Positions 1 through 64,000 of a stretch of DNA of 64,000 nt are shown here, piece after piece. This stretch comes from Candidatus Zhuqueibacterota bacterium (GTDB lineage: Bacteria > Zhuqueibacterota > Zhuqueibacteria > Thermofontimicrobiales > Thermofontimicrobiaceae). Numbering within the stretch: the first letter of the stretch is position 1; each line of letters begins with the position of its first letter. Position numbers and translations under genes: made by a program. Below the pieces are notes generated by a model. It was not told where the DNA came from and did no database searches. It worked only from the letters and a program-made list of their open reading frames with translations. The stretch is taken from positions 96,001-160,000 of the forward strand of contig JBMOPW010000032.1 in assembly GCA_049322915.1 (NCBI GenBank), read 5' to 3'.

Positions 1-1318
1 GCATGCCACCGCGTCGACCCGAGGGTCGCTGCTGTTCAGCGTCGGAATTTTCGCCGTCGCTTCCTTTAGGTTCAGGCTTGTCGTTTTTCTCGTTTCGCAG
101 TGACCACAAATTGCACGAAAAAGCCGGTACGCCATATTGAAAATACGCCCACTCCAGCATGGAACCGAATGGCTTGTCCGACACCGCAGTTTCAATTTTG
201 GTCAGCTCTTTGTATTTCTTACTGACCTGATTGAACAGTGGCAGGTCTTTGTCATCGGTCTTCTGCGGCTGAGGATCCTGGGCCCGGGGTCGGGACGTTT
301 CCTGTTCAGAGCCCCGGCGGCGTCCGAAACGGACGAACATTTGAGACTCTTGTTCATCGGATCTTTTTACTTCGGCAAACGAGGCTTTGCCGCATTCAAT
401 GCCGGCCGAGGCTGCTAAATTATCGTATTTTGAAAAAATCAAAACGCTGCAAATGTTCTTGTGCGGCGAAGTTTTCAGCTCTGGTATGTAGCGATTCATG
501 AAATCAATCACTGCGCGGGTCTCGGCTTCCGACGCCGGGTATATGTTCAATCCTTTTATGTCATAGCCGAAATTGTGGGGGAAATTCCGATTGATGCTCA
601 TGCCGGCGATACCGTCCTCATTGTATAACTCATCTCCGTCATTGTCAATTCCCTCGGGATAGACGCTGTATAGGCTGTCCATAGGCGTCTCCGGTTTTTT
701 GGGATTCAAAAGACGGCTGTCTTTGCCGTTCAAAACCCAGGCGCCTTTTTTATCTTTCACCCGCATCCACGTGATGAGCTTGTTCCCGTCCAGGTCTTCC
801 GGGCCATCTTCATCGAGCTGCCAGTCGTAATCATCGTCGACTTGCTTAATGTTTCCCTGGACATCGGACAATGTTCCGGCAAAGAACATTTCTGCACCGT
901 CCGGATTGACTCTCGGAATAATGTAAAATGTTCGCGAGTCCAGAATGGCTGTAATTTCCTGATCTGAGCCATAGCCCGCAGCCAGCGTTTTAGCGATGCC
1001 CAGTGCCACTTCGCTGCCGATGACGTGATCCCCTTCCAGATTCCCGCACAGGAGCAGCGCCTGCTTTTGTTCCGGCGCCATGCCTTTTTCGCCGGAGAGT
1101 TGCAGCATCCAGATATCGCGTCCCTGACCCGTCGTTCCAATGGACGAGAGCCGGGTTATTTTGGAATAGCGCGTTGACAGCTCTTTCAGCGCCTGAGTTA
1201 GCTCTTTGTAATTGTGATACCCTGCCGATGGCGCATAACTGTCATTCGCTGCTAAGGATGTGAACGAAGTGAGCGCGAGAATGAAACAGGTGAGAATGCA
1301 TGTTAAAATCAGTTTCAT
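1..1318 (-). CDS. M14 zinc-carboxypeptidase-family protein, secreted, degenerate active site; 3' end beyond the window
   Basis: Not in the ORF track; translated by hand from ATG 1318 (GGAGG RBS upstream), open to the window edge. Signal peptide, YHNYKEL..SIGTTGQGRDIW, IIPRVNPDG, acidic DDDYDWQLDEDGPEDLDGN insert, INRNFP, SEAETRAV. Confidence 0.85.
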   Translation of the reverse strand, partial: MKLILTCILTCFILALTSFTSLAANDSYAPSAGYHNYKELTQALKELSTRYSKITRLSSIGTTGQGRDIWMLQLSGEKGMAPEQKQALLLCGNLEGDHVIGSEVALGIAKTLAAGYGSDQEITAILDSRTFYIIPRVNPDGAEMFFAGTLSDVQGNIKQVDDDYDWQLDEDGPEDLDGNKLITWMRVKDKKGAWVLNGKDSRLLNPKKPETPMDSLYSVYPEGIDNDGDELYNEDGIAGMSINRNFPHNFGYDIKGLNIYPASEAETRAVIDFMNRYIPELKTSPHKNICSVLIFSKYDNLAASAGIECGKASFAEVKRSDEQESQMFVRFGRRRGSEQETSRPRAQDPQPQKTDDKDLPLFNQVSKKYKELTKIETAVSDKPFGSMLEWAYFQYGVPAFSCNLWSLRNEKNDKPEPKGSDGENSDAEQQRPSGRRGGM

Positions 1319-1497
1319 ACCGATGCCTCCATTTATAATGAAGTGTGAATGAGGATTTAATCCATGATAAAAGATAAAACGTGATTCTATGAAAAACAAG
1401 CGATATCTATTTGTCTCTGCGCAGGATGCACGTCAGGAAGAGCCGGAACATGGATGCATGAAAAATTGATATAACGAGTTGTTTCAGCGAGAGGGGA

Positions 1498-2217
1498 TTA
1501 GCATTTGGTCACGCGATTGGTCTCTGATTCGATTTGGTAAATATCACGATTCTCCAGAGGAACCCAGGGCTGTTCTTTGAAATGCGGCAGCACTTCAGAG
1601 CTGAAAATGGTGAAATCCGGCCCGGTCAGCATTTTCATGCGGTAGTAATTCGGATTGACTGACCACCAATTGGCGATGAAAGAAGTCTGCCCGTTAGAGA
1701 GCATGAAATTCGCGCTCGTGAAATCGTTCAGGCCGTCCAGTTTCCTCCTGAGATGCGATGCCTCAATTTCGTTTTTGAATGAAGAAAGCAGATAGTAAAA
1801 AAAACGCTCCGAGTCCGTCGTGCCCTGGATTTTTAAAGACGCATCGAAAGTAAGTTCATCGCGCACAGTGCCGTTATGAAAAAACATGTGGCGATGGCGT
1901 CGAATTTCGGCCTCGAACGGATGCACATTCTGCAACACAACGTTCCCGCGCGATGCGCGTCGGGCGTGAAGCATGATGAGTCTGGAATTCACGCTTCGGA
2001 ATTGGTCAATACGGGGATCGGTGTAAATTGGTTCGATGGAACGAAATGCTTTCAACGTGTTGTCTGCAAGAAAGCAAATCCCCCAGCCATCTCTGTGGGT
2101 GAATTGTTTGGATTCATTTTCTTCATGTCGCTCGTTTTGGTCGGACGCCATAACAATCATATCATCAATCAGCCAGTTGACGTCGACTGGCCCGAGACTG
2201 AACATCATTCGGCACAT
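1498..2217 (-). CDS. Class II glutamine amidotransferase (Ntn hydrolase, YafJ/EgtC-like)
   Basis: N-terminal MCR (Cys2), HRDGWG, HARRAS, NVHPF, FFHNGTV, GTTDSE. Confidence 0.85.
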   Translation of the reverse strand: MCRMMFSLGPVDVNWLIDDMIVMASDQNERHEENESKQFTHRDGWGICFLADNTLKAFRSIEPIYTDPRIDQFRSVNSRLIMLHARRASRGNVVLQNVHPFEAEIRRHRHMFFHNGTVRDELTFDASLKIQGTTDSERFFYYLLSSFKNEIEASHLRRKLDGLNDFTSANFMLSNGQTSFIANWWSVNPNYYRMKMLTGPDFTIFSSEVLPHFKEQPWVPLENRDIYQIESETNRVTKC

Positions 2218-2227
2218 GGAATTTCCC

Positions 2228-5086
2228 TCATTTTACGCATACCAGTTTACGAATGGTCTGGCGGCCTTCACTATTCAGAGAATAGAGATAAACGCCGCTG
2301 GCGACAGGGCGCTGCCGGGTGTCGGTGCCGTCCCACCTGACTTCGTAGACTCCAGCGGACTGTTTGCAATCGACCAGGGTTTTGATAAGCTGACCGCGCG
2401 TATTGAAAATTTTTATCACCGTATGGACAGGCTCCGTCTGATCCACGGAGTAGCGAATGACCGTGCTGGCGTTGAACGGATTGGGATAGTTTTGGAATAA
2501 ATGAATTCCGCCGGGCGTGGTCTCGGATACGTCAGCCACCCGGTCGATGATGCCGGAACCCGGCGAAGCCAATCGTCGATCAGTGTAAATATGAAATTCT
2601 CCGGGATTCAGGCTGATGGGATCGCTGATGTTGCTGACTGTGAGGCTGTCACCGTAAAAATAATCGTACCAGACGCCGGTGCGTTGAAATTGAGGATTGG
2701 CCGCGGCTGCGGTCACTCCGAAATTGCCGATGATTGAGACGCTCATGGTTTGGTGGGTGATATTGATTCGCTTGATCGAGCCGCCGACAGCCAGCGCCAC
2801 CTGGGATTCAGGACTGGTGAATGCTTCGTTTTCCTTTCGAAGATGGATTAAAGCGGCAAAGGTTTTGTAGAGATTCTGACGATCCGAATCCTGGTAATAA
2901 TCCCAGCGAATCGGTTTATTGCCCAGCCGTCCATTGTATTCGATTGAAAAATCATAGCCCAGTTCGCCGAATTGCCAGATCATTTTCGGCCCTGGCAATG
3001 TGAAGAAAAACGCCCCCGCCAGTTTCATTCGGTTCAAAGCGGTGGGCAGTTCTTTGATTGAATAACTGCCGGAACTATTGCCATATTCCAAATTTTTATA
3101 CATGAGCCGCTCTTCGTCGTGGCTTTCCATGTAGGTGACAAGGTGCGGCGCTGACCAGTCGCGCGTGTCATAAAATCCCCAGGAAAAATCGGATTTGCCT
3201 GAATCGTGATAGCCCATTGTTGCTTCATTGTAGTTATGATTGGAATTGCCCCACAGCATCATGCCATAGCCGGCCAGCTCTTTCTCCTCGCTGTTCTCGG
3301 CGAAATGCTCCAAAATGACGTAAGCTGTGGAATCGACAGCCCATATCTGATCGGCCATTCGTTTTAGAATGGCAATTCGGGACGCATCGTATTGGCTGGC
3401 GAGCGATTCGTTATAGCTGCCATTTCCAATATAGCTCACCCGCTGCGTGAATCCTTTGGTGAGGTCGAATCGGAACCCATCGATTCGGAATTCCTCCAGC
3501 CAGTATCGATTCACGCGATCAACGTACTGCTTTGTGGAATAGCTTTCATGGTTGAAATCATAGCCGACATTGTAAGGATGCCGGGCCTGGTACCCGCCGT
3601 AGTTGAGATCATAATCGGCATTGTACCAGATATTATCGGATGAAGGAGGTCCGTTGTTTCCCTCACTGAACAGCCTCACCAGCGGCGCCTGTCCGAACGA
3701 ATGATTGAGGACAATGTCCAGAATCACGGCAATGCCGCGCTGATGGCAGGCATCGACAAAGCGTTTGAGCTCATTCTTTGGTCCATAATATTTATCCGTG
3801 GCGAAGTTCAGAGAGGTATTATAGCCCCAGCTTTCGTTCCCCTCAAATTCGGCAACAGGCATCAGTTCGATGGCGGACACCCCTAAACGCTGGAAATAGT
3901 CCAATGAGTCGATGAGGGTTTTGTAATCATGCTCCGCTAAAAAATCCCGAATGAGCATTTCGTAAATGACCAGACCTGATATTTCGGGCCGGTCGAAATC
4001 GTCGGTCTGCCACTGGTATTCGTCCTGATTGATTTGAAAAACAGACGCGATTTCAGTCGTTTTGCCGTAGGGATAAGCCATCAGCCCCGGGTAGGTCGCG
4101 TCGGTAATATACGAATCATACGAAGGATCCAGCACTTTTTCGGAATAAGGGTCGGCGATGCGTGTTTCGCCATCGACTAAATATTGGAAAGCATATTCTT
4201 TGTCCGGATCGAGGTCTGTCAGCGTCAGCCAATAGCGTTGCCGGTCCGGGGTCTGATACATGAAATGGGCCGGATCTGCCAGCCAGTTATTGAAATCGCC
4301 AATGACGTATGCGAATTTTTTGGTGTAGGGCGCGTGCAGCACCAACGTGACAGTGGAATTGTCCACGTAGTTAATGCCATCTCCCACTCCGGCCGGCAAC
4401 GGCTTCAATTCCGGTGAAGCGCCCTGGTAGGCAAACGTGACTGAGTCTGCGTAGACGCCGCCGTTTTTCGTCCCGATATTCAGCGCCACAGTGTGACTTC
4501 CGTTGGCGAGTTCCGGCAGGGTGAATTTCAGAAGCGACAAATCAGCGATGTAATAATTTTCCATCGTCGCGATGATTTCACCGTTCAAAGAAATTGTCGA
4601 CTGGCTCAACAGAAGTGTATCATTCTCAGCGACGAAAATGCCGGCGATCAGGTCAGGATTTTTTTCCGACAGCACCGATCCGTTTTTAGGCAGGATTTCG
4701 AAAATCATGATTTCGGTAACTTCAAGGATTGAATTGAAGTACCCGCCGGATTCGATCATCGGATTCAATGGATCGGAAAGCCACTGGTTGGATGTCCCGC
4801 TCTCATTGAAATGCTCATGAAATTTGTAGAGCTGTGTTTCTCCAACAGGCAACCGATAGCTTTTTACCCAGCATTGAAGCGAATCAATATAGGTCATCAG
4901 CGAAGGGGCGGTTGGCGCAATGACTCCGCTGCTGTTAGGCCCCCAATTGTTGAACGCCCCGGGCACAAATGCCCGGACAACATCCGGCTTGGTGGGATAA
5001 TGCCGAAATGTGATCTGGATAAATTCCTGGGCCCGGGATTGGGCAATGAGAATGAGGACACAGATGGCCATGAACACATTTTTCAT
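2228..5086 (-). CDS. Secreted GH13 alpha-amylase-family protein with CBM48-like domains and C-terminal FlgD-Ig/T9SS type A-like sorting domain
   Basis: Signal peptide; DIVLNHS, GFRFDLTKG, LEHFA, SHDEER; C-terminal QNYPNPFN...WDG...SGVYLY...KLVCVK. Confidence 0.9.
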   Translation of the reverse strand: MKNVFMAICVLILIAQSRAQEFIQITFRHYPTKPDVVRAFVPGAFNNWGPNSSGVIAPTAPSLMTYIDSLQCWVKSYRLPVGETQLYKFHEHFNESGTSNQWLSDPLNPMIESGGYFNSILEVTEIMIFEILPKNGSVLSEKNPDLIAGIFVAENDTLLLSQSTISLNGEIIATMENYYIADLSLLKFTLPELANGSHTVALNIGTKNGGVYADSVTFAYQGASPELKPLPAGVGDGINYVDNSTVTLVLHAPYTKKFAYVIGDFNNWLADPAHFMYQTPDRQRYWLTLTDLDPDKEYAFQYLVDGETRIADPYSEKVLDPSYDSYITDATYPGLMAYPYGKTTEIASVFQINQDEYQWQTDDFDRPEISGLVIYEMLIRDFLAEHDYKTLIDSLDYFQRLGVSAIELMPVAEFEGNESWGYNTSLNFATDKYYGPKNELKRFVDACHQRGIAVILDIVLNHSFGQAPLVRLFSEGNNGPPSSDNIWYNADYDLNYGGYQARHPYNVGYDFNHESYSTKQYVDRVNRYWLEEFRIDGFRFDLTKGFTQRVSYIGNGSYNESLASQYDASRIAILKRMADQIWAVDSTAYVILEHFAENSEEKELAGYGMMLWGNSNHNYNEATMGYHDSGKSDFSWGFYDTRDWSAPHLVTYMESHDEERLMYKNLEYGNSSGSYSIKELPTALNRMKLAGAFFFTLPGPKMIWQFGELGYDFSIEYNGRLGNKPIRWDYYQDSDRQNLYKTFAALIHLRKENEAFTSPESQVALAVGGSIKRINITHQTMSVSIIGNFGVTAAAANPQFQRTGVWYDYFYGDSLTVSNISDPISLNPGEFHIYTDRRLASPGSGIIDRVADVSETTPGGIHLFQNYPNPFNASTVIRYSVDQTEPVHTVIKIFNTRGQLIKTLVDCKQSAGVYEVRWDGTDTRQRPVASGVYLYSLNSEGRQTIRKLVCVK

Positions 5087-5138
5087 GCAGTGATTCCTTT
5101 TTCTTATGTGGGTGAAAAGCGCCCTGACTGTGACTGGC

Positions 5139-5630
5139 TCAGCGAGACTCGAGCTTTTTTCTCGTATAATCCAGCAGACCTCCTGCGTCGCGAATGGCTA
5201 AAATTTCCGGCGGCAATGTGGGGAACGTGAATTGCCGGGAGCCAATGGCAATGACGCCCTTTTCCAGATTCAATTCCACGGCATCCCCCTGGCGGAACGC
5301 GTCAATTGCATCCGGGCATTCGATGAGAAGCAGGCCCTGGTTGATGGCTGCGCGATAGAAAATGCGGGCATAGCTTTTGGCAACGACCGCCTTGATCCCC
5401 ACAGCGCGCAAGCCCAATGCCGGCTGCTCCCTTGAACTGCCGCACCCGAAGTTGCTGCCGGCGAAAATAATATCGCCCGGCTTCACCTGCGAGGCAAAAT
5501 TGGGATCGAGATCCTCCAGCAAATGCGGTTTGATTTCCTCGGCCGTGCTGCACGTGTATGTGTATTTCCCCGGAAAAAGCATATCAGTATTGATATCATT
5601 TCCGTAGTACCAGACTTTGTGTGCTGACAT
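5139..5630 (-). CDS. 3-isopropylmalate dehydratase/homoaconitase small subunit (LeuD/HacB family)
   Basis: DINTDMLFPGKY, NFGCGSSRE, SYARIFYRAAINQG, GGL; follows the cognate large subunit. Confidence 0.9.
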   Translation of the reverse strand: MSAHKVWYYGNDINTDMLFPGKYTYTCSTAEEIKPHLLEDLDPNFASQVKPGDIIFAGSNFGCGSSREQPALGLRAVGIKAVVAKSYARIFYRAAINQGLLLIECPDAIDAFRQGDAVELNLEKGVIAIGSRQFTFPTLPPEILAIRDAGGLLDYTRKKLESR

Positions 5631-5664
5631 ATTTTTCCTCGTAATATTTTATAGAAAATGTTAT

Positions 5665-5780
5665 GCTACAAAGGCGCGAAGTCACAAAGAAAAAAAATAA
5701 TTATTCATGTGAATAGTAGAAAAGATAAAGTAACTATCGATTTTTTTCATGTTTTCTTAGAGTCTTCGAGTCTTCGCGGT
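5665..5780. repeat. Short intergenic inverted-repeat element with 8-nt periodic arms
   Basis: Left arm GCTACAAAGGCGCGAAGTCACAAAGA (5665-5690), right arm TCTTAGAGTCTTCGAGTCTTCGCGGT (5755-5780), AT-rich spacer; related copies at 7161, 37158 and 51838. Confidence 0.65.
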
Positions 5781-5800
5781 AAAATAGTAAAAGGGTCGAT

Positions 5801-7063
5801 TTATAAAATTTCTCGCGGATCAGTGATCGTGCCTGTCAGCGCCGAAGCGGCGACCGTCGCCGGGCTGGCTAGGTAAATCTCCGATTCTTTACAGCCCATG
5901 CGTCCTTTGAAATTGCGATTGGCCGTGCTGAGGCACACTTCGTTGGGCGCGAGAACGCCCAGATGAGCGCCCAGACATGGGCCACAGCCGGTGGGAAGAA
6001 TGATCGCGCCGGCGTTGCTCAGCGTTTCGATATAGCCTAATTTGAGCGCCGCATTGAAAATCGAACGGGACGCCGGCAACACCAGAAATCGCACGTTGGA
6101 AGAGATTTTTTTGCCTTTTACCATGGCGGCGGCGATTTCAAAATCGCTCAATCGGCCGTTGGTACAGGTGCCAAGCAGACATTGGTGCAGTTCAATTCCG
6201 ACGACCTCCGAGATTTTAGCGATGTTGTCGACCGTGTGCGGTTTGGCCACCACCGGCTCCAGTCTGGATAAATCATAACTCCATTCGGAAATGTACGATG
6301 CGCCTTCATCCGCCCAGATTTTTTCGTAGCGGTCAGGCCCAATGCCCACAGATTTCAGGTAGGACCCGGCGCGCTCATCGATGGGAAACACCGCAACTTT
6401 GGCGCCCATTTCCACGCCCATGTTGGCAATGGTGATGCGGTCATCGATGGTCAAAGTGCGGATATCTCCGTGGAATTCAACAGAACAATAATTTGCGCCG
6501 TCGGCTTTGATATCGCCAATAATTTGCAGCACCAGATCTTTGGCAGAAACGCCGGTCGCGAATTTCCCTTGTAAATTAATTTTGATGCTCTGCGGCACTT
6601 TCAGCCAGGTCTCGCCGGTGAGCAGCAGCGCGGCGGCCTCGGTGCGGTCGATGCCGGTGGAAAAAACGCTCAGTGCGCCGTACGAGCAGGTGTGTGAATC
6701 GCTGCCCACGATGATGGTTCCCGGCACTGCAAATCCCTTTTCGATGACTATCTGGTGGCAGATGCCTTCGCCGGCATCGAAGAAATTTTTCAGGCCAAAT
6801 TTTTTGACAAATTCTCTCACCGCTTTATGGCCGGCGGCTGTTTTCTCATTCGCGGCCGGAACCACATGATCCAGAACAATCACGGATAGGTCGGTATTGA
6901 CCACACCGTATTTTTCCAGTTCCTTCCCTATTTTCCCGATAATTGCAGCGGTGTTGTCATGCGTCAGCAGGTGGGCCGGTCTCACCGTTACAATCTGGCC
7001 GGCGACAACCTGGCTCAACCCGGCGTGTTTTGCCAGCACTTTTTCAGCGAACGTTTTTGCCAT
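5801..7063 (-). CDS. 3-isopropylmalate dehydratase/homoaconitase large subunit (LeuC/HacA family)
   Basis: DHVVP, GICHQ, GSDSHT, GTCTNGR, GCGPCLG, STANRNFKGRMG, LASP; three Fe-S cysteines present. Confidence 0.92.
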   Translation of the reverse strand: MAKTFAEKVLAKHAGLSQVVAGQIVTVRPAHLLTHDNTAAIIGKIGKELEKYGVVNTDLSVIVLDHVVPAANEKTAAGHKAVREFVKKFGLKNFFDAGEGICHQIVIEKGFAVPGTIIVGSDSHTCSYGALSVFSTGIDRTEAAALLLTGETWLKVPQSIKINLQGKFATGVSAKDLVLQIIGDIKADGANYCSVEFHGDIRTLTIDDRITIANMGVEMGAKVAVFPIDERAGSYLKSVGIGPDRYEKIWADEGASYISEWSYDLSRLEPVVAKPHTVDNIAKISEVVGIELHQCLLGTCTNGRLSDFEIAAAMVKGKKISSNVRFLVLPASRSIFNAALKLGYIETLSNAGAIILPTGCGPCLGAHLGVLAPNEVCLSTANRNFKGRMGCKESEIYLASPATVAASALTGTITDPREIL

Positions 7064-7348
7064 ATTTTATCCTTCTCATTTTTCGTCGGTTGAATTGAAA
7101 AATGCGTTTATTTCATGTAAGCTTTGAATGGCGTACCAATGAATTTTGCATCATCTTTCTGCCCCGAAGACGCCAGGGCGCGAAGACTTCCCTGAGCAGA
7201 TTTTAATGCGCGACCCGGAAGAATTCGACAAGAGGAATTCTCCGGTACAAATTGTTTTATTTGATTTTTCGTCAGCTAAAATTCAGCGATGACACAGATC
7301 GGCGACCAATCGATGCCATTTAAAATCGAACTGTTTCCTGGATATAAA

Positions 7349-8923
7349 CTAAAATTTTCCGGTATACCTGGTCCATAAATCATCGCCCAATTGCCACCAA
7401 TCCCGAACAATCTGTTCCATGAAAGCGTTGCTGTACTCGGTCAGAAATTTCCTGGCTTTTTGGGGATTCTGCTGAAACAGGGTCGCTGCCTTTGCTTCGA
7501 TGGCTGATTGCCGGGAAAAAGCTCTCTGCTCGACGGCTGTCCTCGCGGAGTCCACGTCGACGCGCATCACGCCCCATTTTTGGGCGGCCAGGTCGGCCAC
7601 GCGATTGAACGCCCACCAGGCGCACTCCCGATTGAAGCCATCGCGGCCATTCACTTTGTAGGACGCTGGCACATCGGTAATACCCACGTAAATTGGCGCA
7701 TAGGCAGTCATGGCCGGGTTATCATATCCCAGCCAAACCAGACCACCGACCGGGTCTGGCAGCCAGCGCCGCGCCTGAGCGACGAACACGTAATTGCAGT
7801 AATATCGGGCAATGCAGCGCTCGCCCATCTCATTCCAGCCGCCATTGATGTTGAACAATGGCATCATATCATAATCCATGAATGGATTGGCATAGGGACT
7901 TTTGACCGCTTCGCCCTTTTCATTTTTAACAAGAATATTTTTGGTCATGTCGAACGGGGTATTTTCGAAGGTGTCCCGCATAATGGCCATCACATCATTG
8001 ACAGCGACCAGGCTGTCCGGCTTGACGGAAAAGGGGTAATTCTCGGAATTGGGATCAAGCTTCAACGACGGCGCCAGAATATCGAGGACGCGCCATTCCC
8101 TGCGGCGAGTGGCAAAGCTGGTGCGGCTGTCCGGCGCGTAGACATAGCAGAATTCAAAGGGCATACCGGTCTTCGGATCCCACCAACCGTAGCGCTGCGC
8201 CACATCGAAAACATTGTCCGATGCCATGAAATAATCGGGGTTGTCCAGATCGATCTGCCGGAGGCGGCTGCCATTGCCGTTCACGCTGACATGATCGTCC
8301 GGAACTCGCTGGGCAGCCCAGACAGCGCCGATCTGATCGTGGCCGCAGCCCAAAATTTCCAGACACCAGATCTCATTTTTATCGCCGATAGCGAGATGTT
8401 CGCCTTCATCGTTGTAACCATACTGGCGCGTCAGTTCATCGATGAGCAAAATCGCCTCCCTCGCTGTTTGCGCGCGCTCCTGAACCAGGCGGCACAGCTC
8501 CTCGATGGTGAACATGGCGTTTTTGTTGCGGAGCGTATCGCGCCCGCCAAAGGTGGACTCGCCAATCATCACCTGATTCTCATTCATGCACGGGTACGAG
8601 GTGTTGATGAACTGGAAGGTTTCGCTGACCTGAGGGATATTGCCGATGAAAATCGCTTTGGAAAGATCGGCAGGACTCTTTGTCAGTTTTGTGTTTTTGT
8701 AAATGGCGCACAACGAACCGGACCTGAATTTCTGATGCGGAATAATATTGAACCAGGTCCGCGATGTGCGGCTGTCCGAGGCATAGGCCACGATGACAGA
8801 ACTGTCTCTGGTGGCTTTTTTACCGGCCATTACTGTCGTGCAGGCCTGCGATTGAATCGGAAAAATTAGAATTTGAAGAAAGAAAAACAAAAGAATAGGT
8901 TTAAAAGTATTCATTATGGTCAC
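7349..8923 (-). CDS. C69 family dipeptidase, secreted
   Basis: Signal peptide ending SQA then CTT (Ntn Cys); MNENQVMIGESTF, WAAQRVPDDH, RREWR. Confidence 0.88.
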   Translation of the reverse strand: MTIMNTFKPILLFFFLQILIFPIQSQACTTVMAGKKATRDSSVIVAYASDSRTSRTWFNIIPHQKFRSGSLCAIYKNTKLTKSPADLSKAIFIGNIPQVSETFQFINTSYPCMNENQVMIGESTFGGRDTLRNKNAMFTIEELCRLVQERAQTAREAILLIDELTRQYGYNDEGEHLAIGDKNEIWCLEILGCGHDQIGAVWAAQRVPDDHVSVNGNGSRLRQIDLDNPDYFMASDNVFDVAQRYGWWDPKTGMPFEFCYVYAPDSRTSFATRRREWRVLDILAPSLKLDPNSENYPFSVKPDSLVAVNDVMAIMRDTFENTPFDMTKNILVKNEKGEAVKSPYANPFMDYDMMPLFNINGGWNEMGERCIARYYCNYVFVAQARRWLPDPVGGLVWLGYDNPAMTAYAPIYVGITDVPASYKVNGRDGFNRECAWWAFNRVADLAAQKWGVMRVDVDSARTAVEQRAFSRQSAIEAKAATLFQQNPQKARKFLTEYSNAFMEQIVRDWWQLGDDLWTRYTGKF

Positions 8924-8939
8924 AATTTTTTATTTTACT

Positions 8940-9290
8940 TTATTCACTATTTTCTGTATTCAGAGTTTTTAACAGATTTTGAATTTTGATTTTTAAGTCA
9001 GGCAAGTCATTTACAATAACAGCCCAAACGATTTCTGCATCAATTTCGAAGTAGTTATGTACGAGAATGTTTCTCATACCGATAATTTTGTCCCAAGGAA
9101 TTTTATCGTATTGCCTTTTGAATTCTTTAGAGAGTCTCGCCCCAGCTTCACCTATAATTTGTAAATGGTGAATGATCCAATTTTGGATTAATTCTTCTCC
9201 TTCAAATTCTGACTTGCCGTATTGGGAGTATTTTTCAATCCGAGAAATTGCTTCATTGATATCAAAGATTCTTTCAATATCGTTCCTCAT
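8940..9290 (-). CDS. HEPN/HepT (DUF86) ribonuclease toxin
   Basis: LQIIGEA, IPW, RNILVHNY (RX4HXY); 4-nt overlap with the upstream MNT gene. Confidence 0.9.
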   Translation of the reverse strand: MRNDIERIFDINEAISRIEKYSQYGKSEFEGEELIQNWIIHHLQIIGEAGARLSKEFKRQYDKIPWDKIIGMRNILVHNYFEIDAEIVWAVIVNDLPDLKIKIQNLLKTLNTENSE

Positions 9291-9577
9291 AAAGGTTTTG
9301 CCTCCTTGAGTATTTTATCCCGAATCCGATTTCTCAGTCCTCTTTCGGTTACAATATCTACTTTTCGTCCAAGAAGATTTTCCAATTCTGTAGATAATCC
9401 CCCGAGGTCGAATAAACTTGTGCCAGATTCCACATCAACTAAAATGTCAATGTCACTTAAGTCATCATACTCATCTCGGGCTATAGAACCAAAGATTCTG
9501 ATATTGAATGCCCCATGTTTTTTGGAAATGGCAAGGATTTCATCTCTATTATTTTGAAGAAATTTTGCTAAAGTCAT
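9287..9577 (-). CDS. Minimal nucleotidyltransferase (MNT) antitoxin
   Basis: FGSIARDEYDDLSDIDILV (GSX10DXD), LENLLGRKVDIV; 96 aa. Confidence 0.9.
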   Translation of the reverse strand: MTLAKFLQNNRDEILAISKKHGAFNIRIFGSIARDEYDDLSDIDILVDVESGTSLFDLGGLSTELENLLGRKVDIVTERGLRNRIRDKILKEAKPL

Positions 9578-9620
9578 TGGACTGTCACCAATTATTAATA
9601 AAATTACTGAACGAAAAGGT

Positions 9621-11432
9621 TTAATTTCCCAACAACCCTCCCCGCTGATATATTTCCAATTGAACGCTGGAAAATGGCTCGCCCTGAAACGTCTTCTGTT
9701 GCGTGATCAGCTTGATCAGCCCTGTCTCGAAATTCACCTGAATTTCCTCGCCGTCCTGAATTGTCGTTAGCGCCAGATCCGCCCGTAGAATGGGCATGCC
9801 GGCATTGATGGCGTTGCGCTCGTAAATTGCGCCGAACGATTCGGCGATGATGACCGATATGCCGAGGCTTTTGAAGCAATCCACGGCCTGCTGACGGGAA
9901 CTGCCTGCGCCAAAATTTTTCCCGGTGATGACAATGTCCCCTGGTCTGGCTTTTTTCGAAAAGTCCTCCCAGCCTTTGAGATTGTCAAATGTGTACTGGC
10001 CCATCTGGGTGATGTCCGTAATGGCCAGATAGCGGTTGTGAAAAATCATGTCTGTATCGATATTGTCGTGACGAATGACCCAGACCCGGCCCTGGACAGC
10101 TTTTGGTTTGGGACCGGCTGCTTCAACTTTTTTGTCCTCGGAACGCTGCTTTCGTTTGACAAGGCCGGATTGAAATAAAATGGGATTCCTCGGAATGCGC
10201 TTGGCGACGGTGATAATGCCGGCGCAGGCCGACGCGGCAACAGTCGCTGGCGAAGCCAGATAAACATCGCCTTTGCCCTGTTTGCCGGTGAAGTTCCGGT
10301 TCCCGGTGCTGATGGTGATCTCGCCGGGACCATTCTGCCCAATTTGTCCATTGGCGCAGCCAGCGCAGCCGGCATTGCCAACCAGCGCCCCGGCGTCTTT
10401 GAACACTTCAATGAGACCATCGTCCAGGCAGCGTCGCCAGACAGAGTCCGTGGCCGGGACGATTTTCAGCACCACGCCCGGCGCAATTTTCCGTCCGTTG
10501 AGAATGCGGGCAGCCTCCACCATATCTTCGTAACGGCCATTGGTACAGGAACCGATGAAGGCGGAGTCGATTTTGATGTCGGCGATATCGCACGTCGTGA
10601 TCACATCTTCCGGATGGCCCGGGCGGGAAATGAGCGGCTCCAATCCCTCAATATCCACCACCAGTTCGCGAAGGTATTCCGCATCCGGATCGGCGTAGAC
10701 TGGCGTCACCTTTTTGCCATTTGCGTGATTGCTATAATCGATGACTTCCTGATTGGGCGGGAAAAGCATGATGATGCCACCCATCTCCGTGTTCATGGAG
10801 GCAATGGTGATCCGCGCGGCCAGACCCAGTTCATCCACAATATCGCCATAGACTTCGGAGGCGCAGCCCAGGAGCCCGTTTGCGCCGGTCACGCGCAAAA
10901 TCGCCAGCGTGATGTCTTTCGCAGTGGCCAGGGGATTTGGCTTGCCCTTCAAAATAACCTTCACTGTGGGCGGGACTTTGAACCAGATCTTGCCATAGGC
11001 CCAGGCAGCGGCAATATCCTGATCGCCCATTCCCTGACCAAAGGCGCCTATCGCGCCCATGATGTTGGCATGGGAATCGGTGGAAATAAAGGTATCGCCG
11101 GGTTTCACCAGCCCTTTTTCAATGGCGATGTGCGTGCCAATTCCCTGGTCGACATCGAACAGATTGATCCCTGTCTCGCGGGCGAAGAGACGGCAGATGT
11201 GCTGATTGGTCGCGTATTTTTGATCCGAGCCACCCGGGTTACAGTCGAAAGTGAAATAGGTTTTCTCCGGATTGTCTATGGTCAGGTTGCTGTCTTTGAT
11301 ATTTTTAACGACATTCGCGCCGCCGAAATCACGCGCAACACGCGCATCGATGGCTACGTCCGCGATGTCGCCCGGTTTGACGGGTCTATTGCTATGAGAT
11401 TCAATAATCTTCTCGATGATTGTCTTACCCAT
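9621..11432 (-). CDS. Fused large+small subunit aconitase-family dehydratase (homoaconitase/IPMI-like)
   Basis: STDSHAN, GSCTNGR, GCAGCA, STGNRNF, LASP, then a basic linker and a swivel domain DNIDTDMIF..NFGAGSSRQ; GGAGGAG RBS. Confidence 0.9.
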   Translation of the reverse strand: MGKTIIEKIIESHSNRPVKPGDIADVAIDARVARDFGGANVVKNIKDSNLTIDNPEKTYFTFDCNPGGSDQKYATNQHICRLFARETGINLFDVDQGIGTHIAIEKGLVKPGDTFISTDSHANIMGAIGAFGQGMGDQDIAAAWAYGKIWFKVPPTVKVILKGKPNPLATAKDITLAILRVTGANGLLGCASEVYGDIVDELGLAARITIASMNTEMGGIIMLFPPNQEVIDYSNHANGKKVTPVYADPDAEYLRELVVDIEGLEPLISRPGHPEDVITTCDIADIKIDSAFIGSCTNGRYEDMVEAARILNGRKIAPGVVLKIVPATDSVWRRCLDDGLIEVFKDAGALVGNAGCAGCANGQIGQNGPGEITISTGNRNFTGKQGKGDVYLASPATVAASACAGIITVAKRIPRNPILFQSGLVKRKQRSEDKKVEAAGPKPKAVQGRVWVIRHDNIDTDMIFHNRYLAITDITQMGQYTFDNLKGWEDFSKKARPGDIVITGKNFGAGSSRQQAVDCFKSLGISVIIAESFGAIYERNAINAGMPILRADLALTTIQDGEEIQVNFETGLIKLITQQKTFQGEPFSSVQLEIYQRGGLLGN

Positions 11433-11738
11433 TATTCTCCTCCGCAGCAGTTAGCTTGTGAATTCATCCAATATGAAAAAGCTTGATTCAGGAACAGGGG
11501 AAAATATAAAAAAAATATTCTACAAATCAAACAAATTCTTTTTGGAAAATGAAACGCAAGGGGAGATTGAAGGAGCAGCTCAGGCGCGGGAAAAGCGGTC
11601 AGCGCTGAAGGAGCGATGCTGCGGGACACAGGGAAAGCGCCGGAGTGTCGCTGTGCGGCCATTCCCATCGCATTCGGAAATCGGTTCGGCTATGAGTCCA
11701 CGGTACAGCCAGTGGCGGCGGCTGATGCAGCATCGAAA

Positions 11739-11775
11739 ATTCTATCTTGACATTCAGGAATATTTCAATTATTTT
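11739..11775. promoter_or_regulatory. Overlapping divergent sigma70-like promoters
   Basis: + strand TTGACA (11747-52), 17 nt, TATTTT (11770-75); - strand TTGAAA (11768-63), 18 nt, TAGAAT (11744-39); lies between divergent genes. Confidence 0.5.
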
Positions 11776-11914
11776 ACTATTGAACAAATAGCGACCTGAG
11801 ACGTAAAGCAAGGGTGCCTGTAACTTCCAGCCGTGTCTGTAGATTCCCGCCATGTGAGAATAGAAATGTGGTGAGAGAGATAGAAATTTAAATTGAAAAA
11901 TGGAGGAGCGCATC

Positions 11915-13402
11915 GTGCAACAAAAAATGAGAGATGGATCAGAGGAGCCGCACCGCGACATGCTGCCGAACGAGTTTCAGGCGCATGCAAAGCAGGCTGT
12001 TGAGTGGATCGCCAACTATCTCGAAAATATGGACGCGTTTTCAGTGCTGGCAAAGACAAAGCCCGGGGATATCAAACGAAATCTGCCGGGAAATCCGCCG
12101 GACCGGCCTGTAAGTTTTGAGAAAATATTTCGTGATTTTGAAGCGCTCATCCTCCCCGGGATCACGCACTGGAATCATCCCCGGTTTTTCGGCTACTTCT
12201 CGGTCACCGGTTCATACCCCGGCATCATCGGCGAATTGCTGGCCAGCGCCCTCAATGTCAATGCCATGCTCTGGAAGACGTCGCCGGCCGCCACGGAATT
12301 GGAGGAGACCGTGCTCAATTGGCTTCGGCAAATGGTGGGATTGCCGGAACAGTTCGTCGGCGTGATCAATGACACTGCATCGGTGGGCAGTCTGTGCGCC
12401 TTGGCCGCGGCGCGGGAGTGGGCGAATTTTGACATTCGGCGAAAAGGACTGGCCGGTCGGACGGATATTCCGGCGCTGGCCATGTACACGTCAGTGGAAG
12501 CGCATTCATCCATCGAAAAGGCGGCCATTGTCCTCGGCATCGGCCAGGAAGGCATGCGGAAAATACCATCAGATGCCATTTACCAAATGGATGTCGCAGC
12601 GCTTGAATCAGCGATAAAAAACGATATGGCTGCCGGCATAAAACCAATTTGCGTCATTGCCACTCTCGGCACCACGTCGACGACCAGCGTGGATCCCGTG
12701 AAAAAAATCGCTGACCTGTGCCGGAAATACAGCGTGTGGCTGCACGTCGATGCGGCGTACGGAGGCGCTGCTGCGGTGCTTCCGGAAAAGCGCCATCTTT
12801 TCGACGGATGGGAACTGGCGGATTCCATCATTGTGAATCCGCACAAATGGATGTTCACTCCCATCGATTGCAGCGTGCTGTTCTGTCAGCGGCCCGAAAT
12901 ACTGAAGCAGGCATTCAGTCTGACGCCGGAATACCTGCGCACCGCAGAGGCGGATGAAACCATGAATTACATGGAATACGGCGTGGCTCTGGGACGCCGC
13001 TTCCGGGCGTTAAAATTATGGATGATACTCAGCGCATTGGGCCGCGAAGGCATCGTCGACGCCATCCGATCGCACATCGAATGTGCGCAGCGATTGAAAT
13101 CGAAAATGGAGGCGCATCCCGGTTTTGAATTATTGGCGCCGGTCCCGTTCAGCACACTGGTTTTTCGGTATTGCCCGGAAACAAGCCGCGGACAAAACGA
13201 TGAAGCGACCCTCGCCCGGATCAATGCATTGAACGAAACTCTGCTGGACAGGATCAATGCGACCGGGCGCGTGTTCCTGTCGCACACGAAATTGAAGGGC
13301 AAATATGCCATCCGGCTGGCAATTGGAAATTTGAAAACAACCTGGAAGGATATCGCGCTGGCGTGGGACATCATTCAACAAGAGGCTAACCAGTTGCAGT
13401 GA
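11915..13402 (+). CDS. Group II PLP-dependent decarboxylase (aromatic L-amino-acid decarboxylase-like)
   Basis: PGITHWNHPRFFGYF, SPAATELE, HVDAAYGG, NPHKW, LGRRFRALKLW; GTG start chosen after GGAGGAG (track start 11900). Confidence 0.9.
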   Translation: MQQKMRDGSEEPHRDMLPNEFQAHAKQAVEWIANYLENMDAFSVLAKTKPGDIKRNLPGNPPDRPVSFEKIFRDFEALILPGITHWNHPRFFGYFSVTGSYPGIIGELLASALNVNAMLWKTSPAATELEETVLNWLRQMVGLPEQFVGVINDTASVGSLCALAAAREWANFDIRRKGLAGRTDIPALAMYTSVEAHSSIEKAAIVLGIGQEGMRKIPSDAIYQMDVAALESAIKNDMAAGIKPICVIATLGTTSTTSVDPVKKIADLCRKYSVWLHVDAAYGGAAAVLPEKRHLFDGWELADSIIVNPHKWMFTPIDCSVLFCQRPEILKQAFSLTPEYLRTAEADETMNYMEYGVALGRRFRALKLWMILSALGREGIVDAIRSHIECAQRLKSKMEAHPGFELLAPVPFSTLVFRYCPETSRGQNDEATLARINALNETLLDRINATGRVFLSHTKLKGKYAIRLAIGNLKTTWKDIALAWDIIQQEANQLQ

Positions 13403-13473
13403 CGCGCGCGCCGACGGCGGGTTGCACTCCTTTTTTCTCACAACATGGATTGAGACGATTCAAAATTTTACTT

Positions 13474-14373
13474 ATGATGACATCACATTATTTCTACTTT
13501 CTCAGGCATAATATCGCAGCGAGGCTCTTCGGCCGGCGAAAGCCACTGTTAGCCGGATTCAAGATCACCTACCGCTGTACGCTGAAATGCCGCTCCTGTC
13601 CGTTCTGGCGAATGGACCCTGTATCTATTTCCTACGATGGCGCGATTCGCGTGATGGATTCTCTGGCCGGGCATGGCGTTCGGCTGCTCATCTTCGAAGG
13701 CGGCGAGCCGTTTCTCTGGCGAGATGGCGACTATTCGCTCGACGATCTGGTCGCCTACGCCAGACAAAAATTCTTCAGAGTCGGCATCACCACCAACGGC
13801 ACGTTGCCCATCAACTCTTCGGCGGATGTGGTGTGGGTCAGCATCGACGGACTGAAAGCGGCGCACGAACATAATCGAGGCCCGAGTTTTGAAAAAATTC
13901 TGGCCAATATCCGGCATTCACACCATCCAAAAATTCTGGCTAACCTGACCATTTCCAGTCTGAATGATGGCGAGATTCCTGAGTTGGTCAAATTTCTCAG
14001 GCCCATTGTGAAAGGCATGACCATTCAGTTCTATTATCCATTCCCCAATTCAGAAAATTTGTGGCTTCCGGAATATCGGCGGATTGCCGTACTCAATCAA
14101 TTAATTGCCCTCAAAAAACAGGGGTATCCCATACTGGATTCAGTGTCCACGCTCGAAGGATTGAAGAAAAATACCTGGCGCTGTCATGATTGGCTGATCG
14201 CCAGCGCCGAGCCGGATGGAAGGATAAATATTGGCTGCTATTTGAAAGACCGTGCGGAAATATCCTGTGAAAAATGCGGATTTGCAGCGCACGCAGAAAT
14301 ATCCGGGGCCTACGATTGGGACTGGGAAGCCATCATGGTTGGCCGAAAGACCTTTAATTTCCGAATATTTTAA
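13474..14373 (+). CDS. Radical SAM protein with C-terminal Cys cluster (DUF3463/SPASM-twitch-like)
   Basis: CTLKCRSC, EGGEP, ITTNG, VSIDG; C-terminal WRC..GCY..CEKCG. Start uncertain (track 13399). Confidence 0.85.
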   Translation: MMTSHYFYFLRHNIAARLFGRRKPLLAGFKITYRCTLKCRSCPFWRMDPVSISYDGAIRVMDSLAGHGVRLLIFEGGEPFLWRDGDYSLDDLVAYARQKFFRVGITTNGTLPINSSADVVWVSIDGLKAAHEHNRGPSFEKILANIRHSHHPKILANLTISSLNDGEIPELVKFLRPIVKGMTIQFYYPFPNSENLWLPEYRRIAVLNQLIALKKQGYPILDSVSTLEGLKKNTWRCHDWLIASAEPDGRINIGCYLKDRAEISCEKCGFAAHAEISGAYDWDWEAIMVGRKTFNFRIF

Positions 14374-14474
14374 CAGCGACATTGTCAGCGAATAAAAATT
14401 GATCGTGAAATTCATCAGGTTCCTATCCACTTTTATAGGATGAATCGGGCTAAAAACAATGTGAGGAAGACGGT

Positions 14475-15485
14475 ATGAAGAATCGAAAAATGCTTGTGGC
14501 GTTCATTGTGTTGGCGACAGTGATGGGCGTCGCCAGGCTGTTTGCCGCGGATGATCTTTGGCCGGAAATTCAGCCGTACACGACCGGCTATTTGAAAGTC
14601 TCGGAATTGCATAAAATCTACTATCAATTGGGCGGGAATCCCGAAGGAAAAGCCGTGATGGTGCTGCACGGCGGACCGGGCGCCGGATGCTCGACGCACG
14701 ATTTTCGTTATTTCAACCCGGAGAAATTTCACATCATTCTGCACGACCAGCGGGGCGCAGGCAAGAGCGAACCGTACGCCGAGCTGAGGGAGAACACGAC
14801 GCAGCATCTGGTCGGGGATATCGAGAGATTGAGGGCACACGTCAACGCGGACAAAGTGATTTTATTCGGAGGCTCATGGGGATCAACGCTGGCGCTGGCC
14901 TACGCTGAAGCCTATCCGGACAATGTGAGCGGCATTATTTTGCGCGGTGTTTTCACAGCGGCCAAAGCGGAAATCGATCACTTTTACCACGGCAATACCG
15001 CCACCTATTTCCCTGAAAATTTTGATATGCTCATGGGCCAGATTGATGCTCCGGAAAAGAAGAACTATCCGGTACAGTTATTGAAAAAAATTCAGAGCAA
15101 TGATGCGAAAATCAAAAATGAGGCTGCCAAAGCCTGGGCGCGCTACGAGGGGAAAATTGCATTTCTGGACATGCCGGATGATCGATTGGAGAAGATTCTG
15201 GAGCAGTGGCCATTCTACGCATTTTCCCTGATTGAAAATCACTACATGGCCAATGGATGTTTTTTGGCCGAACGCCAACTGCTGAACAATACCGATAAAA
15301 TTGCATCAATACCCACCATCATCATCAACGGGCGCTACGACGTGATTTGTCCGCCAATTACCGCCTACACCCTGCATAAAAAATTACCGCGGTCGACATT
15401 GTGGATCATTGAAGCCGCCGGTCATTCATCGAGCGAACCGGGCGTCAAAAGCGCGCTGGTTAGGGCGGCCAAAAAATTTGAATGA
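14475..15485 (+). CDS. pip: Proline iminopeptidase (S33) with signal peptide
   Basis: LHGGPG, DQRGAGKS, GGSWGSTL, GRYDVICP, AGHS. Confidence 0.9.
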   Translation: MKNRKMLVAFIVLATVMGVARLFAADDLWPEIQPYTTGYLKVSELHKIYYQLGGNPEGKAVMVLHGGPGAGCSTHDFRYFNPEKFHIILHDQRGAGKSEPYAELRENTTQHLVGDIERLRAHVNADKVILFGGSWGSTLALAYAEAYPDNVSGIILRGVFTAAKAEIDHFYHGNTATYFPENFDMLMGQIDAPEKKNYPVQLLKKIQSNDAKIKNEAAKAWARYEGKIAFLDMPDDRLEKILEQWPFYAFSLIENHYMANGCFLAERQLLNNTDKIASIPTIIINGRYDVICPPITAYTLHKKLPRSTLWIIEAAGHSSSEPGVKSALVRAAKKFE

Positions 15486-15585
15486 AATGAAAATGATATG
15501 GACTGTTCATCTATCGGTAACATGGTGTCATTAGCTTTCTGTGCGAAATGTCTTGATTGCTGTGTACCTAATCTGGAGGAAGAAG

Positions 15586-16737
15586 ATGAAATCGAATGGA
15601 CGAAATTTTTTCAAAATTGTGGCGGTGTTGCTGGCGCTGCTCGTTTCGTTGGTGACCAATAGCTATGCCCAGGTTGAAGCACGAACAGAAGTCGCCATCC
15701 CGGACATTCCCGGCTATCGCACCTTGAAATGCGATTTTCACATGCATACGGTCTTTTCCGATGGATCGGTCTGGCCGACTGTGCGCGTGGATGAAGCCTG
15801 GCTGGAAGGATTGGATGCCATCGCCATCACCGATCACCTCGAATATCAGCCGCATAAAAAAGATGTGTCCACCAGCCACAATCGCTCCTATGAAATAGCG
15901 CTGCCAAGAGCCACAGACCTGGGCATTATTTTGATCAAAGGCGTGGAAATCACCAAGTCCATGCCGCCGGGACATTTCAATGCCATTTTTATTGGCGACG
16001 CCGATGCGATCGATCATGACGACTGGAGAAAGGCGTTGAAGGCAGCGAACGATCAGGGCGCATTTGTGTTCTGGAACCATCCGGGATGGGTTGCCCAGGC
16101 GCCCAATGGCGCAACATGGTGGGATGAACACACGGAGTTGTTCAATCACTCTCAGTTCCAGGGAATTGAAGTGGTAAACTGGTACGATTACTACCCCACC
16201 GTCTTTCAGTGGGCGCTCGATAAAAACCTGACGATCATCGGCAATTCCGATGTGCATCCGCCGACCAATCTCGGCTTTGATTTAGCCGGCGGCGCGCATC
16301 GCCCGATGACACTGGTCTTTGCCAAAGAGAAATCCGCGGAGTCCATCAAAGAGGCGCTCATCAACCGGCGGACGGCTGTGTATTTTGAGAATTTGTTGAT
16401 CGGGACCGAGCCTTTTCTGAAGCCAATTTTTTACGGGTCCGTGAAGCTGTCCACGCCCAAAGTGACGCTTGGGGCAAAGGGGCGAGTGAATCTTCAAATT
16501 CAAAATACGTCGCAGGTCGGGTTTGAACTGGTGAAAAATGGGGACATTCAGGGTCTCACTTTCCCTGAGACGATACAGTTATTCCCGCACAAAACTGTGT
16601 TGCTGGAACTGCGCCGGGGAGAAGGTGCAACGCCCGCCTCCGGTCCGGTGAAGCTGCCTTACAGGGTGAAAAACCTGCTGATAGCCCCGGATCAGGGCTT
16701 ACCGGTGGAACTGGTCATCGATGTCGAATTCATTTAA
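15586..16737 (+). CDS. Secreted PHP-domain phosphoesterase
   Basis: Signal peptide; DFHMHTVFSDG, ITDH, GHFNA, WNHPGW, GNSDVH. Confidence 0.85.
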   Translation: MKSNGRNFFKIVAVLLALLVSLVTNSYAQVEARTEVAIPDIPGYRTLKCDFHMHTVFSDGSVWPTVRVDEAWLEGLDAIAITDHLEYQPHKKDVSTSHNRSYEIALPRATDLGIILIKGVEITKSMPPGHFNAIFIGDADAIDHDDWRKALKAANDQGAFVFWNHPGWVAQAPNGATWWDEHTELFNHSQFQGIEVVNWYDYYPTVFQWALDKNLTIIGNSDVHPPTNLGFDLAGGAHRPMTLVFAKEKSAESIKEALINRRTAVYFENLLIGTEPFLKPIFYGSVKLSTPKVTLGAKGRVNLQIQNTSQVGFELVKNGDIQGLTFPETIQLFPHKTVLLELRRGEGATPASGPVKLPYRVKNLLIAPDQGLPVELVIDVEFI

Positions 16738-16755
16738 TACGGTTGTGAGAAAGCG

Positions 16756-16792
16756 CCCCTCCTGATGAGTCCATGCCAGGAGGGGTTTTTTT
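16756..16792 (+). terminator. Rho-independent terminator
   Basis: CCCCTCCTG / CAGGAGGGG stem followed by T7, 18 nt after the stop. Confidence 0.85.
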
Positions 16793-16925
16793 ATTTATAG
16801 GTTAAAGGTCGGGATAATCACGAAGATTTCATTGCGGAAAGGCAATTTCAGGGAGGGCAAGTCATCGTTGCATGTGCGGCGCTGTCCGGTATGGCATCAC
16901 GCGTCTCCCTGAGCCGTGAATTCGA

Positions 16926-18188
16926 TCATGAATTTTTTCGACCGAATTGAAGTTTTCGTCTTAGAATATTTTGTATTGTCCGGAAGAAAGCGAAAATCGG
17001 CCGCGGAATCCGGATTGGTCTCCGATACGCTGCGCTGCGGGCAGGATACAAGTTAAAGTAGAAAAACCTGCCGCCGAACCAGAGCGAGAGGATGAAAAGA
17101 ACGATGGCTGTCCTGAGCAGGGTTGTCTTTGGCTCGTCGATGATGGCAGCAGGCCTGGAGATGACATCGCCGTTTATTCGAAAGATGGGATTCAGATACA
17201 TGGTTGAACCGGAATTTTCAATTTCGGCTCGGATGTAGGTATCGCCCTGGGATAAATTTAATTCGGCGTAGTTTTGATTTTCCGTCACGGAAACCAGTTT
17301 CCCGTCCTGGCCGATGAACCGGATTTGCCCGGCCGGATTTTTCAATTGAATGCGATAGGTGTTCTCAACCACGCTGGCGAAAAGCAGCGAGTTGTCATTC
17401 ACTGCATTCCGTCCTTCCACGCCGTACATCTGGCCTTTTTTCAGGGCGGATAATACGTCTTTTTCCGCTGTCGTTTCGGCGTTGATCATGGTCCAGCATA
17501 CGCCGGTTTGGTTGGGATCGTGGACATTGTGGGAATCATCGTCGCCAATGAGCCAGACCGCTCGACCTGCGGAGAGCGCCTCATCCCACAAAGCAACGGA
17601 TTTGCGGTAATGATTCAGCACCTCGATGGCATCGTAATTTGTCAAAATCTTCATGTTGCCGGATTCATAGCCGTGCATGAATCGGGGATGGGCGATGGCC
17701 ACGAATGGATTTTCTTCCTTCAGCAAGTTCAGGATATTTTGTTTGTGATGTTCATTTTGCCAGAACATGTATTCATGCCATAATACATTTTTCGCTCCGA
17801 TGACCACCTGATGCCGCTTCTTCATGTTGTAGCCATGCTCGTAAACCGGGATGAAAGAAATGTCCATGTCCTTCATTTTATTGATATACTGGTAGTCGGA
17901 AATGGTGATGATGTCGTAGCCTAATTTTTTGTATTGCTCAACGACGTCTTCGGTCCGGTTTCTCCCGTCTGTAGCGCCCAGCCAGGAGAGCGATTGCACC
18001 TGAAAATTGGCCTTGAACCAGTCAGGATTCATGTCCTGGTATGGATTGAACCAGGTATTTCCGGCAAAGGGTCGGGGCTCTGGAAATTTATAAATGGGAC
18101 AGGTCGCGTAGCGAACCAGGGCATGAACGATGATGACGCCAATCAGAACGAACAAGACAAGAAGAAAATTATTTATGATACGTTTCAC
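16926..18188 (-). CDS. Membrane-anchored PHP-like protein with altered metal motifs
   Basis: N- and C-terminal hydrophobic helices; KANFQVQS, ITISDY, YEHGYN, IAHP, IEVLN, GDDDSH. Confidence 0.65.
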   Translation of the reverse strand: MKRIINNFLLVLFVLIGVIIVHALVRYATCPIYKFPEPRPFAGNTWFNPYQDMNPDWFKANFQVQSLSWLGATDGRNRTEDVVEQYKKLGYDIITISDYQYINKMKDMDISFIPVYEHGYNMKKRHQVVIGAKNVLWHEYMFWQNEHHKQNILNLLKEENPFVAIAHPRFMHGYESGNMKILTNYDAIEVLNHYRKSVALWDEALSAGRAVWLIGDDDSHNVHDPNQTGVCWTMINAETTAEKDVLSALKKGQMYGVEGRNAVNDNSLLFASVVENTYRIQLKNPAGQIRFIGQDGKLVSVTENQNYAELNLSQGDTYIRAEIENSGSTMYLNPIFRINGDVISRPAAIIDEPKTTLLRTAIVLFILSLWFGGRFFYFNLYPARSAAYRRPIRIPRPIFAFFRTIQNILRRKLQFGRKNS

Positions 18189-18203
18189 AGGAGCCTCCGC
18201 ATT

Positions 18204-19772
18204 TTAATGAATCTTTGTTCCATTGAAGACAGGATAATTTTTCAGCAAGTTTTTACAATGGTGAAAATAAATGGTTTTGGAAATGACGCCGCCTCGTTCG
18301 ACAAGAATGGAATCCGGCGCTGAGATGGATTCAAAATAAGTGGAATAGTGTTTGTGCGGATCGTGTGCATACACATTGGTCGAGATGAAGAGGCCATCCC
18401 GGCCGCGCATATCCAGTGAAGCATCCCAGATACCGAATCCTCGCGAATCGGTTTTATTGAAGCACATCACGGTGAATTTTCCCCGGGTGGCGAATTCCGC
18501 TTCGCCGCTCAGGAACCATTTATGGGTGAAAAGAAATGTGCTATCCGGATGAATGTTATGGGCTTCTAAATAGTGATTGATCTGATCCCAGCCGATAAGA
18601 TCCAGCGTAGCGTCTTTATAAAAATTTTGTTTTGACATCCATTTTCTTTCGGCCATTTTTTCAAGGTGAAAGATGCCGAATTTTACGTGAAGAAACCCGA
18701 CGATCATTAGCATGAAAATGAAAACGATGGAACTGTACACATATTTTTTAAACCACGGTCGCGAGTTCAGTTGCGCCTGGATGTGGCGAGCCAGGGGGAC
18801 CAGTAAAATCACATAGCCCGGCATGGTCCAATGCGGCAGGATTGGCTTGAACAATGAGATGAAATTGATGACGACGACCGGCAGTGTTCCAAAGAAAAAG
18901 TAGAGCCGATATTCAAGGTCGCGCTTCAAAAGTCCGCGCGACAGCGTCAGGTACATTACATAGACCAGGGGAACGAAAATCATGGGAGTGAGATAGGCCG
19001 CCTGTCCTCCGATTGCCTGGAGCAGACGCTGCAACGAGATGTTATGGCCGATCGCGCGCCCGCCTTGAAACAAAAACGAGGCAAAACCGTGCTGGTAATT
19101 CCAGAGGATGACCGGAGAGAAAACAATCAATGCGAACAACGAGTACAGATAGGGGCCGGGCCTTCGGAAGATGCGCGGAAAGCCTATGACCGAATACGAC
19201 ATGATCGAAATGGCCAAAAATAGACCATGATATTTGGAAAGCATGGTCAGTCCTGTGAAGGTCCCGGCAAGCAGCCAGTTCACAGTTCGTTCGGGATTGT
19301 TGATCAGAGAGACGTGAAAGAACAGGGCGCATATCCAGAAAAAAAGCAGGCCGGCATCGGGCAAGATCATGGCGCCGGCGCCCAATGCGAAAATGGGAGT
19401 GAGATTGAGCAAAACGAAGGCGATCACTGACTCGCGCGCGGTCAGCCATCTCCTGCTCAGCCGATAGAAGAGCAGGCTGGAAAGAGAGAAGGCTAAAATT
19501 GCGCCGAGCCGAATGGTCAGTGGTGTTATTTGGCCAAGCAGAAACGGGAAGAGGCCGGCCAGCCAGGCCACGACCGGCGGATGATCGAAATAACTCAAAG
19601 ATGGCCGGAGCGAGTAGCTGAAATAATACGCCTCATCGAAACCGGGATAGAGAGCCGCTGCCAGTGCGATTCGAGCCACGAGTGACACGCCCGAAATAAT
19701 GAGAACCGAGCGCGGAAACAGTCCCGTCGATGGGCTGGTTTGTGGATAGCTGATGTGTGTTTTAGTTTCCAT
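18204..19772 (-). CDS. GT39/ArnT-like (GT-C) membrane glycosyltransferase
   Basis: DEAYY..YFDHPP, ILPDA, LSKY, PVILWN, PHW; many TM segments. Start 19772 (track 19802). Confidence 0.85.
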   Translation of the reverse strand: METKTHISYPQTSPSTGLFPRSVLIISGVSLVARIALAAALYPGFDEAYYFSYSLRPSLSYFDHPPVVAWLAGLFPFLLGQITPLTIRLGAILAFSLSSLLFYRLSRRWLTARESVIAFVLLNLTPIFALGAGAMILPDAGLLFFWICALFFHVSLINNPERTVNWLLAGTFTGLTMLSKYHGLFLAISIMSYSVIGFPRIFRRPGPYLYSLFALIVFSPVILWNYQHGFASFLFQGGRAIGHNISLQRLLQAIGGQAAYLTPMIFVPLVYVMYLTLSRGLLKRDLEYRLYFFFGTLPVVVINFISLFKPILPHWTMPGYVILLVPLARHIQAQLNSRPWFKKYVYSSIVFIFMLMIVGFLHVKFGIFHLEKMAERKWMSKQNFYKDATLDLIGWDQINHYLEAHNIHPDSTFLFTHKWFLSGEAEFATRGKFTVMCFNKTDSRGFGIWDASLDMRGRDGLFISTNVYAHDPHKHYSTYFESISAPDSILVERGGVISKTIYFHHCKNLLKNYPVFNGTKIH

Positions 19773-20040
19773 GAATTTCTTCGTTGAAATCAATAAAGCC
19801 AATTTCGAAAAATTATTGTTGCAGCGTTACAGTCACATTACGATGCGGTGATATTTCTGCGTCAACAGGTGGGAAAAATTTTAGATTTAGTCATTGATCT
19901 TTTCAGCGAAAATAGTATATTGAATGATCGATATGGGTTCCGCCATATCTGCGCTTTCAACGGGGCAGACGGGCGAACTGCTCCGTTGACTGGAGTGTAT
20001 GAAGACAGTAAAAATTGAAATCATGAAAAGGATAGTGAGC

Positions 20041-21156
20041 ATGCTGAATCTGAAACAGATTGTGAAACCGACTTTGTTAATCGATAAAACACGGGCGTTG
20101 GAAAACATCAAACGAATGATGGAAAAAGCCAGGCTCAGCAACGTCCGCTTTCGGCCGCATTTCAAGACGCATCAATCAGCCGCTATTGGGCAGTGGTTTT
20201 CGGAGAGCGGCGTGGAAGCGATCACGGTGTCGTCCGTGGAGATGGCCGGCTACTTTGCGGCGCATGGCTGGAACAATATTACGATTGCCTTTCCGGCCAA
20301 CATCCGCGAGATCGACGCAATAAACGCGCTGGCGAAAAAAGTCTCGTTGGGATTGCTGGTCGAATCCATGGAATCGATTGTTTTTTTGGAGACCAATCTG
20401 ACGGCTCCGGTGGATATCTGGCTGAAAATTGATGTCGGTTTATTTCGCACCGGTATCAACTGGGATCGGGTTGCGGAGGCATTCAACCTGATTGAGAAAA
20501 TGACAGGCAGCGCAGTTCTTCATTTCAAAGGACTGCTCACTCATGCCGGGCATACCTATCAGGCCGAATCAACCGATCGCATTCGGGAGATTTACGCTGA
20601 TACAGTGGCGCGGCTCCAATCGATGAAATCGGGGCTGGCCCGGAAAGGAGTGAACCGTCTGGAGCTCTCCCTGGGCGATACGCCCTCATGTCGTCTTGTT
20701 GAGAATATTGCGGGTGTGGATGAAATTCGTCCCGGCAATTTCGTTTTTTATGATGCCATGCAACTCAATCTCGGCGTCTGCGATGAGACCGATATTGCAG
20801 TGGCTGTTGCCTGTCCCATTGTCGCCAAACATCCGGCGCGGAATGAAGTGGTGATTTACGGCGGGGCGGTTCACCTGTCCAAAGACAGTCTCGTGGATCG
20901 GCGCGGCCAAAAAATATTTGGCTATGTGGCCATGCTGCACGAACGCGGCTGGAGCTCTATGATCCCTTCCGCTTATGTTTCCTCGATTTCCCAGGAGCAT
21001 GGTGTGGTGACTGCGCCAGACCCGGTCATGAAAAATCTGAGCATTGGCGACCTGATTGCGGTTATCCCGGTTCATTCCTGCCTCGTCATCAATCTGCTCA
21101 GGGATTACCTGTCAACCGATGGTATAATCCTGACCACAATGAGTTCACGGGAATGA
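20041..21156 (+). CDS. Fold type III PLP enzyme (D-threonine aldolase/DSD1-like)
   Basis: PTLLID, RPHFKTH, RTG, HAGHTY, EIRPGNFVFYD, SQEHG, PVHSCL. Start uncertain (track 19999). Confidence 0.85.
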   Translation: MLNLKQIVKPTLLIDKTRALENIKRMMEKARLSNVRFRPHFKTHQSAAIGQWFSESGVEAITVSSVEMAGYFAAHGWNNITIAFPANIREIDAINALAKKVSLGLLVESMESIVFLETNLTAPVDIWLKIDVGLFRTGINWDRVAEAFNLIEKMTGSAVLHFKGLLTHAGHTYQAESTDRIREIYADTVARLQSMKSGLARKGVNRLELSLGDTPSCRLVENIAGVDEIRPGNFVFYDAMQLNLGVCDETDIAVAVACPIVAKHPARNEVVIYGGAVHLSKDSLVDRRGQKIFGYVAMLHERGWSSMIPSAYVSSISQEHGVVTAPDPVMKNLSIGDLIAVIPVHSCLVINLLRDYLSTDGIILTTMSSRE

Positions 21157-21192
21157 TCCATCATGTCTCTGAAAAAAATTCAAAAATAATGC

Positions 21193-21221
21193 TTGACTTT
21201 TTGGAATTGATGCTGTATATT
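21193..21221 (+). promoter_or_regulatory. sigma70-like promoter of the rrf2-suf block
   Basis: TTGACT (21193-98), 17 nt, TATATT (21216-21). Confidence 0.7.
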
Positions 21222-21231
21222 CAGGTTGAAT

Positions 21232-21254
21232 ATAAGACTAAAATAGTCTGGTAT
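21232..21254. promoter_or_regulatory. Putative Rrf2/IscR-type operator, box 1
   Basis: ATAAGACTAAAATAGTCTGGTAT, AGACT-N5-AGTCT dyad; repeated at 21293 and 22362. Confidence 0.75.
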
Positions 21255-21292
21255 GAACCAGGCGAAAAATAAACATATTTTTTTTTATTAAA

Positions 21293-21315
21293 ATAAGACT
21301 GATAAAGTCTGGTAT
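21293..21315. promoter_or_regulatory. Putative Rrf2/IscR-type operator, box 2
   Basis: ATAAGACTGATAAAGTCTGGTAT, 20/23 identical to box 1, just before the rrf2 start. Confidence 0.75.
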
Positions 21316-21319
21316 TTGC

Positions 21320-21736
21320 ATGATGCGATTGAGTAAAAAAGTCGAATATGGCCTGATTGCCCTCGAATACATGTCGGAAAAGAGGTATGGTGAATTGACG
21401 ACTGCCAGAGAGCTCGCGGATAAATTCAATATTTCATTGGAACTGATGATGAAAATTCTGCAGAGCCTGGTTCGGAGTGCACTGATTGTTTCGGTGCAGG
21501 GAGTGCGTGGCGGCTACTACCTGGAAAAATCGACGTCGGACATCAACATGAGCGAAATCATCGCTGCGATAGACGGGCCTTTTCGACTTGTGGATTGCAT
21601 CAAAAGCAGCGGACCGTCGAAATGTGGCCGTGATAAATATTGCCACATCCGAAAACCGTTGGAGAATATTCAGGCGAAGCTGGAAGATTTTTTCAATGAA
21701 ATTTCATTGAAAGATTTTAACGAGAAATTCAAATGA
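21320..21736 (+). CDS. Rrf2-family (IscR-like) Fe-S regulator
   Basis: RLSKKVEYGL, SVQGVRGGYYL, three Cys (DCIKSSGPSKCGRDKYC); heads the suf operon. Confidence 0.9.
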   Translation: MMRLSKKVEYGLIALEYMSEKRYGELTTARELADKFNISLELMMKILQSLVRSALIVSVQGVRGGYYLEKSTSDINMSEIIAAIDGPFRLVDCIKSSGPSKCGRDKYCHIRKPLENIQAKLEDFFNEISLKDFNEKFK

Positions 21737-21747
21737 GGAGTTGATAC

Positions 21748-22305
21748 GTGGCGCGAACCCTTTCGAACATGATGGCATTGGGAACCCTTGCACCAGATTT
21801 CCTATTGCCCGATGTGGTGACGGATACAGAAAAATCCCTGGCCGAGCTAAAATCAGAGAAAGCAACTGTCATCATGTTCATCTGCAATCACTGCCCGTTT
21901 GTGAAACATGTTCAGAGCGGGATCGTGCAACTGGCCCGGGATTATCTTCCGCGAGGCGTTTCGTTCGTTGCCATCAATTCGAACGATGTCGGGGCTTACC
22001 CGGACGATTCGCCTGAGAACATGAAAGCGGTTGCGAAGAAATTCGGCTATCCCTTTCCCTATTTATTTGACGAGAGTCAGGAAGTCGCCAGAGCGTACGA
22101 CGCTGCCTGCACGCCGGATTTTTATATTTTCGACAGCGAGCTAAAATGTGTCTACCGCGGTCAAATGGACGGCTCCCGCCCGGAGAATTCTGTCCCTGTC
22201 ACCGGGAGCGATCTCCGCAGGGCGCTGGATGCAATGTTAGCCGGCCGGCCGGTCGACGCCAATCAATTGCCGAGTCTCGGCTGTAACATCAAATGGAAGT
22301 CATGA
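21748..22305 (+). CDS. Thioredoxin-fold AhpC/TSA (Prx-like) protein
   Basis: APDFLLPD, FICNHCPFV, AACTPDF, YRGQMD, GCNIKW. Confidence 0.88.
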   Translation: MARTLSNMMALGTLAPDFLLPDVVTDTEKSLAELKSEKATVIMFICNHCPFVKHVQSGIVQLARDYLPRGVSFVAINSNDVGAYPDDSPENMKAVAKKFGYPFPYLFDESQEVARAYDAACTPDFYIFDSELKCVYRGQMDGSRPENSVPVTGSDLRRALDAMLAGRPVDANQLPSLGCNIKWKS

Positions 22306-22361
22306 GCGATGGGACGCCTGTGTGGACTCATCAATGGAAGTCATTTTTTTAAAGCGCAAAT

Positions 22362-22384
22362 ATAAGACAAAATTAGTCCAACAT
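22362..22384. promoter_or_regulatory. Putative Rrf2/IscR-type operator, box 3
   Basis: ATAAGACAAAATTAGTCCAACAT, GAC-N7-GTC core, upstream of DUF59-sufC. Confidence 0.6.
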
Positions 22385-22416
22385 GGACTGTTGATTCATT
22401 AAAATCAGGAAAGAAA

Positions 22417-22719
22417 ATGCTGACCCAGGAAAAAGTGATGGCGGTCCTGTCCGATGTGTATGATCCCGAACTGATGGTTAGTATCGTTGATCTCGGCCTT
22501 GTGTACGGCGTCCGGATCGGGGAACGAATGGTAACAATCGAAATGACCCTGACATCTGTCGGGTGTCCTGCCGGCGAGATGCTGGAGCGGGACATTAGAA
22601 AGCATCTCAGAGAACTGCCAGGCATCGAAGCCGTGGAAGTAGAGTTCGTCTGGGATCCACCCTGGGAGCCGTCGATGATGACGGAAGAAGCCCGGCTGGA
22701 ATTGGGATATGATATTTGA
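22417..22719 (+). CDS. DUF59 (SufT/PaaD-like) Fe-S assembly protein
   Basis: VYDPEL..SIVDLGLVY, MTLTSVGCP, VWDPPW. Confidence 0.9.
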   Translation: MLTQEKVMAVLSDVYDPELMVSIVDLGLVYGVRIGERMVTIEMTLTSVGCPAGEMLERDIRKHLRELPGIEAVEVEFVWDPPWEPSMMTEEARLELGYDI

Positions 22720-22750
22720 AAATCAATCAATTGTAAAGGAGAGAGTCACC

Positions 22751-23539
22751 ATGAATAACGGACATACTTTGAAAATAGAGAACTTGTATGCGCGGATCGA
22801 TGGGAAGGAGATTTTACGCGGCATCAACCTGACAACGCGGACTGGTGAAGTTCACGCGCTGATGGGTCCCAATGGTTCAGGCAAAAGTACGCTGGCGAAT
22901 GTGCTGATGGGTCACCCCAAATACGATGTCACTGATGGAAAAATACTCATCGATGACGTGAATGTGCTGGAATTGCCGGCAAATGAGCGGGCATTGATGG
23001 GGCTGTTTTTGGCGTTCCAATATCCGGTGGAAATTTCTGGCGTGACGGTCGCTAAATTTTTGAAGCGAGCCGTGGAAGCCCGGCGAGCGTTTTCCGGCAA
23101 TGGACAGAAATTAAATGTTTCCGGCTATATCAAAGAGTTGAAAGAGAATGTTGACTTTTTGGAGATGGACAAGAATTTTGTGAATCGCTATTTGAATGAA
23201 GGATTCTCCGGCGGCGAGAAAAAGCGAATGGAAGTACTGCAGATGCTGATGCTGAAACCGAAATTTGTGGTGCTGGACGAGACCGATTCCGGGCTGGATA
23301 TCGACGCGATAAAGGTTGTTTCCAAAGGGGTGAATAAACTGCGCGGACCTCAGCTCAGTGCATTGATCATCACCCACTATCAGCGCATTTTAAATTACGT
23401 CTCTCCGGACTTCGTTCACATCATGTATCAGGGGAGAATTGTTACATCAGGCGGCCCGGAACTGGTGGGCGTGCTGGAAGAGAAAGGGTACGAATGGATC
23501 AAAACGAAATACGGCGTTGCTGAAATGAACGCAGTTTAA
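22751..23539 (+). CDS. sufC: Fe-S assembly ATPase SufC
   Basis: GPNGSGKST, FQYPVEI, GFSGGEKKR, LDETDSGLDID. Confidence 0.95.
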   Translation: MNNGHTLKIENLYARIDGKEILRGINLTTRTGEVHALMGPNGSGKSTLANVLMGHPKYDVTDGKILIDDVNVLELPANERALMGLFLAFQYPVEISGVTVAKFLKRAVEARRAFSGNGQKLNVSGYIKELKENVDFLEMDKNFVNRYLNEGFSGGEKKRMEVLQMLMLKPKFVVLDETDSGLDIDAIKVVSKGVNKLRGPQLSALIITHYQRILNYVSPDFVHIMYQGRIVTSGGPELVGVLEEKGYEWIKTKYGVAEMNAV

Positions 23540-23575
23540 GTCATTGACCTTTTTCGAATTCAAGGAGAAAATAAA

Positions 23576-24985
23576 ATGAACTCTCAGGAATTTAATATCG
23601 GAGTCGCTTCCGATACATATAAATATGGATTTCATGACCCGGAAACATCGGTGTTCAAAGCGCAAAAGGGGCTGAGTCGCGAGGTCGTTCAGCAAATATC
23701 TGCCCATAAAAATGAGCCGGAATGGATGAAAAATTTCAGGCTGCGAGCCCTGGAAATCTTTTGGAAGAAGTCCATGCCCAATTGGGGCGCAGATTTGTCT
23801 CGGATCAATTTTGATGAAATTTATTATTATGTGAAGCCAACGGAATTCCAGCAAAGAAGCTGGGATGATGTGCCGGAAACCATCAAAAACACGTTCGACA
23901 AATTGGGCATACCCGAAGCGGAACGAAAATTTTTGGCCGGCGTCGGCGCCCAGTACGATTCCGAGGTTGTGTATCACAATCTGAAAGAGGACCTGGCCAG
24001 GCAGGGCGTTATTTTCGTCGACCCGGAGACTGCGGTGCGGGAGTACCCGGATTTGGTCAAAGAATATTTCGGCACAGTGATTCCGCCATCCGACAATAAA
24101 TTTGCGGCGTTGAACAGTGCGGTGTGGTCCGGCGGCAGCTTTGTCTACGTGCCGCCCGGTGTGAAAGTCGAAGTGCCGCTTCAGGCCTATTTTCGGATTA
24201 ATGCCAAAAATATGGGACAGTTCGAGCGCACGCTCATCATCGCCGATGAAGGCAGTTTTGTCCATTATGTGGAAGGTTGCACCGCCCCGATTTACACAAC
24301 TGATTCCCTGCACAGCGCAGTGGTGGAAATCATCGCCAAGAAAGGGGCGCGCGTGCGGTATTCAACCATTCAAAACTGGTCCGGCGATGTGTACAATCTG
24401 GTGACCAAGCGGGCCATTGCCCACGAGAATGCAACGGTGGAATGGGTCGACGGCAACATCGGCAGCAAGGTGACGATGAAATATCCTTCGGTGTATCTGA
24501 TGGGGCAGGGAGCTCACGGAGAGATTTTATCCATCGCGTTTGCCGGCAGGGGCCAGCATCAGGATACCGGCGGAAAAGTCGTCCACGTCGCCGATAACAC
24601 GACCTCTGTCATCACATCAAAATCGATCAGCAAAGATGGCGGCCGCGCCGGGTATCGCGGGCTGTTGAAGGTCTACGAAGGACTGCATCATGTCAAATCC
24701 AATGTCGTGTGCGACGCGTTGATCCTGGACGAAAAATCGCGCAGCGACACCTATCCCTATATCGAAGTGAATGCGAATGATGTTTCCATCGAGCACGAAG
24801 CCAGAGTCAGTCGCATCAGCGAGGAGCAGTTGTTTTACCTGATGAGCCGGGGACTGAGCGAGCAGGAGGCGTCCATGATGATTGTGAATGGCTTTATCGA
24901 GCCGCTTGTCAAACAACTGCCCATGGAATACGCCGTCGAATTGAATCGGCTGATTGAACTGGAAATGGAAGGTTCGGTGGGTTAA
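23576..24985 (+). CDS. sufB: Fe-S assembly protein SufB
   Basis: [44 protein letters not shown]. Confidence 0.95.
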
Positions 24986-25021
24986 ATAGCGCCCACTTCG
25001 TTAACAGAGGAGAATGAAATT

Positions 25022-26299
25022 ATGAACGATTATTTTTTCGATATAAAAATATTGAATGAATTGGTCAGCCGAAGATCAGAGCCGGGCTGGGTGAAGGATG
25101 CGCGCAACGCGGCGCTGACTCAATTCGTAAATCAGCCCTGGCCGGGCATCCGGGATGAGGAATGGCGGCGAACCAATATTTCGCACATCAATTTTCAGAG
25201 TTATGAAATTCTCAATGGATACAAAGATGCAGGGAAATCCGAGCCTGTCGATGAATTGCCCGGGAAAAGCGGTCTGGCCGAGTTTCGGGGACATCAGTGC
25301 ATCAGCGCGAAGATCAGAAAGAGCCTCGACGACCGAGGAGTCATTTTCACCACATTATCCGACGCCATGAATCGACACGCGGCATTGGTTCAGCGCTATC
25401 TGCCGGCCCAAAAGGAAGATGGCAAATTTGAAAGTCTGAATAAGAGCCTCTGGACTCACGGCGCGTTTTTATACGTGCCTGCTTTTGCTGAAATCAGCGA
25501 GCCGTTTCTACTTTCATTCCATGAAGCCGGAGCAAAGAGCGCCAGTTTTCCGAATGTGATGGTGATACTGGAAAAAGGCGCCCGGGCCGAGCTTCGCACC
25601 GACATTTCCAGTGAAGTGGGCCAGGAAATTTTTCGCAATGCCCTGGTTCATCTGTACGTGGAAGACGGTGCGGCGTTGAAGTATTTTGAATTTCAAAACC
25701 TTAACGACGCATCCCTGAATTTCTCCAATAACCATGCCCGTGTGGCCCGGGATGGAGAGATTCAATCGGTGGTCATCAATACCGGCAGCGCGCTGAGCAA
25801 GACTAATTTCAGGTGCGAGTTGCAGGGGCCTGGCGCCAATGCTCATGTCAATGGAATTTACTTTGCCAATCACAATCAGCATTTCGATTTGCGCACGGTG
25901 CAACACCATGAAGCGCCGCAGGCCGCGAGCAATTTGCTTTACAAAGGTGTGGTGAAAGATCGCGCGCACACAATCTATCAGGGCATGATAAAAGTCTTTC
26001 CGGATGCGCAGCAAACGGACGCGTATCAGTCCAACAAGAACCTTGTGCTGGACGACCATGCGCGAGCCGATTCCATCCCGGGCCTGGAAATTCAGGCCAA
26101 CGATGTGAAATGTAGCCACGGTTCCACGACAGGCCGGGTGAACGATGATGAAATCTTTTATCTCATGTCCCGGGGCATTTCACTGGACGAGGCCAGAAAA
26201 ATGATCATCAGCGGATTTTTCGAAGACGTTATCTTGAAGCTGCCAGCGGATTTGCAGGACGCTGTACGGGAACAATTGGAAACGAAATTAGAAAGTTGA
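25022..26299 (+). CDS. sufD: Fe-S assembly protein SufD
   Basis: EEWRRT, QQTDAYQ, PGLEIQANDVKCSHG, FYLMSRG. Confidence 0.92.
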   Translation: MNDYFFDIKILNELVSRRSEPGWVKDARNAALTQFVNQPWPGIRDEEWRRTNISHINFQSYEILNGYKDAGKSEPVDELPGKSGLAEFRGHQCISAKIRKSLDDRGVIFTTLSDAMNRHAALVQRYLPAQKEDGKFESLNKSLWTHGAFLYVPAFAEISEPFLLSFHEAGAKSASFPNVMVILEKGARAELRTDISSEVGQEIFRNALVHLYVEDGAALKYFEFQNLNDASLNFSNNHARVARDGEIQSVVINTGSALSKTNFRCELQGPGANAHVNGIYFANHNQHFDLRTVQHHEAPQAASNLLYKGVVKDRAHTIYQGMIKVFPDAQQTDAYQSNKNLVLDDHARADSIPGLEIQANDVKCSHGSTTGRVNDDEIFYLMSRGISLDEARKMIISGFFEDVILKLPADLQDAVREQLETKLES

Positions 26300-26306
26300 G
26301 GGACCC

Positions 26307-26618
26307 ATGGAGAATTGGATAAAAGCAATGCCTGTCGAAAATTTGAAATCCGGCAGTCAGCTTTTCGTGCACAACGGGAAACGCATTGCGCTGTTCAAAC
26401 TGGATGATGGCATCTTTGCGATTGACGATGAATGTTCCCATGCCAATGCCTCCCTTTCCGAAGGGTGGATTGAAGAGGGTCAGGTGGAATGTCCCCAGCA
26501 CGGCGCGCGGTTCGATATTCGCACCGGGAAGAATCTCCGGTTTCCGGCTGTCACCCCGGTCGCTGCGTATCCAACGAAGATCGTCGATGGATTTGTCTTT
26601 GTGAGTTTTGAAAATTGA
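26307..26618 (+). CDS. Rieske-type ferredoxin
   Basis: CSH...CPQHGARFD. Confidence 0.9.
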   Translation: MENWIKAMPVENLKSGSQLFVHNGKRIALFKLDDGIFAIDDECSHANASLSEGWIEEGQVECPQHGARFDIRTGKNLRFPAVTPVAAYPTKIVDGFVFVSFEN

Positions 26619-26672
26619 AAAGCGGGTCGAAATTAAAGTCAACTCATAAAAAAATTCCGGGCAGGCGAAGGA

Positions 26673-27956
26673 ATGGAAACAAACAGCACAACAGTACGGC
26701 GAAAGGTTAGCGAATCAGGATTAAATCCGGATGAACTGCGTCAGGATTTCCCGATCCTGTCGCGAAACATGTCCGCAGCAAAAAATAACGGACAGTTCAC
26801 GCGGCTCATCTATTTCGATAATGCCGCGACGACCCAGAAACCGCGGCAGGTGATAGAGGCGCTGGTTCGTTATTATGAAAATTCCAACGCCAATGTCCAT
26901 CGCGCGCTGCACACACTGGGCGAGGAGGCGACCGGGGCGTACGAGAAAAGCCGAAGGAAGGTGGCGTCGTTCATTCGCGCCAATTCCACTCGCGAAATCG
27001 TTTTCACGCGGGGAACCACGGAGTCCATCAATCTGGTAGCGACGGCATGGGGTCGGAAATTTCTTCAGGCCGGCGATGAAATAATACTGACGGAGATGGA
27101 GCATCATAGCAATTTGATTCCCTGGCAATTATTGGCCAAAGACAAAGGCGTCCGGCTGCGATTCATCCCGCTGCTGGAGAACGGCACGTTAAATTTTCGA
27201 AGTCTGGGAGAATTGCTGAATGAGCGGACAAAGCTCATCTCGCTGGTGCATGTTTCCAATGTGTTCGGGACAATTAATCCTGTCCGCGGATTGATTCGCA
27301 AGGCGCATCGGCGCGGCATTCCAGTGCTGCTGGATGGCGCGCAGAGTGTGCCGCATTTGCCGACAGATGTGCAGGAACTGGACTGCGACTTTTTAGCATT
27401 TTCAGGACATAAGATGTGCGGGCCAACCGGGATCGGTGTTTTGTACGCCAAAGAAAAATGGCTGGAGCAAATGGATCCATACCAGGGAGGCGGCGAAATG
27501 ATCAGTTCTGTATGGCTGGATCGTGCGACCTGGAATGAGTTGCCTTACAAATTCGAAGCCGGGACGCCGAACATTGCCGGAGCGATTGGATTGGGCGCCG
27601 CGATTGACTATCTATCCCGGTTGGGACTGGCCGGGATCACGCGCTACGAACAGGAGCTCACCACCTACGCCTCGTTGAAGCTGCACCGGATCGATGGCAT
27701 GAAGATATACGGCAAAGCGCCCGAGCGCAGCGGGATCATCTCATTCAATCTGGATGCCATTCACCCGCACGATATGGCGCAGTTCCTGAACAATACCGGG
27801 ATTGCGGTGCGCGCCGGCCATCACTGCGCGCAACCAGCCATGCGAAAATTGGGATTAGCGGCAACGACCCGCGCCAGTTTCTATTTTTACAACACATTCG
27901 AGGAAGTCGATATTTTCGTGGACGCAGTCAAAAAAGCAAAGGAGTTTTTTGCCTGA
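26673..27956 (+). CDS. sufS: Cysteine desulfurase SufS
   Basis: DNAATTQKP, MEHHSN, SGHKM, FEAGTP, RAGHHCAQP. Confidence 0.95.
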   Translation: METNSTTVRRKVSESGLNPDELRQDFPILSRNMSAAKNNGQFTRLIYFDNAATTQKPRQVIEALVRYYENSNANVHRALHTLGEEATGAYEKSRRKVASFIRANSTREIVFTRGTTESINLVATAWGRKFLQAGDEIILTEMEHHSNLIPWQLLAKDKGVRLRFIPLLENGTLNFRSLGELLNERTKLISLVHVSNVFGTINPVRGLIRKAHRRGIPVLLDGAQSVPHLPTDVQELDCDFLAFSGHKMCGPTGIGVLYAKEKWLEQMDPYQGGGEMISSVWLDRATWNELPYKFEAGTPNIAGAIGLGAAIDYLSRLGLAGITRYEQELTTYASLKLHRIDGMKIYGKAPERSGIISFNLDAIHPHDMAQFLNNTGIAVRAGHHCAQPAMRKLGLAATTRASFYFYNTFEEVDIFVDAVKKAKEFFA

Positions 27957-28387
27957 TGGAATTTGAGGATTTATACCAGGAAGTGATTTTGGATCACTAT
28001 CGGCATCCCCGTAACTTTGGGAGCACCGTGGCTCAGTGCATCCGGGTGGAACATGACAATCCTGTCTGCGGCGATCACATCGCGCTCATGCTCGTCATGA
28101 ACAGCGACGGCATTCTGGAGGACATCAAATTTGAAGGCGCCGGCTGCGCCATCAGTATGGCGTCGGCGTCGATGATGACCGAGGCGGTGAAGGACAAATC
28201 TGCAGACGACGTCCTGGCCATGATTCAGAAAATACTGCAATCCCTGCGCGGTGAAATCGCCTCTGATTTTCTCGATGAGCATGGCGATTTATCTGCATTG
28301 AAAGGGGTGGTCAAATTTCCCGTTCGCGTCAAATGCGCGACATTGGCCTGGCATGCGCTGAAGGATGCAATCAGTCTGAAAAAGTGA
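27956..28387 (+). CDS. sufU: SufU (NifU-family) sulfur-transfer protein
   Basis: LYQEVILDHY, NPVCGD, GCAISMAS, RVKCATL. Confidence 0.93.
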   Translation: MEFEDLYQEVILDHYRHPRNFGSTVAQCIRVEHDNPVCGDHIALMLVMNSDGILEDIKFEGAGCAISMASASMMTEAVKDKSADDVLAMIQKILQSLRGEIASDFLDEHGDLSALKGVVKFPVRVKCATLAWHALKDAISLKK

Positions 28388-28566
28388 AGCTGCCGTGGCG
28401 AGATGGACAGAAGCCGGTGGACTATTCCATGCCAGAGGCGGTGACGATGCGATTTCGTACCGTGAGGCAATATCCGCTCGCACGCCCGGGGCGCTTTTCA
28501 ATGACAAAGTCATTACTCAATAATTCGTTGAAGCAATCACCATGTACACGCAGAAAGGAATTCAAG

Positions 28567-29130
28567 ATGAAGTCGATTCAAATGACAGTTTTCATTTTGA
28601 TCGTCGTATTCATGACGATGCTGGTGCTGACCCCGAATTATGCACAGGAGAAAGCAGCGTCGGGTATGGCCATCAATGAGCACTTGAAACCGTTGCTGCC
28701 GTTCATTGGGAAAACCTGGAAGGGCGAGTTTGCCAATTCCACGCCGGAGAAACCAATGATCGACGTTCAGAGTTGGGAACTGATTTTAAATGGCCAGGCC
28801 ATCCGAATCATGCATTCCGTGAATGACGGCGCATACGGCGGAGAGAGCATCATCGTGTGGGATGCACAGAAAGAGAGCCTTGTCTATTTCTATTTCACAA
28901 CTGCGGGATTCTACACCCAGGGGACATTTTCTTTCGACGGGGAGAAATACATCAGCCATGAATTTGTGACCGGCAATGCCCAGGGCATCACCGAAGTGAA
29001 AGGGATTGGCGAAATTCTGGCGGACGGACGAATGCGCAGCAGCTCTCAATACCTGCAACAGGGCGCATGGGTGGATGGCCACACAATTCATTATGTCGAA
29101 GACGCTTCTGCCAGACCTGTTTTTAAATGA
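28567..29130 (+). CDS. Secreted hypothetical protein (beta-rich)
   Basis: AAGGA RBS, signal peptide ending NYA, LLPFIGKTWKG; no catalytic motif recognised. Track start 28333 overlaps sufU. Confidence 0.7.
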   Translation: MKSIQMTVFILIVVFMTMLVLTPNYAQEKAASGMAINEHLKPLLPFIGKTWKGEFANSTPEKPMIDVQSWELILNGQAIRIMHSVNDGAYGGESIIVWDAQKESLVYFYFTTAGFYTQGTFSFDGEKYISHEFVTGNAQGITEVKGIGEILADGRMRSSSQYLQQGAWVDGHTIHYVEDASARPVFK

Positions 29131-29209
29131 CGCAGGCTGAGATCATCGAACAGTCTCTCCGTCAGGAGGCTGGCTTGAATCAGAATATTTTGGAAAGAGT
29201 TACATTACC

Positions 29210-30064
29210 ATGAATAACTTCAGGGAAATAAAAACGACCCTCGATGCGAAGCCGACTCTGGAAGGCGCCGGGGTGAAACTGAACAGGGTGTTCGGGTTCA
29301 ACGAGGTGCCTGGATTGGACCCGTTCCTGCTGCTGGATGATTTTGGTTCAGATGACCCGCAGGATTACATCGCTGGTTTTCCGTGGCATCCGCATCGCGG
29401 GATTGAAACGGTGACGTATCTCCTGCACGGTGCGGTGGAACATGGCGACAGCATCGGGAATTCTGGAATAATCAATTCAGGGGATGTGCAGTGGATGACC
29501 GCCGGCAGTGGCATCATTCACCAGGAAATGCCCAAAAAGGTCAGCGGCACGATGCGCGGATTTCAGTTGTGGGTCAATCTGCCGGCATCCCATAAAATGA
29601 TTCATCCCCGCTACCAGGAAATTGGGACTGATCAGATTCCTGAGGTGGTTGTCGATGAACATGTCTCGGTGAAAATTATTGCCGGGCAGATGCATGGGAA
29701 AAAAGGCCCGGTTCGGGATTTGACCGTCGGGACAGAATTTTTCGATGTGACCATGGCGCCGAATTCGTCTTTTGAAATAGCAGTTTCAGAAGGCAGGACA
29801 TCCTTTGCGTACATCGTTTCCGGAGACGGCCATTTCCAGCCGGAGTCGGACCGGGTGCTTCGGCAGGGGCAACTTGTGCTGTACGATGATGGGGCGATGA
29901 TTAGCGTGCGGACTGCGGAGCATCCTGTCCGGTTCCTGCTCCTTTCCGGCGCTCCCCTGCGAGAGCCGGTTGCCTGGCTCGGGCCCATTGTGATGAACAG
30001 CCAGGAAGAACTGAATGTGGCGTTTCAGGAACTCCAAGCCGGGACATTCATTAAAAACAGGTGA
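29210..30064 (+). CDS. Pirin-family protein
   Basis: DPFLLLD, HPHRGIETVTY, WMTAGSGIIHQE, QLWVNLP, GPIVMN. Confidence 0.93.
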   Translation: MNNFREIKTTLDAKPTLEGAGVKLNRVFGFNEVPGLDPFLLLDDFGSDDPQDYIAGFPWHPHRGIETVTYLLHGAVEHGDSIGNSGIINSGDVQWMTAGSGIIHQEMPKKVSGTMRGFQLWVNLPASHKMIHPRYQEIGTDQIPEVVVDEHVSVKIIAGQMHGKKGPVRDLTVGTEFFDVTMAPNSSFEIAVSEGRTSFAYIVSGDGHFQPESDRVLRQGQLVLYDDGAMISVRTAEHPVRFLLLSGAPLREPVAWLGPIVMNSQEELNVAFQELQAGTFIKNR

Positions 30065-30130
30065 GGCCGCGTTCGCGCAACCCGGGGGCGCGTCGTTGAA
30101 AACATGGAAATGTAACCAGGAGGTGGTAAC

Positions 30131-31069
30131 ATGAGACGGGTGGTCTTTTATTCAATAACATTAATTTTATTGATGACAGGTTTAACTCATTCACAGGAAA
30201 AAAAGATGAAATTCAAAGCGTTGACCAAAGAGGAAGAAGCCGTCATTATTTACAAAGGAACGGAGCGGCCATTCACTGGCGAGTATTATACTCACAAAGA
30301 AAAAGGGACTTATACCTGCAAACAATGCGGCGCTCCGCTGTACCGGTCTGAGGATAAATTCGATTCGCACTGCGGCTGGCCGAGCTTCGATGATGAAATC
30401 CCCGGCGCGGTTCAGCGGGTTCCGGATGCGGACGGACGGCGGACTGAAATTTTATGCAATGCCTGCGGCGCTCATCTCGGCCATGTGTTTCTGGGAGAGG
30501 GATTAACGGATAAAAATACGCGCCACTGCGTCAATTCCATTTCGTTGAATTTCACTCCGGCCCAGGCAACGACCGATGTCGAACAGAAGGTGCAGCGGGC
30601 CTATTTTGCCGGCGGTTGTTTCTGGGGCGTCGAACACCTTTTCAAAGACGTCAAAGGAGTGATTTCCATAAGCGTCGGGTACATGGGAGGGCATACGACA
30701 AATCCCAGTTACAAAGAAGTATGCGCAGGAAACACGGGACATGCCGAGACCATGGAGGTCGTATTCGATCCGGGCGTCACTTCGTACGAAACGCTGGCGA
30801 AATTATTCTTCGAAATTCACGATCCGACTCAGGTGAATCGGCAGGGGCCGGATATTGGCGAACAGTACCGTTCGGCAATTTTTTACGCCAGCGATGAGCA
30901 GAAAAAAATCACTGAAAAACTGGTGAGCATTCTAAAAGACAAAGGCTATAAAGTGGCAACTGAAATTACAAAGGCTGATACATTTTGGCATGCCGAAGAT
31001 TATCACCAGGATTATTATCTGAAAACTGGAAAGCAGCCTTATTGCCATCGGTATACAAAACGATTTTAA
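30131..31069 (+). CDS. msrAB: Exported bifunctional methionine sulfoxide reductase MsrB-MsrA
   Basis: Signal peptide; MsrB CKQC, CGWPSF, CNAC..HLGHVF, RHCVNS; Msr[15 protein letters not shown]. Confidence 0.93.
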
Positions 31070-31085
31070 CAGAAAGGGTAACAAA

Positions 31086-32174
31086 ATGACATCGTTTTTG
31101 AATTTTAAAAAAGCTATTGTTATATTAGCGATTCTTTATCCCATCATTGCTTTCGGGCAGGAGCGCGACACACTCAAGGTCGATGCCGTCGAATTAATCA
31201 ATGGTCGTGAAGTGCAGGGGCAGACGAAATACTCGGTCGCGAGGGATAATTACGTTTACCTGTTCGCGCAGGAGAAGAATAAAAAGCGGTTCGAGAAATC
31301 GCCTGAGCAATTCGAAATTCAACTGGGCGGCGCTTGCGCCCGGATGGGCATTCTGAGCGGAAAAGGCGACACTGATCTGTACACCGTCCATGAAAACAGA
31401 CTGTTTATTTTTGCTTCAACGTCCTGTAAAAATACATTCCTGAAAGATCCGTCCCTGGTGCTGGAGCAGGATGATGCCAGACCTGAAACCACGCCGGAAT
31501 TGTTATCCCAGGGGCAGGCGCTTTTGCAAAAAGCAATTCAGGCGATTGGCGGTGAAGATAAACTGAACAGTCTTCACAGCTATCAGGAACGAATTGTGAC
31601 CGTGAATGAGTACGAGGGCAGGAACGTGGAAATTAGCAAAATCCACACGTTTGTTATTCCCAATAAATTGAGAGTGGATGATACCTGGGACACCTATGCC
31701 TGGGCATCGGTTGTTTCAGAAATGGATGCTTTTAAGCTCAGTTCAAGCGGGTACCGCGCCATGGTCCCGATCCAGGTACATGCTCTCCGGCGGCAGTTTT
31801 TGAGGAATCCCATTTTTCTGCTAAGCAATCGGAAGATGGAAGGGTTTATTGCAGTGGCCAGCGGCGCCGAACGCGTTGCCGGAAGGGAACTGGAGATGCT
31901 GACGCTCTTCATCGATGGCGCGTCCAGCACATTAGGAATTGATCCGAAATCCGGAAGAATTCTGAGCATTCGCTACAAGGATTTTGGGCCGGGCATGTTC
32001 CTGGGCACTGTAGAGAAGCACTTCTCCGACTATCAGATCGTCGGTGGACTGGTGCTGCCCATGACGATAACCGGCACATTCGACGGGCAAATCGTCCCGA
32101 AGTGGTCATTCACAATCGATGGTCTGGAAATTAATCCAGTTATCGAGGACAAATTTTTCTCACGTACGAATTGA
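31086..32174 (+). CDS. Secreted protein: YHS-like domain fused to a beta-rich (LolA-like?) domain
   Basis: YLFAQEKNKKRFEKSPEQFEIQLGGAC and LFIFASTSCKNTFLKDP resemble tandem YHS units; then AIQAIGG...FSDYQIVGGLVLP. Confidence 0.6.
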   Translation: MTSFLNFKKAIVILAILYPIIAFGQERDTLKVDAVELINGREVQGQTKYSVARDNYVYLFAQEKNKKRFEKSPEQFEIQLGGACARMGILSGKGDTDLYTVHENRLFIFASTSCKNTFLKDPSLVLEQDDARPETTPELLSQGQALLQKAIQAIGGEDKLNSLHSYQERIVTVNEYEGRNVEISKIHTFVIPNKLRVDDTWDTYAWASVVSEMDAFKLSSSGYRAMVPIQVHALRRQFLRNPIFLLSNRKMEGFIAVASGAERVAGRELEMLTLFIDGASSTLGIDPKSGRILSIRYKDFGPGMFLGTVEKHFSDYQIVGGLVLPMTITGTFDGQIVPKWSFTIDGLEINPVIEDKFFSRTN

Positions 32175-32191
32175 ATCGGATCGGAGCGATT

Positions 32192-32872
32192 ATGAATTTC
32201 CAGGAAGCCATGACAAAACTTGAATCTTTAGGGACAGATCAGAATCAAAAGATTTATAAACGGCATGGAGCTGGGGATGCTCTGTTTGGCGTCAGTTTCG
32301 CGGATCTGAAGGCATTGAGAAAGCAGGTCAAAACGGATCATTCGCTGGCCGTTCAATTGTGGAATTCGGGAAATCACGATGCGCAAATTTTCGCCACGAT
32401 GATCGCTGATCCCGATGAATTCACCGGGGATGACCTGGAGCGATGGGTGCGTGAAGCGTTGAATTATATGGTCGCCGATTCATTTGTCAGCTACGTGGCG
32501 TTCAATAGTGTACATGCCAAGACGAAAATGGAGGCATGGACAGAATCTGACGATGAATGGATTGGCCGCGCCGGCTGGGTTTTATTGGCCAAAATAGCTA
32601 TGGAGCACAATGATCTCCCTGATTCATATTTTAATGAGTACATCCGGGTCATCGAGGAACGAATTCATCGCGTGAAGAACCGGACGCGCGAGGCGATGAA
32701 TCAGGCGATCATCGCCATTGGAATTCGCAGCGACGATCTGGAAACGTCCGCTCTGGAATCGGCTAATCGGATCGGCGCCGTGGAAATCGATCACGGCGAT
32801 ACATCGTGCAAGACGCCGGACGCATCGAACTATATTCGAAAAACGCGGATGCGTAGGTCGAACTCGCGCTGA
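32192..32872 (+). CDS. DNA alkylation repair protein (AlkD-like HEAT repeat)
   Basis: FGVSFADLK, LWNSGNHDA, WTESDDEWIGRAGW, DHGDTSCKTP. Confidence 0.82.
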   Translation: MNFQEAMTKLESLGTDQNQKIYKRHGAGDALFGVSFADLKALRKQVKTDHSLAVQLWNSGNHDAQIFATMIADPDEFTGDDLERWVREALNYMVADSFVSYVAFNSVHAKTKMEAWTESDDEWIGRAGWVLLAKIAMEHNDLPDSYFNEYIRVIEERIHRVKNRTREAMNQAIIAIGIRSDDLETSALESANRIGAVEIDHGDTSCKTPDASNYIRKTRMRRSNSR

Positions 32873-32910
32873 TTAAATTTTGAAACAGAACGAAAGAAAA
32901 CAATGAGGTC

Positions 32911-33723
32911 GTGGTGAATCACAACATTCCAGAAATCGGGGCATTTCGCCGGCGAACCGACAAGAATTCGTGCCTGGCGATGGAGTTGGAACTTATCAGC
33001 GTCGAAAGGGCCGATACGCTGATGCAGCAACTGGCCGAACTTCGGCAGGCCGATCTGGTTCCGGATATGGCGCTGATTCTCGCCCATCCAGCTACTCTGG
33101 CTGTTGGCGCGCGGAAGTTGCAGCCGCAGGATCTGCTCCGGCCGCTCGAATTTTTTCAATCCCGGGGAATTGGCTTGATTCAATCGATTCGAGGTGGTGG
33201 TTTGACCTATCACTGGCCGGGCCAGATTGTCTGCTACCCGGTGATGAAGCTGGCGCCGCAGGAGCAGAATATTGCCATGTACGTGTATCGGCTGGAGGAG
33301 GTTGGTCTTCGGACTTTGAGAGAATTCGGCATTGAGGCAAGTCGCAAACGGGAGAAAGCGGCGCAGATTGGTCTGTGGCTTGGCAATCGGAAAATTGCGT
33401 CGATGGGGATTCATGTCTCGCGCTGGGTGACGAGCTATGGATTTGCATTGAATGTGAGCGGAAATGCTGAGGCAGCGGATTTTATTCGCCCCTGCGGTCT
33501 CGATGGTGTGAAGCTTATTACCATGAGCGAGGTTTTAGGTTACGATCCGGGGCGACGAGCGGTGACGACGTCATTGCTGCGCCAGTTTGAGCAGGTGTTT
33601 GATAGGAAAATCCACGCGATGACGATGAGGAATTTGACCTGGCTGAATCAGGAGAATGCGGACCATGATATATCTTTCAGGAATGCAAATCTCAGTTCGT
33701 CTTTTAGTGAGAGCCTGGATTGA
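32911..33723 (+). CDS. lipB: Lipoyl(octanoyl) transferase
   Basis: RGGGLTYH.PGQIVCYP, RKIASMG, GFALNV, IRPCG; directly upstream of the pdh genes. Start uncertain. Confidence 0.82.
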   Translation: MVNHNIPEIGAFRRRTDKNSCLAMELELISVERADTLMQQLAELRQADLVPDMALILAHPATLAVGARKLQPQDLLRPLEFFQSRGIGLIQSIRGGGLTYHWPGQIVCYPVMKLAPQEQNIAMYVYRLEEVGLRTLREFGIEASRKREKAAQIGLWLGNRKIASMGIHVSRWVTSYGFALNVSGNAEAADFIRPCGLDGVKLITMSEVLGYDPGRRAVTTSLLRQFEQVFDRKIHAMTMRNLTWLNQENADHDISFRNANLSSSFSESLD

Positions 33724-33755
33724 TGTACGTTGAAATAAAAAAAAGAGGAGTCAAT

Positions 33756-34817
33756 ATGAAACCAAAACTGATTCAGATATTGGATGAAAATGGAACTTGC
33801 GATGAAAAAGCAGTCGCCGATTTGACGACCGAAGATATGATCAACATGTATCGGCTGATGAATTTGACGCGAATCTGGAACGATAAAGCGCTGAGCCTGC
33901 AACGCCAGGGACGACTTGGCACGATGGGTTCTGTCCGGGGCCAGGAAGCATCCAACGTGGGCATGGCCTTGCCGCTGCAATCCAATGACTGGTTTGTGCC
34001 GGCGTTCCGGGAATACGGCGCCCTGTTCGCGCTGGGAATTTCGCTGCGGGACCAACTGATGTTTTGGGGCGGCGATGAACGCGGAGCGAGGATTCCGGAA
34101 AACCTCCGGGTGACGCCCACGTCAATCATTGTTGCGTCGCATTTGCCGCATGCTGTGGGCATTGCGCTCGCCGCAAAATTGAAAGGCGAGAAAAGCGTGG
34201 CATTGTCATCATCCGGCGATGGCTCCACTTCGGAAGGCGATTTTCATGAAGCGCTGAATATGGCCGCTGTGTTTAAGGCGCCGGTGGTCTTTGTCATTCA
34301 AAACAACCACTGGGCTATCTCGTTGCCATTCAGCAAACAGACAGCCACAGCGACGATTTCCGAAAAGGCAGCCGCTTACGCCATCGAGGGAGTGCGAGTC
34401 GATGGAAATGATGTGTTTGCAGTGTACACGACAGTGAAAAAATATGTCGAATTGGCCAGAAAAAATCACACGCCGGCATTGATCGAGCTGGTGACGTATC
34501 GAATGGGCGACCATACGACTGCCGATGACGCCACGAGGTATCGCGCGCCGGAGGCGCTGGCCGAATGGGAGAAAAAGGACCCCATCGACCGCTTGAAAAT
34601 TTATTTGATGAACAGTCGCGGCTGGACTGAAGAGAACGATAAAAAACTCATCGAGCAGTGCGCGCAGGAAGTGGATCAAGCGGTGAAAGAGTATGAGGCC
34701 ATGGAGCCAGCCGATCCTGCGGACATGTTCAAATATATTTATAAAGATATGCCCTGGCATTTGAAAGAAGAGATGGAAGAAGTGAGAGAATTGAATCGGA
34801 AAGGAGGGGTGAAATAA
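33756..34817 (+). CDS. pdhA: Pyruvate/2-oxoacid dehydrogenase E1 alpha
   Basis: LQRQGR, GQEA, GDGSTSEGDFHEALN..QNN, YRMGDHTTADD. Confidence 0.88.
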   Translation: MKPKLIQILDENGTCDEKAVADLTTEDMINMYRLMNLTRIWNDKALSLQRQGRLGTMGSVRGQEASNVGMALPLQSNDWFVPAFREYGALFALGISLRDQLMFWGGDERGARIPENLRVTPTSIIVASHLPHAVGIALAAKLKGEKSVALSSSGDGSTSEGDFHEALNMAAVFKAPVVFVIQNNHWAISLPFSKQTATATISEKAAAYAIEGVRVDGNDVFAVYTTVKKYVELARKNHTPALIELVTYRMGDHTTADDATRYRAPEALAEWEKKDPIDRLKIYLMNSRGWTEENDKKLIEQCAQEVDQAVKEYEAMEPADPADMFKYIYKDMPWHLKEEMEEVRELNRKGGVK

Positions 34818-35794
34818 TGGCAAGAAAATCAATGGTTCAGGCGATCAATGAAGCATTATTTCAGAAAATGGAAGACGACAAGACCGTCGTTGTGCTGGGA
34901 GAAGACGTTGGCGTTGACGGCGGCGTATTCCGGGTGACCCAGGGGCTGATCGAAAAATTCGGTCCCGAGCGCGTGATGGACACGCCATTGGCGGAATCAT
35001 CGATCATGGGCGCCAGCGTGGGCATGGCCATCAATGGCCTGAAACCTGTCGTTGAAATTCAGTTCATGGGATTCATCTACCAGTCGTTCGATCAGGTACT
35101 GGGGCATGTTGCCAGATACCGGCACCGGAGTCAGGGGCGATATGGGATGTCGCTGGTCGTGCGCGCTCCGTATGGGGCCGGCGTTCGGGCGCTGGAGCAT
35201 CATTCCGAAAGCACGGAAGCCAATTTCGCGCATTTGCCCGGTCTGAAAGTGGTCATTCCTTCCAATCCGGTGGACGCCAAGGGCCTGCTCATTTCGGCGA
35301 TTGAAGACCCGGATCCGGTGATTTTCCTGGAGCCAAAACGACTGTACCGCTTGAAAAAAGTTGAAGTCCCGGACGAAATGTACCGGACGCCCATCGGCGT
35401 GGCCGATATTCCGCGCGAGGGGAAAGATATCACGCTCATCGGTTGGGGGGGCATGATGCCAATTTGTCTCGATGCGGCGGAACACGTCAGCAAAGAAGGC
35501 GTGGACGCCGAAGTGATCGACCTGCGGACGATTGTGCCGTTTGACATTCAGAAAATCACAGCCTCGGTTAAAAAGACCGGCCGGCTGATCATTGTTCAGG
35601 AAGCACCGCGCTCGTTTGGTGTGGCTGCTGAGCTGGCCGCTCAGGTCGGGGAGAGAAGCCTGCTCCACTTGTTGGCGCCAGTTCGCCGCGTCACCGGCTA
35701 CGACATCATCCCGCCATTGTCAAAATTGGAAGATTACAATTATCCCAATGTGGAACGAGTCGTACAGGCCATTCATAAAACTATGGAGTTTTGA
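34817..35794 (+). CDS. pdhB: Pyruvate/2-oxoacid dehydrogenase E1 beta
   Basis: GEDVG..GGVFR, DTPLAE, EIQF, EHHSES, DPVIFLEPK. Confidence 0.88.
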   Translation: MARKSMVQAINEALFQKMEDDKTVVVLGEDVGVDGGVFRVTQGLIEKFGPERVMDTPLAESSIMGASVGMAINGLKPVVEIQFMGFIYQSFDQVLGHVARYRHRSQGRYGMSLVVRAPYGAGVRALEHHSESTEANFAHLPGLKVVIPSNPVDAKGLLISAIEDPDPVIFLEPKRLYRLKKVEVPDEMYRTPIGVADIPREGKDITLIGWGGMMPICLDAAEHVSKEGVDAEVIDLRTIVPFDIQKITASVKKTGRLIIVQEAPRSFGVAAELAAQVGERSLLHLLAPVRRVTGYDIIPPLSKLEDYNYPNVERVVQAIHKTMEF

Positions 35795-35795
35795 C

Positions 35796-37064
35796 ATGAG
35801 ATATGTATTTCGATTACCGGACGTCGGTGAAGGCATTCATGAAGCGGAAATAATAAGCTACGAAGCGAAGATCGGGGATGTGGTCAAAGCCGATCAGACA
35901 ATCATAAAAATTGAGACGGACAAGGCGGTGGTGACGCTGCCTTCTCCGGTGGACGGCAGGATATTAGAAATCCCACGCAATCCAGGGGACGTCATCGCTG
36001 TGGGGGAGCCGCTCATCATTCTGGATTCAGTGCAGGCCGGAGAGGAAATAACGGCAAAACCGGAAGCGTCCGTCCCGGAAGAGGGGCATGCGCCGGCCGT
36101 GAAAATTGTGCGGGAACCGGTCCTGACCGATAAGCCAGCGACCGCGCGCCGTGCACTGGCGACGCCGCACACCCGATATCTGGCGCGGGAATTGGGCGTC
36201 GATATCAACACCGTGGCCGGTTCCGGGCCAGGCGGGCGCATTACCGACGATGATGTCCGGCGCGCCGTCAAACAGTCGCCGGCGCCAGGTCCGAAGATTC
36301 CGCGGGCAGCGGCGGTCACCCATGAACCGTCGACGCTTGGGTTCGATTTTGAGAAGTATGGACATGTCCGCCGGGAGCCGTTGAAAGGCATTCGCAAGCG
36401 AATCGCTGAAGTCATGGTCCGATCGTACTCGACCATCCCCCATGTGTCGCACACGGACGAAGTGGATGTCACCGATCTGTTCGAGGTGCTGAAAAGGCAG
36501 AAATCAATGGCGGAGCAGCGGGGTGTGAAATTGACCATCACTGCTTTTATCGCAAAAGCTGTGGTATCAGCGCTGCAGGCGTTTCCCGAGGTCAATAGCT
36601 CGCTGGATGAAGAGAGCGGCGATCTGGTGTACAAGGATTACTACCATCTTGGCATCGCAACGGACACCGACCAGGGATTGATGGTGCCGGTGGTGAAAAA
36701 TGCAGACACCAGGAGCATCCTTCAAATCGCCGAGGCGATTCAAAAACTGGCGACTCAGGCGCGCAACCGCGAGATCGACCTGGAAGACCTCCGCGGCGGA
36801 ACGTTCACCATCACTAACCCCGGTGGCATTGGCGGCATTCACGCAACGCCGATCATCCAGCATCCCCAGGTGGCTATTCTGGGCGTGCTGGCGGCGCGAA
36901 AGAAGCCGGTGGTCAAAGACGATCAGATTGTCATCCGCACCATGATGCCGTTGGTCGTTTCTTTCGACCATCGCATTCTGGACGGCGCAGTCGTGGCGCG
37001 TTTCCTCAATCACATCATCCATCTGCTGGAAGATCCTATGCGCATGCTGGTGGATGTTATTTGA
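35796..37064 (+). CDS. pdhC: Dihydrolipoamide acyltransferase E2
   Basis: LPDVGEG, ETDKA lipoyl site, GSGPGGRI, FDHRILDG; start 35796 (track ORF extends into pdhB). Confidence 0.88.
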   Translation: MRYVFRLPDVGEGIHEAEIISYEAKIGDVVKADQTIIKIETDKAVVTLPSPVDGRILEIPRNPGDVIAVGEPLIILDSVQAGEEITAKPEASVPEEGHAPAVKIVREPVLTDKPATARRALATPHTRYLARELGVDINTVAGSGPGGRITDDDVRRAVKQSPAPGPKIPRAAAVTHEPSTLGFDFEKYGHVRREPLKGIRKRIAEVMVRSYSTIPHVSHTDEVDVTDLFEVLKRQKSMAEQRGVKLTITAFIAKAVVSALQAFPEVNSSLDEESGDLVYKDYYHLGIATDTDQGLMVPVVKNADTRSILQIAEAIQKLATQARNREIDLEDLRGGTFTITNPGGIGGIHATPIIQHPQVAILGVLAARKKPVVKDDQIVIRTMMPLVVSFDHRILDGAVVARFLNHIIHLLEDPMRMLVDVI

Positions 37065-37157
37065 AACCAGGCACGCCTGAAACGGGTATCAATAGCGATT
37101 CATGCCAGTCCCCAATGAAACAGAATGGGGCTGATTTGAAAAAAAAAAAATTGCTCA

Positions 37158-37214
37158 GCCACGACGTCTCAAAGGCACGATGAATAAAATGACCTCTTCG
37201 TGTAGCGTTGTGGC
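37158..37214. repeat. Degenerate copy of the 8-nt periodic inverted-repeat element
   Basis: GCCACGACGTCTCAAAGGCACGATGA ... TCTTCGTGTAGCGTTGTGGC. Confidence 0.5.
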
Positions 37215-37357
37215 AAGACGACAAGCCTGAATGGCAACGAAAATTCTCTTTAACCCGGAACCTTGAAACCTGGAGCCTGATCAGTTTCAAAACAAAAAAT
37301 CAGGTAACAGCGACGGCATCGGTGGATTTTCAGTAAAAATTTTGTGAAATCAATTGT

Positions 37358-37753
37358 ATGGTGCTCATCGATTTAAGAAATAAATTACAGACAAGCTCCC
37401 TTCGATACATGGCGGGCGGCCTCATTGCCCTCGTGCTCTTTTTGAGCACGGGTCATGATTTATTCCATAATCACCAGCCCGATTTCGAGAATCACGAAGA
37501 CTGCCCGGTGTATCAATTCCTCGTTGTGCTGGGCTCCGTCGGAATCATCGGCGCGCTCGTTCTGCAGCATTTTCTGAATCGAGTCACCATTTTAGAGTTT
37601 CATTCCGACGCGATTATTTATGGCGTCGAGCGGTTAACCCCGGTTATCCGCGGCCCTCCGGATACAGCGACTGTTGTTTTTTTGAATGAACATGCGCTTA
37701 AGTGTTTCAGAACGAATAACTATCCGGAGGTGTTTTATGAAAGTAAGTCTTAA
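37358..37753 (+). CDS. Putative regulatory leader protein (DUF2946-like architecture) with His-rich segment and RGPP motif
   Basis: Hydrophobic segment, HDLFHNHQPDFENHEDCP, second hydrophobic segment, IRGPP (codons 37646-37660); upstream of lipoprotein and TBDR. Start may be 37409. Confidence 0.7.
   Translation: MVLIDLRNKLQTSSLRYMAGGLIALVLFLSTGHDLFHNHQPDFENHEDCPVYQFLVVLGSVGIIGALVLQHFLNRVTILEFHSDAIIYGVERLTPVIRGPPDTATVVFLNEHALKCFRTNNYPEVFYESKS
37655..37730 (+). promoter_or_regulatory. Anti-Shine-Dalgarno pairing between leader Pro-Pro codons and the lipoprotein RBS
   Basis: CCTCCGGATA (37655-64) is the exact reverse complement of TATCCGGAGG (37721-30), which contains the GGAGG 6 nt before ATG 37737. 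Confidence 0.65.
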
Positions 37754-38198
37754 ATTTCTTGTTATTGCGCTTGCATTATCGGCATTAATTTTTGGTTGTG
37801 ATAAAGACAATCCAGTTGACGATGATACTCACAGTGAACATGCCGAGGCCGTTGGCCTTGTCATTACGCAGGATAGCAGTGAAATTGTTCGGTACGAAAG
37901 CGGCACGGTCACGGGTAAAATTACCGTGAAAGTCGGTGCAGAAACGCCGTTGCTTTTTGTTCAGTTCATCGATGAACATGACGGCGACTTATTTACGCCG
38001 GACATTGAACACCATTCGCTGGCTTTCACCGTCGCCAATGTCGCCATTGCCGAGGTCATCCAGAATGCTAAAGATGGTTTGGGCAAATTTTACATTCAGG
38101 GGAAATCAGCCGGCTCTACGACGATTGAAATAAAAATCCTGCATGAAGACCATGCAGATTTTGTTTCAGCGCATATCCCGGTTGAGGTGACATTATAA
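37737..38198 (+). CDS. His-rich lipoprotein, probable metal-binding partner of the TBDR
   Basis: Lipobox LIFG-C, DDDTHSEHAEA, DEHDG, EHHS, LHEDHADF; beta-rich body. Confidence 0.78.
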   Translation: MKVSLKFLVIALALSALIFGCDKDNPVDDDTHSEHAEAVGLVITQDSSEIVRYESGTVTGKITVKVGAETPLLFVQFIDEHDGDLFTPDIEHHSLAFTVANVAIAEVIQNAKDGLGKFYIQGKSAGSTTIEIKILHEDHADFVSAHIPVEVTL

Positions 38199-38215
38199 TT
38201 CACTGAGTCGATCAT

Positions 38216-38252
38216 GGTTCTCCCTCATTCCGAATCCGGAATGGGGGAGAAC
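38216..38252 (+). other. Intercistronic hairpin
   Basis: GTTCTCCCTCATTCC / GGAATGGGGGAGAAC stem between lipoprotein and TBDR, no U tract. Confidence 0.6.
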
Positions 38253-38274
38253 TGTACTGCAAGGAGTATCGTCA

Positions 38275-40509
38275 ATGAAATCGTTTTTTTATCGCATCGC
38301 ACTGATTCTCAGTGTGATGATGATATGCCGGATCGGCTTCGCGATGGCATCTGAAGAACATTCCCCCGGAACGGGTGTGTTTGCAGGTCAGGTTATCGAT
38401 TCAGAAACCGGTGAACCGGTCGGGTTTGTCTATTTGTTGATTGAAGAGATTCATTTCTGGCAGCGGGTTGGAAGCGACGGTGTGTTTCGTTTTGAAAATA
38501 TACCCGCCGGCATTCATGCGGTAAAAACCTATCGGTTGGGATATAAAGAAGCTGTGGAGCAGGTCGCCATCGTAGAGGGGAAGGTTACAAACAAAACGTT
38601 CCGACTGGCGTTGGCGCCCATTCTGATTGGCGAGGTCATTGTTTCGGCGCACCGGGTGCATGGCGATTCCACCCTGGAAAATCCGGATATTGTCGTTGCC
38701 GATCGCAAGCTCAGGCAAAATCTGGGCATGACCATAGCCAAGACGCTTGAAAATGAACCGGGTCTGGATAAAATCTGTATGGGACCGGCTCCGGCGCGAC
38801 CGGTGCTGCGCGGTCTGGCTGGCGACCGGCTGCTGCTTCTCGAAGATGGCGAGCGGACCGGCGATCTTTCAGCGACGTCAGCGGATCACGCTGTATCCAT
38901 TGATCCCATGACCACCGAACGCATCGAAGTGATACGCGGGCCGGAAGCCATGATCTATGGCTCCAATGTCATGGCCGGCGTGATCAATGTCCAGCGGGAA
39001 TCGATACCGCGCGTGCGGCCGGAGAAAATAACCGGTTCGGTCACGTACCACGGAGAGAGCGTCACGAATGGAAGCGCTGGCGCGTTGGAATTGCGCGCGC
39101 CGGTCGGGCCAATGGCCATGCGATGGGATGCGAGTGTGCGCTCGGCCGGCACTGTGCAAACGCCGGTTGGCCCACTGCAAAACACGGAAATTCAAACGCT
39201 GAACAGCTCAATCGGGTTGAGTCTGGTTCGAAGCTGGGGTCATGCCGGAGTTGCCGGCGGTTGGTATGATTCGGAGTACGGCATTCCCCCTGATCCGATT
39301 GCCGGACACCCGAGCGGTGTGGATATTGACATGCTGCGGCAGCATGTAGCGACAGAAGGTCTGTTCAATGTCCCTTCGTCCATGATTCGGCACGTATACG
39401 TGAAGCATCAGTACTCCCGCTACCAGCACCAGGAGATTGAAGCATCGGGCATCATCGGCATGGAATTCGGGGTGGTGACGCATCATGCCACAGCGATTTT
39501 GCACTTCTGCGAATGCGGCCCATTGTACAATGCGCGAATCGGCATCTGGGGTGAATCGCGCGATTATGCGTCAGGCGGGCTCACGTTCACGCCGGATACC
39601 AGAGAGTCAGCCGTGGCCGTTTATCTGTACGATGAACTCATCCGCGGCCGCTGGTCATTCAATGGCGCGATTCGGGCGGACGGCAAAACAGTGCGTCCCG
39701 AAGCGAGCTATGTGACGCCCCATGTCGGCCACATCCGAACGCGCGACTTCGCCGGTATCTCCGGGGCGGTTTCCGGACACTACCATGTGAAACCGGACTT
39801 GATGCTGGGCGCTTCGGTCATCCGAACGTTTCGCGCTCCCGGGGTGGAGGAATTATTCTCGGAAGGGCCGCATCTGGCAGCCTATTCCTATGAAGTCGGC
39901 AATGCCGACCTGGACGAGGAGACCGGCATTGGATTCGAGCTCTTTGGCGAATACGAGTCCGGTCACGGGAAAATTCGGGCAGCAGTCTTTCGGAATGAAT
40001 TGCAGAATTACATTTTTCCGAGAAACACCGGAGAACGAAGCTGGCGTCGCGCCGATTTATTTCAATACCAGTACAGCGGATTCCATGCGCTGATGACCGG
40101 TTACGAGGTGTCGCTGGATTGGGCGCCGGCGAATTGGCTGTCGTTTTCAGCTCAGGTTCAGTATGTGAAAGGGCAATTGTTAGAAGAAGACCAGCCTATT
40201 CCCCGGATGCCGCCACTATCCGGCAAGGTGGAAATGCGCTACCATCGCGGGCCATTATCCATCATTGTGGATTCCAAAGGCGCTGACAGACAAAACAGGT
40301 TGGATCAGTTCGAACTGCCGACGGAGGGGTATCTCATTCAGGATACGACCGTGCAATATTTATTGCCAAAGGGGAAGCTGTTGCATACCCTTTCGCTGAC
40401 ACTGGAAAATATCGGGAATGCAGAATACCGCAGGCATTTGAATCGCGTCAAGGAAATCATGCCCGAGCCTGGGCGCAATGTTCGGCTCCTGTACAAGGTT
40501 TTCTTTTGA
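38275..40509 (+). CDS. TonB-dependent receptor with N-terminal carboxypeptidase-regulatory-like domain (probable metal uptake)
   Basis: GQVIDSETGEP, EVIVSA, plug RPVLRGL..DHAVSIDP..IEVIRGP..YGSN..GVINV, FRAP..EELFSEGPH, C-terminal PGRNVRLLYKVFF. Confidence 0.92.
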   Translation: MKSFFYRIALILSVMMICRIGFAMASEEHSPGTGVFAGQVIDSETGEPVGFVYLLIEEIHFWQRVGSDGVFRFENIPAGIHAVKTYRLGYKEAVEQVAIVEGKVTNKTFRLALAPILIGEVIVSAHRVHGDSTLENPDIVVADRKLRQNLGMTIAKTLENEPGLDKICMGPAPARPVLRGLAGDRLLLLEDGERTGDLSATSADHAVSIDPMTTERIEVIRGPEAMIYGSNVMAGVINVQRESIPRVRPEKITGSVTYHGESVTNGSAGALELRAPVGPMAMRWDASVRSAGTVQTPVGPLQNTEIQTLNSSIGLSLVRSWGHAGVAGGWYDSEYGIPPDPIAGHPSGVDIDMLRQHVATEGLFNVPSSMIRHVYVKHQYSRYQHQEIEASGIIGMEFGVVTHHATAILHFCECGPLYNARIGIWGESRDYASGGLTFTPDTRESAVAVYLYDELIRGRWSFNGAIRADGKTVRPEASYVTPHVGHIRTRDFAGISGAVSGHYHVKPDLMLGASVIRTFRAPGVEELFSEGPHLAAYSYEVGNADLDEETGIGFELFGEYESGHGKIRAAVFRNELQNYIFPRNTGERSWRRADLFQYQYSGFHALMTGYEVSLDWAPANWLSFSAQVQYVKGQLLEEDQPIPRMPPLSGKVEMRYHRGPLSIIVDSKGADRQNRLDQFELPTEGYLIQDTTVQYLLPKGKLLHTLSLTLENIGNAEYRRHLNRVKEIMPEPGRNVRLLYKVFF

Positions 40510-40596
40510 TGCGTCGCCATCGACGGGGAGTTGAATCATATCGTTGAAATGTCGCACAGAGTTTGAAATTCAGTTTACGTTGATTGGAGAATAGAA

Positions 40597-42024
40597 ATGG
40601 TAGTCGGAGATTTTACGCAGAAAGTGGACACGTTGGTGATTGGCGCCGGACCCGGCGGCTATGTCGCTGCCATTCGGGCGGCGCAATTGGGCCAGGAAGT
40701 CACGCTTGTAGAAAAAGATCACCTGGGAGGTGTCTGTCTCAACTGGGGATGCATCCCTTCCAAAGCGATGATTGAAGTGTCCGGGCTGAAACAGCGCATT
40801 GCCCGCGCAGCGGACATGGGGCTGATGACCGGCGAAGTTACGGTCGATCTGGCCAAACTGCATCACTGGAAAGATGATGTTGTTCTCAGGCTCAGAAAAG
40901 GAATTGAAGGCTTGCTCTCTAAAAATGGCGTGGACGTTGTTCATGGAAATGCGAGCTTCACGGATCCCGGTCACATTCTGGTGGATACCCGGGAGGGGTT
41001 GCAGCGCTTCGAATTCAAAAACGTCGTCATCGCCACCGGCTCGCATCCTATTCAACTCCCCGGCGTTCCGTTTGACGGCAGGGTTATCATCGATTCTTCG
41101 GACGCGCTGTCTTTGGCGGAAGTGCCGAAAAGAATGGTCGTCATTGGCGCAGGTTCGGTGGGAATTGAACTGGGAACTGTCTATCGAAAATTGGGCGCGG
41201 ACGTCACGATTCTGGAGAACCAGACTGCATTGCTGATGATGCTCGAACCGGAGGTGTCCCGAATTCTTGAGAAGTCGCTGAAGAAAATCGGAATCGATGT
41301 GTTGTTGGGCAGCGAGTTGAAATCGGTGCAGGTGAAAAATGATCGGGCCGAGCTCCATTATGTTCAAAATGGCGCGGCCAAAATTCTCGAAGCCGATAAG
41401 GTGCTGGTTGCAGTGGGCCGGCGCCCCAATACAGCCACACTCGGTCTCGGCAAATTGGGACTGACAACCGATGACCGCGGCTTCATCCCAGTGAACAGCC
41501 GGCTGGAGACCGGCGTGAAGGGCGTGTACGCCATTGGCGATGCGGTTGCCGGCCTCATGTTGGCGCATCGCGCATCGCACATGGGGAAAATCGCAGCAGA
41601 GGCTATTTCGAACCGACTTGCAGAGTTCGACAACCTGGCCATACCCGGCGTCATTTTCAGCGACCCTGAAATTGCGACGGTGGGAATGACTCAGGCTGAT
41701 GCGGAGAACCAGGGCTACACCGTGAAAGCCGGCGCATTTCCGTTCCGAGCCCTGGGCCGTGCAATGACCATCGGCGAGACCGAAGGGCTGACGAAAGTCG
41801 TCTCGGACGGGCAGACCGGAACTGTGCTGGGTGTGCATATCATCGGTCCGCACGCATCGGATCTGATTGCTGAAGGCGCGCTTGCCGTGGAATCGGCTTC
41901 CCACGTCGATGACTTGATGCTGACCATTCACGCGCATCCCACATTGACCGAAGGAGTCGGCGAAGCCGCCGAAGCCGTGGAAAATAAGGCGATCCATATT
42001 TTTAATTCGCCGATGAAACAATGA
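40597..42024 (+). CDS. lpdA: Dihydrolipoamide dehydrogenase E3
   Basis: GAGPGGY, GGVCLNWGCIPSK, HAHPTLTE. Confidence 0.95.
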   Translation: MVVGDFTQKVDTLVIGAGPGGYVAAIRAAQLGQEVTLVEKDHLGGVCLNWGCIPSKAMIEVSGLKQRIARAADMGLMTGEVTVDLAKLHHWKDDVVLRLRKGIEGLLSKNGVDVVHGNASFTDPGHILVDTREGLQRFEFKNVVIATGSHPIQLPGVPFDGRVIIDSSDALSLAEVPKRMVVIGAGSVGIELGTVYRKLGADVTILENQTALLMMLEPEVSRILEKSLKKIGIDVLLGSELKSVQVKNDRAELHYVQNGAAKILEADKVLVAVGRRPNTATLGLGKLGLTTDDRGFIPVNSRLETGVKGVYAIGDAVAGLMLAHRASHMGKIAAEAISNRLAEFDNLAIPGVIFSDPEIATVGMTQADAENQGYTVKAGAFPFRALGRAMTIGETEGLTKVVSDGQTGTVLGVHIIGPHASDLIAEGALAVESASHVDDLMLTIHAHPTLTEGVGEAAEAVENKAIHIFNSPMKQ

Positions 42025-42025
42025 T

Positions 42026-42694
42026 ATGAGCCCGAAAACCGGCAATACCCAGATTCACAGAATTCTGGAAATTCGACCGCTGAGCCGATCGGTCTTCTGC
42101 GTTCGTATGGAAAAAGGGGATTTGATTTTCCACGCCGGACAGCATGTCGCCATTGGTTTTCCGGGCGAGAATATGGTGCGGGACTATTCCATCTATTCCG
42201 GTGAACGCCAGCCGTTTCTCGATCTGTTGGTCAAAGCGCGGGAGATCGATGAAATTTCAGTCCGGCTACGAGCATGTCAGCAGAACGATATTGTCAGTCT
42301 GGGCGTTCCGACCGGTGACATGGTGCTCGAAAATCCAAAGGACGATAGGTTGAAATACCTTTTTATCTGCACCGGCACAGGTATTGGCCCTGTTCATTCC
42401 ATGGTGATCAGCTATCCGCGGCTCAATTATCGCATTGTTCATGGCATCTCCCGGCTGGACGATCGTGTCGACTCAGGCGATTATGACACGCGTCGCTATA
42501 TCACCTGCATATCGCAAGAGAACAGCGGCGATTTCTTCGGAAGGGTGACTGAATACATCCGCTTGCAGAAAATCGAGCCGGACACATTGTGCTATATCAG
42601 CGGCTTCCCGGAGATGGTGTTCGAGGTCTATCACCTGCTGCAATTGAAAGGGATTGCGCGGACAAATATTTTTACAGATCTATTTTTTAAATGA
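42026..42694 (+). CDS. Ferredoxin-NADP reductase-like FAD/NAD(P) oxidoreductase
   Basis: FHAGQ, RDYSI, CTGTGIGP, GRVT; YISG where YxCG is usual. Confidence 0.82.
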   Translation: MSPKTGNTQIHRILEIRPLSRSVFCVRMEKGDLIFHAGQHVAIGFPGENMVRDYSIYSGERQPFLDLLVKAREIDEISVRLRACQQNDIVSLGVPTGDMVLENPKDDRLKYLFICTGTGIGPVHSMVISYPRLNYRIVHGISRLDDRVDSGDYDTRRYITCISQENSGDFFGRVTEYIRLQKIEPDTLCYISGFPEMVFEVYHLLQLKGIARTNIFTDLFFK

Positions 42695-42723
42695 AACGTG
42701 TGCGGTGATGAGGGTGATGCAGC

Positions 42724-42764
42724 ATAGCAGTGGTTGGTCTGATCCAGCCACTGCTATTTTTTTT
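42724..42764 (+). terminator. Rho-independent terminator ending the redox/pdh block
   Basis: ATAGCAGTGGTTGG / CCAGCCACTGCTAT stem plus T run. Confidence 0.88.
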
Positions 42765-43212
42765 ACCAGGCGCCGTAGGAATTGACCGGGAAAGAATGCC
42801 GCCGGTTACACCTGCCGAATTTGAAAATAACTTCATATCCTGGTTCGCCGCCCGGGAGAGATTTCGCTTGTTTTTTTCCCGCTGATTTTGTAGTATTGAT
42901 CTACTTCAAAGCGATTGAATGCGCCGTCCCTGATATTCGAACTCAGACTACGGAATCCAATGTGGACACGCGCGCCGTCGATGGAGCCTGATTCGGATGT
43001 TTCCGCAGCGAACGGCTGCACTGATTCGAGCGTCAGCCGGCAGCGTTCGACTGATGTGCGGACGGAGTGAATTCGTGAATCCGTGGAATTTCATGCCCGG
43101 CAAGGAAACGCGCTATTCAATCCGCTACTGCAAAAAGACATGCTGAGATGCCGCGAATGCCTGTCCCGAAAATCCTGACTGCGGCGTAATTCATCCCCGG
43201 AGGTAGCGCAAC

Positions 43213-44016
43213 GTGGACCTTTTTCTGAAAGCATTGATACTGGGTGTGGTTGAAGGACTCACCGAATTCCTTCCGATCAGCAGCACCGGTCACATGATTC
43301 TTGTCAACGAGTTCGTTCAACTGGAACACTCATTTGCCACCATGTTCGAGGTCGTCATTCAGTTGGGGGCGATTCTCTCGGTTGTTCTGTATTTCTGGCC
43401 GAAATTATCGGCAGTCTTTTCAGCGGATGTCCTGAAACGTGCAGAGTGCCGCGGGCTGTGGATTCGGGCCATCATCGGCGTTTTCCCGGCGCTGGTGATT
43501 GGCGCCATTGCTGGCGATTTCGTCGAGGCGCATCTGTTCAACCCGATGGTGGTCGCCATTGCGCTGGCGTTCTGGGGAATCGTGCTGATAGTTTTGGAGA
43601 GCCGCCACAGGAAACCGAGCATCACGTCGGTGGCGGAACTTCCGATCAAAATAGTGCTGGGGATAGGTTTAATTCAATGTCTGGCCATGGTGCCGGGCAC
43701 ATCGCGGTCGGCAGCGACGATAGTCGGCGCCATGCTGCTGGGCGCATCGCGCGGGGTTGCGGCAGAATTCTCATTCTTTTTAGCGATCCCCACCATGGCG
43801 GCTGCTTCGGCCTATACGTTGTTGAAGAGCGGATTGAATTACTCATCCGATCAGTGGCTGGCCCTCGGGCTTGGCTTTGTCACAGCATTTCTGGTAGCCT
43901 GGGCGACCATCGCATTTTTAATGCGCTATATTCAAACCCGGGATTTCCGGCCATTCGGTTACTACCGCGTTGTGCTGGGTGTTCTGGTCGCTGCGTTTTT
44001 TCTCTGGGTAAAGTAA
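43213..44016 (+). CDS. uppP: Undecaprenyl-diphosphate phosphatase
   Basis: VEGLTEFLPISSTGH, IQLGAIL, PGTSRS, EFSFFLAIP. Confidence 0.95.
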   Translation: MDLFLKALILGVVEGLTEFLPISSTGHMILVNEFVQLEHSFATMFEVVIQLGAILSVVLYFWPKLSAVFSADVLKRAECRGLWIRAIIGVFPALVIGAIAGDFVEAHLFNPMVVAIALAFWGIVLIVLESRHRKPSITSVAELPIKIVLGIGLIQCLAMVPGTSRSAATIVGAMLLGASRGVAAEFSFFLAIPTMAAASAYTLLKSGLNYSSDQWLALGLGFVTAFLVAWATIAFLMRYIQTRDFRPFGYYRVVLGVLVAAFFLWVK

Positions 44017-44044
44017 ACGGCTGGCAGACTGCCGCTGGCGCTCA

Positions 44045-46957
44045 TTATCGGAAAACAATCTCAATTCGCCGATTCAGCTTTCTGCCAATGGGACTTTGAT
44101 TGTCGCCAATCAGAATACGCTCGCCGCTGAGGCGGGTGATGCCCAATGGTATTTCCTCACCAAAACCAAGGGCCGGTGAAATATTTCCGGCTACAGTCGG
44201 GTAAAAATCCGGGACCTCGTTTTTCACGTGGGTTTTAAAACCTTCGTGGAATCTGGTGGCGCGTTGTTCAGAGAGCAGGTTGTTAATTTCGGTTGGCCCA
44301 ACGGCGCAGGCGTGTCCTTCAAAGTGCATCGTTTTCTTGCCATCCAGCATCGTTCGGGTGATGTCCAGCAGCCGCTTCCAGTAAAAGCCGTACATGGGAC
44401 TGGTGCCGGCAAATTGCAGCGGAAATGCGATGCGGTGTTCGCGCAAAAAGGTTGATTCATTCAAATAAGTTTTTTTAACCCGGGTATGGAATTCCCGCCC
44501 CAATTCATCCCGGAGGTTGATGAAATAATCAACGTCTTGATTCATCCACGCAGAAAGGCTGCCGGCGCGACCCGGATCCCAATCGATTTGATTATCGAAG
44601 TTCATTCGGAATTGCAGGTTGCTTAATTCCAGGCTATCCTGCAGCATGTTCTGCGAGAGGAAAAGCTGGCCGGCGTTGGTTTGCGCGGCGCATTTTATTG
44701 CCGACTTGAACGTCACCTGCTTGTGTATTTCCTCGTTATCTGTGTGACGAATGGGAAGGAACAGAATGGCCTGGCCCTGCGCGTCCGTGGTGATGGCAAC
44801 GTAGCGCCGTTCTTCGAACACCCAATCAGCGTCCTGCGGATTCTTCGGGATGCGCCTTTCCGGAAGTACTTTTCCTTCAACGAGGAGTATTTGATTTTCG
44901 TTCACGCCCAACATCATCAATGAATCTCGAACAGCCTCGGCGCGGGCATTGGCCAGAGCGACATCGGTTTCGCCGGAATTGGTGTCGGCGAATTCCTGCA
45001 ATGTAATTTTCAATTCGCGATGTTCGGCCAATCGTTTCGCTAACGTTGCTACCGGCGGATCGAATGAGGTTTTGTGCAGGTATTCGTTTTTCACCTTTGT
45101 GCTGTTGACATCGAAACAGACTTCGGTGATAATGGGCATATCGATGGTCACCCGGGCGATGGTTTTCACGGCCACAGTGTCGTCGCAGGCAAATGTACCT
45201 TTGGGAATGGTGGTGAAATTTTCGGACAGTGCATTGTTGATTCTATTGAGTTCAAAAAGTTTCTCTTCTTTATCTGCCACAGCCACTATCTGGTGTGAGC
45301 CCAACAAAAAGGTATTCCAGGAAATTTGGATGGTATCGGATTCGCCCGGTTTCATTTCTGCAAGTTGACTCTCAAAGAGTATGTGTGAATGCGCTTCTTT
45401 TCCTTCCGAAAGATCGTGCACGACCTTCACAGTTGAGTCGTAAATGGTCATGCTGAAGTCTCTGGCTGTTGAATTACCGGTATTGGTGACCAATATTTTT
45501 AATTCACCGTGGTAATCGTCTTCGGTGATAACTCGGTGATAATCGAATTCGATTTTTTCAATTTTGATGTCCGGGGAGGGAATATAAAAATGGGCGATGC
45601 GGCCCTGTTTTGTCTCGGCAAAATTCAGATGCTGATCCAAATCTTCAGCGATCACCAGCCAGTAATTATCCCCGCCGAACGGTTTATTCACGATGAAGGA
45701 GTCGGCTTTGACCGGTTCATTCAGCCGGAAGTTGGTTTCGGAAAGCATTGCATAAAATTTATCAGTTTGTTTCGCGTCATAAAAAGAAAGAAGCTGCGCT
45801 AATCTGGTGCTGTCCGGATCGAGCACGAGCGTGTAGGCGACTTCGTCGAAAATATCCGGGTCGCGGGTATCTTCCCATTTTAAGGTAACGGATTCGGTTT
45901 TCACGGTGTCGCCGTTGGCCGGGCTGGCGAAGCGGAAATTCTCCGGGCCAATGGGATAGTGCGACATGGTTCCGCGGTAGGTTCGGGAGAAAAATTCGCC
46001 TTCATCGATGGTGGCCATATCCAACTGCAGGGCGTTGTTGCGGCCCGGCAGCAGGGTTTGTTCGGACGTCATCAAATCGTCGAGGCAGATGGTGGCGCCA
46101 AAGGAGACCTTGCTCATCAAATCGGCGCCAAAATCGTATCCGCCGTTGATGGAAAATCGTTTGTTCCACGAAATTTCCGTGCCAATTCCAACAGCCCCAT
46201 CTTCGTCTTTAACATTGTAATAATCGGCCAAAACCTGTACCTGCACGCCCCCGTGGGTTCCGGCATAAAACGCAGCGCCAACGCGCCAGGTTTGCGGCAG
46301 TGGTGTGGCAACATTTTCATAAGTTAAATCCTGTCCCATTTGCGTGAGCGCAACTCCCAAAGAGAGCACGCCGTGTTTCAGCAGTGAATTGCCCAGGTCG
46401 AAACGGGGCGTTCTGCCAAGCAGGCCAATGTCGGCGATCCAAGCGTTGGCGTGAAACTGGTCCAGATTGCTTCGCAGATATTTGAAGCTGGCGCCAAGGG
46501 CGAGATTGTCGGAAATGACCGACAGCGGCTGGCCGATACTCAGCGCTGCGATGAAATCATTGGCTGTGGCCATGGGAACTGCTTCGTCAGTGCTGTCGAA
46601 TTCCGGCACGCCGTGATAAATGAGGCCCACCGAGAATCGGGTTTTGCGGCTCCAGGGGGTGCGGAAATTCTTCCCGGAAATCAATGAAGCATTGTACACG
46701 TCGGCGATCCATTTTGAGTAAGAGGCGGCCCAGTACCATTCTCGCGTCAGCCCGGCTGTGCCGGGATTGGCAAAAATGGCATGAAGCTCGTCCAGGCCGC
46801 TGGTCTGCGCCGACCCCATGGATTGGAGTCTGGCGCCGGGCAGCATTTTAAGAAATGGCGCGCCGGCCCTGATCTGTCCATACCCGGCATTGACGCAGAG
46901 CAAGAGGCACAGGATCGGAAAGAGTGACAATCGAAAAATGTAACCGCACAACTTCAT
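44045..46957 (-). CDS. PorV/UPF0164-like barrel fused to FN3-like, CARDB and two OmpA-like domains
   Basis: APFLKMLPGARLQSMG..AIFANPG; TLKWEDTRDPD; PDIKI..VTNTG..MKPGES..IVAVAD..ELNRINN; CFDVNS..LANARAEAVRDSL; FEGHAC..NNLLSEQRA..GFGE..NRRIEI. Confidence 0.78.
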   Translation of the reverse strand: MKLCGYIFRLSLFPILCLLLCVNAGYGQIRAGAPFLKMLPGARLQSMGSAQTSGLDELHAIFANPGTAGLTREWYWAASYSKWIADVYNASLISGKNFRTPWSRKTRFSVGLIYHGVPEFDSTDEAVPMATANDFIAALSIGQPLSVISDNLALGASFKYLRSNLDQFHANAWIADIGLLGRTPRFDLGNSLLKHGVLSLGVALTQMGQDLTYENVATPLPQTWRVGAAFYAGTHGGVQVQVLADYYNVKDEDGAVGIGTEISWNKRFSINGGYDFGADLMSKVSFGATICLDDLMTSEQTLLPGRNNALQLDMATIDEGEFFSRTYRGTMSHYPIGPENFRFASPANGDTVKTESVTLKWEDTRDPDIFDEVAYTLVLDPDSTRLAQLLSFYDAKQTDKFYAMLSETNFRLNEPVKADSFIVNKPFGGDNYWLVIAEDLDQHLNFAETKQGRIAHFYIPSPDIKIEKIEFDYHRVITEDDYHGELKILVTNTGNSTARDFSMTIYDSTVKVVHDLSEGKEAHSHILFESQLAEMKPGESDTIQISWNTFLLGSHQIVAVADKEEKLFELNRINNALSENFTTIPKGTFACDDTVAVKTIARVTIDMPIITEVCFDVNSTKVKNEYLHKTSFDPPVATLAKRLAEHRELKITLQEFADTNSGETDVALANARAEAVRDSLMMLGVNENQILLVEGKVLPERRIPKNPQDADWVFEERRYVAITTDAQGQAILFLPIRHTDNEEIHKQVTFKSAIKCAAQTNAGQLFLSQNMLQDSLELSNLQFRMNFDNQIDWDPGRAGSLSAWMNQDVDYFINLRDELGREFHTRVKKTYLNESTFLREHRIAFPLQFAGTSPMYGFYWKRLLDITRTMLDGKKTMHFEGHACAVGPTEINNLLSEQRATRFHEGFKTHVKNEVPDFYPTVAGNISPALGFGEEIPLGITRLSGERILIGDNQSPIGRKLNRRIEIVFR

Positions 46958-46974
46958 GGATTGGCCTGTTATTT

Positions 46975-49434
46975 TTACCTGACGATGATGAATTTCTTCC
47001 ACGAATTAAACTCTCCGGAACGCAGCGTGACGAGATACACGCCACTTCCAGCGCCCTGGCCTGTTTCCGTAATCCCATCCCAGGAATAGCTGTTCCACCC
47101 GCCCTGATAAACACCCTGGGTGAGTTGGGTAATATGCCGGCCGGCGATGTCGTAAATATCAAGCTGCGCTGCTCGACGGTTGCTCAGTTTGAATCGAATA
47201 TCCAGGGGCGATTCTGCTTCCGGGCGGAAAACATTCCGGTCCAAAACCAGGTAATTGCTGCTGACGACCTCAACGATTGACTGCGCACTGAGCTTATTTC
47301 CCAGGGCATCGGTCGCAAGGATTTCAAAGACGAGTGGCTCTTTTGGTGCAGTGGTGACCATGAATTCCGGTCGGTATTTTTCAGCCACTTCGTACCAGAC
47401 ATCCGACGTCAGATGATTTTCCGAAATGAATCCGTCCGCAAAATCAGTGATAATACGTCCGTCCGGGAGTCGAATCCACATGTCCCATGTCATGGTATTC
47501 GGAGGAAGTTGAATGCGCACGCTGATACTATCGGTCACATCGAGAATGACCGGCGCTGCCTCAATGCCTGGCGTGCGCTTGAGCGGAATTTGAATCAATA
47601 CGGTATCGACGTCGAAATTGTTGAAAAGCAGGGTATCGCCGGGCGCGGCTGCATGGCAGGATGAAACGATCGTGCCTGGCTGACTCAAATTGGGCGTGAC
47701 AGCGCCATCGTACAGGATTGTTAACTCTGCTTGCGGCGCCAGACTGGGAATATTCCAGGTTAACCGGTCGCCTTCGGTTTTGTCCGGAGCGCGACTGATG
47801 TTGCTCAATGTGACATGGGATGAAAGCGTGCTGGTCAAAACGATATTCGTCGCAGTGTCCGGGCCAGGGTTGAAGAGCATGAGACTGTATTGGATATCTC
47901 CGCCGGGAACGACGACTTTCAGAGTGTCGTCATCCTTCACCTGATGGGATGCTGTCTGTGAAACAAGGGACACGCCAACATCAATTAGTTTTTGGGGAAT
48001 CAGTCCCAGCGAATTTACCAGCACGGTGTCATTTACAATGTTGTTGTGGTCAGTGGTGTCATTCGGACAGATTACCTCTGCCGTGGCGAGGAGCAGCGAA
48101 TCTGACTTCGGAAAGGCGCTATCCACGTTCCCGATGCAGATAATTCGCAGATTGGAGAACGGATTGAGCGATGCGATTTCCCAGATCAGGGAGTCGCTGG
48201 TGGCGCGCTGTGGCGCCACATTCACATCGACCCATTTGAAAAAAGGCGAAATGACATTGACGAGCGTGATGTCTTTGGCTGACCTGGGCGTGCGGTTGAA
48301 TACCGTCAGGGTATATTTTAAGTCACCGCCCGGAGTTGCGAGGCTCATTTCTCTTCCGTTGCGGATCACAGTCGAATCGGTGAAGGAAATCAAAACGATA
48401 CCCACATCGACATTCTCGATTGGTTCACTCCCTGGAAAATGAACGCGCACCGTGTCGACATCGGCATTGTTGAAGGATGTGGTATCGTTGACTGAATACA
48501 TATTTGCTGAACAAATGAGCAGCGTGTCCGCTTCAGCCACGACGCTATCCACACGGCCGCTGTGCAGAATTGGCATCGAAGAAAGGGGCGCGAGAAATGG
48601 GATATCCCAGAAAAGCGAATCGTTCGAAATACGGTCCGGCGCTGGATGAATGCTGTCGAGCGTCAATTGCGCCGGAGTCAGATTCCTCACTCTGACATCC
48701 CACGCTGTGTCCGGGCTATGGTTGAAAACATTCAATGTGTATGCAACGATACTCCCGGGAAGCGCGACATTCACGGAGTCTCCATCGATCACGGCGATTG
48801 AGTCAGTGCGCGAGATGAGCGAAATCCCGGCGTCGACATTGTTTGACGCTGGCAGCGCATGGATTATCTTCAGACTGTCCGTGACTTTGACGCTCTCGGA
48901 TGGCCCCAAAGGCCCATCCAGTACTTCCGGGAATTCATTCATAATGAATGCGACATGATGTATTTGCAGGGTATTTCGCCCTTCGGTGAAATAGAACAGG
49001 CCAGCATCGCGCCAGGCGGTGTGCCTCGGACCGGGGTCATCAAAAACTACTTTGTACGGGCCGATATTTGGATCAGCAGGCATTACGACAGCGCTATCCG
49101 GCCGGAGCGCGGTCATATAGAACGACTCGTTTTTCTGTTCATCCCCGCTGTTGTACAAGATTTTTATCACGATCCGATAAAAACCCGGGGCTGAAATTTC
49201 TGCGCTGGTTACGTCGGCATGCAATCGCTCCGGATCGAGCCTGTTTCGGCTGGAATCCCAATCGGCCTGTACACCGAGCGTATCCGGAATGACAAGGATC
49301 ATCGTATCGCTGACGGCGCGCATGGAATTTCCAGCGTCAATCCGGGCATTCGCCGCCGGGGCCAGGCAAATGCCTAACACCATCAGAATGGATAAGACCA
49401 GCGCGATGCGTTTCCTGTTCAAGTTCATGTGCAT
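46975..49434 (-). CDS. Secreted protein with three DUF11-like repeats and a C-terminal FlgD-Ig-like sorting domain
   Basis: Three units D(A/V)G(I/V).L.S..PG....Y.L..FN..P..A....L.W.I..L.P...D....NN...DTV; C-terminal NVFRP..IYDIAGR..WDG..SGVYLV..KKFIIVR. Confidence 0.82.
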   Translation of the reverse strand: MHMNLNRKRIALVLSILMVLGICLAPAANARIDAGNSMRAVSDTMILVIPDTLGVQADWDSSRNRLDPERLHADVTSAEISAPGFYRIVIKILYNSGDEQKNESFYMTALRPDSAVVMPADPNIGPYKVVFDDPGPRHTAWRDAGLFYFTEGRNTLQIHHVAFIMNEFPEVLDGPLGPSESVKVTDSLKIIHALPASNNVDAGISLISRTDSIAVIDGDSVNVALPGSIVAYTLNVFNHSPDTAWDVRVRNLTPAQLTLDSIHPAPDRISNDSLFWDIPFLAPLSSMPILHSGRVDSVVAEADTLLICSANMYSVNDTTSFNNADVDTVRVHFPGSEPIENVDVGIVLISFTDSTVIRNGREMSLATPGGDLKYTLTVFNRTPRSAKDITLVNVISPFFKWVDVNVAPQRATSDSLIWEIASLNPFSNLRIICIGNVDSAFPKSDSLLLATAEVICPNDTTDHNNIVNDTVLVNSLGLIPQKLIDVGVSLVSQTASHQVKDDDTLKVVVPGGDIQYSLMLFNPGPDTATNIVLTSTLSSHVTLSNISRAPDKTEGDRLTWNIPSLAPQAELTILYDGAVTPNLSQPGTIVSSCHAAAPGDTLLFNNFDVDTVLIQIPLKRTPGIEAAPVILDVTDSISVRIQLPPNTMTWDMWIRLPDGRIITDFADGFISENHLTSDVWYEVAEKYRPEFMVTTAPKEPLVFEILATDALGNKLSAQSIVEVVSSNYLVLDRNVFRPEAESPLDIRFKLSNRRAAQLDIYDIAGRHITQLTQGVYQGGWNSYSWDGITETGQGAGSGVYLVTLRSGEFNSWKKFIIVR

Positions 49435-50037
49435 TGGTTGAGTCCGTGTTAAATGGAAATTGTATATCGCTCATTCATGCAAGATTAGTGCCACGACGCG
49501 ATTGCGGCGATTTCGACCAATTCACAGTACAGTGGCGGTCGTGTCTGTAAATACGTATAAACCAGGCTGTTTGAAGAGAAAAATATAATTGACCGATCAA
49601 GTCGGAATGAATCTTTCAAACAAGTATGTAGCACAAAAACAATAGACTGTGTCATGAAATGAAACAGCAAAAAAATTTGAGACTGGAAGACTGAAAATGG
49701 CTGGCGTGCTGCCAGCTATTGATTCAATGGCTATTTGGTAGTACGACCTGGCCAGATTAGCTAAATAATGAATGTCGACACCTCCATGCTTGCATCATTG
49801 CAATCGACAAAGGAAAACTGGAAATTGATGAATGAAAACCGGTCAATGGGTGCGTATCAAGCAGCATTGGTGTGATGCTATTATATAAATCCTGGTTGCA
49901 CGGCATGAATCTTTTTAAAAAGCGATTCATCTAAATGAATGTTTAAAAGTTTTGTGGGCTCAAAATAAAATGGTATGGAAGATGGCTCTGTCCTGATTTT
50001 CTATCATCAAAATAACTGAAAGATAATGAGGTTAAAA

Positions 50038-50694
50038 ATGGCTCATCTGAAAAAGCAAGATGTAGAATATTTGAAAAAACAATTCGAGCAACTCACCCAG
50101 CCGGTGACGCTGGTTTTCTTCACCCAGAAATTTGAATGTCAGTATTGCCAGATCACGCGGGAGATCATCACGGAACTGGCGGAGACTTCGGACAAAATCC
50201 ATGTGGAGACGTATGATTTTGTGGAAGATGCGGAACAGGTGAAGAAGTATGATATCAAGCGGATACCGGCCATTGCTCTCGTGGGCAAAAAGGATTACGG
50301 GGTGAGATTTTACGGCATACCGGCCGGGTATGAATTCAGCACTTTAGTGGAAGATATCATCGATGTTTCGGCCGGCGCAACATCATTGAGCGATGGAATT
50401 AAAGACGCGCTGAAAAAGTTGGAAAAGCAGGTGCACATCCAGGCGTTTGTCACCCCTACTTGCCCCCACTGTCCGCGAGCAGTGCGTACTGCGCATCAAA
50501 TGGCTATTGAGAGCGATATGATTGTGAGCGACATGGTGGAGGCGTCAGAATTCCCCCATCTGTCAAATCGCTACGGAGTCTCTTCGGTGCCGAAAGTCGT
50601 CATCAATGAATCTGTGGAATTCGTTGGAGCATTGCCGGATACGAATTATCTGGAGAAGGTGCTGGAAGCGGAAGGAGCTGTCATGCGCTCCTGA
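50038..50694 (+). CDS. Protein-disulfide oxidoreductase (two thioredoxin folds, AhpF-NTD/PDO type)
   Basis: CQYC and CPHC, RFYGIPAGYEF, VSSVP. Confidence 0.9.
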   Translation: MAHLKKQDVEYLKKQFEQLTQPVTLVFFTQKFECQYCQITREIITELAETSDKIHVETYDFVEDAEQVKKYDIKRIPAIALVGKKDYGVRFYGIPAGYEFSTLVEDIIDVSAGATSLSDGIKDALKKLEKQVHIQAFVTPTCPHCPRAVRTAHQMAIESDMIVSDMVEASEFPHLSNRYGVSSVPKVVINESVEFVGALPDTNYLEKVLEAEGAVMRS

Positions 50695-50857
50695 CAGCTG
50701 CAGGGTGCCTGGACATTTATCAAAACGTGCAGCCGGGCTGTATCTCGTTTTCATGCTGCCGATCTCACACGACTGCCGATTGATCCCATCGACGTCAATT
50801 CACAGTCGTGTGAAACATGCACGGGAATCGACTCTCTTGATACAGCCCGGTTGTCAA

Positions 50858-51664
50858 TTAATGGACGAAATGAAAGAATCGCAGACAATCTAAAAAATCA
50901 TCGCTTGTATAACTGATCGTGAATTCTCCTTTTTTGACGGCGCCAGGGTACCATGCAGCGTGAGTGGCTCTGTCCTTCTTCTTGAAATCGATTTCAATCT
51001 CAAAAGGCGGAGCCACGATAAATGGCCGCATCGCTGGCAGTTGCTGGATGGCGCGTTGAACACCTTCCTGAATTTTCCGCTGCGCCAGCCGAGGATGTAT
51101 ATTGAGGCAGGCTTCTCCGATTCCCTGTTTGACTGCAACCGTTTCAATTTCCGGAATGAGTTCTCTGGCTTGTTGGCAAATGGCTTCATCGCCGGAGAGA
51201 AAGATCACAGGCACTGAATAATAGCCGGCAATGAGCGCATTCCATCCGAATTCAGGCAATGTCAGTCCATTGACGCGAAGGTCTAAAATTGCGCCGCTCA
51301 TGGTGTGAGCCAGCGTACCGTTCGACGTCATCGCTTTGGCGTGATACCCCACAAAACAAACCGCGTCGAAACTGGAGTCGAGGCCCTCCATCATGCTGAA
51401 AGGCTGGACAGACCAGGCGCGCAGCAATCGAGCGTTTTCATTCAATAAATCCGGGATGATATTGCGGGCGGTTCCGTGCGCATCCCGAACGACAATATCC
51501 GTTGCGCCCAACGCAATCGCCCCTTGAATCGCGGCATTGACCTCTTCCGTCATGATTTTTCTGAAGTATTGATAGTCTGTATGAGGGCCGGTCGTTTCGT
51601 CCCAATCAATGACTCCGGTGACGCCCTCCATATCCGCTGAGATAAAAATTTTTAATGGATCCAT
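50858..51664 (-). CDS. M55 D-aminopeptidase (DppA family)
   Basis: ISADMEG, RDAHG, SMMEG, GYHA, LAHT, SGD. Confidence 0.9.
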   Translation of the reverse strand: MDPLKIFISADMEGVTGVIDWDETTGPHTDYQYFRKIMTEEVNAAIQGAIALGATDIVVRDAHGTARNIIPDLLNENARLLRAWSVQPFSMMEGLDSSFDAVCFVGYHAKAMTSNGTLAHTMSGAILDLRVNGLTLPEFGWNALIAGYYSVPVIFLSGDEAICQQARELIPEIETVAVKQGIGEACLNIHPRLAQRKIQEGVQRAIQQLPAMRPFIVAPPFEIEIDFKKKDRATHAAWYPGAVKKGEFTISYTSDDFLDCLRFFHFVH

Positions 51665-51829
51665 GTGAATTCTTAAACCTTTCTGTGTTTAATAAGTTAA
51701 AAAAATGAGTTCGTTCTCAATAGACCTGATGGCGCGGGAGGAAGCGTCCTCTTCGTTGATTCGAGTAGCAGGTTGGAGATGTGCTGATTTTATCGAATAT
51801 CGACTCTTCACCCATGATAATAATTGGTC

Positions 51830-52017
51830 ACTATTCAGCCACAAAATCTCAAAGACACAAAGAAAAAGAAAGATATAAAATAGTCGATTCAGAAAAGCTG
51901 AAGTTGACATTAAAAAAAATTACAGAATGTCGGATTAAAAGATTGAATAAAAAGTTGGACACTGCTTGTAACTTCGAGACCTGGCGCCTTTGAGGCAAAA
52001 ATCCATGCCTGAATAGT
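51830..52017. repeat. 8-nt periodic inverted-repeat element with additional outer inverted repeat
   Basis: ACTATTCAG+CCACAAAATCTCAAAGACACAAAGA ... CTTCGAGACCTGGCGCCTTTGAGGC ... CTGAATAGT; A-rich spacer. Confidence 0.6.
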
Positions 52018-52203
52018 TCCAATCATTGAGTCATAAAGATAAGAAAATTTAATAACATATCCAAGAGATAAAATTTCTATTCAGGTCACGAACACAACCT
52101 CGCCAGGAAAAAAAATGTAATATCTTTATCGGGGATAGCGTCTAAATGTTAACATTTCGAAAATGCGTCATTGACTTTGAATCAATAAAAATGGGTATTC
52201 ATT

Positions 52204-55200
52204 ATGAGATATGTACAAAGGATCCTTTCTGTTCAATCGCTGCTGATACTGCTCATGGTAAGCGTTGCATCAGGACAACAATTTGGGCGAAACAAGGTCC
52301 AATACGAAGATAAAAACTGGCAGTATATTCAGTCCGAACATTTCGATTTTTACTATTACGAAGGGGGCAGACGATTGGCTGAGTTTGCTGCCCATGTGGC
52401 TGAATCGTCCTATGTGTCCCTGAACCGAGTGTTCAATTATAAACTGACCGACCGGATTCCATTCATCATCTATCGCTCGCACAATGATTTCACCGAGACC
52501 AATACTTCCTCGGAAGTCGTGGATGAGTCTGTCGGTGGATTTACCGAGTTTTTGAAAAACAGGGTCGTTATTCCGTTCGACGGGTCGTACGAACAATTCC
52601 GTCATGTGATTCACCACGAATTGACCCACGCGGTGATGTTACAATTTCTGTACGGCGCCGGCCCTGGTTCGATCATCAAAGGCGTTTCCCGCTCAGCGCC
52701 TCCGATCTGGTTCATCGAGGGATTAGCGGAATTTACCTCGCTTGGCTGGGATGCGGAATCGGATATGTATGTGCGCGATGCAACGCAGCGAGGCTATCTG
52801 CCGCCTATCCCCTATCTCCAGGCATTCCTGGCGTACAAAGGCGGACAGGCTGTGCTGGTGTATCTGGAAGAAATGTATGGGAATCAAAAATTGGGCGAAC
52901 TGCTGCAGAGGATCAGGACGAGCCGGAATTTCGAACGCGCGTGGGAAGGCGCGGTGGGCGAAAAATTGGAGGAGTCCAACAAGAAATGGCAGCGGTATAT
53001 GCGTCAAAGATACTGGCCGGATGTGCAGGATCGAAAAGAGCCGGCTGATTATGCCCAGCCATTGACGAATCATGTCGACTGGCAGAATTTCGTCAACAAC
53101 AGTCCGGCGGTTTCTCCCAACGGGGACCGGGTTGCCTTTCTGACAGATCGCAACGGGTTCTTCGATATCTACCTGGTCTCGGCCATGGACAAGAAAAAAG
53201 TGACCAAATTGATTTCTGGTCAGAGAAAAGCCGACCTGGAAGAATTGCAGTGGCTGAGGCCCGGAATGAGCTGGTCCAATGACGGAAAGTATCTTGTATT
53301 TTCGTCCCGCACCGCCGGCGAAGATGCTCTGAATGTTCTGGATGTGAAGAAGAAAAAAATCATTGCCACACATAAATTCAATATGGATGGCGTGTTCTCG
53401 CCGGCCTGGTCGCCAGTCTCCAATGAAATCGCCTTTATCGGGGTGAGGCAGTTTCATTCTGATCTCTATATCTTCAATAGAGATTCGAATACGCTGCGTC
53501 AGATCACCCGTGATATTTACACGGATCAGGATCCGGCCTGGTCGCCAGACGGACGCACCCTGGCCTTTGTCTCGGATCGGAAGGATAGAATAAATCAGGA
53601 AGAATTATCGCCGGAAAATCGAATTGAGCGTCATGATTACCACACGGACGACATCTATTTGATAAATGCCGACGGCGCCAATTTGCGACGACTGACAGAC
53701 GTTCCCACCAATGAAACTTCACCGCTCTGGACGCAGAATGCCGACCAGATTCTTTACATTTCCGATGAAAGCGGAATCTCCAATATCTATTCTCACAATC
53801 TGGTGACCGGAGAGAAACGCGCACTGACAAACCTGATGACCGGCTGCGCCCAACTCTCCGCCGGATTGAAGAGTGATCGGCTGGTTTTCACTGCATTTGC
53901 CAATGGCGGCTATGACATTTTTATCTGGCCGGATCCATTCTTCAACGTAGAGGAAAGGTCGGAACCGAAACTGACAGCGTACGCGAAGCAGCGCATTTCA
54001 GGCCAGCAGTATCTCGATCTCACGCTTGAAAAAGAAGAAGCGGATAAAGTTACCGAGACTGTGAAACGGGGACAGGATTTTTCAAACTACATTTTCGGCA
54101 GCAGTTTCAAACAGGGCAATATCAATCTGGCTCAAAACAGGTACAAAAATTCCATGCTGGACTCGGCGGACTTTCGCGAGGAGAGCGGCGATTTTCGGAC
54201 AAACGATTATCGCATCAAATTTACCGTCGATTATCTGGGTGCGAATTTCGGCTATGACCCGATCTATGGAATTTATGGGTTGACCCAGATGTATTTGAGC
54301 GATGTGCTTGGCAATCACCAGATTCAAATCGGCGCTGATGTCGCGCAGACGTTGGAGAACAGCGATTTCCTCCTGAGCTATCAATACCTGAAACGAAGGA
54401 TGGATTTTTCGCTGACCGGATTCCAGTTCGTGAGCTATTATGCAACCACGTACGGAACGGTTCGATTTGCCTATCGCGGTTTGGCGCTGAACACGTCCTA
54501 TCCTCTGTCACGGTTTCAGCGTATCGATGGCGGGTTGCGATATTTCAACATTGCCGAAGAAAATTTGTCGTACAATTTCATCACATCGGAGAAGATACCG
54601 GTCCTGATGCCGATGCTCTCCTACACATCGGACAACTCCATCTGGGGCTATACAGGGCCCATCCGGGGCGGTCGGAGTTACATTGGATTGACGGCCAGCC
54701 CAAAAATCGGAAATCAGGGGAAGGAGTTTGTGACCGGCGCGTTTGATATCCGGAAATATTTCAGCATCAAGCCGGATTATTCGTTTGCCTTTCGAATTTC
54801 CGGCGGGGCAAGCTTTGGCAAAAATCCAAATTTATTCATTTTAGGCGGTACGGAAAACTGGCTCAATTATCGCTTCTACGAAAACATTCAGTTCAGTTCC
54901 ATCAGCGATTATTTTCTGTCCGATCTGGTGATGCCTCTGCGGGGCGCTGCATTGTACGAAATGGTTGGCTCCCGGGCTGCGCTGTTCAATGCCGAATTCC
55001 GATTCCCGCTGATCCAGTACCTGATTGCTCGGTTCCCCCTGCCATTGGCGTTTCAAAATATTCAGGGCGTGGCGTTCCTTGACGCCGGTTCTGCCTGGGA
55101 AAATGACGCCGCATGGCGCTTCACTGCAACGAAGGAGGATGGCAGCCGCTATGTCAGAGACATTGTCACCGGATTCGGGTACGGCATTCGAATGAATTTG

Positions 55201-55296
55201 TATTACTTCATCCTGAAGTTCGATGCTGCCTGGCGCACTGATTTCGACGGGGTGAGCAAGCCGCTGTATTATTATTCGATAGGCCTTGATTTTTAA
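52204..55296 (+). CDS. Gluzincin (peptidase MA-like) + PD40/TolB-like propeller + Omp85/BamA-type barrel protein
   Basis: FGRNKVQY, HHELTH, WFIEGLAE; repeated SPAVSPNG/SPAWSP/DPAWSPDG; PLRG, NAEFRFPL, FLDAGSAW, C-terminal YSIGLDF. Confidence 0.85.
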   Translation: MRYVQRILSVQSLLILLMVSVASGQQFGRNKVQYEDKNWQYIQSEHFDFYYYEGGRRLAEFAAHVAESSYVSLNRVFNYKLTDRIPFIIYRSHNDFTETNTSSEVVDESVGGFTEFLKNRVVIPFDGSYEQFRHVIHHELTHAVMLQFLYGAGPGSIIKGVSRSAPPIWFIEGLAEFTSLGWDAESDMYVRDATQRGYLPPIPYLQAFLAYKGGQAVLVYLEEMYGNQKLGELLQRIRTSRNFERAWEGAVGEKLEESNKKWQRYMRQRYWPDVQDRKEPADYAQPLTNHVDWQNFVNNSPAVSPNGDRVAFLTDRNGFFDIYLVSAMDKKKVTKLISGQRKADLEELQWLRPGMSWSNDGKYLVFSSRTAGEDALNVLDVKKKKIIATHKFNMDGVFSPAWSPVSNEIAFIGVRQFHSDLYIFNRDSNTLRQITRDIYTDQDPAWSPDGRTLAFVSDRKDRINQEELSPENRIERHDYHTDDIYLINADGANLRRLTDVPTNETSPLWTQNADQILYISDESGISNIYSHNLVTGEKRALTNLMTGCAQLSAGLKSDRLVFTAFANGGYDIFIWPDPFFNVEERSEPKLTAYAKQRISGQQYLDLTLEKEEADKVTETVKRGQDFSNYIFGSSFKQGNINLAQNRYKNSMLDSADFREESGDFRTNDYRIKFTVDYLGANFGYDPIYGIYGLTQMYLSDVLGNHQIQIGADVAQTLENSDFLLSYQYLKRRMDFSLTGFQFVSYYATTYGTVRFAYRGLALNTSYPLSRFQRIDGGLRYFNIAEENLSYNFITSEKIPVLMPMLSYTSDNSIWGYTGPIRGGRSYIGLTASPKIGNQGKEFVTGAFDIRKYFSIKPDYSFAFRISGGASFGKNPNLFILGGTENWLNYRFYENIQFSSISDYFLSDLVMPLRGAALYEMVGSRAALFNAEFRFPLIQYLIARFPLPLAFQNIQGVAFLDAGSAWENDAAWRFTATKEDGSRYVRDIVTGFGYGIRMNLYYFILKFDAAWRTDFDGVSKPLYYYSIGLDF

Positions 55297-55469
55297 AATG
55301 AAAGCAGGGAACAGTTACGGAGGCCAGTCAGGCCCAATCGACACCGGCGCTTGCCGGGCGCCTCATCTTTGTGGATGCCGGTTTGTGTTCCCCGGCTGAA
55401 TGAAAAACGCTGGAATGGATTGAAACAATCGCTATCAACAATGGAGTGAAATCAGAATTTGAGGTTTGT

Positions 55470-56726
55470 ATGAGATCGATATATCATTTATTTTTCTTAT
55501 GGATAGCACTCGTGAGTACAGCAACCGGGGCAATCGCGCAAACAGATAATGAAAGAGATCTGCCCCTGTTTAACTATGATATTGCGGTATTTCCCGGCGC
55601 GAACCAGGAGTTGGCAGAGTTTGAGCTGTTTGTGTGGGTGCGGAATACTGATTTACAGTTCATCAAAAAGGAAACCAGCTACGACGCCCGCTATCAGCTC
55701 AATACCAGCGTCTATGATAAAAATGGCGTTTCAATTTTCACCCAGGACAAAACGTACGAGGTTACCGAAGAGCTGTTCTCTTCGACCATCGACCCGGGCA
55801 TTAAACGGCCGCATGTATTCCGGGATGCGGTCCCGCCGGGCGAATACGTCGTGTCCATTCGGCTGTACGATTTGAATACCAATAAAAGCAGACATGCAGA
55901 GCAGTCCAAAACAGTGAAATTATTCGAGCCGGAGAAGCTCAACGTGAGCGATGTTCTGATATTGAACTCGTCGCAGATCGATTCTATTGATCTGAACAAT
56001 GTGATCCCGCCGCGCCATGTCCCGATTCAGGATCGGATATTTCTCTACGCTGAAATTGTGAATCCGGTCCAGGCTGATACATTTGATGTGGAAGCCACCC
56101 TGCAAACCGATGGTCAGATCAGCACATTCAATTTCTCAAAAAAAATGAAATTAATTGCCGACCGCCGGAAATTGCTGCTGGAAGTTTTGAAAGAAAATAT
56201 GCGGCAGGGAAGAAATTTATTCACTTTAAAAATCAACACCGGGAATCAGTCTATCTCCATACAAAAGGCAATTCGTTTTGTGACTGATGAGATGTCGTTC
56301 AGTTATGATTCAGTGGATGACATGGTCGGACCGCTATCCTATGTGGCCGATGGCGATGAATGGAAGCAATTGAAAAATGCGCAGGGCGCGAAGCGGGATA
56401 GCCTGTTTCAACAATTCTGGGATAAACGCAATCCCAATCCCGGGGCTCAGGACAATCCGTTGTATGACGAATTTTATAAACGGGTGCGGGTTGCCAATAA
56501 AAGCTTCACCAAGATGAAACGCGCCGGCTGGGTATCGGATCGCGGCCGCGTATACATTGTCTACGGCGCGCCCGATCGGATCAGTCGCAATGACCAGCAG
56601 GTTTATTCCCAGACTGTGTATGAAATCTGGTATTACGACACTCATCGCCTGGAATTTGTATTTGAAGACCGCTATGGTTTTGGCGATTACAAACTCGTCT
56701 CGGGAAATTTGAATCCATATTATTGA
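55470..56726 (+). CDS. GWxTD-domain protein
   Basis: FWDKRNPNP..EFYKRVRVAN..F..GWVSDRGRVYIVYGAPD..EIWYY..FVFED; signal peptide. Confidence 0.88.
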   Translation: MRSIYHLFFLWIALVSTATGAIAQTDNERDLPLFNYDIAVFPGANQELAEFELFVWVRNTDLQFIKKETSYDARYQLNTSVYDKNGVSIFTQDKTYEVTEELFSSTIDPGIKRPHVFRDAVPPGEYVVSIRLYDLNTNKSRHAEQSKTVKLFEPEKLNVSDVLILNSSQIDSIDLNNVIPPRHVPIQDRIFLYAEIVNPVQADTFDVEATLQTDGQISTFNFSKKMKLIADRRKLLLEVLKENMRQGRNLFTLKINTGNQSISIQKAIRFVTDEMSFSYDSVDDMVGPLSYVADGDEWKQLKNAQGAKRDSLFQQFWDKRNPNPGAQDNPLYDEFYKRVRVANKSFTKMKRAGWVSDRGRVYIVYGAPDRISRNDQQVYSQTVYEIWYYDTHRLEFVFEDRYGFGDYKLVSGNLNPYY

Positions 56727-56846
56727 TGTCCAGATGATCTGTGACTGCCCACGTGGCTCGGTCCGCTGGTGATGCAGGACAGGGAAAGCAACGGCATCGA
56801 TACGATTCGGTGAAGAATCAGTGGTTGCAGGGATTGGATGAAAGGT

Positions 56847-56895
56847 AAACCCCTGGCGTCGTTATTTTCGAAAGTGACGCGCAGGGGTTTTTTTT
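56847..56895 (+). terminator. Rho-independent terminator between convergent genes
   Basis: CCCCTG-GCGTC / GACGC-G-CAGGGG stem plus T8. Confidence 0.75.
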
Positions 56896-57002
56896 ATAGG
56901 CCGAATCGTTGTCGGGCTGACTGAAAAACGCATCGCCCCCGCATGAATTTTGAATGAAGGAGCCGCCGGCAAATTTGAAGGCAATCGGCCGGCGAGCGTT
57001 GC

Positions 57003-57401
57003 TCAAAAAAATGCCGTTTTAAATTCTTCATCCACAGGCATTGGCTTACCCTCTCTGCTGATGAAGACGGCCGCCAATTGTGCGGATGCAATTTTTTTCT
57101 TCGTTTTCACGTTGAAAATTTCCTGAATAAATTTAATGCTGGTTCGGCCAGCTTCTGTTCCCTCTAACGTGACTTCCAGTTCGTCCCCTAAAAATGCCGG
57201 AGCCAGATATTTAATATTGACTTCAACGATCACGACAAATTTGCCGCTTTTGATGAAGCTCTCGAATGGCAATCCGATCTGCTCCAGCGATGCCACCCGG
57301 CAATACTCCATATAATTGAGATAAACAGCGTAATTCACATGCCCCTGCGCGTCGATTTCGTAAGAGCGGACTTTGAGCGTTTGGCTATATTTTTTCATCA
57401 T
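57003..57401 (-). CDS. Acyl-CoA thioesterase (4HBT/YbgC hotdog family)
   Basis: VRSYEIDAQGHVNYAVYLNYME, YLAPAFLGD. Confidence 0.9.
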   Translation of the reverse strand: MMKKYSQTLKVRSYEIDAQGHVNYAVYLNYMEYCRVASLEQIGLPFESFIKSGKFVVIVEVNIKYLAPAFLGDELEVTLEGTEAGRTSIKFIQEIFNVKTKKKIASAQLAAVFISREGKPMPVDEEFKTAFF

Positions 57402-57430
57402 GCCTCGAGTTAAAATTAGTCAGATAGAAT

Positions 57431-59494
57431 TCAGGAAGTATGTCTGGTCAGTTCCAAAACTGTCCCGTCTTTCTTGTTCAGATTTAAAATGATCATTGGC
57501 TCAGCCGAGAAGGCGACTTGTTCTGAAGCCTCCTGGAATGGGTTTTGAATGGCCCAATTTTTCCCTGAAAATAGCGAGGCCGCGAGTGAGATCCTGGCGG
57601 ATTTCTGTTCATTGCCATTGTTCACCGCGATGAGGACATACTCGTTTTCGTCGCGTTGAAACAAGGCCGCGTGAACATCGTCTGTCATTGCGCGACACAT
57701 TATCGGCGCCTTCAGCCAGCGATGGAGCGCGGCAATGATTTCCGCTGTTGCGGAACAGCCTAAAAATATCAGAGCGCCTTTTTCCAGCACCTGCCGATAG
57801 CCGATGATAAATTTTTTCCCGAGTTCGAGATTCTCATGAAGTTCATTCTCTTCAGCAAGGAAATGAGAATGGCCGGCAGGAGACTGCGTTGCATAAATGG
57901 CTTCGCCGGGGACATCCCTGAAAATGGACACAGCGTCATGGATGAATAGGTGCTCTTCGCCCAGGGTTAACTGAAAATCTTTCGTGGGCGTGGAACCGTC
58001 CGGCTTTGGAAACCGGAGAATCGAACAGGGGAGCATTGTTTCATCGAGCCAGGGAAATGTGTTGAAGAAAACGGCGTTTCCACCTTCTGTGACAAAGCGG
58101 ACCAGCCTTTCCTGCCGTTCCTGACTCATCCATTCCGGCCCGCAGTAAAATAGCAGTTCGGTGGTCTCGTCACCCTTCATTATGTCGTAGCTCCGGAATG
58201 AGATGCCGGATTTATAAACGGCTCTGGCAACCATGTTTTTCCCGCCCATTTGTTCGGAGAAGAAATGGCTCTCGTCCTCTGTGATCGCTGTTCGGGACAG
58301 TTTATTCAGTTCCGCTGGCCTGATATGCTTAAAAACCTCAACGATTTTTTTTAGCGGATCAAAGAGCTCGAATCGTTTGTATCCCCGCGCATTGATGGGA
58401 GAGAAATACCAGTTATCCCGCTCCACGACCATGTACCAATTCCAGCCGACAACACCGGCGATCAACGCTGTCAGACAGGTGAGACGGTAGTGATTGGGAG
58501 AAAGACTGCCGGTGTGGTAACTGTAATTATGCCAGATTCCGCATTCAAATTCGGGAATATAGGGAAGCCGGGTCACAGCGCTGGCATAGCTGAGATTTCT
58601 GAAAAATGAAAGGTGCTCATCCTCGGACTCGTGGAATTCATTGCTGGGATACAGATCAACGCCCACCAGTGGAAATTCCTGGTCCATCTCCCTGAGATTC
58701 TGGCTGATGCAGTTCAAAATAGTGTTCAGATAAATGGGGATATCCACACCTGCCGCGCGATAGGTTTCAACCGCCCAGCGCGCGATTTTTTTAGCGCACC
58801 AGAATTGAAACTCCTGAAAATCAATGGCGCGAATTTTTTCCGAAGGATCGTTTCGCCTGACTCTGATCGTTCCCATTGCTTCAGAGAACTGGCTCAGCGA
58901 GCCGTGCCACGCCTGGTTTAGCGCGTCAATAGACGTATATTTTTCCTGCAAAAAATCCTGAAACAGACCGGCCCCGCCGTACACACCTAACTGCTCGCCG
59001 TAATTTCGGACAAACGGATCGATCTCATTGTCCGCCTGCAGGAGAATAATGGGCCCGCCGGATGTGAATAAAAATGGGAGAATGGCCTGCGTTAACTGTC
59101 GAATGTACTCTCCCGCTGCGTCCAAAAATTTCGGATGCAGCCGATGAAACGGCGCGATTCTCGCCGGCACGCCAGCCTGAGGCCACTCCGAATAAATATA
59201 GGGACCGGGCCGGAGAATCACTTTGAAATCCATCTTGTGACAAAGTGAGAGAAATTCAACCAAATTCCGCTCTGGTAAAGTAGCGCCGTTGAAGTCACAG
59301 GTGTCTTCTTCATGCTCATGGAAGTCCCAGCAGACATAAGTGGCAATAATGTCCAGCCCCATTTCACGAATTCGATGGAGACATTTTTCCCAGTAGTATG
59401 GCTGCAATCGCCAGTAGTGCATTTCGCCGCTGATTAAAGGGAGAGACTCGCTTCCGATGAGAAGATTATTTTTATGAAGCGCTATTTTTGTCAT
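57431..59494 (-). CDS. GH35 (beta-galactosidase-like) glycoside hydrolase, cytoplasmic
   Basis: SGEMHYWR, TYVCWDFHE, LRPGPYIYSEW, GGPIILLQADNE, PEFECG; start 59494 (track 59650). Confidence 0.82.
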   Translation of the reverse strand: MTKIALHKNNLLIGSESLPLISGEMHYWRLQPYYWEKCLHRIREMGLDIIATYVCWDFHEHEEDTCDFNGATLPERNLVEFLSLCHKMDFKVILRPGPYIYSEWPQAGVPARIAPFHRLHPKFLDAAGEYIRQLTQAILPFLFTSGGPIILLQADNEIDPFVRNYGEQLGVYGGAGLFQDFLQEKYTSIDALNQAWHGSLSQFSEAMGTIRVRRNDPSEKIRAIDFQEFQFWCAKKIARWAVETYRAAGVDIPIYLNTILNCISQNLREMDQEFPLVGVDLYPSNEFHESEDEHLSFFRNLSYASAVTRLPYIPEFECGIWHNYSYHTGSLSPNHYRLTCLTALIAGVVGWNWYMVVERDNWYFSPINARGYKRFELFDPLKKIVEVFKHIRPAELNKLSRTAITEDESHFFSEQMGGKNMVARAVYKSGISFRSYDIMKGDETTELLFYCGPEWMSQERQERLVRFVTEGGNAVFFNTFPWLDETMLPCSILRFPKPDGSTPTKDFQLTLGEEHLFIHDAVSIFRDVPGEAIYATQSPAGHSHFLAEENELHENLELGKKFIIGYRQVLEKGALIFLGCSATAEIIAALHRWLKAPIMCRAMTDDVHAALFQRDENEYVLIAVNNGNEQKSARISLAASLFSGKNWAIQNPFQEASEQVAFSAEPMIILNLNKKDGTVLELTRHTS

Positions 59495-59830
59495 TGTATT
59501 TGCCCTGTGTTGTATGAAGTCAATTTTTTGAATGGGGATAATATAACTCGAAAGCCCGGCAATGTCAATGAAAATATAATCCGGGAAGAAAGCTGATTGA
59601 TGATGGATCAACTTACATGAATGTAATCTTGAGTTAAAAATGAAACACACGCTGAACCGACTTTCGGCATTTAGCCTGGAACGCTGTGTTGCTGCATGGG
59701 CGGTTTCTTGGCTGAAGGGTGAATTCGTTCATGGTATGAGAATTGCAAAAGGCAGAGGGTAATGTTGCGAACGATTGTTTCTCATCCTGGAAATTCTATA
59801 ATCATAGCACTGCATCGTGGAGGTACATCA

Positions 59831-60265
59831 ATGTTCAAATTCTTGTTCAAACTTTTTGTCGGCTGGCTGGCGCTGCAGTCAGTGCTCGGATATCTTCGCC
59901 GGGAAGAAATTATCTATGGGTCCATTGAAATCAATTATGCCGCATTGCAGCGGAAAATTATTGAGGTCATTCCGACGGAAGAGATTTCGGAAGCGATCAT
60001 TCATGCTGCGACTAACAAAATGAGAGATACATTCAAGTCTAAACAGGGATATTCTATTGATTCGGGTGATAATGATGAACGCCGCAACAGCTACTTTAAG
60101 GAAGTCGTCCATGTCGTCCATCGCGGTGAGACGTTGTACGACCTGTCAGAACGATATGGAGTTTCCTGGAAGGTCATCAAAAAGATTAACAGGCTCGAAA
60201 ATATGAATCAGCTCTGGGTCGGCCAGAAGCTTAGAATCCCGACCCGACTGGCGAGCCTCACCTGA
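59831..60265 (+). CDS. Membrane-anchored LysM-domain protein
   Basis: GGAGG RBS; N-terminal hydrophobic stretch; HVVHRGETLYDLSERYGVS..IKKINRL..LWVGQKLRIP. Confidence 0.85.
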   Translation: MFKFLFKLFVGWLALQSVLGYLRREEIIYGSIEINYAALQRKIIEVIPTEEISEAIIHAATNKMRDTFKSKQGYSIDSGDNDERRNSYFKEVVHVVHRGETLYDLSERYGVSWKVIKKINRLENMNQLWVGQKLRIPTRLASLT

Positions 60266-60315
60266 TTTCCATTGGAAAATATTAACTCTGTTTGAATTTA
60301 TTGCATTATAAAATA

Positions 60316-60466
60316 AGCGGACAGCGTACAGCGATCAGCGTTCAGCTAAAGGAATAACAGTGCGTTATTTACAAGCACTGAAATCACCTGAAAGATGAAA
60401 AAGCGTGCCAAGCCTATCTGATTGAATTTTTCAGAACTGATGGTTGAGAGCAGACAGCTAATCGCT
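60316..60466. repeat. Inverted-repeat element with 7-nt periodic arms
   Basis: AGCGGAC AGCGTAC AGCGATC AGCGTTC AGCT (60316-47) and ACTGATG GTTGAGA GCAGACA GCTAATC GCT (60436-66). Confidence 0.6.
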
Positions 60467-60788
60467 CAGTTTAGGTGCATATCAAGTGAGTCGAAAGATA
60501 ACTTCCCAACACATGCTTATGAGCAGCAATCCTGAGTTCATTGCCGCTGATGTTTCATTCCCGGTTACCTCTTCAGAAAATTACTAAAAAATAATTTCAT
60601 GGATCACGACTTGCCCGGTAAAATGTGGTTCAACGCTCCAGGGCTTTCGCTAAATGGGCTCGAAATAGTATGCCCATACCGGCCAGACGAAATCTGTTTC
60701 TTTGCTCAGTCAATGCAGATCAGGGCGTTATCGGGTACGCACGAAAGTGATTATTATTTTTAAATTACCTGGTGAGGCAATTTTTATC

Positions 60789-60817
60789 TTGATTTTCAAA
60801 GTTTTAAACTGTATATT
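60789..60817 (+). promoter_or_regulatory. sigma70-like promoter of parAB
   Basis: TTGATT, 17 nt, TATATT; GGAGG RBS at 60841. Confidence 0.6.
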
Positions 60818-60850
60818 TATTTCAATTTTCTTGATTAACTGGAGGGTTTA

Positions 60851-61615
60851 ATGGGCAAGATTATTTCGATTGCCAACCAGAAAGGTGGCGTTGGAAAGAC
60901 CACAACTGCCGTTAATTTGTCAGCTTGCCTTGCTGTTGGAGAATATCCTGTTCTGTTGATTGATATTGACCCCCAAGCCAATTCCACAAGTGGCCTGGGA
61001 TTCGACGCGAAGAAGATTAAAAAGAGTATTTACCACGTATTGACTAAAGGCTCTGACATTGATGATGTGATCATCAAAACAGACCTGGCATTCCTGGATT
61101 TGCTGCCATCTAATATGGATCTGGTCGGTGCGGAAATAGAACTTGTTCCGGCCATGTCGCGGGAAAAAATTCTTCAGGGAATACTTCCCAAAATTAAAGA
61201 CCGATATAAATACATTTTCATCGATTGTCCACCATCCTTGGGATTATTGACACTCAATGCCATGACTGCATCTGACTCCGTTTTGATTCCCATTCAGTGC
61301 GAATATTATGCTCTGGAAGGATTAAGTCAATTGCTGAATACGGTTCGGCTTGTGCAAAAGCACCTGAACAGCAAGCTGGAAATCGAGGGAGTGGTACTGA
61401 CCATGTACGATGGGCGACTGAATTTATCACGTCAGGTTGCCGAGGATGTGAAACGCTTTTTCGAAAAGAAAGTCTATCAGACAGTCGTCAATCGCAATGT
61501 GCGAATAAGCGAAGCGCCGAGTTTTGGAAAGCCGATTATTCTGTACGATGCTGTTTCCACAGGCTCAGAAAATTACATGAGTTTAGCAGAGGAATTTATC
61601 AAGAATGGCCAGTAA
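60851..61615 (+). CDS. parA: Chromosome partitioning ATPase ParA/Soj
   Basis: [43 protein letters not shown]. Confidence 0.95.
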
Positions 61616-62456
61616 ACGGTTAGGAAAAGGCCTTCGTGCATTAATCCCGGACATTCCCGAAGAAGAAGAGGACGAGCGCAAAAGTTCCATCAGGGATATT
61701 GCGGTTCCAAAGATTCGACCCAATCCATTTCAGCCGCGGGAAAATTTCGATGAGATTGCACTGGAAGAATTGAAAAATTCCATTGCGGAAAAAGGGATCA
61801 TTCAGCCAATTACAGTTCGCCAGGTTGAGGATGGTTACGAACTCATCGCCGGGGAGCGACGGCTGAGAGCGGTGACGGCGCTGCAATTTGAAACGATTCC
61901 CGCCTATGTGCTGGACGTCGAGAGCGATGAGGATATGCTGGAACTTTCGCTCATCGAAAATATTCAGCGCGAAAATTTGAATCCCATGGATATTGCCCGG
62001 GCCTATAATCGGCTACTGGTCGAATGCAGTTTAACTCAGGAATCGGTCGCAAAGCGCGTCGGCAAAGAGCGATCCACGGTGGCGAATTTTCTTCGGCTGC
62101 TGAAATTGCCAGGCCATATCCAGGATAGTCTGAAGCGCGGTGACCTGAATATGGGCCATGCGCGGGCGCTGATCACCATTGAAGACTCATCGCTCCAGAA
62201 TGAAATCTGGGAAAAGATTGTCAACAATGATTTGTCAGTCCGGGAAGTAGAGCGGTTGGTGAAAAAAGCGACGACTGCTAAAAAGAGCCCATCGACGACT
62301 GAGGAAAAGCCGTTTTATATTCTTGAGGCCGAAGAGAAGTTGAGAAATTCGCTCGCGACTCAGGTCAAAATTAAGTCTGGCAAAAAAGGCGGCAGTATCG
62401 AGATTGAGTATTACTCGGATGATGATCTGGAAAGATTATTGGAAATTTTACAATAA
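61605..62456 (+). CDS. parB: Chromosome partitioning protein ParB/Spo0J
   Basis: [41 protein letters not shown]. Confidence 0.95.
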
Positions 62457-62484
62457 CGAATTTTTGAAAGAATAAATTGTAGCG

Positions 62485-63360
62485 ATGAATACGAAGAAAA
62501 AAAATAGAAAACAGCACATTTCTATATTATTGATACCGGATGATTTTTCAGACCCGTTCAGTTTTAAAGTCAAAATTCGAACATTGAAAATACTGGGTGT
62601 GATTGCCTCTCTGCTTGTCGTTCATATATTCGTGGGCATCGTTTTTTATTACAAATACTCGGTCACAAATCACTATCGGAAACAATTGGAACGCGACAAC
62701 ATCAACCTCAAAGAGGACAATCAGCAGATTCACTCGCTGTGGGATAAGGTTGAGGAGTTGTATAATTTCCAGTCAAAAGTGAGAAAAGCATTCGAAGTGG
62801 ACAAGGGCTTTGAAGTCAGCGACCGAAAGACCGCTCAAATAATGAACGATTTGAGAACGAACATCAATTTATTGCCAGAGCAATTATTGCATAATTCCGA
62901 TGCAGAAGCCGAAGATGCCGCTCAAAAGAAGATCGATTTCCTGACGCGGAAGAAGAATTATTATCACGAATTTGCCAACAACATTCCCACCTATTTGCCC
63001 GTGGAAGGTTGGCTATCGACGGATTTCCGGAAGAATGATTTGTCCAAGCCCAATCATTTTGGAATCGACATTGCTTCCAGCAGAGGATCGTTCATCAATG
63101 CTGCTGCGGATGGAGTCGTGATATTTGCAAACTGGACCGATGATCTCGGCAACCTGATGATCGTTTACCATTTCAATGGATTCTTAACTTTTTACGGCCA
63201 TAATCAAATGCTCTTGAAGCGTGAAAACATGTATGTGAAAAAAGGAGAGCCAATTGCGTTGCTGGGTAACTCCGGCCGAAGCACGGCGCCGCATCTTCAT
63301 TACGAAGTATGGAAAGATGGCGTTCCAGTGGATCCAAAAGATTATTTGTTAAGATTTTAA
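62485..63360 (+). CDS. M23 peptidase with TM anchor and coiled coil
   Basis: HFGID, YGHN, GNSGRSTAPHLHYE. Confidence 0.9.
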   Translation: MNTKKKNRKQHISILLIPDDFSDPFSFKVKIRTLKILGVIASLLVVHIFVGIVFYYKYSVTNHYRKQLERDNINLKEDNQQIHSLWDKVEELYNFQSKVRKAFEVDKGFEVSDRKTAQIMNDLRTNINLLPEQLLHNSDAEAEDAAQKKIDFLTRKKNYYHEFANNIPTYLPVEGWLSTDFRKNDLSKPNHFGIDIASSRGSFINAAADGVVIFANWTDDLGNLMIVYHFNGFLTFYGHNQMLLKRENMYVKKGEPIALLGNSGRSTAPHLHYEVWKDGVPVDPKDYLLRF

Positions 63361-63437
63361 TATAATTAAACAGTAGCAACTCAGTCGTAATAAATCAAAG
63401 GCTTGACGTAAGGATGGGTGTCGTGTAAGTTCAGTCA

Positions 63438-63611
63438 AACAGTGAGAGAAATCCGGGGCGGGTGAACGAATCGATTTACAAAATAAAATCTCAATGGCCA
63501 GAATGAAGTACCCCGGGTTTCGGGCGTTCAGGGGGATCAATTGAAATTATCTCAAAAGGATTTGTGAACCCGAGCTGCTTTTGACTTTATGAGCAGCGAC
63601 TCCTACTCTCA
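63438..63611 (+). ncRNA. Candidate structured RNA or leader upstream of bactofilin (family unassigned)
   Basis: Promoter-like TTGACG-17-TAAGTT (63403-31); nested pairings TGAGAG/CTCTCA, CGGGT-GA-ACGAATC/GATTTGT-GA-ACCCG, TCAAT/ATTGA, CCCC/GGGG; side hairpin GCTGCT/AGCAGC. Confidence 0.35.
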
Positions 63612-63690
63612 ATCAGATGCGCTTTCGAATTTTCTGGACAGAGAAGCTACAAGCGACGGACTTTTTAAATCGTAGAAAAGGAGAGTTATC

Positions 63691-64000
63691 GTGGTGGGTA
63701 AGAAAGATGATCAGGCAATTGCACGTTCCGGCGATCTGAACACAATTATTGGAAAAGGTTCCTCCATGGAAGGAGTTATCCGCGTGGAGAACAGTTTACG
63801 CGTTGATGGAAGAATCAAAGGAAATGTCACAGCATCAGATTCTCTTGTCATTGGCAAGGAAGGTGAAATCGAAGGTGAAATCATTGCTAAAAACGCCATC
63901 ATTGGTGGCAAAGTGCGCGGCCGAATCAGCGCATCGGGAAAAGTGGTTCTCGAATCCAAAGCATTATTTCAGGGCGAATTGAAAACTGCCCGTTTGATGA
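63691..64000 (+). CDS. Bactofilin (polymer-forming cytoskeletal protein); 3' end beyond the window
   Basis: Not in the ORF track; hand translation from GTG after AAGGAG: NTIIGKGSSMEGVI..LRVDGRIKGNV..LVIGKEGEIEGEI..IIGGKVRGRI..VVL..FQGELKTARL. Confidence 0.9.
   Translation, partial: MVGKKDDQAIARSGDLNTIIGKGSSMEGVIRVENSLRVDGRIKGNVTASDSLVIGKEGEIEGEIIAKNAIIGGKVRGRISASGKVVLESKALFQGELKTARLM

Follow-up and report, generated by a model that had tools for sequence, protein, structure and literature searches.

In the window, by which we mean the whole 64,000-nucleotide stretch of DNA that was analysed, a small leader ORF runs into the start of a lipoprotein gene, which is followed by a gene for a TonB-dependent receptor (Table 1). 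An earlier note made from the letters of this DNA had described a 131-aa leader ORF with an RGPP motif, a perfect 10-nt complementarity between the codons of that motif and a Shine-Dalgarno (SD) sequence, and an overlap with the lipoprotein gene, all of which are present in the sequence. Since homologues conserve the N-terminus M-x-x-I-x-x-R-x-N-I-Q-T, the leader was taken to start at 37358 rather than at Met18, and inspection of the window sequence revealed no SD-like sequence upstream of its ATG. The leader stop codon lies at 37751-53, so that the two genes overlap by 17 nt, and the 30 residues that follow the Pro-Pro of RGPP run over both the SD and the ATG of the lipoprotein gene. This 30-codon tail, about which the earlier note had rightly been cautious, is atypical among family members, as homologues have a median of 3 residues after Pro-Pro (8 or fewer in 133 of 145 representatives). 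A contig from a near-identical strain, of low depth (2.6x), would give a tail of 13 residues after Pro-Pro. On the same contig a C replaces the A of the lipoprotein ATG which, if real, would make the assignment of the lipoprotein start questionable.

A promoter and terminator scan found nothing on the 5' side of the leader and nothing at the helix described below. No Zur-like box common to the 130 nt upstream of 38 leaders was seen by eye, and an Rfam search of 36900-38400 at E ≤ 1 returned just two chance-level matches, both outside the leader. A search of sequencing runs gave no RNA run that includes this stretch, a blank that counts neither for nor against the reading set out below.

Table 1. 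Features of the leader and the genes that follow it (positions in the window).
Feature	Position	Strand	Detail	Basis
Leader ORF	37358..37753	+	131 codons	sequence, ORF list
First hydrophobic helix	37397..37465	+	residues about 14-36	hydropathy, structure model, charge bias
Metal-site loop (predicted)	37454..37507	+	H33..P50	conservation, charge bias
Second hydrophobic helix	37502..37576	+	residues about 49-73	hydropathy, structure model
Putative arrest motif	37649..37660	+	Arg98-Gly-Pro-Pro101	sequence, homologue conservation
5' arm (anti-SD) of closing helix	37652..37664	+		folding, duplex tests
Inner hairpin/loop between arms	37673..37720	+	T7 run at 37677-83	folding
3' arm with lipoprotein-gene SD	37721..37734	+	GGAGG at 37726-30	sequence, folding
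Lipoprotein gene	37737..38198	+	lipobox Cys21	ORF list, family/fold comparison
TonB-dependent receptor gene	38275..40509	+	N-terminal CarboxypepD_reg domain	profile matches

A leader family with a conserved putative metal motif and C-terminal [RK][AGS]PP

Homologues of the leader form a family without a name, consisting of two-helix peptides of about 100 aa that carry HxHxxDxxxHxDC(P) followed by a C-terminal [RK][AGS]PP. A profile search placed 273 clusters in this family at E ≤ 1e-3 and 50 at E ≤ 1e-10, and the family profile matched 46 of 167 genomes of the phylum; genomes with family members are Calditrichota-like, KSB1, Ignavibacteriales, Marinimicrobia-like, Leptospirales and Omnitrophota. 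One relative, P0002, is 81% identical to the window protein. The single locus obtained when metagenomes were scanned with the window protein (L046) was rejected as a chance 16-residue match within an unrelated gene.

As the earlier note had it, HDLFHNHQPDFENHEDCP is flanked by hydrophobic stretches, which 15-residue hydropathy windows place at residues 14-36 and 49-73. The first lies behind a K/R-rich N-terminus, as in an N-terminal export signal or an N-in transmembrane segment, and a structure model of the leader is a helical hairpin (mean pLDDT 82, helix 13-31 above 90). Of 141 representatives, 138 have a hydrophobic segment ahead of the metal motif and 127 have one between the Cys and the Arg. 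The loop H33..P50 is acidic and nearly devoid of K/R, and across the family K+R averages 2.98 for the N-terminal segment, drops to 0.56 for the loop and rises again to 3.4 for the linker; the loop is predicted to face the periplasm and the K/R-rich flank N-terminal to the first helix to be cytoplasmic. H37, H39, D42, H46, D48, C49 and P50 are invariant across 8 sequences, and across 143 sequences C49 is invariant and H37 and H39 are at least 90% conserved. The Cys context of the window protein is C49-P-V-Y and not CXXC. Family-wide, 125 of 150 representatives have a single Cys at this site, 21 have CxxC and 4 lack the motif.

To collect loci independently of the C-terminus, the His cluster alone was written as a degenerate DNA pattern, with no reference to the arrest motif. 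It yielded 37 loci, and [RK][AGS]PP closes all 36 of their complete ORFs (R[AG]PP in 29, RSPP in 4, KAPP in 3); L030 was set aside, as a contig end interrupts its ORF. The motif is likewise present in 145 of the 150 representatives (RAPP 92, RGPP 23, RSPP 21, KAPP 8, KSPP 1, none 5), and the conservation in homologues on which the earlier note had staked its reading was therefore found. The distance from Cys to Arg is 47-50 residues in 67 of the 68 representatives with a strict motif. Among RAPP-like motifs, RGPP is described as causing the most robust arrest, arrest at RAPP/RGPP is described as refractory to EF-P, and EF-P does not release the arrest of the RAPP-containing ApdA and ApdP (PMC12992588).

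The leader might instead be an ordinary small membrane subunit that binds metal for uptake, its RGPP ending and SD complementarity having no regulatory role, and two helices and a loop that are well conserved and confidently modelled would suit such a protein. Against this, the family motif sits at the extreme C-terminus and its distance from the Cys is fixed, and RGPP and RAPP are among the most strongly avoided tetrapeptides of proteomes and cause arrest in several contexts (PMC12992588).

Pairing of the arrest-motif codons with the lipoprotein SD

CCTCCGGATA (37655-64) is the exact 10-nt reverse complement of TATCCGGAGG (37721-30), which includes a GGAGG located 6 nt upstream of the lipoprotein ATG at 37737, in keeping with the claim that the complement is the ribosome-binding site of the lipoprotein gene. 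Perfect runs of at least 10 nt between the 33- and 28-nt windows compared occurred in 6 of 20000 shuffles and in 4 of 9123 window pairs of the same geometry taken across the whole 64-kb window. Folding of 37630-37760, as the earlier note had proposed, gave -38.4 kcal/mol (z -3.2; 2 of 200 shuffles equally good), and in the MFE structure 37652-64 is paired with 37721-34.

The pairing was also found in short-spacing homologous loci. In 26 such loci the duplex energy was -15.7 kcal/mol for matched arms vs -10.2 kcal/mol for mismatched arms. After removal of near-duplicates, the 23 remaining loci gave -15.31 kcal/mol with their own SD vs a permutation mean of -10.93 kcal/mol (sd 0.57), with control windows at -8.0 and -8.8, and 0 of 20000 permutations attained the matched energy. 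Pairing runs of at least 8 nt were present in 9 of 23 matched pairs vs 6.5% of 506 mismatched ones, and paired positions were most frequent 7-19 nt from the Arg codon and between -16 and -7 relative to the start codon. As the arm sequences vary by locus (CCTCCGGATA, CCTCCATTG, CCCTTTCAATT, CTCCTTTTTTGT) and the pairing is locus-specific, the anti-SD and SD arms co-vary in the short-spacing class, and the conservation of pairing that the earlier note had looked for is seen there. The closing helix is part of the MFE fold in 14 of 20 short-spacing loci, appears only in the centroid in 1 more and is missing from the MFE fold in 5. For 20 loci aligned with MAFFT, RNAalifold returned zero consensus pairs, with the 3' arms out of register in that alignment (the 3' arm of the window lies one column off that of L042); the evidence for pairing is that of the duplex-energy and permutation tests.

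These results bear on the reading of the leader as a plain uptake subunit. The Pro-Pro codons CCUCC are anti-SD by nature, so that they would pair with GGAGG whatever their function, and even mismatched pairs attain -10 to -11 kcal/mol. The pairing nevertheless extends past CCUCC into locus-specific sequence to a degree that none of the 20000 permutations matched, and we regard a non-regulatory subunit as very improbable.

In 11 long-spacing loci (195-646 nt) no matched pairing was seen (-10.4 vs -9.9 kcal/mol), and an SD-masking output is thus not universal in the family. As these 11 of the 37 loci must have another output, the same arrest peptide could act on transcription, with the stalled ribosome blocking Rho or an attenuator and the SD pairing being secondary; CruR acts in this way, through Rho-dependent termination over an intergenic stretch of 162 bp (PMC9426467). 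The spacing in the window is just 88 nt and the helix contains the SD itself, the promoter and terminator scan found no terminator-like site at 37650-37740, the homologues have no U tract behind the 3' arm, and the pairing is locus-specific in 23 loci. A transcriptional output therefore appears unlikely for the window leader.

A candidate metal-responsive switch for an uptake operon

We think it reasonably likely that the leader combines a CruR-like, metal-relieved arrest with a CutF-like, SD-shielding helix and thereby controls a zinc-type uptake operon. By analogy with the CruR toeprint (PMC12992588), the arrested ribosome would hold Pro100 (37655-57) at its P site and Pro101 (37658-60) at its A site. 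The 5' arm begins 3 nt ahead of the expected P-site codon and, from the usual reach of a ribosome, we infer that a ribosome stalled at RGPP would have this arm within its footprint. Such a footprint would cover the whole 5' arm and so leave the SD at 37726-30 free, and the lipoprotein would be translated, the receptor along with it. During the stall the metal loop would be 50-67 residues from the peptidyl-transferase centre, and thus just outside the exit tunnel, with helix 2 still emerging. When metal is plentiful, binding by the loop, or an insertion of the hairpin that binding permits, would pull on the nascent chain and release the arrest, whereupon the helix would re-form and translation of the uptake genes would drop. 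The logic would thus be that of CruR, where metal relieves arrest and uptake is turned off, joined to the output of CutF, an RBS-shielding stem-loop. Ribosomes that escape arrest in the window would traverse the SD and stop 14 nt beyond the lipoprotein ATG, so some coupled expression independent of the stall is possible; since the ORF extends 30 codons past RGPP, unstalled ribosomes would open the helix too and might re-initiate.

The opposite polarity, in which metal prolongs the stall and turns the downstream genes on, would make this an operon that handles excess metal and not scarcity. CutF works in this direction, in that copper increases stalling and the stem-loop before cutO melts (PMC9973294; 10.1101/2025.02.05.636593), and the RNA design of the window leader is the same as that of CutF. 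The genes downstream, on the other hand, are parts for uptake (TonB-dependent receptors, ExbB/ExbD, ZnuA/ABC-3 and an AztD-like chaperone), with no efflux or detoxification genes among them, and we consider a reversed polarity decidedly unlikely.

The downstream genes also suggest which metal is sensed. The lipoprotein product is an Ig-like beta-sandwich in which H136-x-D138-H139 is invariant and H35 nearly so; a fold search returned only generic Ig-like domains plus weak PcoC and PmoB-type matches, and no metal assignment follows from so generic a sandwich. In other loci the same domain occurs fused to an AztD-like propeller (AztD match at 7.6e-13 for the fused form). Against NCBIfam, the best model for the window receptor was ZnuD, at 143.8 bits and short of the cut-off of 950; by its sequence the receptor resembles ZnuD, and equivalence beyond resemblance is not supported. 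The receptor of L013 likewise scores best against ZnuD. ZnuA and ABC-3 genes follow the leader in 6 of 36 loci, and the zinc model AztC is the top score for all 6 ZnuA-type binding proteins, with every ZnuD, AztC and AztD match lying far beneath the curated cut-offs. The ZnuA family also includes binders of Mn and Fe. Taken together, the ZnuD-like, AztD-like and ZnuA/AztC-like ABC genes indicate that the metal is probably zinc, and they fit the suggestion in the earlier note of a metal other than copper. The leaders of L014, L027 and L045 carry CPSC or CPAC, and it is the TonB-copper model that gives the L014 receptor its highest score.

A broader proposition, which we put forward only tentatively, is that the family is a zinc-sensing nascent-chain switch gating outer-membrane and ABC zinc importers, with a sensor loop that can be retuned between a zinc-type H3D2C site and a copper-type CxxC site. 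To our knowledge, copper is the one metal for which arrest peptides that respond to it have been shown to date (CruR, CutF). If the proposition is true, zinc would join the metals sensed by arrest peptides, a zinc-uptake family doing the same job would show the principle to be general, and the family would offer a natural series for how the choice of metal is written into a nascent chain. Should the metal be zinc, the leaders would add a post-transcriptional layer beside Zur-type repressors in little-studied phyla, and provide about 270 natural variants with a rigid 47-50-residue ruler from sensor to stall, which would help to dissect how a ligand signal travels from outside the tunnel to the peptidyl-transferase centre. 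An anti-SD helix that co-varies also makes the output open to direct test by compensatory mutations.

Comparison with known arrest peptides

In SecM of Escherichia coli, a ribosome arrested at a RAGP-type motif opens a helix in which the next gene's SD is concealed, and pulling on the nascent chain releases the arrest. The window leader resembles SecM in having a putative arrest motif that would open an SD-hiding helix and in pulling force as the proposed means of release; it differs in that SecM monitors how active secretion is and lacks a metal site. RAPP/RGPP arrest peptides are reportedly the subject of Sakiyama 2021 and Morici 2024. With ApdA, ApdP and the Streptomyces lividans peptides the leader family shares an R-[AG]-P-P close to the C-terminal end of a small protein, membrane or secretory, whose gene precedes one that is, or is proposed to be, regulated; those studied monitor Sec/YidC or are actinobacterial. 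TonB-dependent receptors are over-represented downstream of RAPP/RGPP peptides, signal-peptide proteins are said to make up most of the 'TonB-related' class, and SLIV_16130 and SLIV_18480, which have Cys/His sites, have been put forward as metal sensors (PMC12992588); the part of that paper available to us contains no description of a His3-Asp2-Cys two-helix family or of a link to zinc.

CutF of Rhodobacter capsulatus has a Cu-binding motif, a C-terminal motif rich in proline and a stem-loop that shields an RBS (PMC9973294; 10.1101/2025.02.05.636593), as the comparison in the earlier note had stated. In both systems a stall at a proline motif, C-terminal in CutF and in the leader family, melts, or for the window leader would melt, a stem-loop over the downstream RBS, and the sensor meets, or is predicted to meet, the periplasm as the chain is exported co-translationally. 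In contrast, CutF controls a detoxifying oxidase and its stalling is enhanced by copper, whereas uptake genes follow the window leader. Ozturk et al. 2023 (PMC9973294) described 5,334 CutF-like proteins that fall into 29 clusters, their sites being Cys, His or mixed; among the commonest neighbours are TonB-like proteins, and the His-only clusters adjoin HupE/UreJ. The word 'zinc' is absent from the main text of that paper, and our leader family may or may not be one of its 29 clusters.

A parallel in logic is CruR, the Bordetella pertussis protein Bp2923 of the DUF2946 family (PF11162; Roy et al. 2022, PMC9426467). Its CXXC lies at residues 90-93 and its RAPP at 139-142, which bears out what the earlier note had said of it, lengthening the stretch between the two by five residues made the copper effect much weaker (PMC9426467), and arrest was demonstrated in vitro and by toeprinting (Fujiwara 2025, PMC12992588). 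Like CruR, the window leader is a small exported protein encoded ahead of a TonB-dependent receptor, with a metal motif at a set distance (46 residues in CruR, 47-50 in the leader family) before a RAPP-type motif that is C-terminal in CruR and in the family, and in both metal is proposed to relieve the arrest and turn an uptake operon off. They differ in the sensor (HxHxxDxxxHxDC with one Cys in the window, CXXC in CruR), in the membrane part (two hydrophobic helices, as against a signal peptide), in the output, which in the window looks like SD masking and in CruR is Rho-dependent termination, and in the metal, the window context pointing to zinc and CruR responding to copper. The window protein matches no Pfam family at E ≤ 1 and hence does not belong to PF11162 on this measure; the PF11162 profile gave weak matches in 7 of 143 relatives (best E 0.0012) and none in the genome of the window or in 167 genomes of the phylum. 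The principle of a metal-sensing arrest leader is already published (PMC9426467, PMC9973294, PMC12992588) and, by analogy with these systems, the window leader is probably a variant of the copper switches CruR and CutF that has a different sensor and reports zinc.

A predicted arrest-peptide leader ahead of a lipoprotein and receptor operon

Comparison with homologues supported the reading of the window leader as an arrest-peptide leader heading a zinc-type uptake operon, on the strength of conserved motifs, spacing and a co-varying helix, with the arrest, its release and the metal being predicted. The 131-aa ORF with an RGPP motif described in the earlier note was present in the sequence and the ORF list. 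Its N-terminus is K/R-rich, the segment HDLFHNHQPDFENHEDCP sits between its two hydrophobic stretches, and its stop codon lies 14 nt beyond the lipoprotein ATG. The design appears to combine an H3D2C sensor, rigid sensor-to-stall spacing and a co-varying helix that would shield the Shine-Dalgarno sequence (SD).

Features of the leader region and its neighbours in the window
Feature	Position	Strand	Basis or remark
E1alpha, E1beta and E2 genes	33720-37064		flank the module
Intergenic repeat, ~80-95 nt	37195-37290		between E2 gene and leader
Leader ORF, 131 aa	37358..37753	+	sequence and ORF list
First hydrophobic stretch of leader	residues 14-36		hydropathy
Second hydrophobic stretch of leader	residues 49-73		hydropathy
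Arg98-Gly-Pro-Pro101	37649-60	+	sequence
5' arm, CCTCCGGATA	37655-64
T7 run	37677-37683		inside leader tail
TGA	37687-89		+1 frame after T7 run
3' arm, TATCCGGAGG	37721-30
SD GGAGG	37726-30	+	6 nt 5' of ATG 37737
Lipoprotein gene, product begins MKVSLKFLVIALALSALIFGC	37737..38198	+	ORF list
Leader stop codon	37751-53
TonB-dependent receptor gene	38275-40509	+	follows lipoprotein gene
E3 (dihydrolipoyl dehydrogenase) gene	40597-42024		flanks the module

The leader-lipoprotein-receptor module is bordered on both sides by genes of a 2-oxoacid dehydrogenase cluster, into which it looks like an insertion. The intergenic repeat, which might be a REP/MITE-like element, a terminator or a promoter carrier, has 40 matches of 75-100% identity dispersed through its own genome, and in X1, the source-like sequencing run, it recruits numerous additional contigs of high depth.

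Conservation of the putative sensor, the stall motif and their spacing

A word-index search returned only two close relatives, among them P0002, which is 81% identical to the window leader and ends nine residues past RGPP, and a six-frame search gave matches in 11 of 41 related genomes. Ten residues were invariant in an eight-member alignment (H37, H39, D42, H46, D48, C49, P50, R98, P100 and P101, in window leader numbering). For a non-circular test of the C-terminal motif, we searched one genome per species with a DNA pattern restricted to the His cluster (HNHx[PA]Dx3HxDCP). This retrieved 37 loci, whose hosts by title were KSB1, Neomarinimicrobiota, Caldithrix, Ignavibacteriales/Melioribacteraceae, 'Cytophagia', and Leptospirales, Spirochaetota, Omnitrophota and Acidobacteriota MAGs. 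Since the leader ORF of one locus, L030, was cut by the contig end, 36 complete ORFs were counted, and every one carried an [RK][AGS]PP ending (R[AG]PP in 29, RSPP in 4 and KAPP in 3); conservation of RGPP in homologues, on which the earlier note's proposal depended, therefore held.

Searched with a profile, 1.84 billion cluster representatives yielded 273 proteins at E<=1e-3, 50 of them at E<=1e-10. Among the best 150 of the 273, the motif was RAPP in 92, RGPP in 23, RSPP in 21, KAPP in 8, KSPP in 1 and none in 5, one of which carries HAPP. In the same 150, the tail past Pro-Pro had a median of 3 residues (at most 8 in 133/145), the Cys-to-Arg distance was 47-50 residues in 67 of 68 strict-motif proteins, and a single Cys was found in 125, CxxC in 21 and no motif in 4. 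Conservation of the His cluster was likewise borne out across 143 aligned members, with C49, P100 and P101 invariant and H37, H39 and R98 at least 90% conserved. The profile matched 46/167 genomes of the phylum; among the 105 of good quality, 31 were matched. No Pfam or NCBIfam model matched the leader family; PF11162 (DUF2946) gave weak hits only, in 7/143 members, and was found in none of the 167 genomes of the phylum. By sequence, the leaders thus appear to form an unnamed, DUF2946-like family that falls outside PF11162 and escapes DUF2946 detection.

A hydrophobic segment lies ahead of the motif in 138/141 representatives and another between the Cys and the Arg in 127/141. Mean K+R and mean D+E were 2.98 and 0.3 in the N-terminal segment, 0.56 and 3.24 in the His/Cys loop, and 3.4 and 1.52 in the linker from helix 2 to the Arg. 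Under the positive-inside rule, this charge pattern predicts an N-in, loop-out, C-in arrangement. The AlphaFold model, built on a 143-row alignment, is a helical hairpin (helices 13-31 and 50-92) with pLDDT >90 at residues 11-80 and lower confidence in the RGPP region. A stall on Pro100/Pro101 would place the His/Cys loop 50-67 residues from the peptidyl-transferase centre; as the exit tunnel usually holds 30-40 residues, the loop would then lie just beyond the tunnel with helix 2 still emerging.

Pairing between the predicted stall site and the ribosome-binding site

The earlier note had reported a perfect 10-nt complement between the Pro-Pro codons and the lipoprotein ribosome-binding site (RBS), and this was confirmed, the two arms being exact reverse complements. 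A perfect run of at least 10 arose in 6/20000 shuffles of the two arm windows and in 4 of 9123 same-geometry window pairs from the whole 64-kb window. The fold it had suggested for 37630-37760 also agreed, as the MFE structure (-38.4 kcal/mol, z -3.2) joins 37652-64 to 37721-34.

In the homologous loci, the downstream start was picked by rule (first long ORF, then best SD). The distance from the Arg codon to this start was 72-139 nt in 26 loci (88 nt in the window) and 195-646 nt in the other 11. Using RNAduplex to compare the stall-site window (Arg codon -3 to +30) with the RBS window (-25 to +3), we found that the 26 short-spacing loci paired at -15.7 kcal/mol with their own partner versus -10.2 kcal/mol with the partners of other loci, and the 11 long-spacing loci at -10.4 versus -9.9 kcal/mol. 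With near-duplicates removed, 23 short loci gave -15.31 versus -10.93 kcal/mol (sd 0.57), and 0/20000 permutations attained the own-partner value. Control windows from the same mRNAs, one placed 45 nt 5' of the stall site and one immediately past the start codon, gave -8.0 and -8.8 kcal/mol. On the 5' side, pairing peaked between +7 and +19 relative to the Arg codon, a stretch that opens at base 2 of the P-site Pro codon and reaches about three codons further; on the 3' side, it peaked between -16 and -7 relative to the start codon. The arm sequences vary by locus, with CCTCCGGATA in the window and CCTCCATTG, CCCTTTCAATT and CTCCTTTTTTGT in the homologous loci L013, L029 and L032, respectively. 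Perfect runs of at least 8 occurred in 9/23 matched pairs versus 6.5% of 506 mismatched pairs. Whole-region MFE folds contained the closing helix in 14 of the 20 loci folded; in L035 it appeared in the centroid only, and it was missing from the folds of L010, L015, L020, L021 and L023. RNAalifold predicted no structure on the MAFFT alignment because the 3' arms were out of register there, and was counted as a failed method, not as support. These comparisons show that the RNA helix is kept by co-variation only where the spacing is short; the covariation that the earlier note proposed to examine held for the short-spacing loci and failed for the 11 long-spacing ones.

The overlap of the leader tail with the lipoprotein start is real in the window but is not a conserved feature, since tails >16 residues occurred in only 4/145 representatives (among the best 150 of 273) and the leader overlapped the next start in only 4 of 37 sequences (36 loci and the window). 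In L019, L026 and L037, the other three overlapping loci, the tail is simply a read-through of the regulatory RNA, and its conserved N-L-K-G corresponds to AAUUUGAAAGG of the SD region. A 153-nt contig (37619-37770; depth 2.6) from X2, a run from a second study, departs from the window at three sites: 37691, after which one A is inserted, 37710 (G>A) and 37737 (A>C), where the lipoprotein ATG begins. As the frame was read here, the inserted A would move the leader stop to 37699-701, 13 residues past Pro-Pro and 5' of the 3' arm. At this depth the differences may be strain variation or errors; run X1 was identical to the window. Both covering runs show T7 at the T7 run of the tail, and the P0002 stop falls about at this site. 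In the window, the overlap would allow ribosomes that do not stall to melt the helix and possibly to re-initiate, and this could make the switch less sharp.

Downstream genes, candidate metal and known systems

Downstream genes were scanned as 55 of 79 listed proteins, with near-duplicates, one N-containing protein and some third or fourth genes left out. The 36 complete loci lead into a homologue of the window lipoprotein and then a TonB-dependent receptor (9), a TonB-dependent receptor directly (17, with ExbB/ExbD behind in L014 and L027), an unnamed outer-membrane protein and then a ZnuA-family binding protein with an ABC-3 permease (6), or a 522-aa lipoprotein that has the window's lipoprotein domain as its N-terminus (4). 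The zinc protein AztC was the best NCBIfam model for 6/6 binding proteins, below curated cut-offs, and the long lipoprotein of L025, the only one scanned, matched the zinc chaperone AztD through its C-terminal part (7.6e-13, below the curated cut-off). ZnuD was the best model for the L013 receptor (3e-53, below the curated cut-off) and the window receptor (7.6e-42, 143.8 bits versus a cut-off of 950). The lipobox Cys and H136-x-D138-H139 are invariant in the window lipoprotein alignment and H35 nearly so; its model is an Ig-like sandwich (pLDDT 86.5) with only generic structural neighbours. Judged purely by this downstream gene context, zinc is the best-supported metal.

In L012, L025, L028 and L041, which encode the ~522-aa lipoprotein, 220-646 nt separate leader and gene and there is no matched SD pairing. 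The outer-membrane-looking proteins that separate leader from ZnuA/ABC-3 genes in L021, L023, L032, L034, L040 and L043 have 356-458 aa and a signal peptide, but no Pfam or NCBIfam match. The Omnitrophota leaders of L014, L027 and L045 carry CPSC or CPAC (CxxC) with RGPP and precede a receptor and then ExbB/ExbD; the L014 receptor, the only one of the three scanned, had TonB-copper as its best model (4.8e-46, below the curated cut-off). Sensor type may track the cargo metal.

The principle behind the leader is already published. CruR of Bordetella pertussis is described as a DUF2946 uORF with CXXC at 90-93 and RAPP at 139-142 upstream of the receptor BfrG, in which copper relieves arrest and permits Rho-dependent termination; the copper response was much weaker once five residues had been inserted between CXXC and RAPP (PMC9426467). 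For CutF of Rhodobacter capsulatus, the stall at its C-terminal proline motif, which takes place during export, is described as lasting longer with copper and as melting a stem-loop that covers the downstream RBS (PMC9973294; 10.1101/2025.02.05.636593). The CutF-like survey sorts 5,334 proteins into 29 clusters whose sites are of Cys, His or mixed type, with TonB-like proteins among the commonest neighbours and His-only clusters adjoining HupE/UreJ, and the word "zinc" is absent from its main text (PMC9973294). Compared by that main text alone, our family might be among these 29 clusters. Fujiwara et al. 2025 (PMC12992588) report that RGPP gives the most robust arrest and RSPP is partly permissive, that EF-P did not release arrest by the RAPP-containing ApdA and ApdP, that the two Pro codons occupy the P and A sites in CruR arrest in vitro, and that RAPP/RGPP uORFs are over-represented upstream of TonB-dependent receptors. 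No zinc-linked arrest peptide was found in the literature searched. The window leader would resemble CruR in its logic and CutF in its output.
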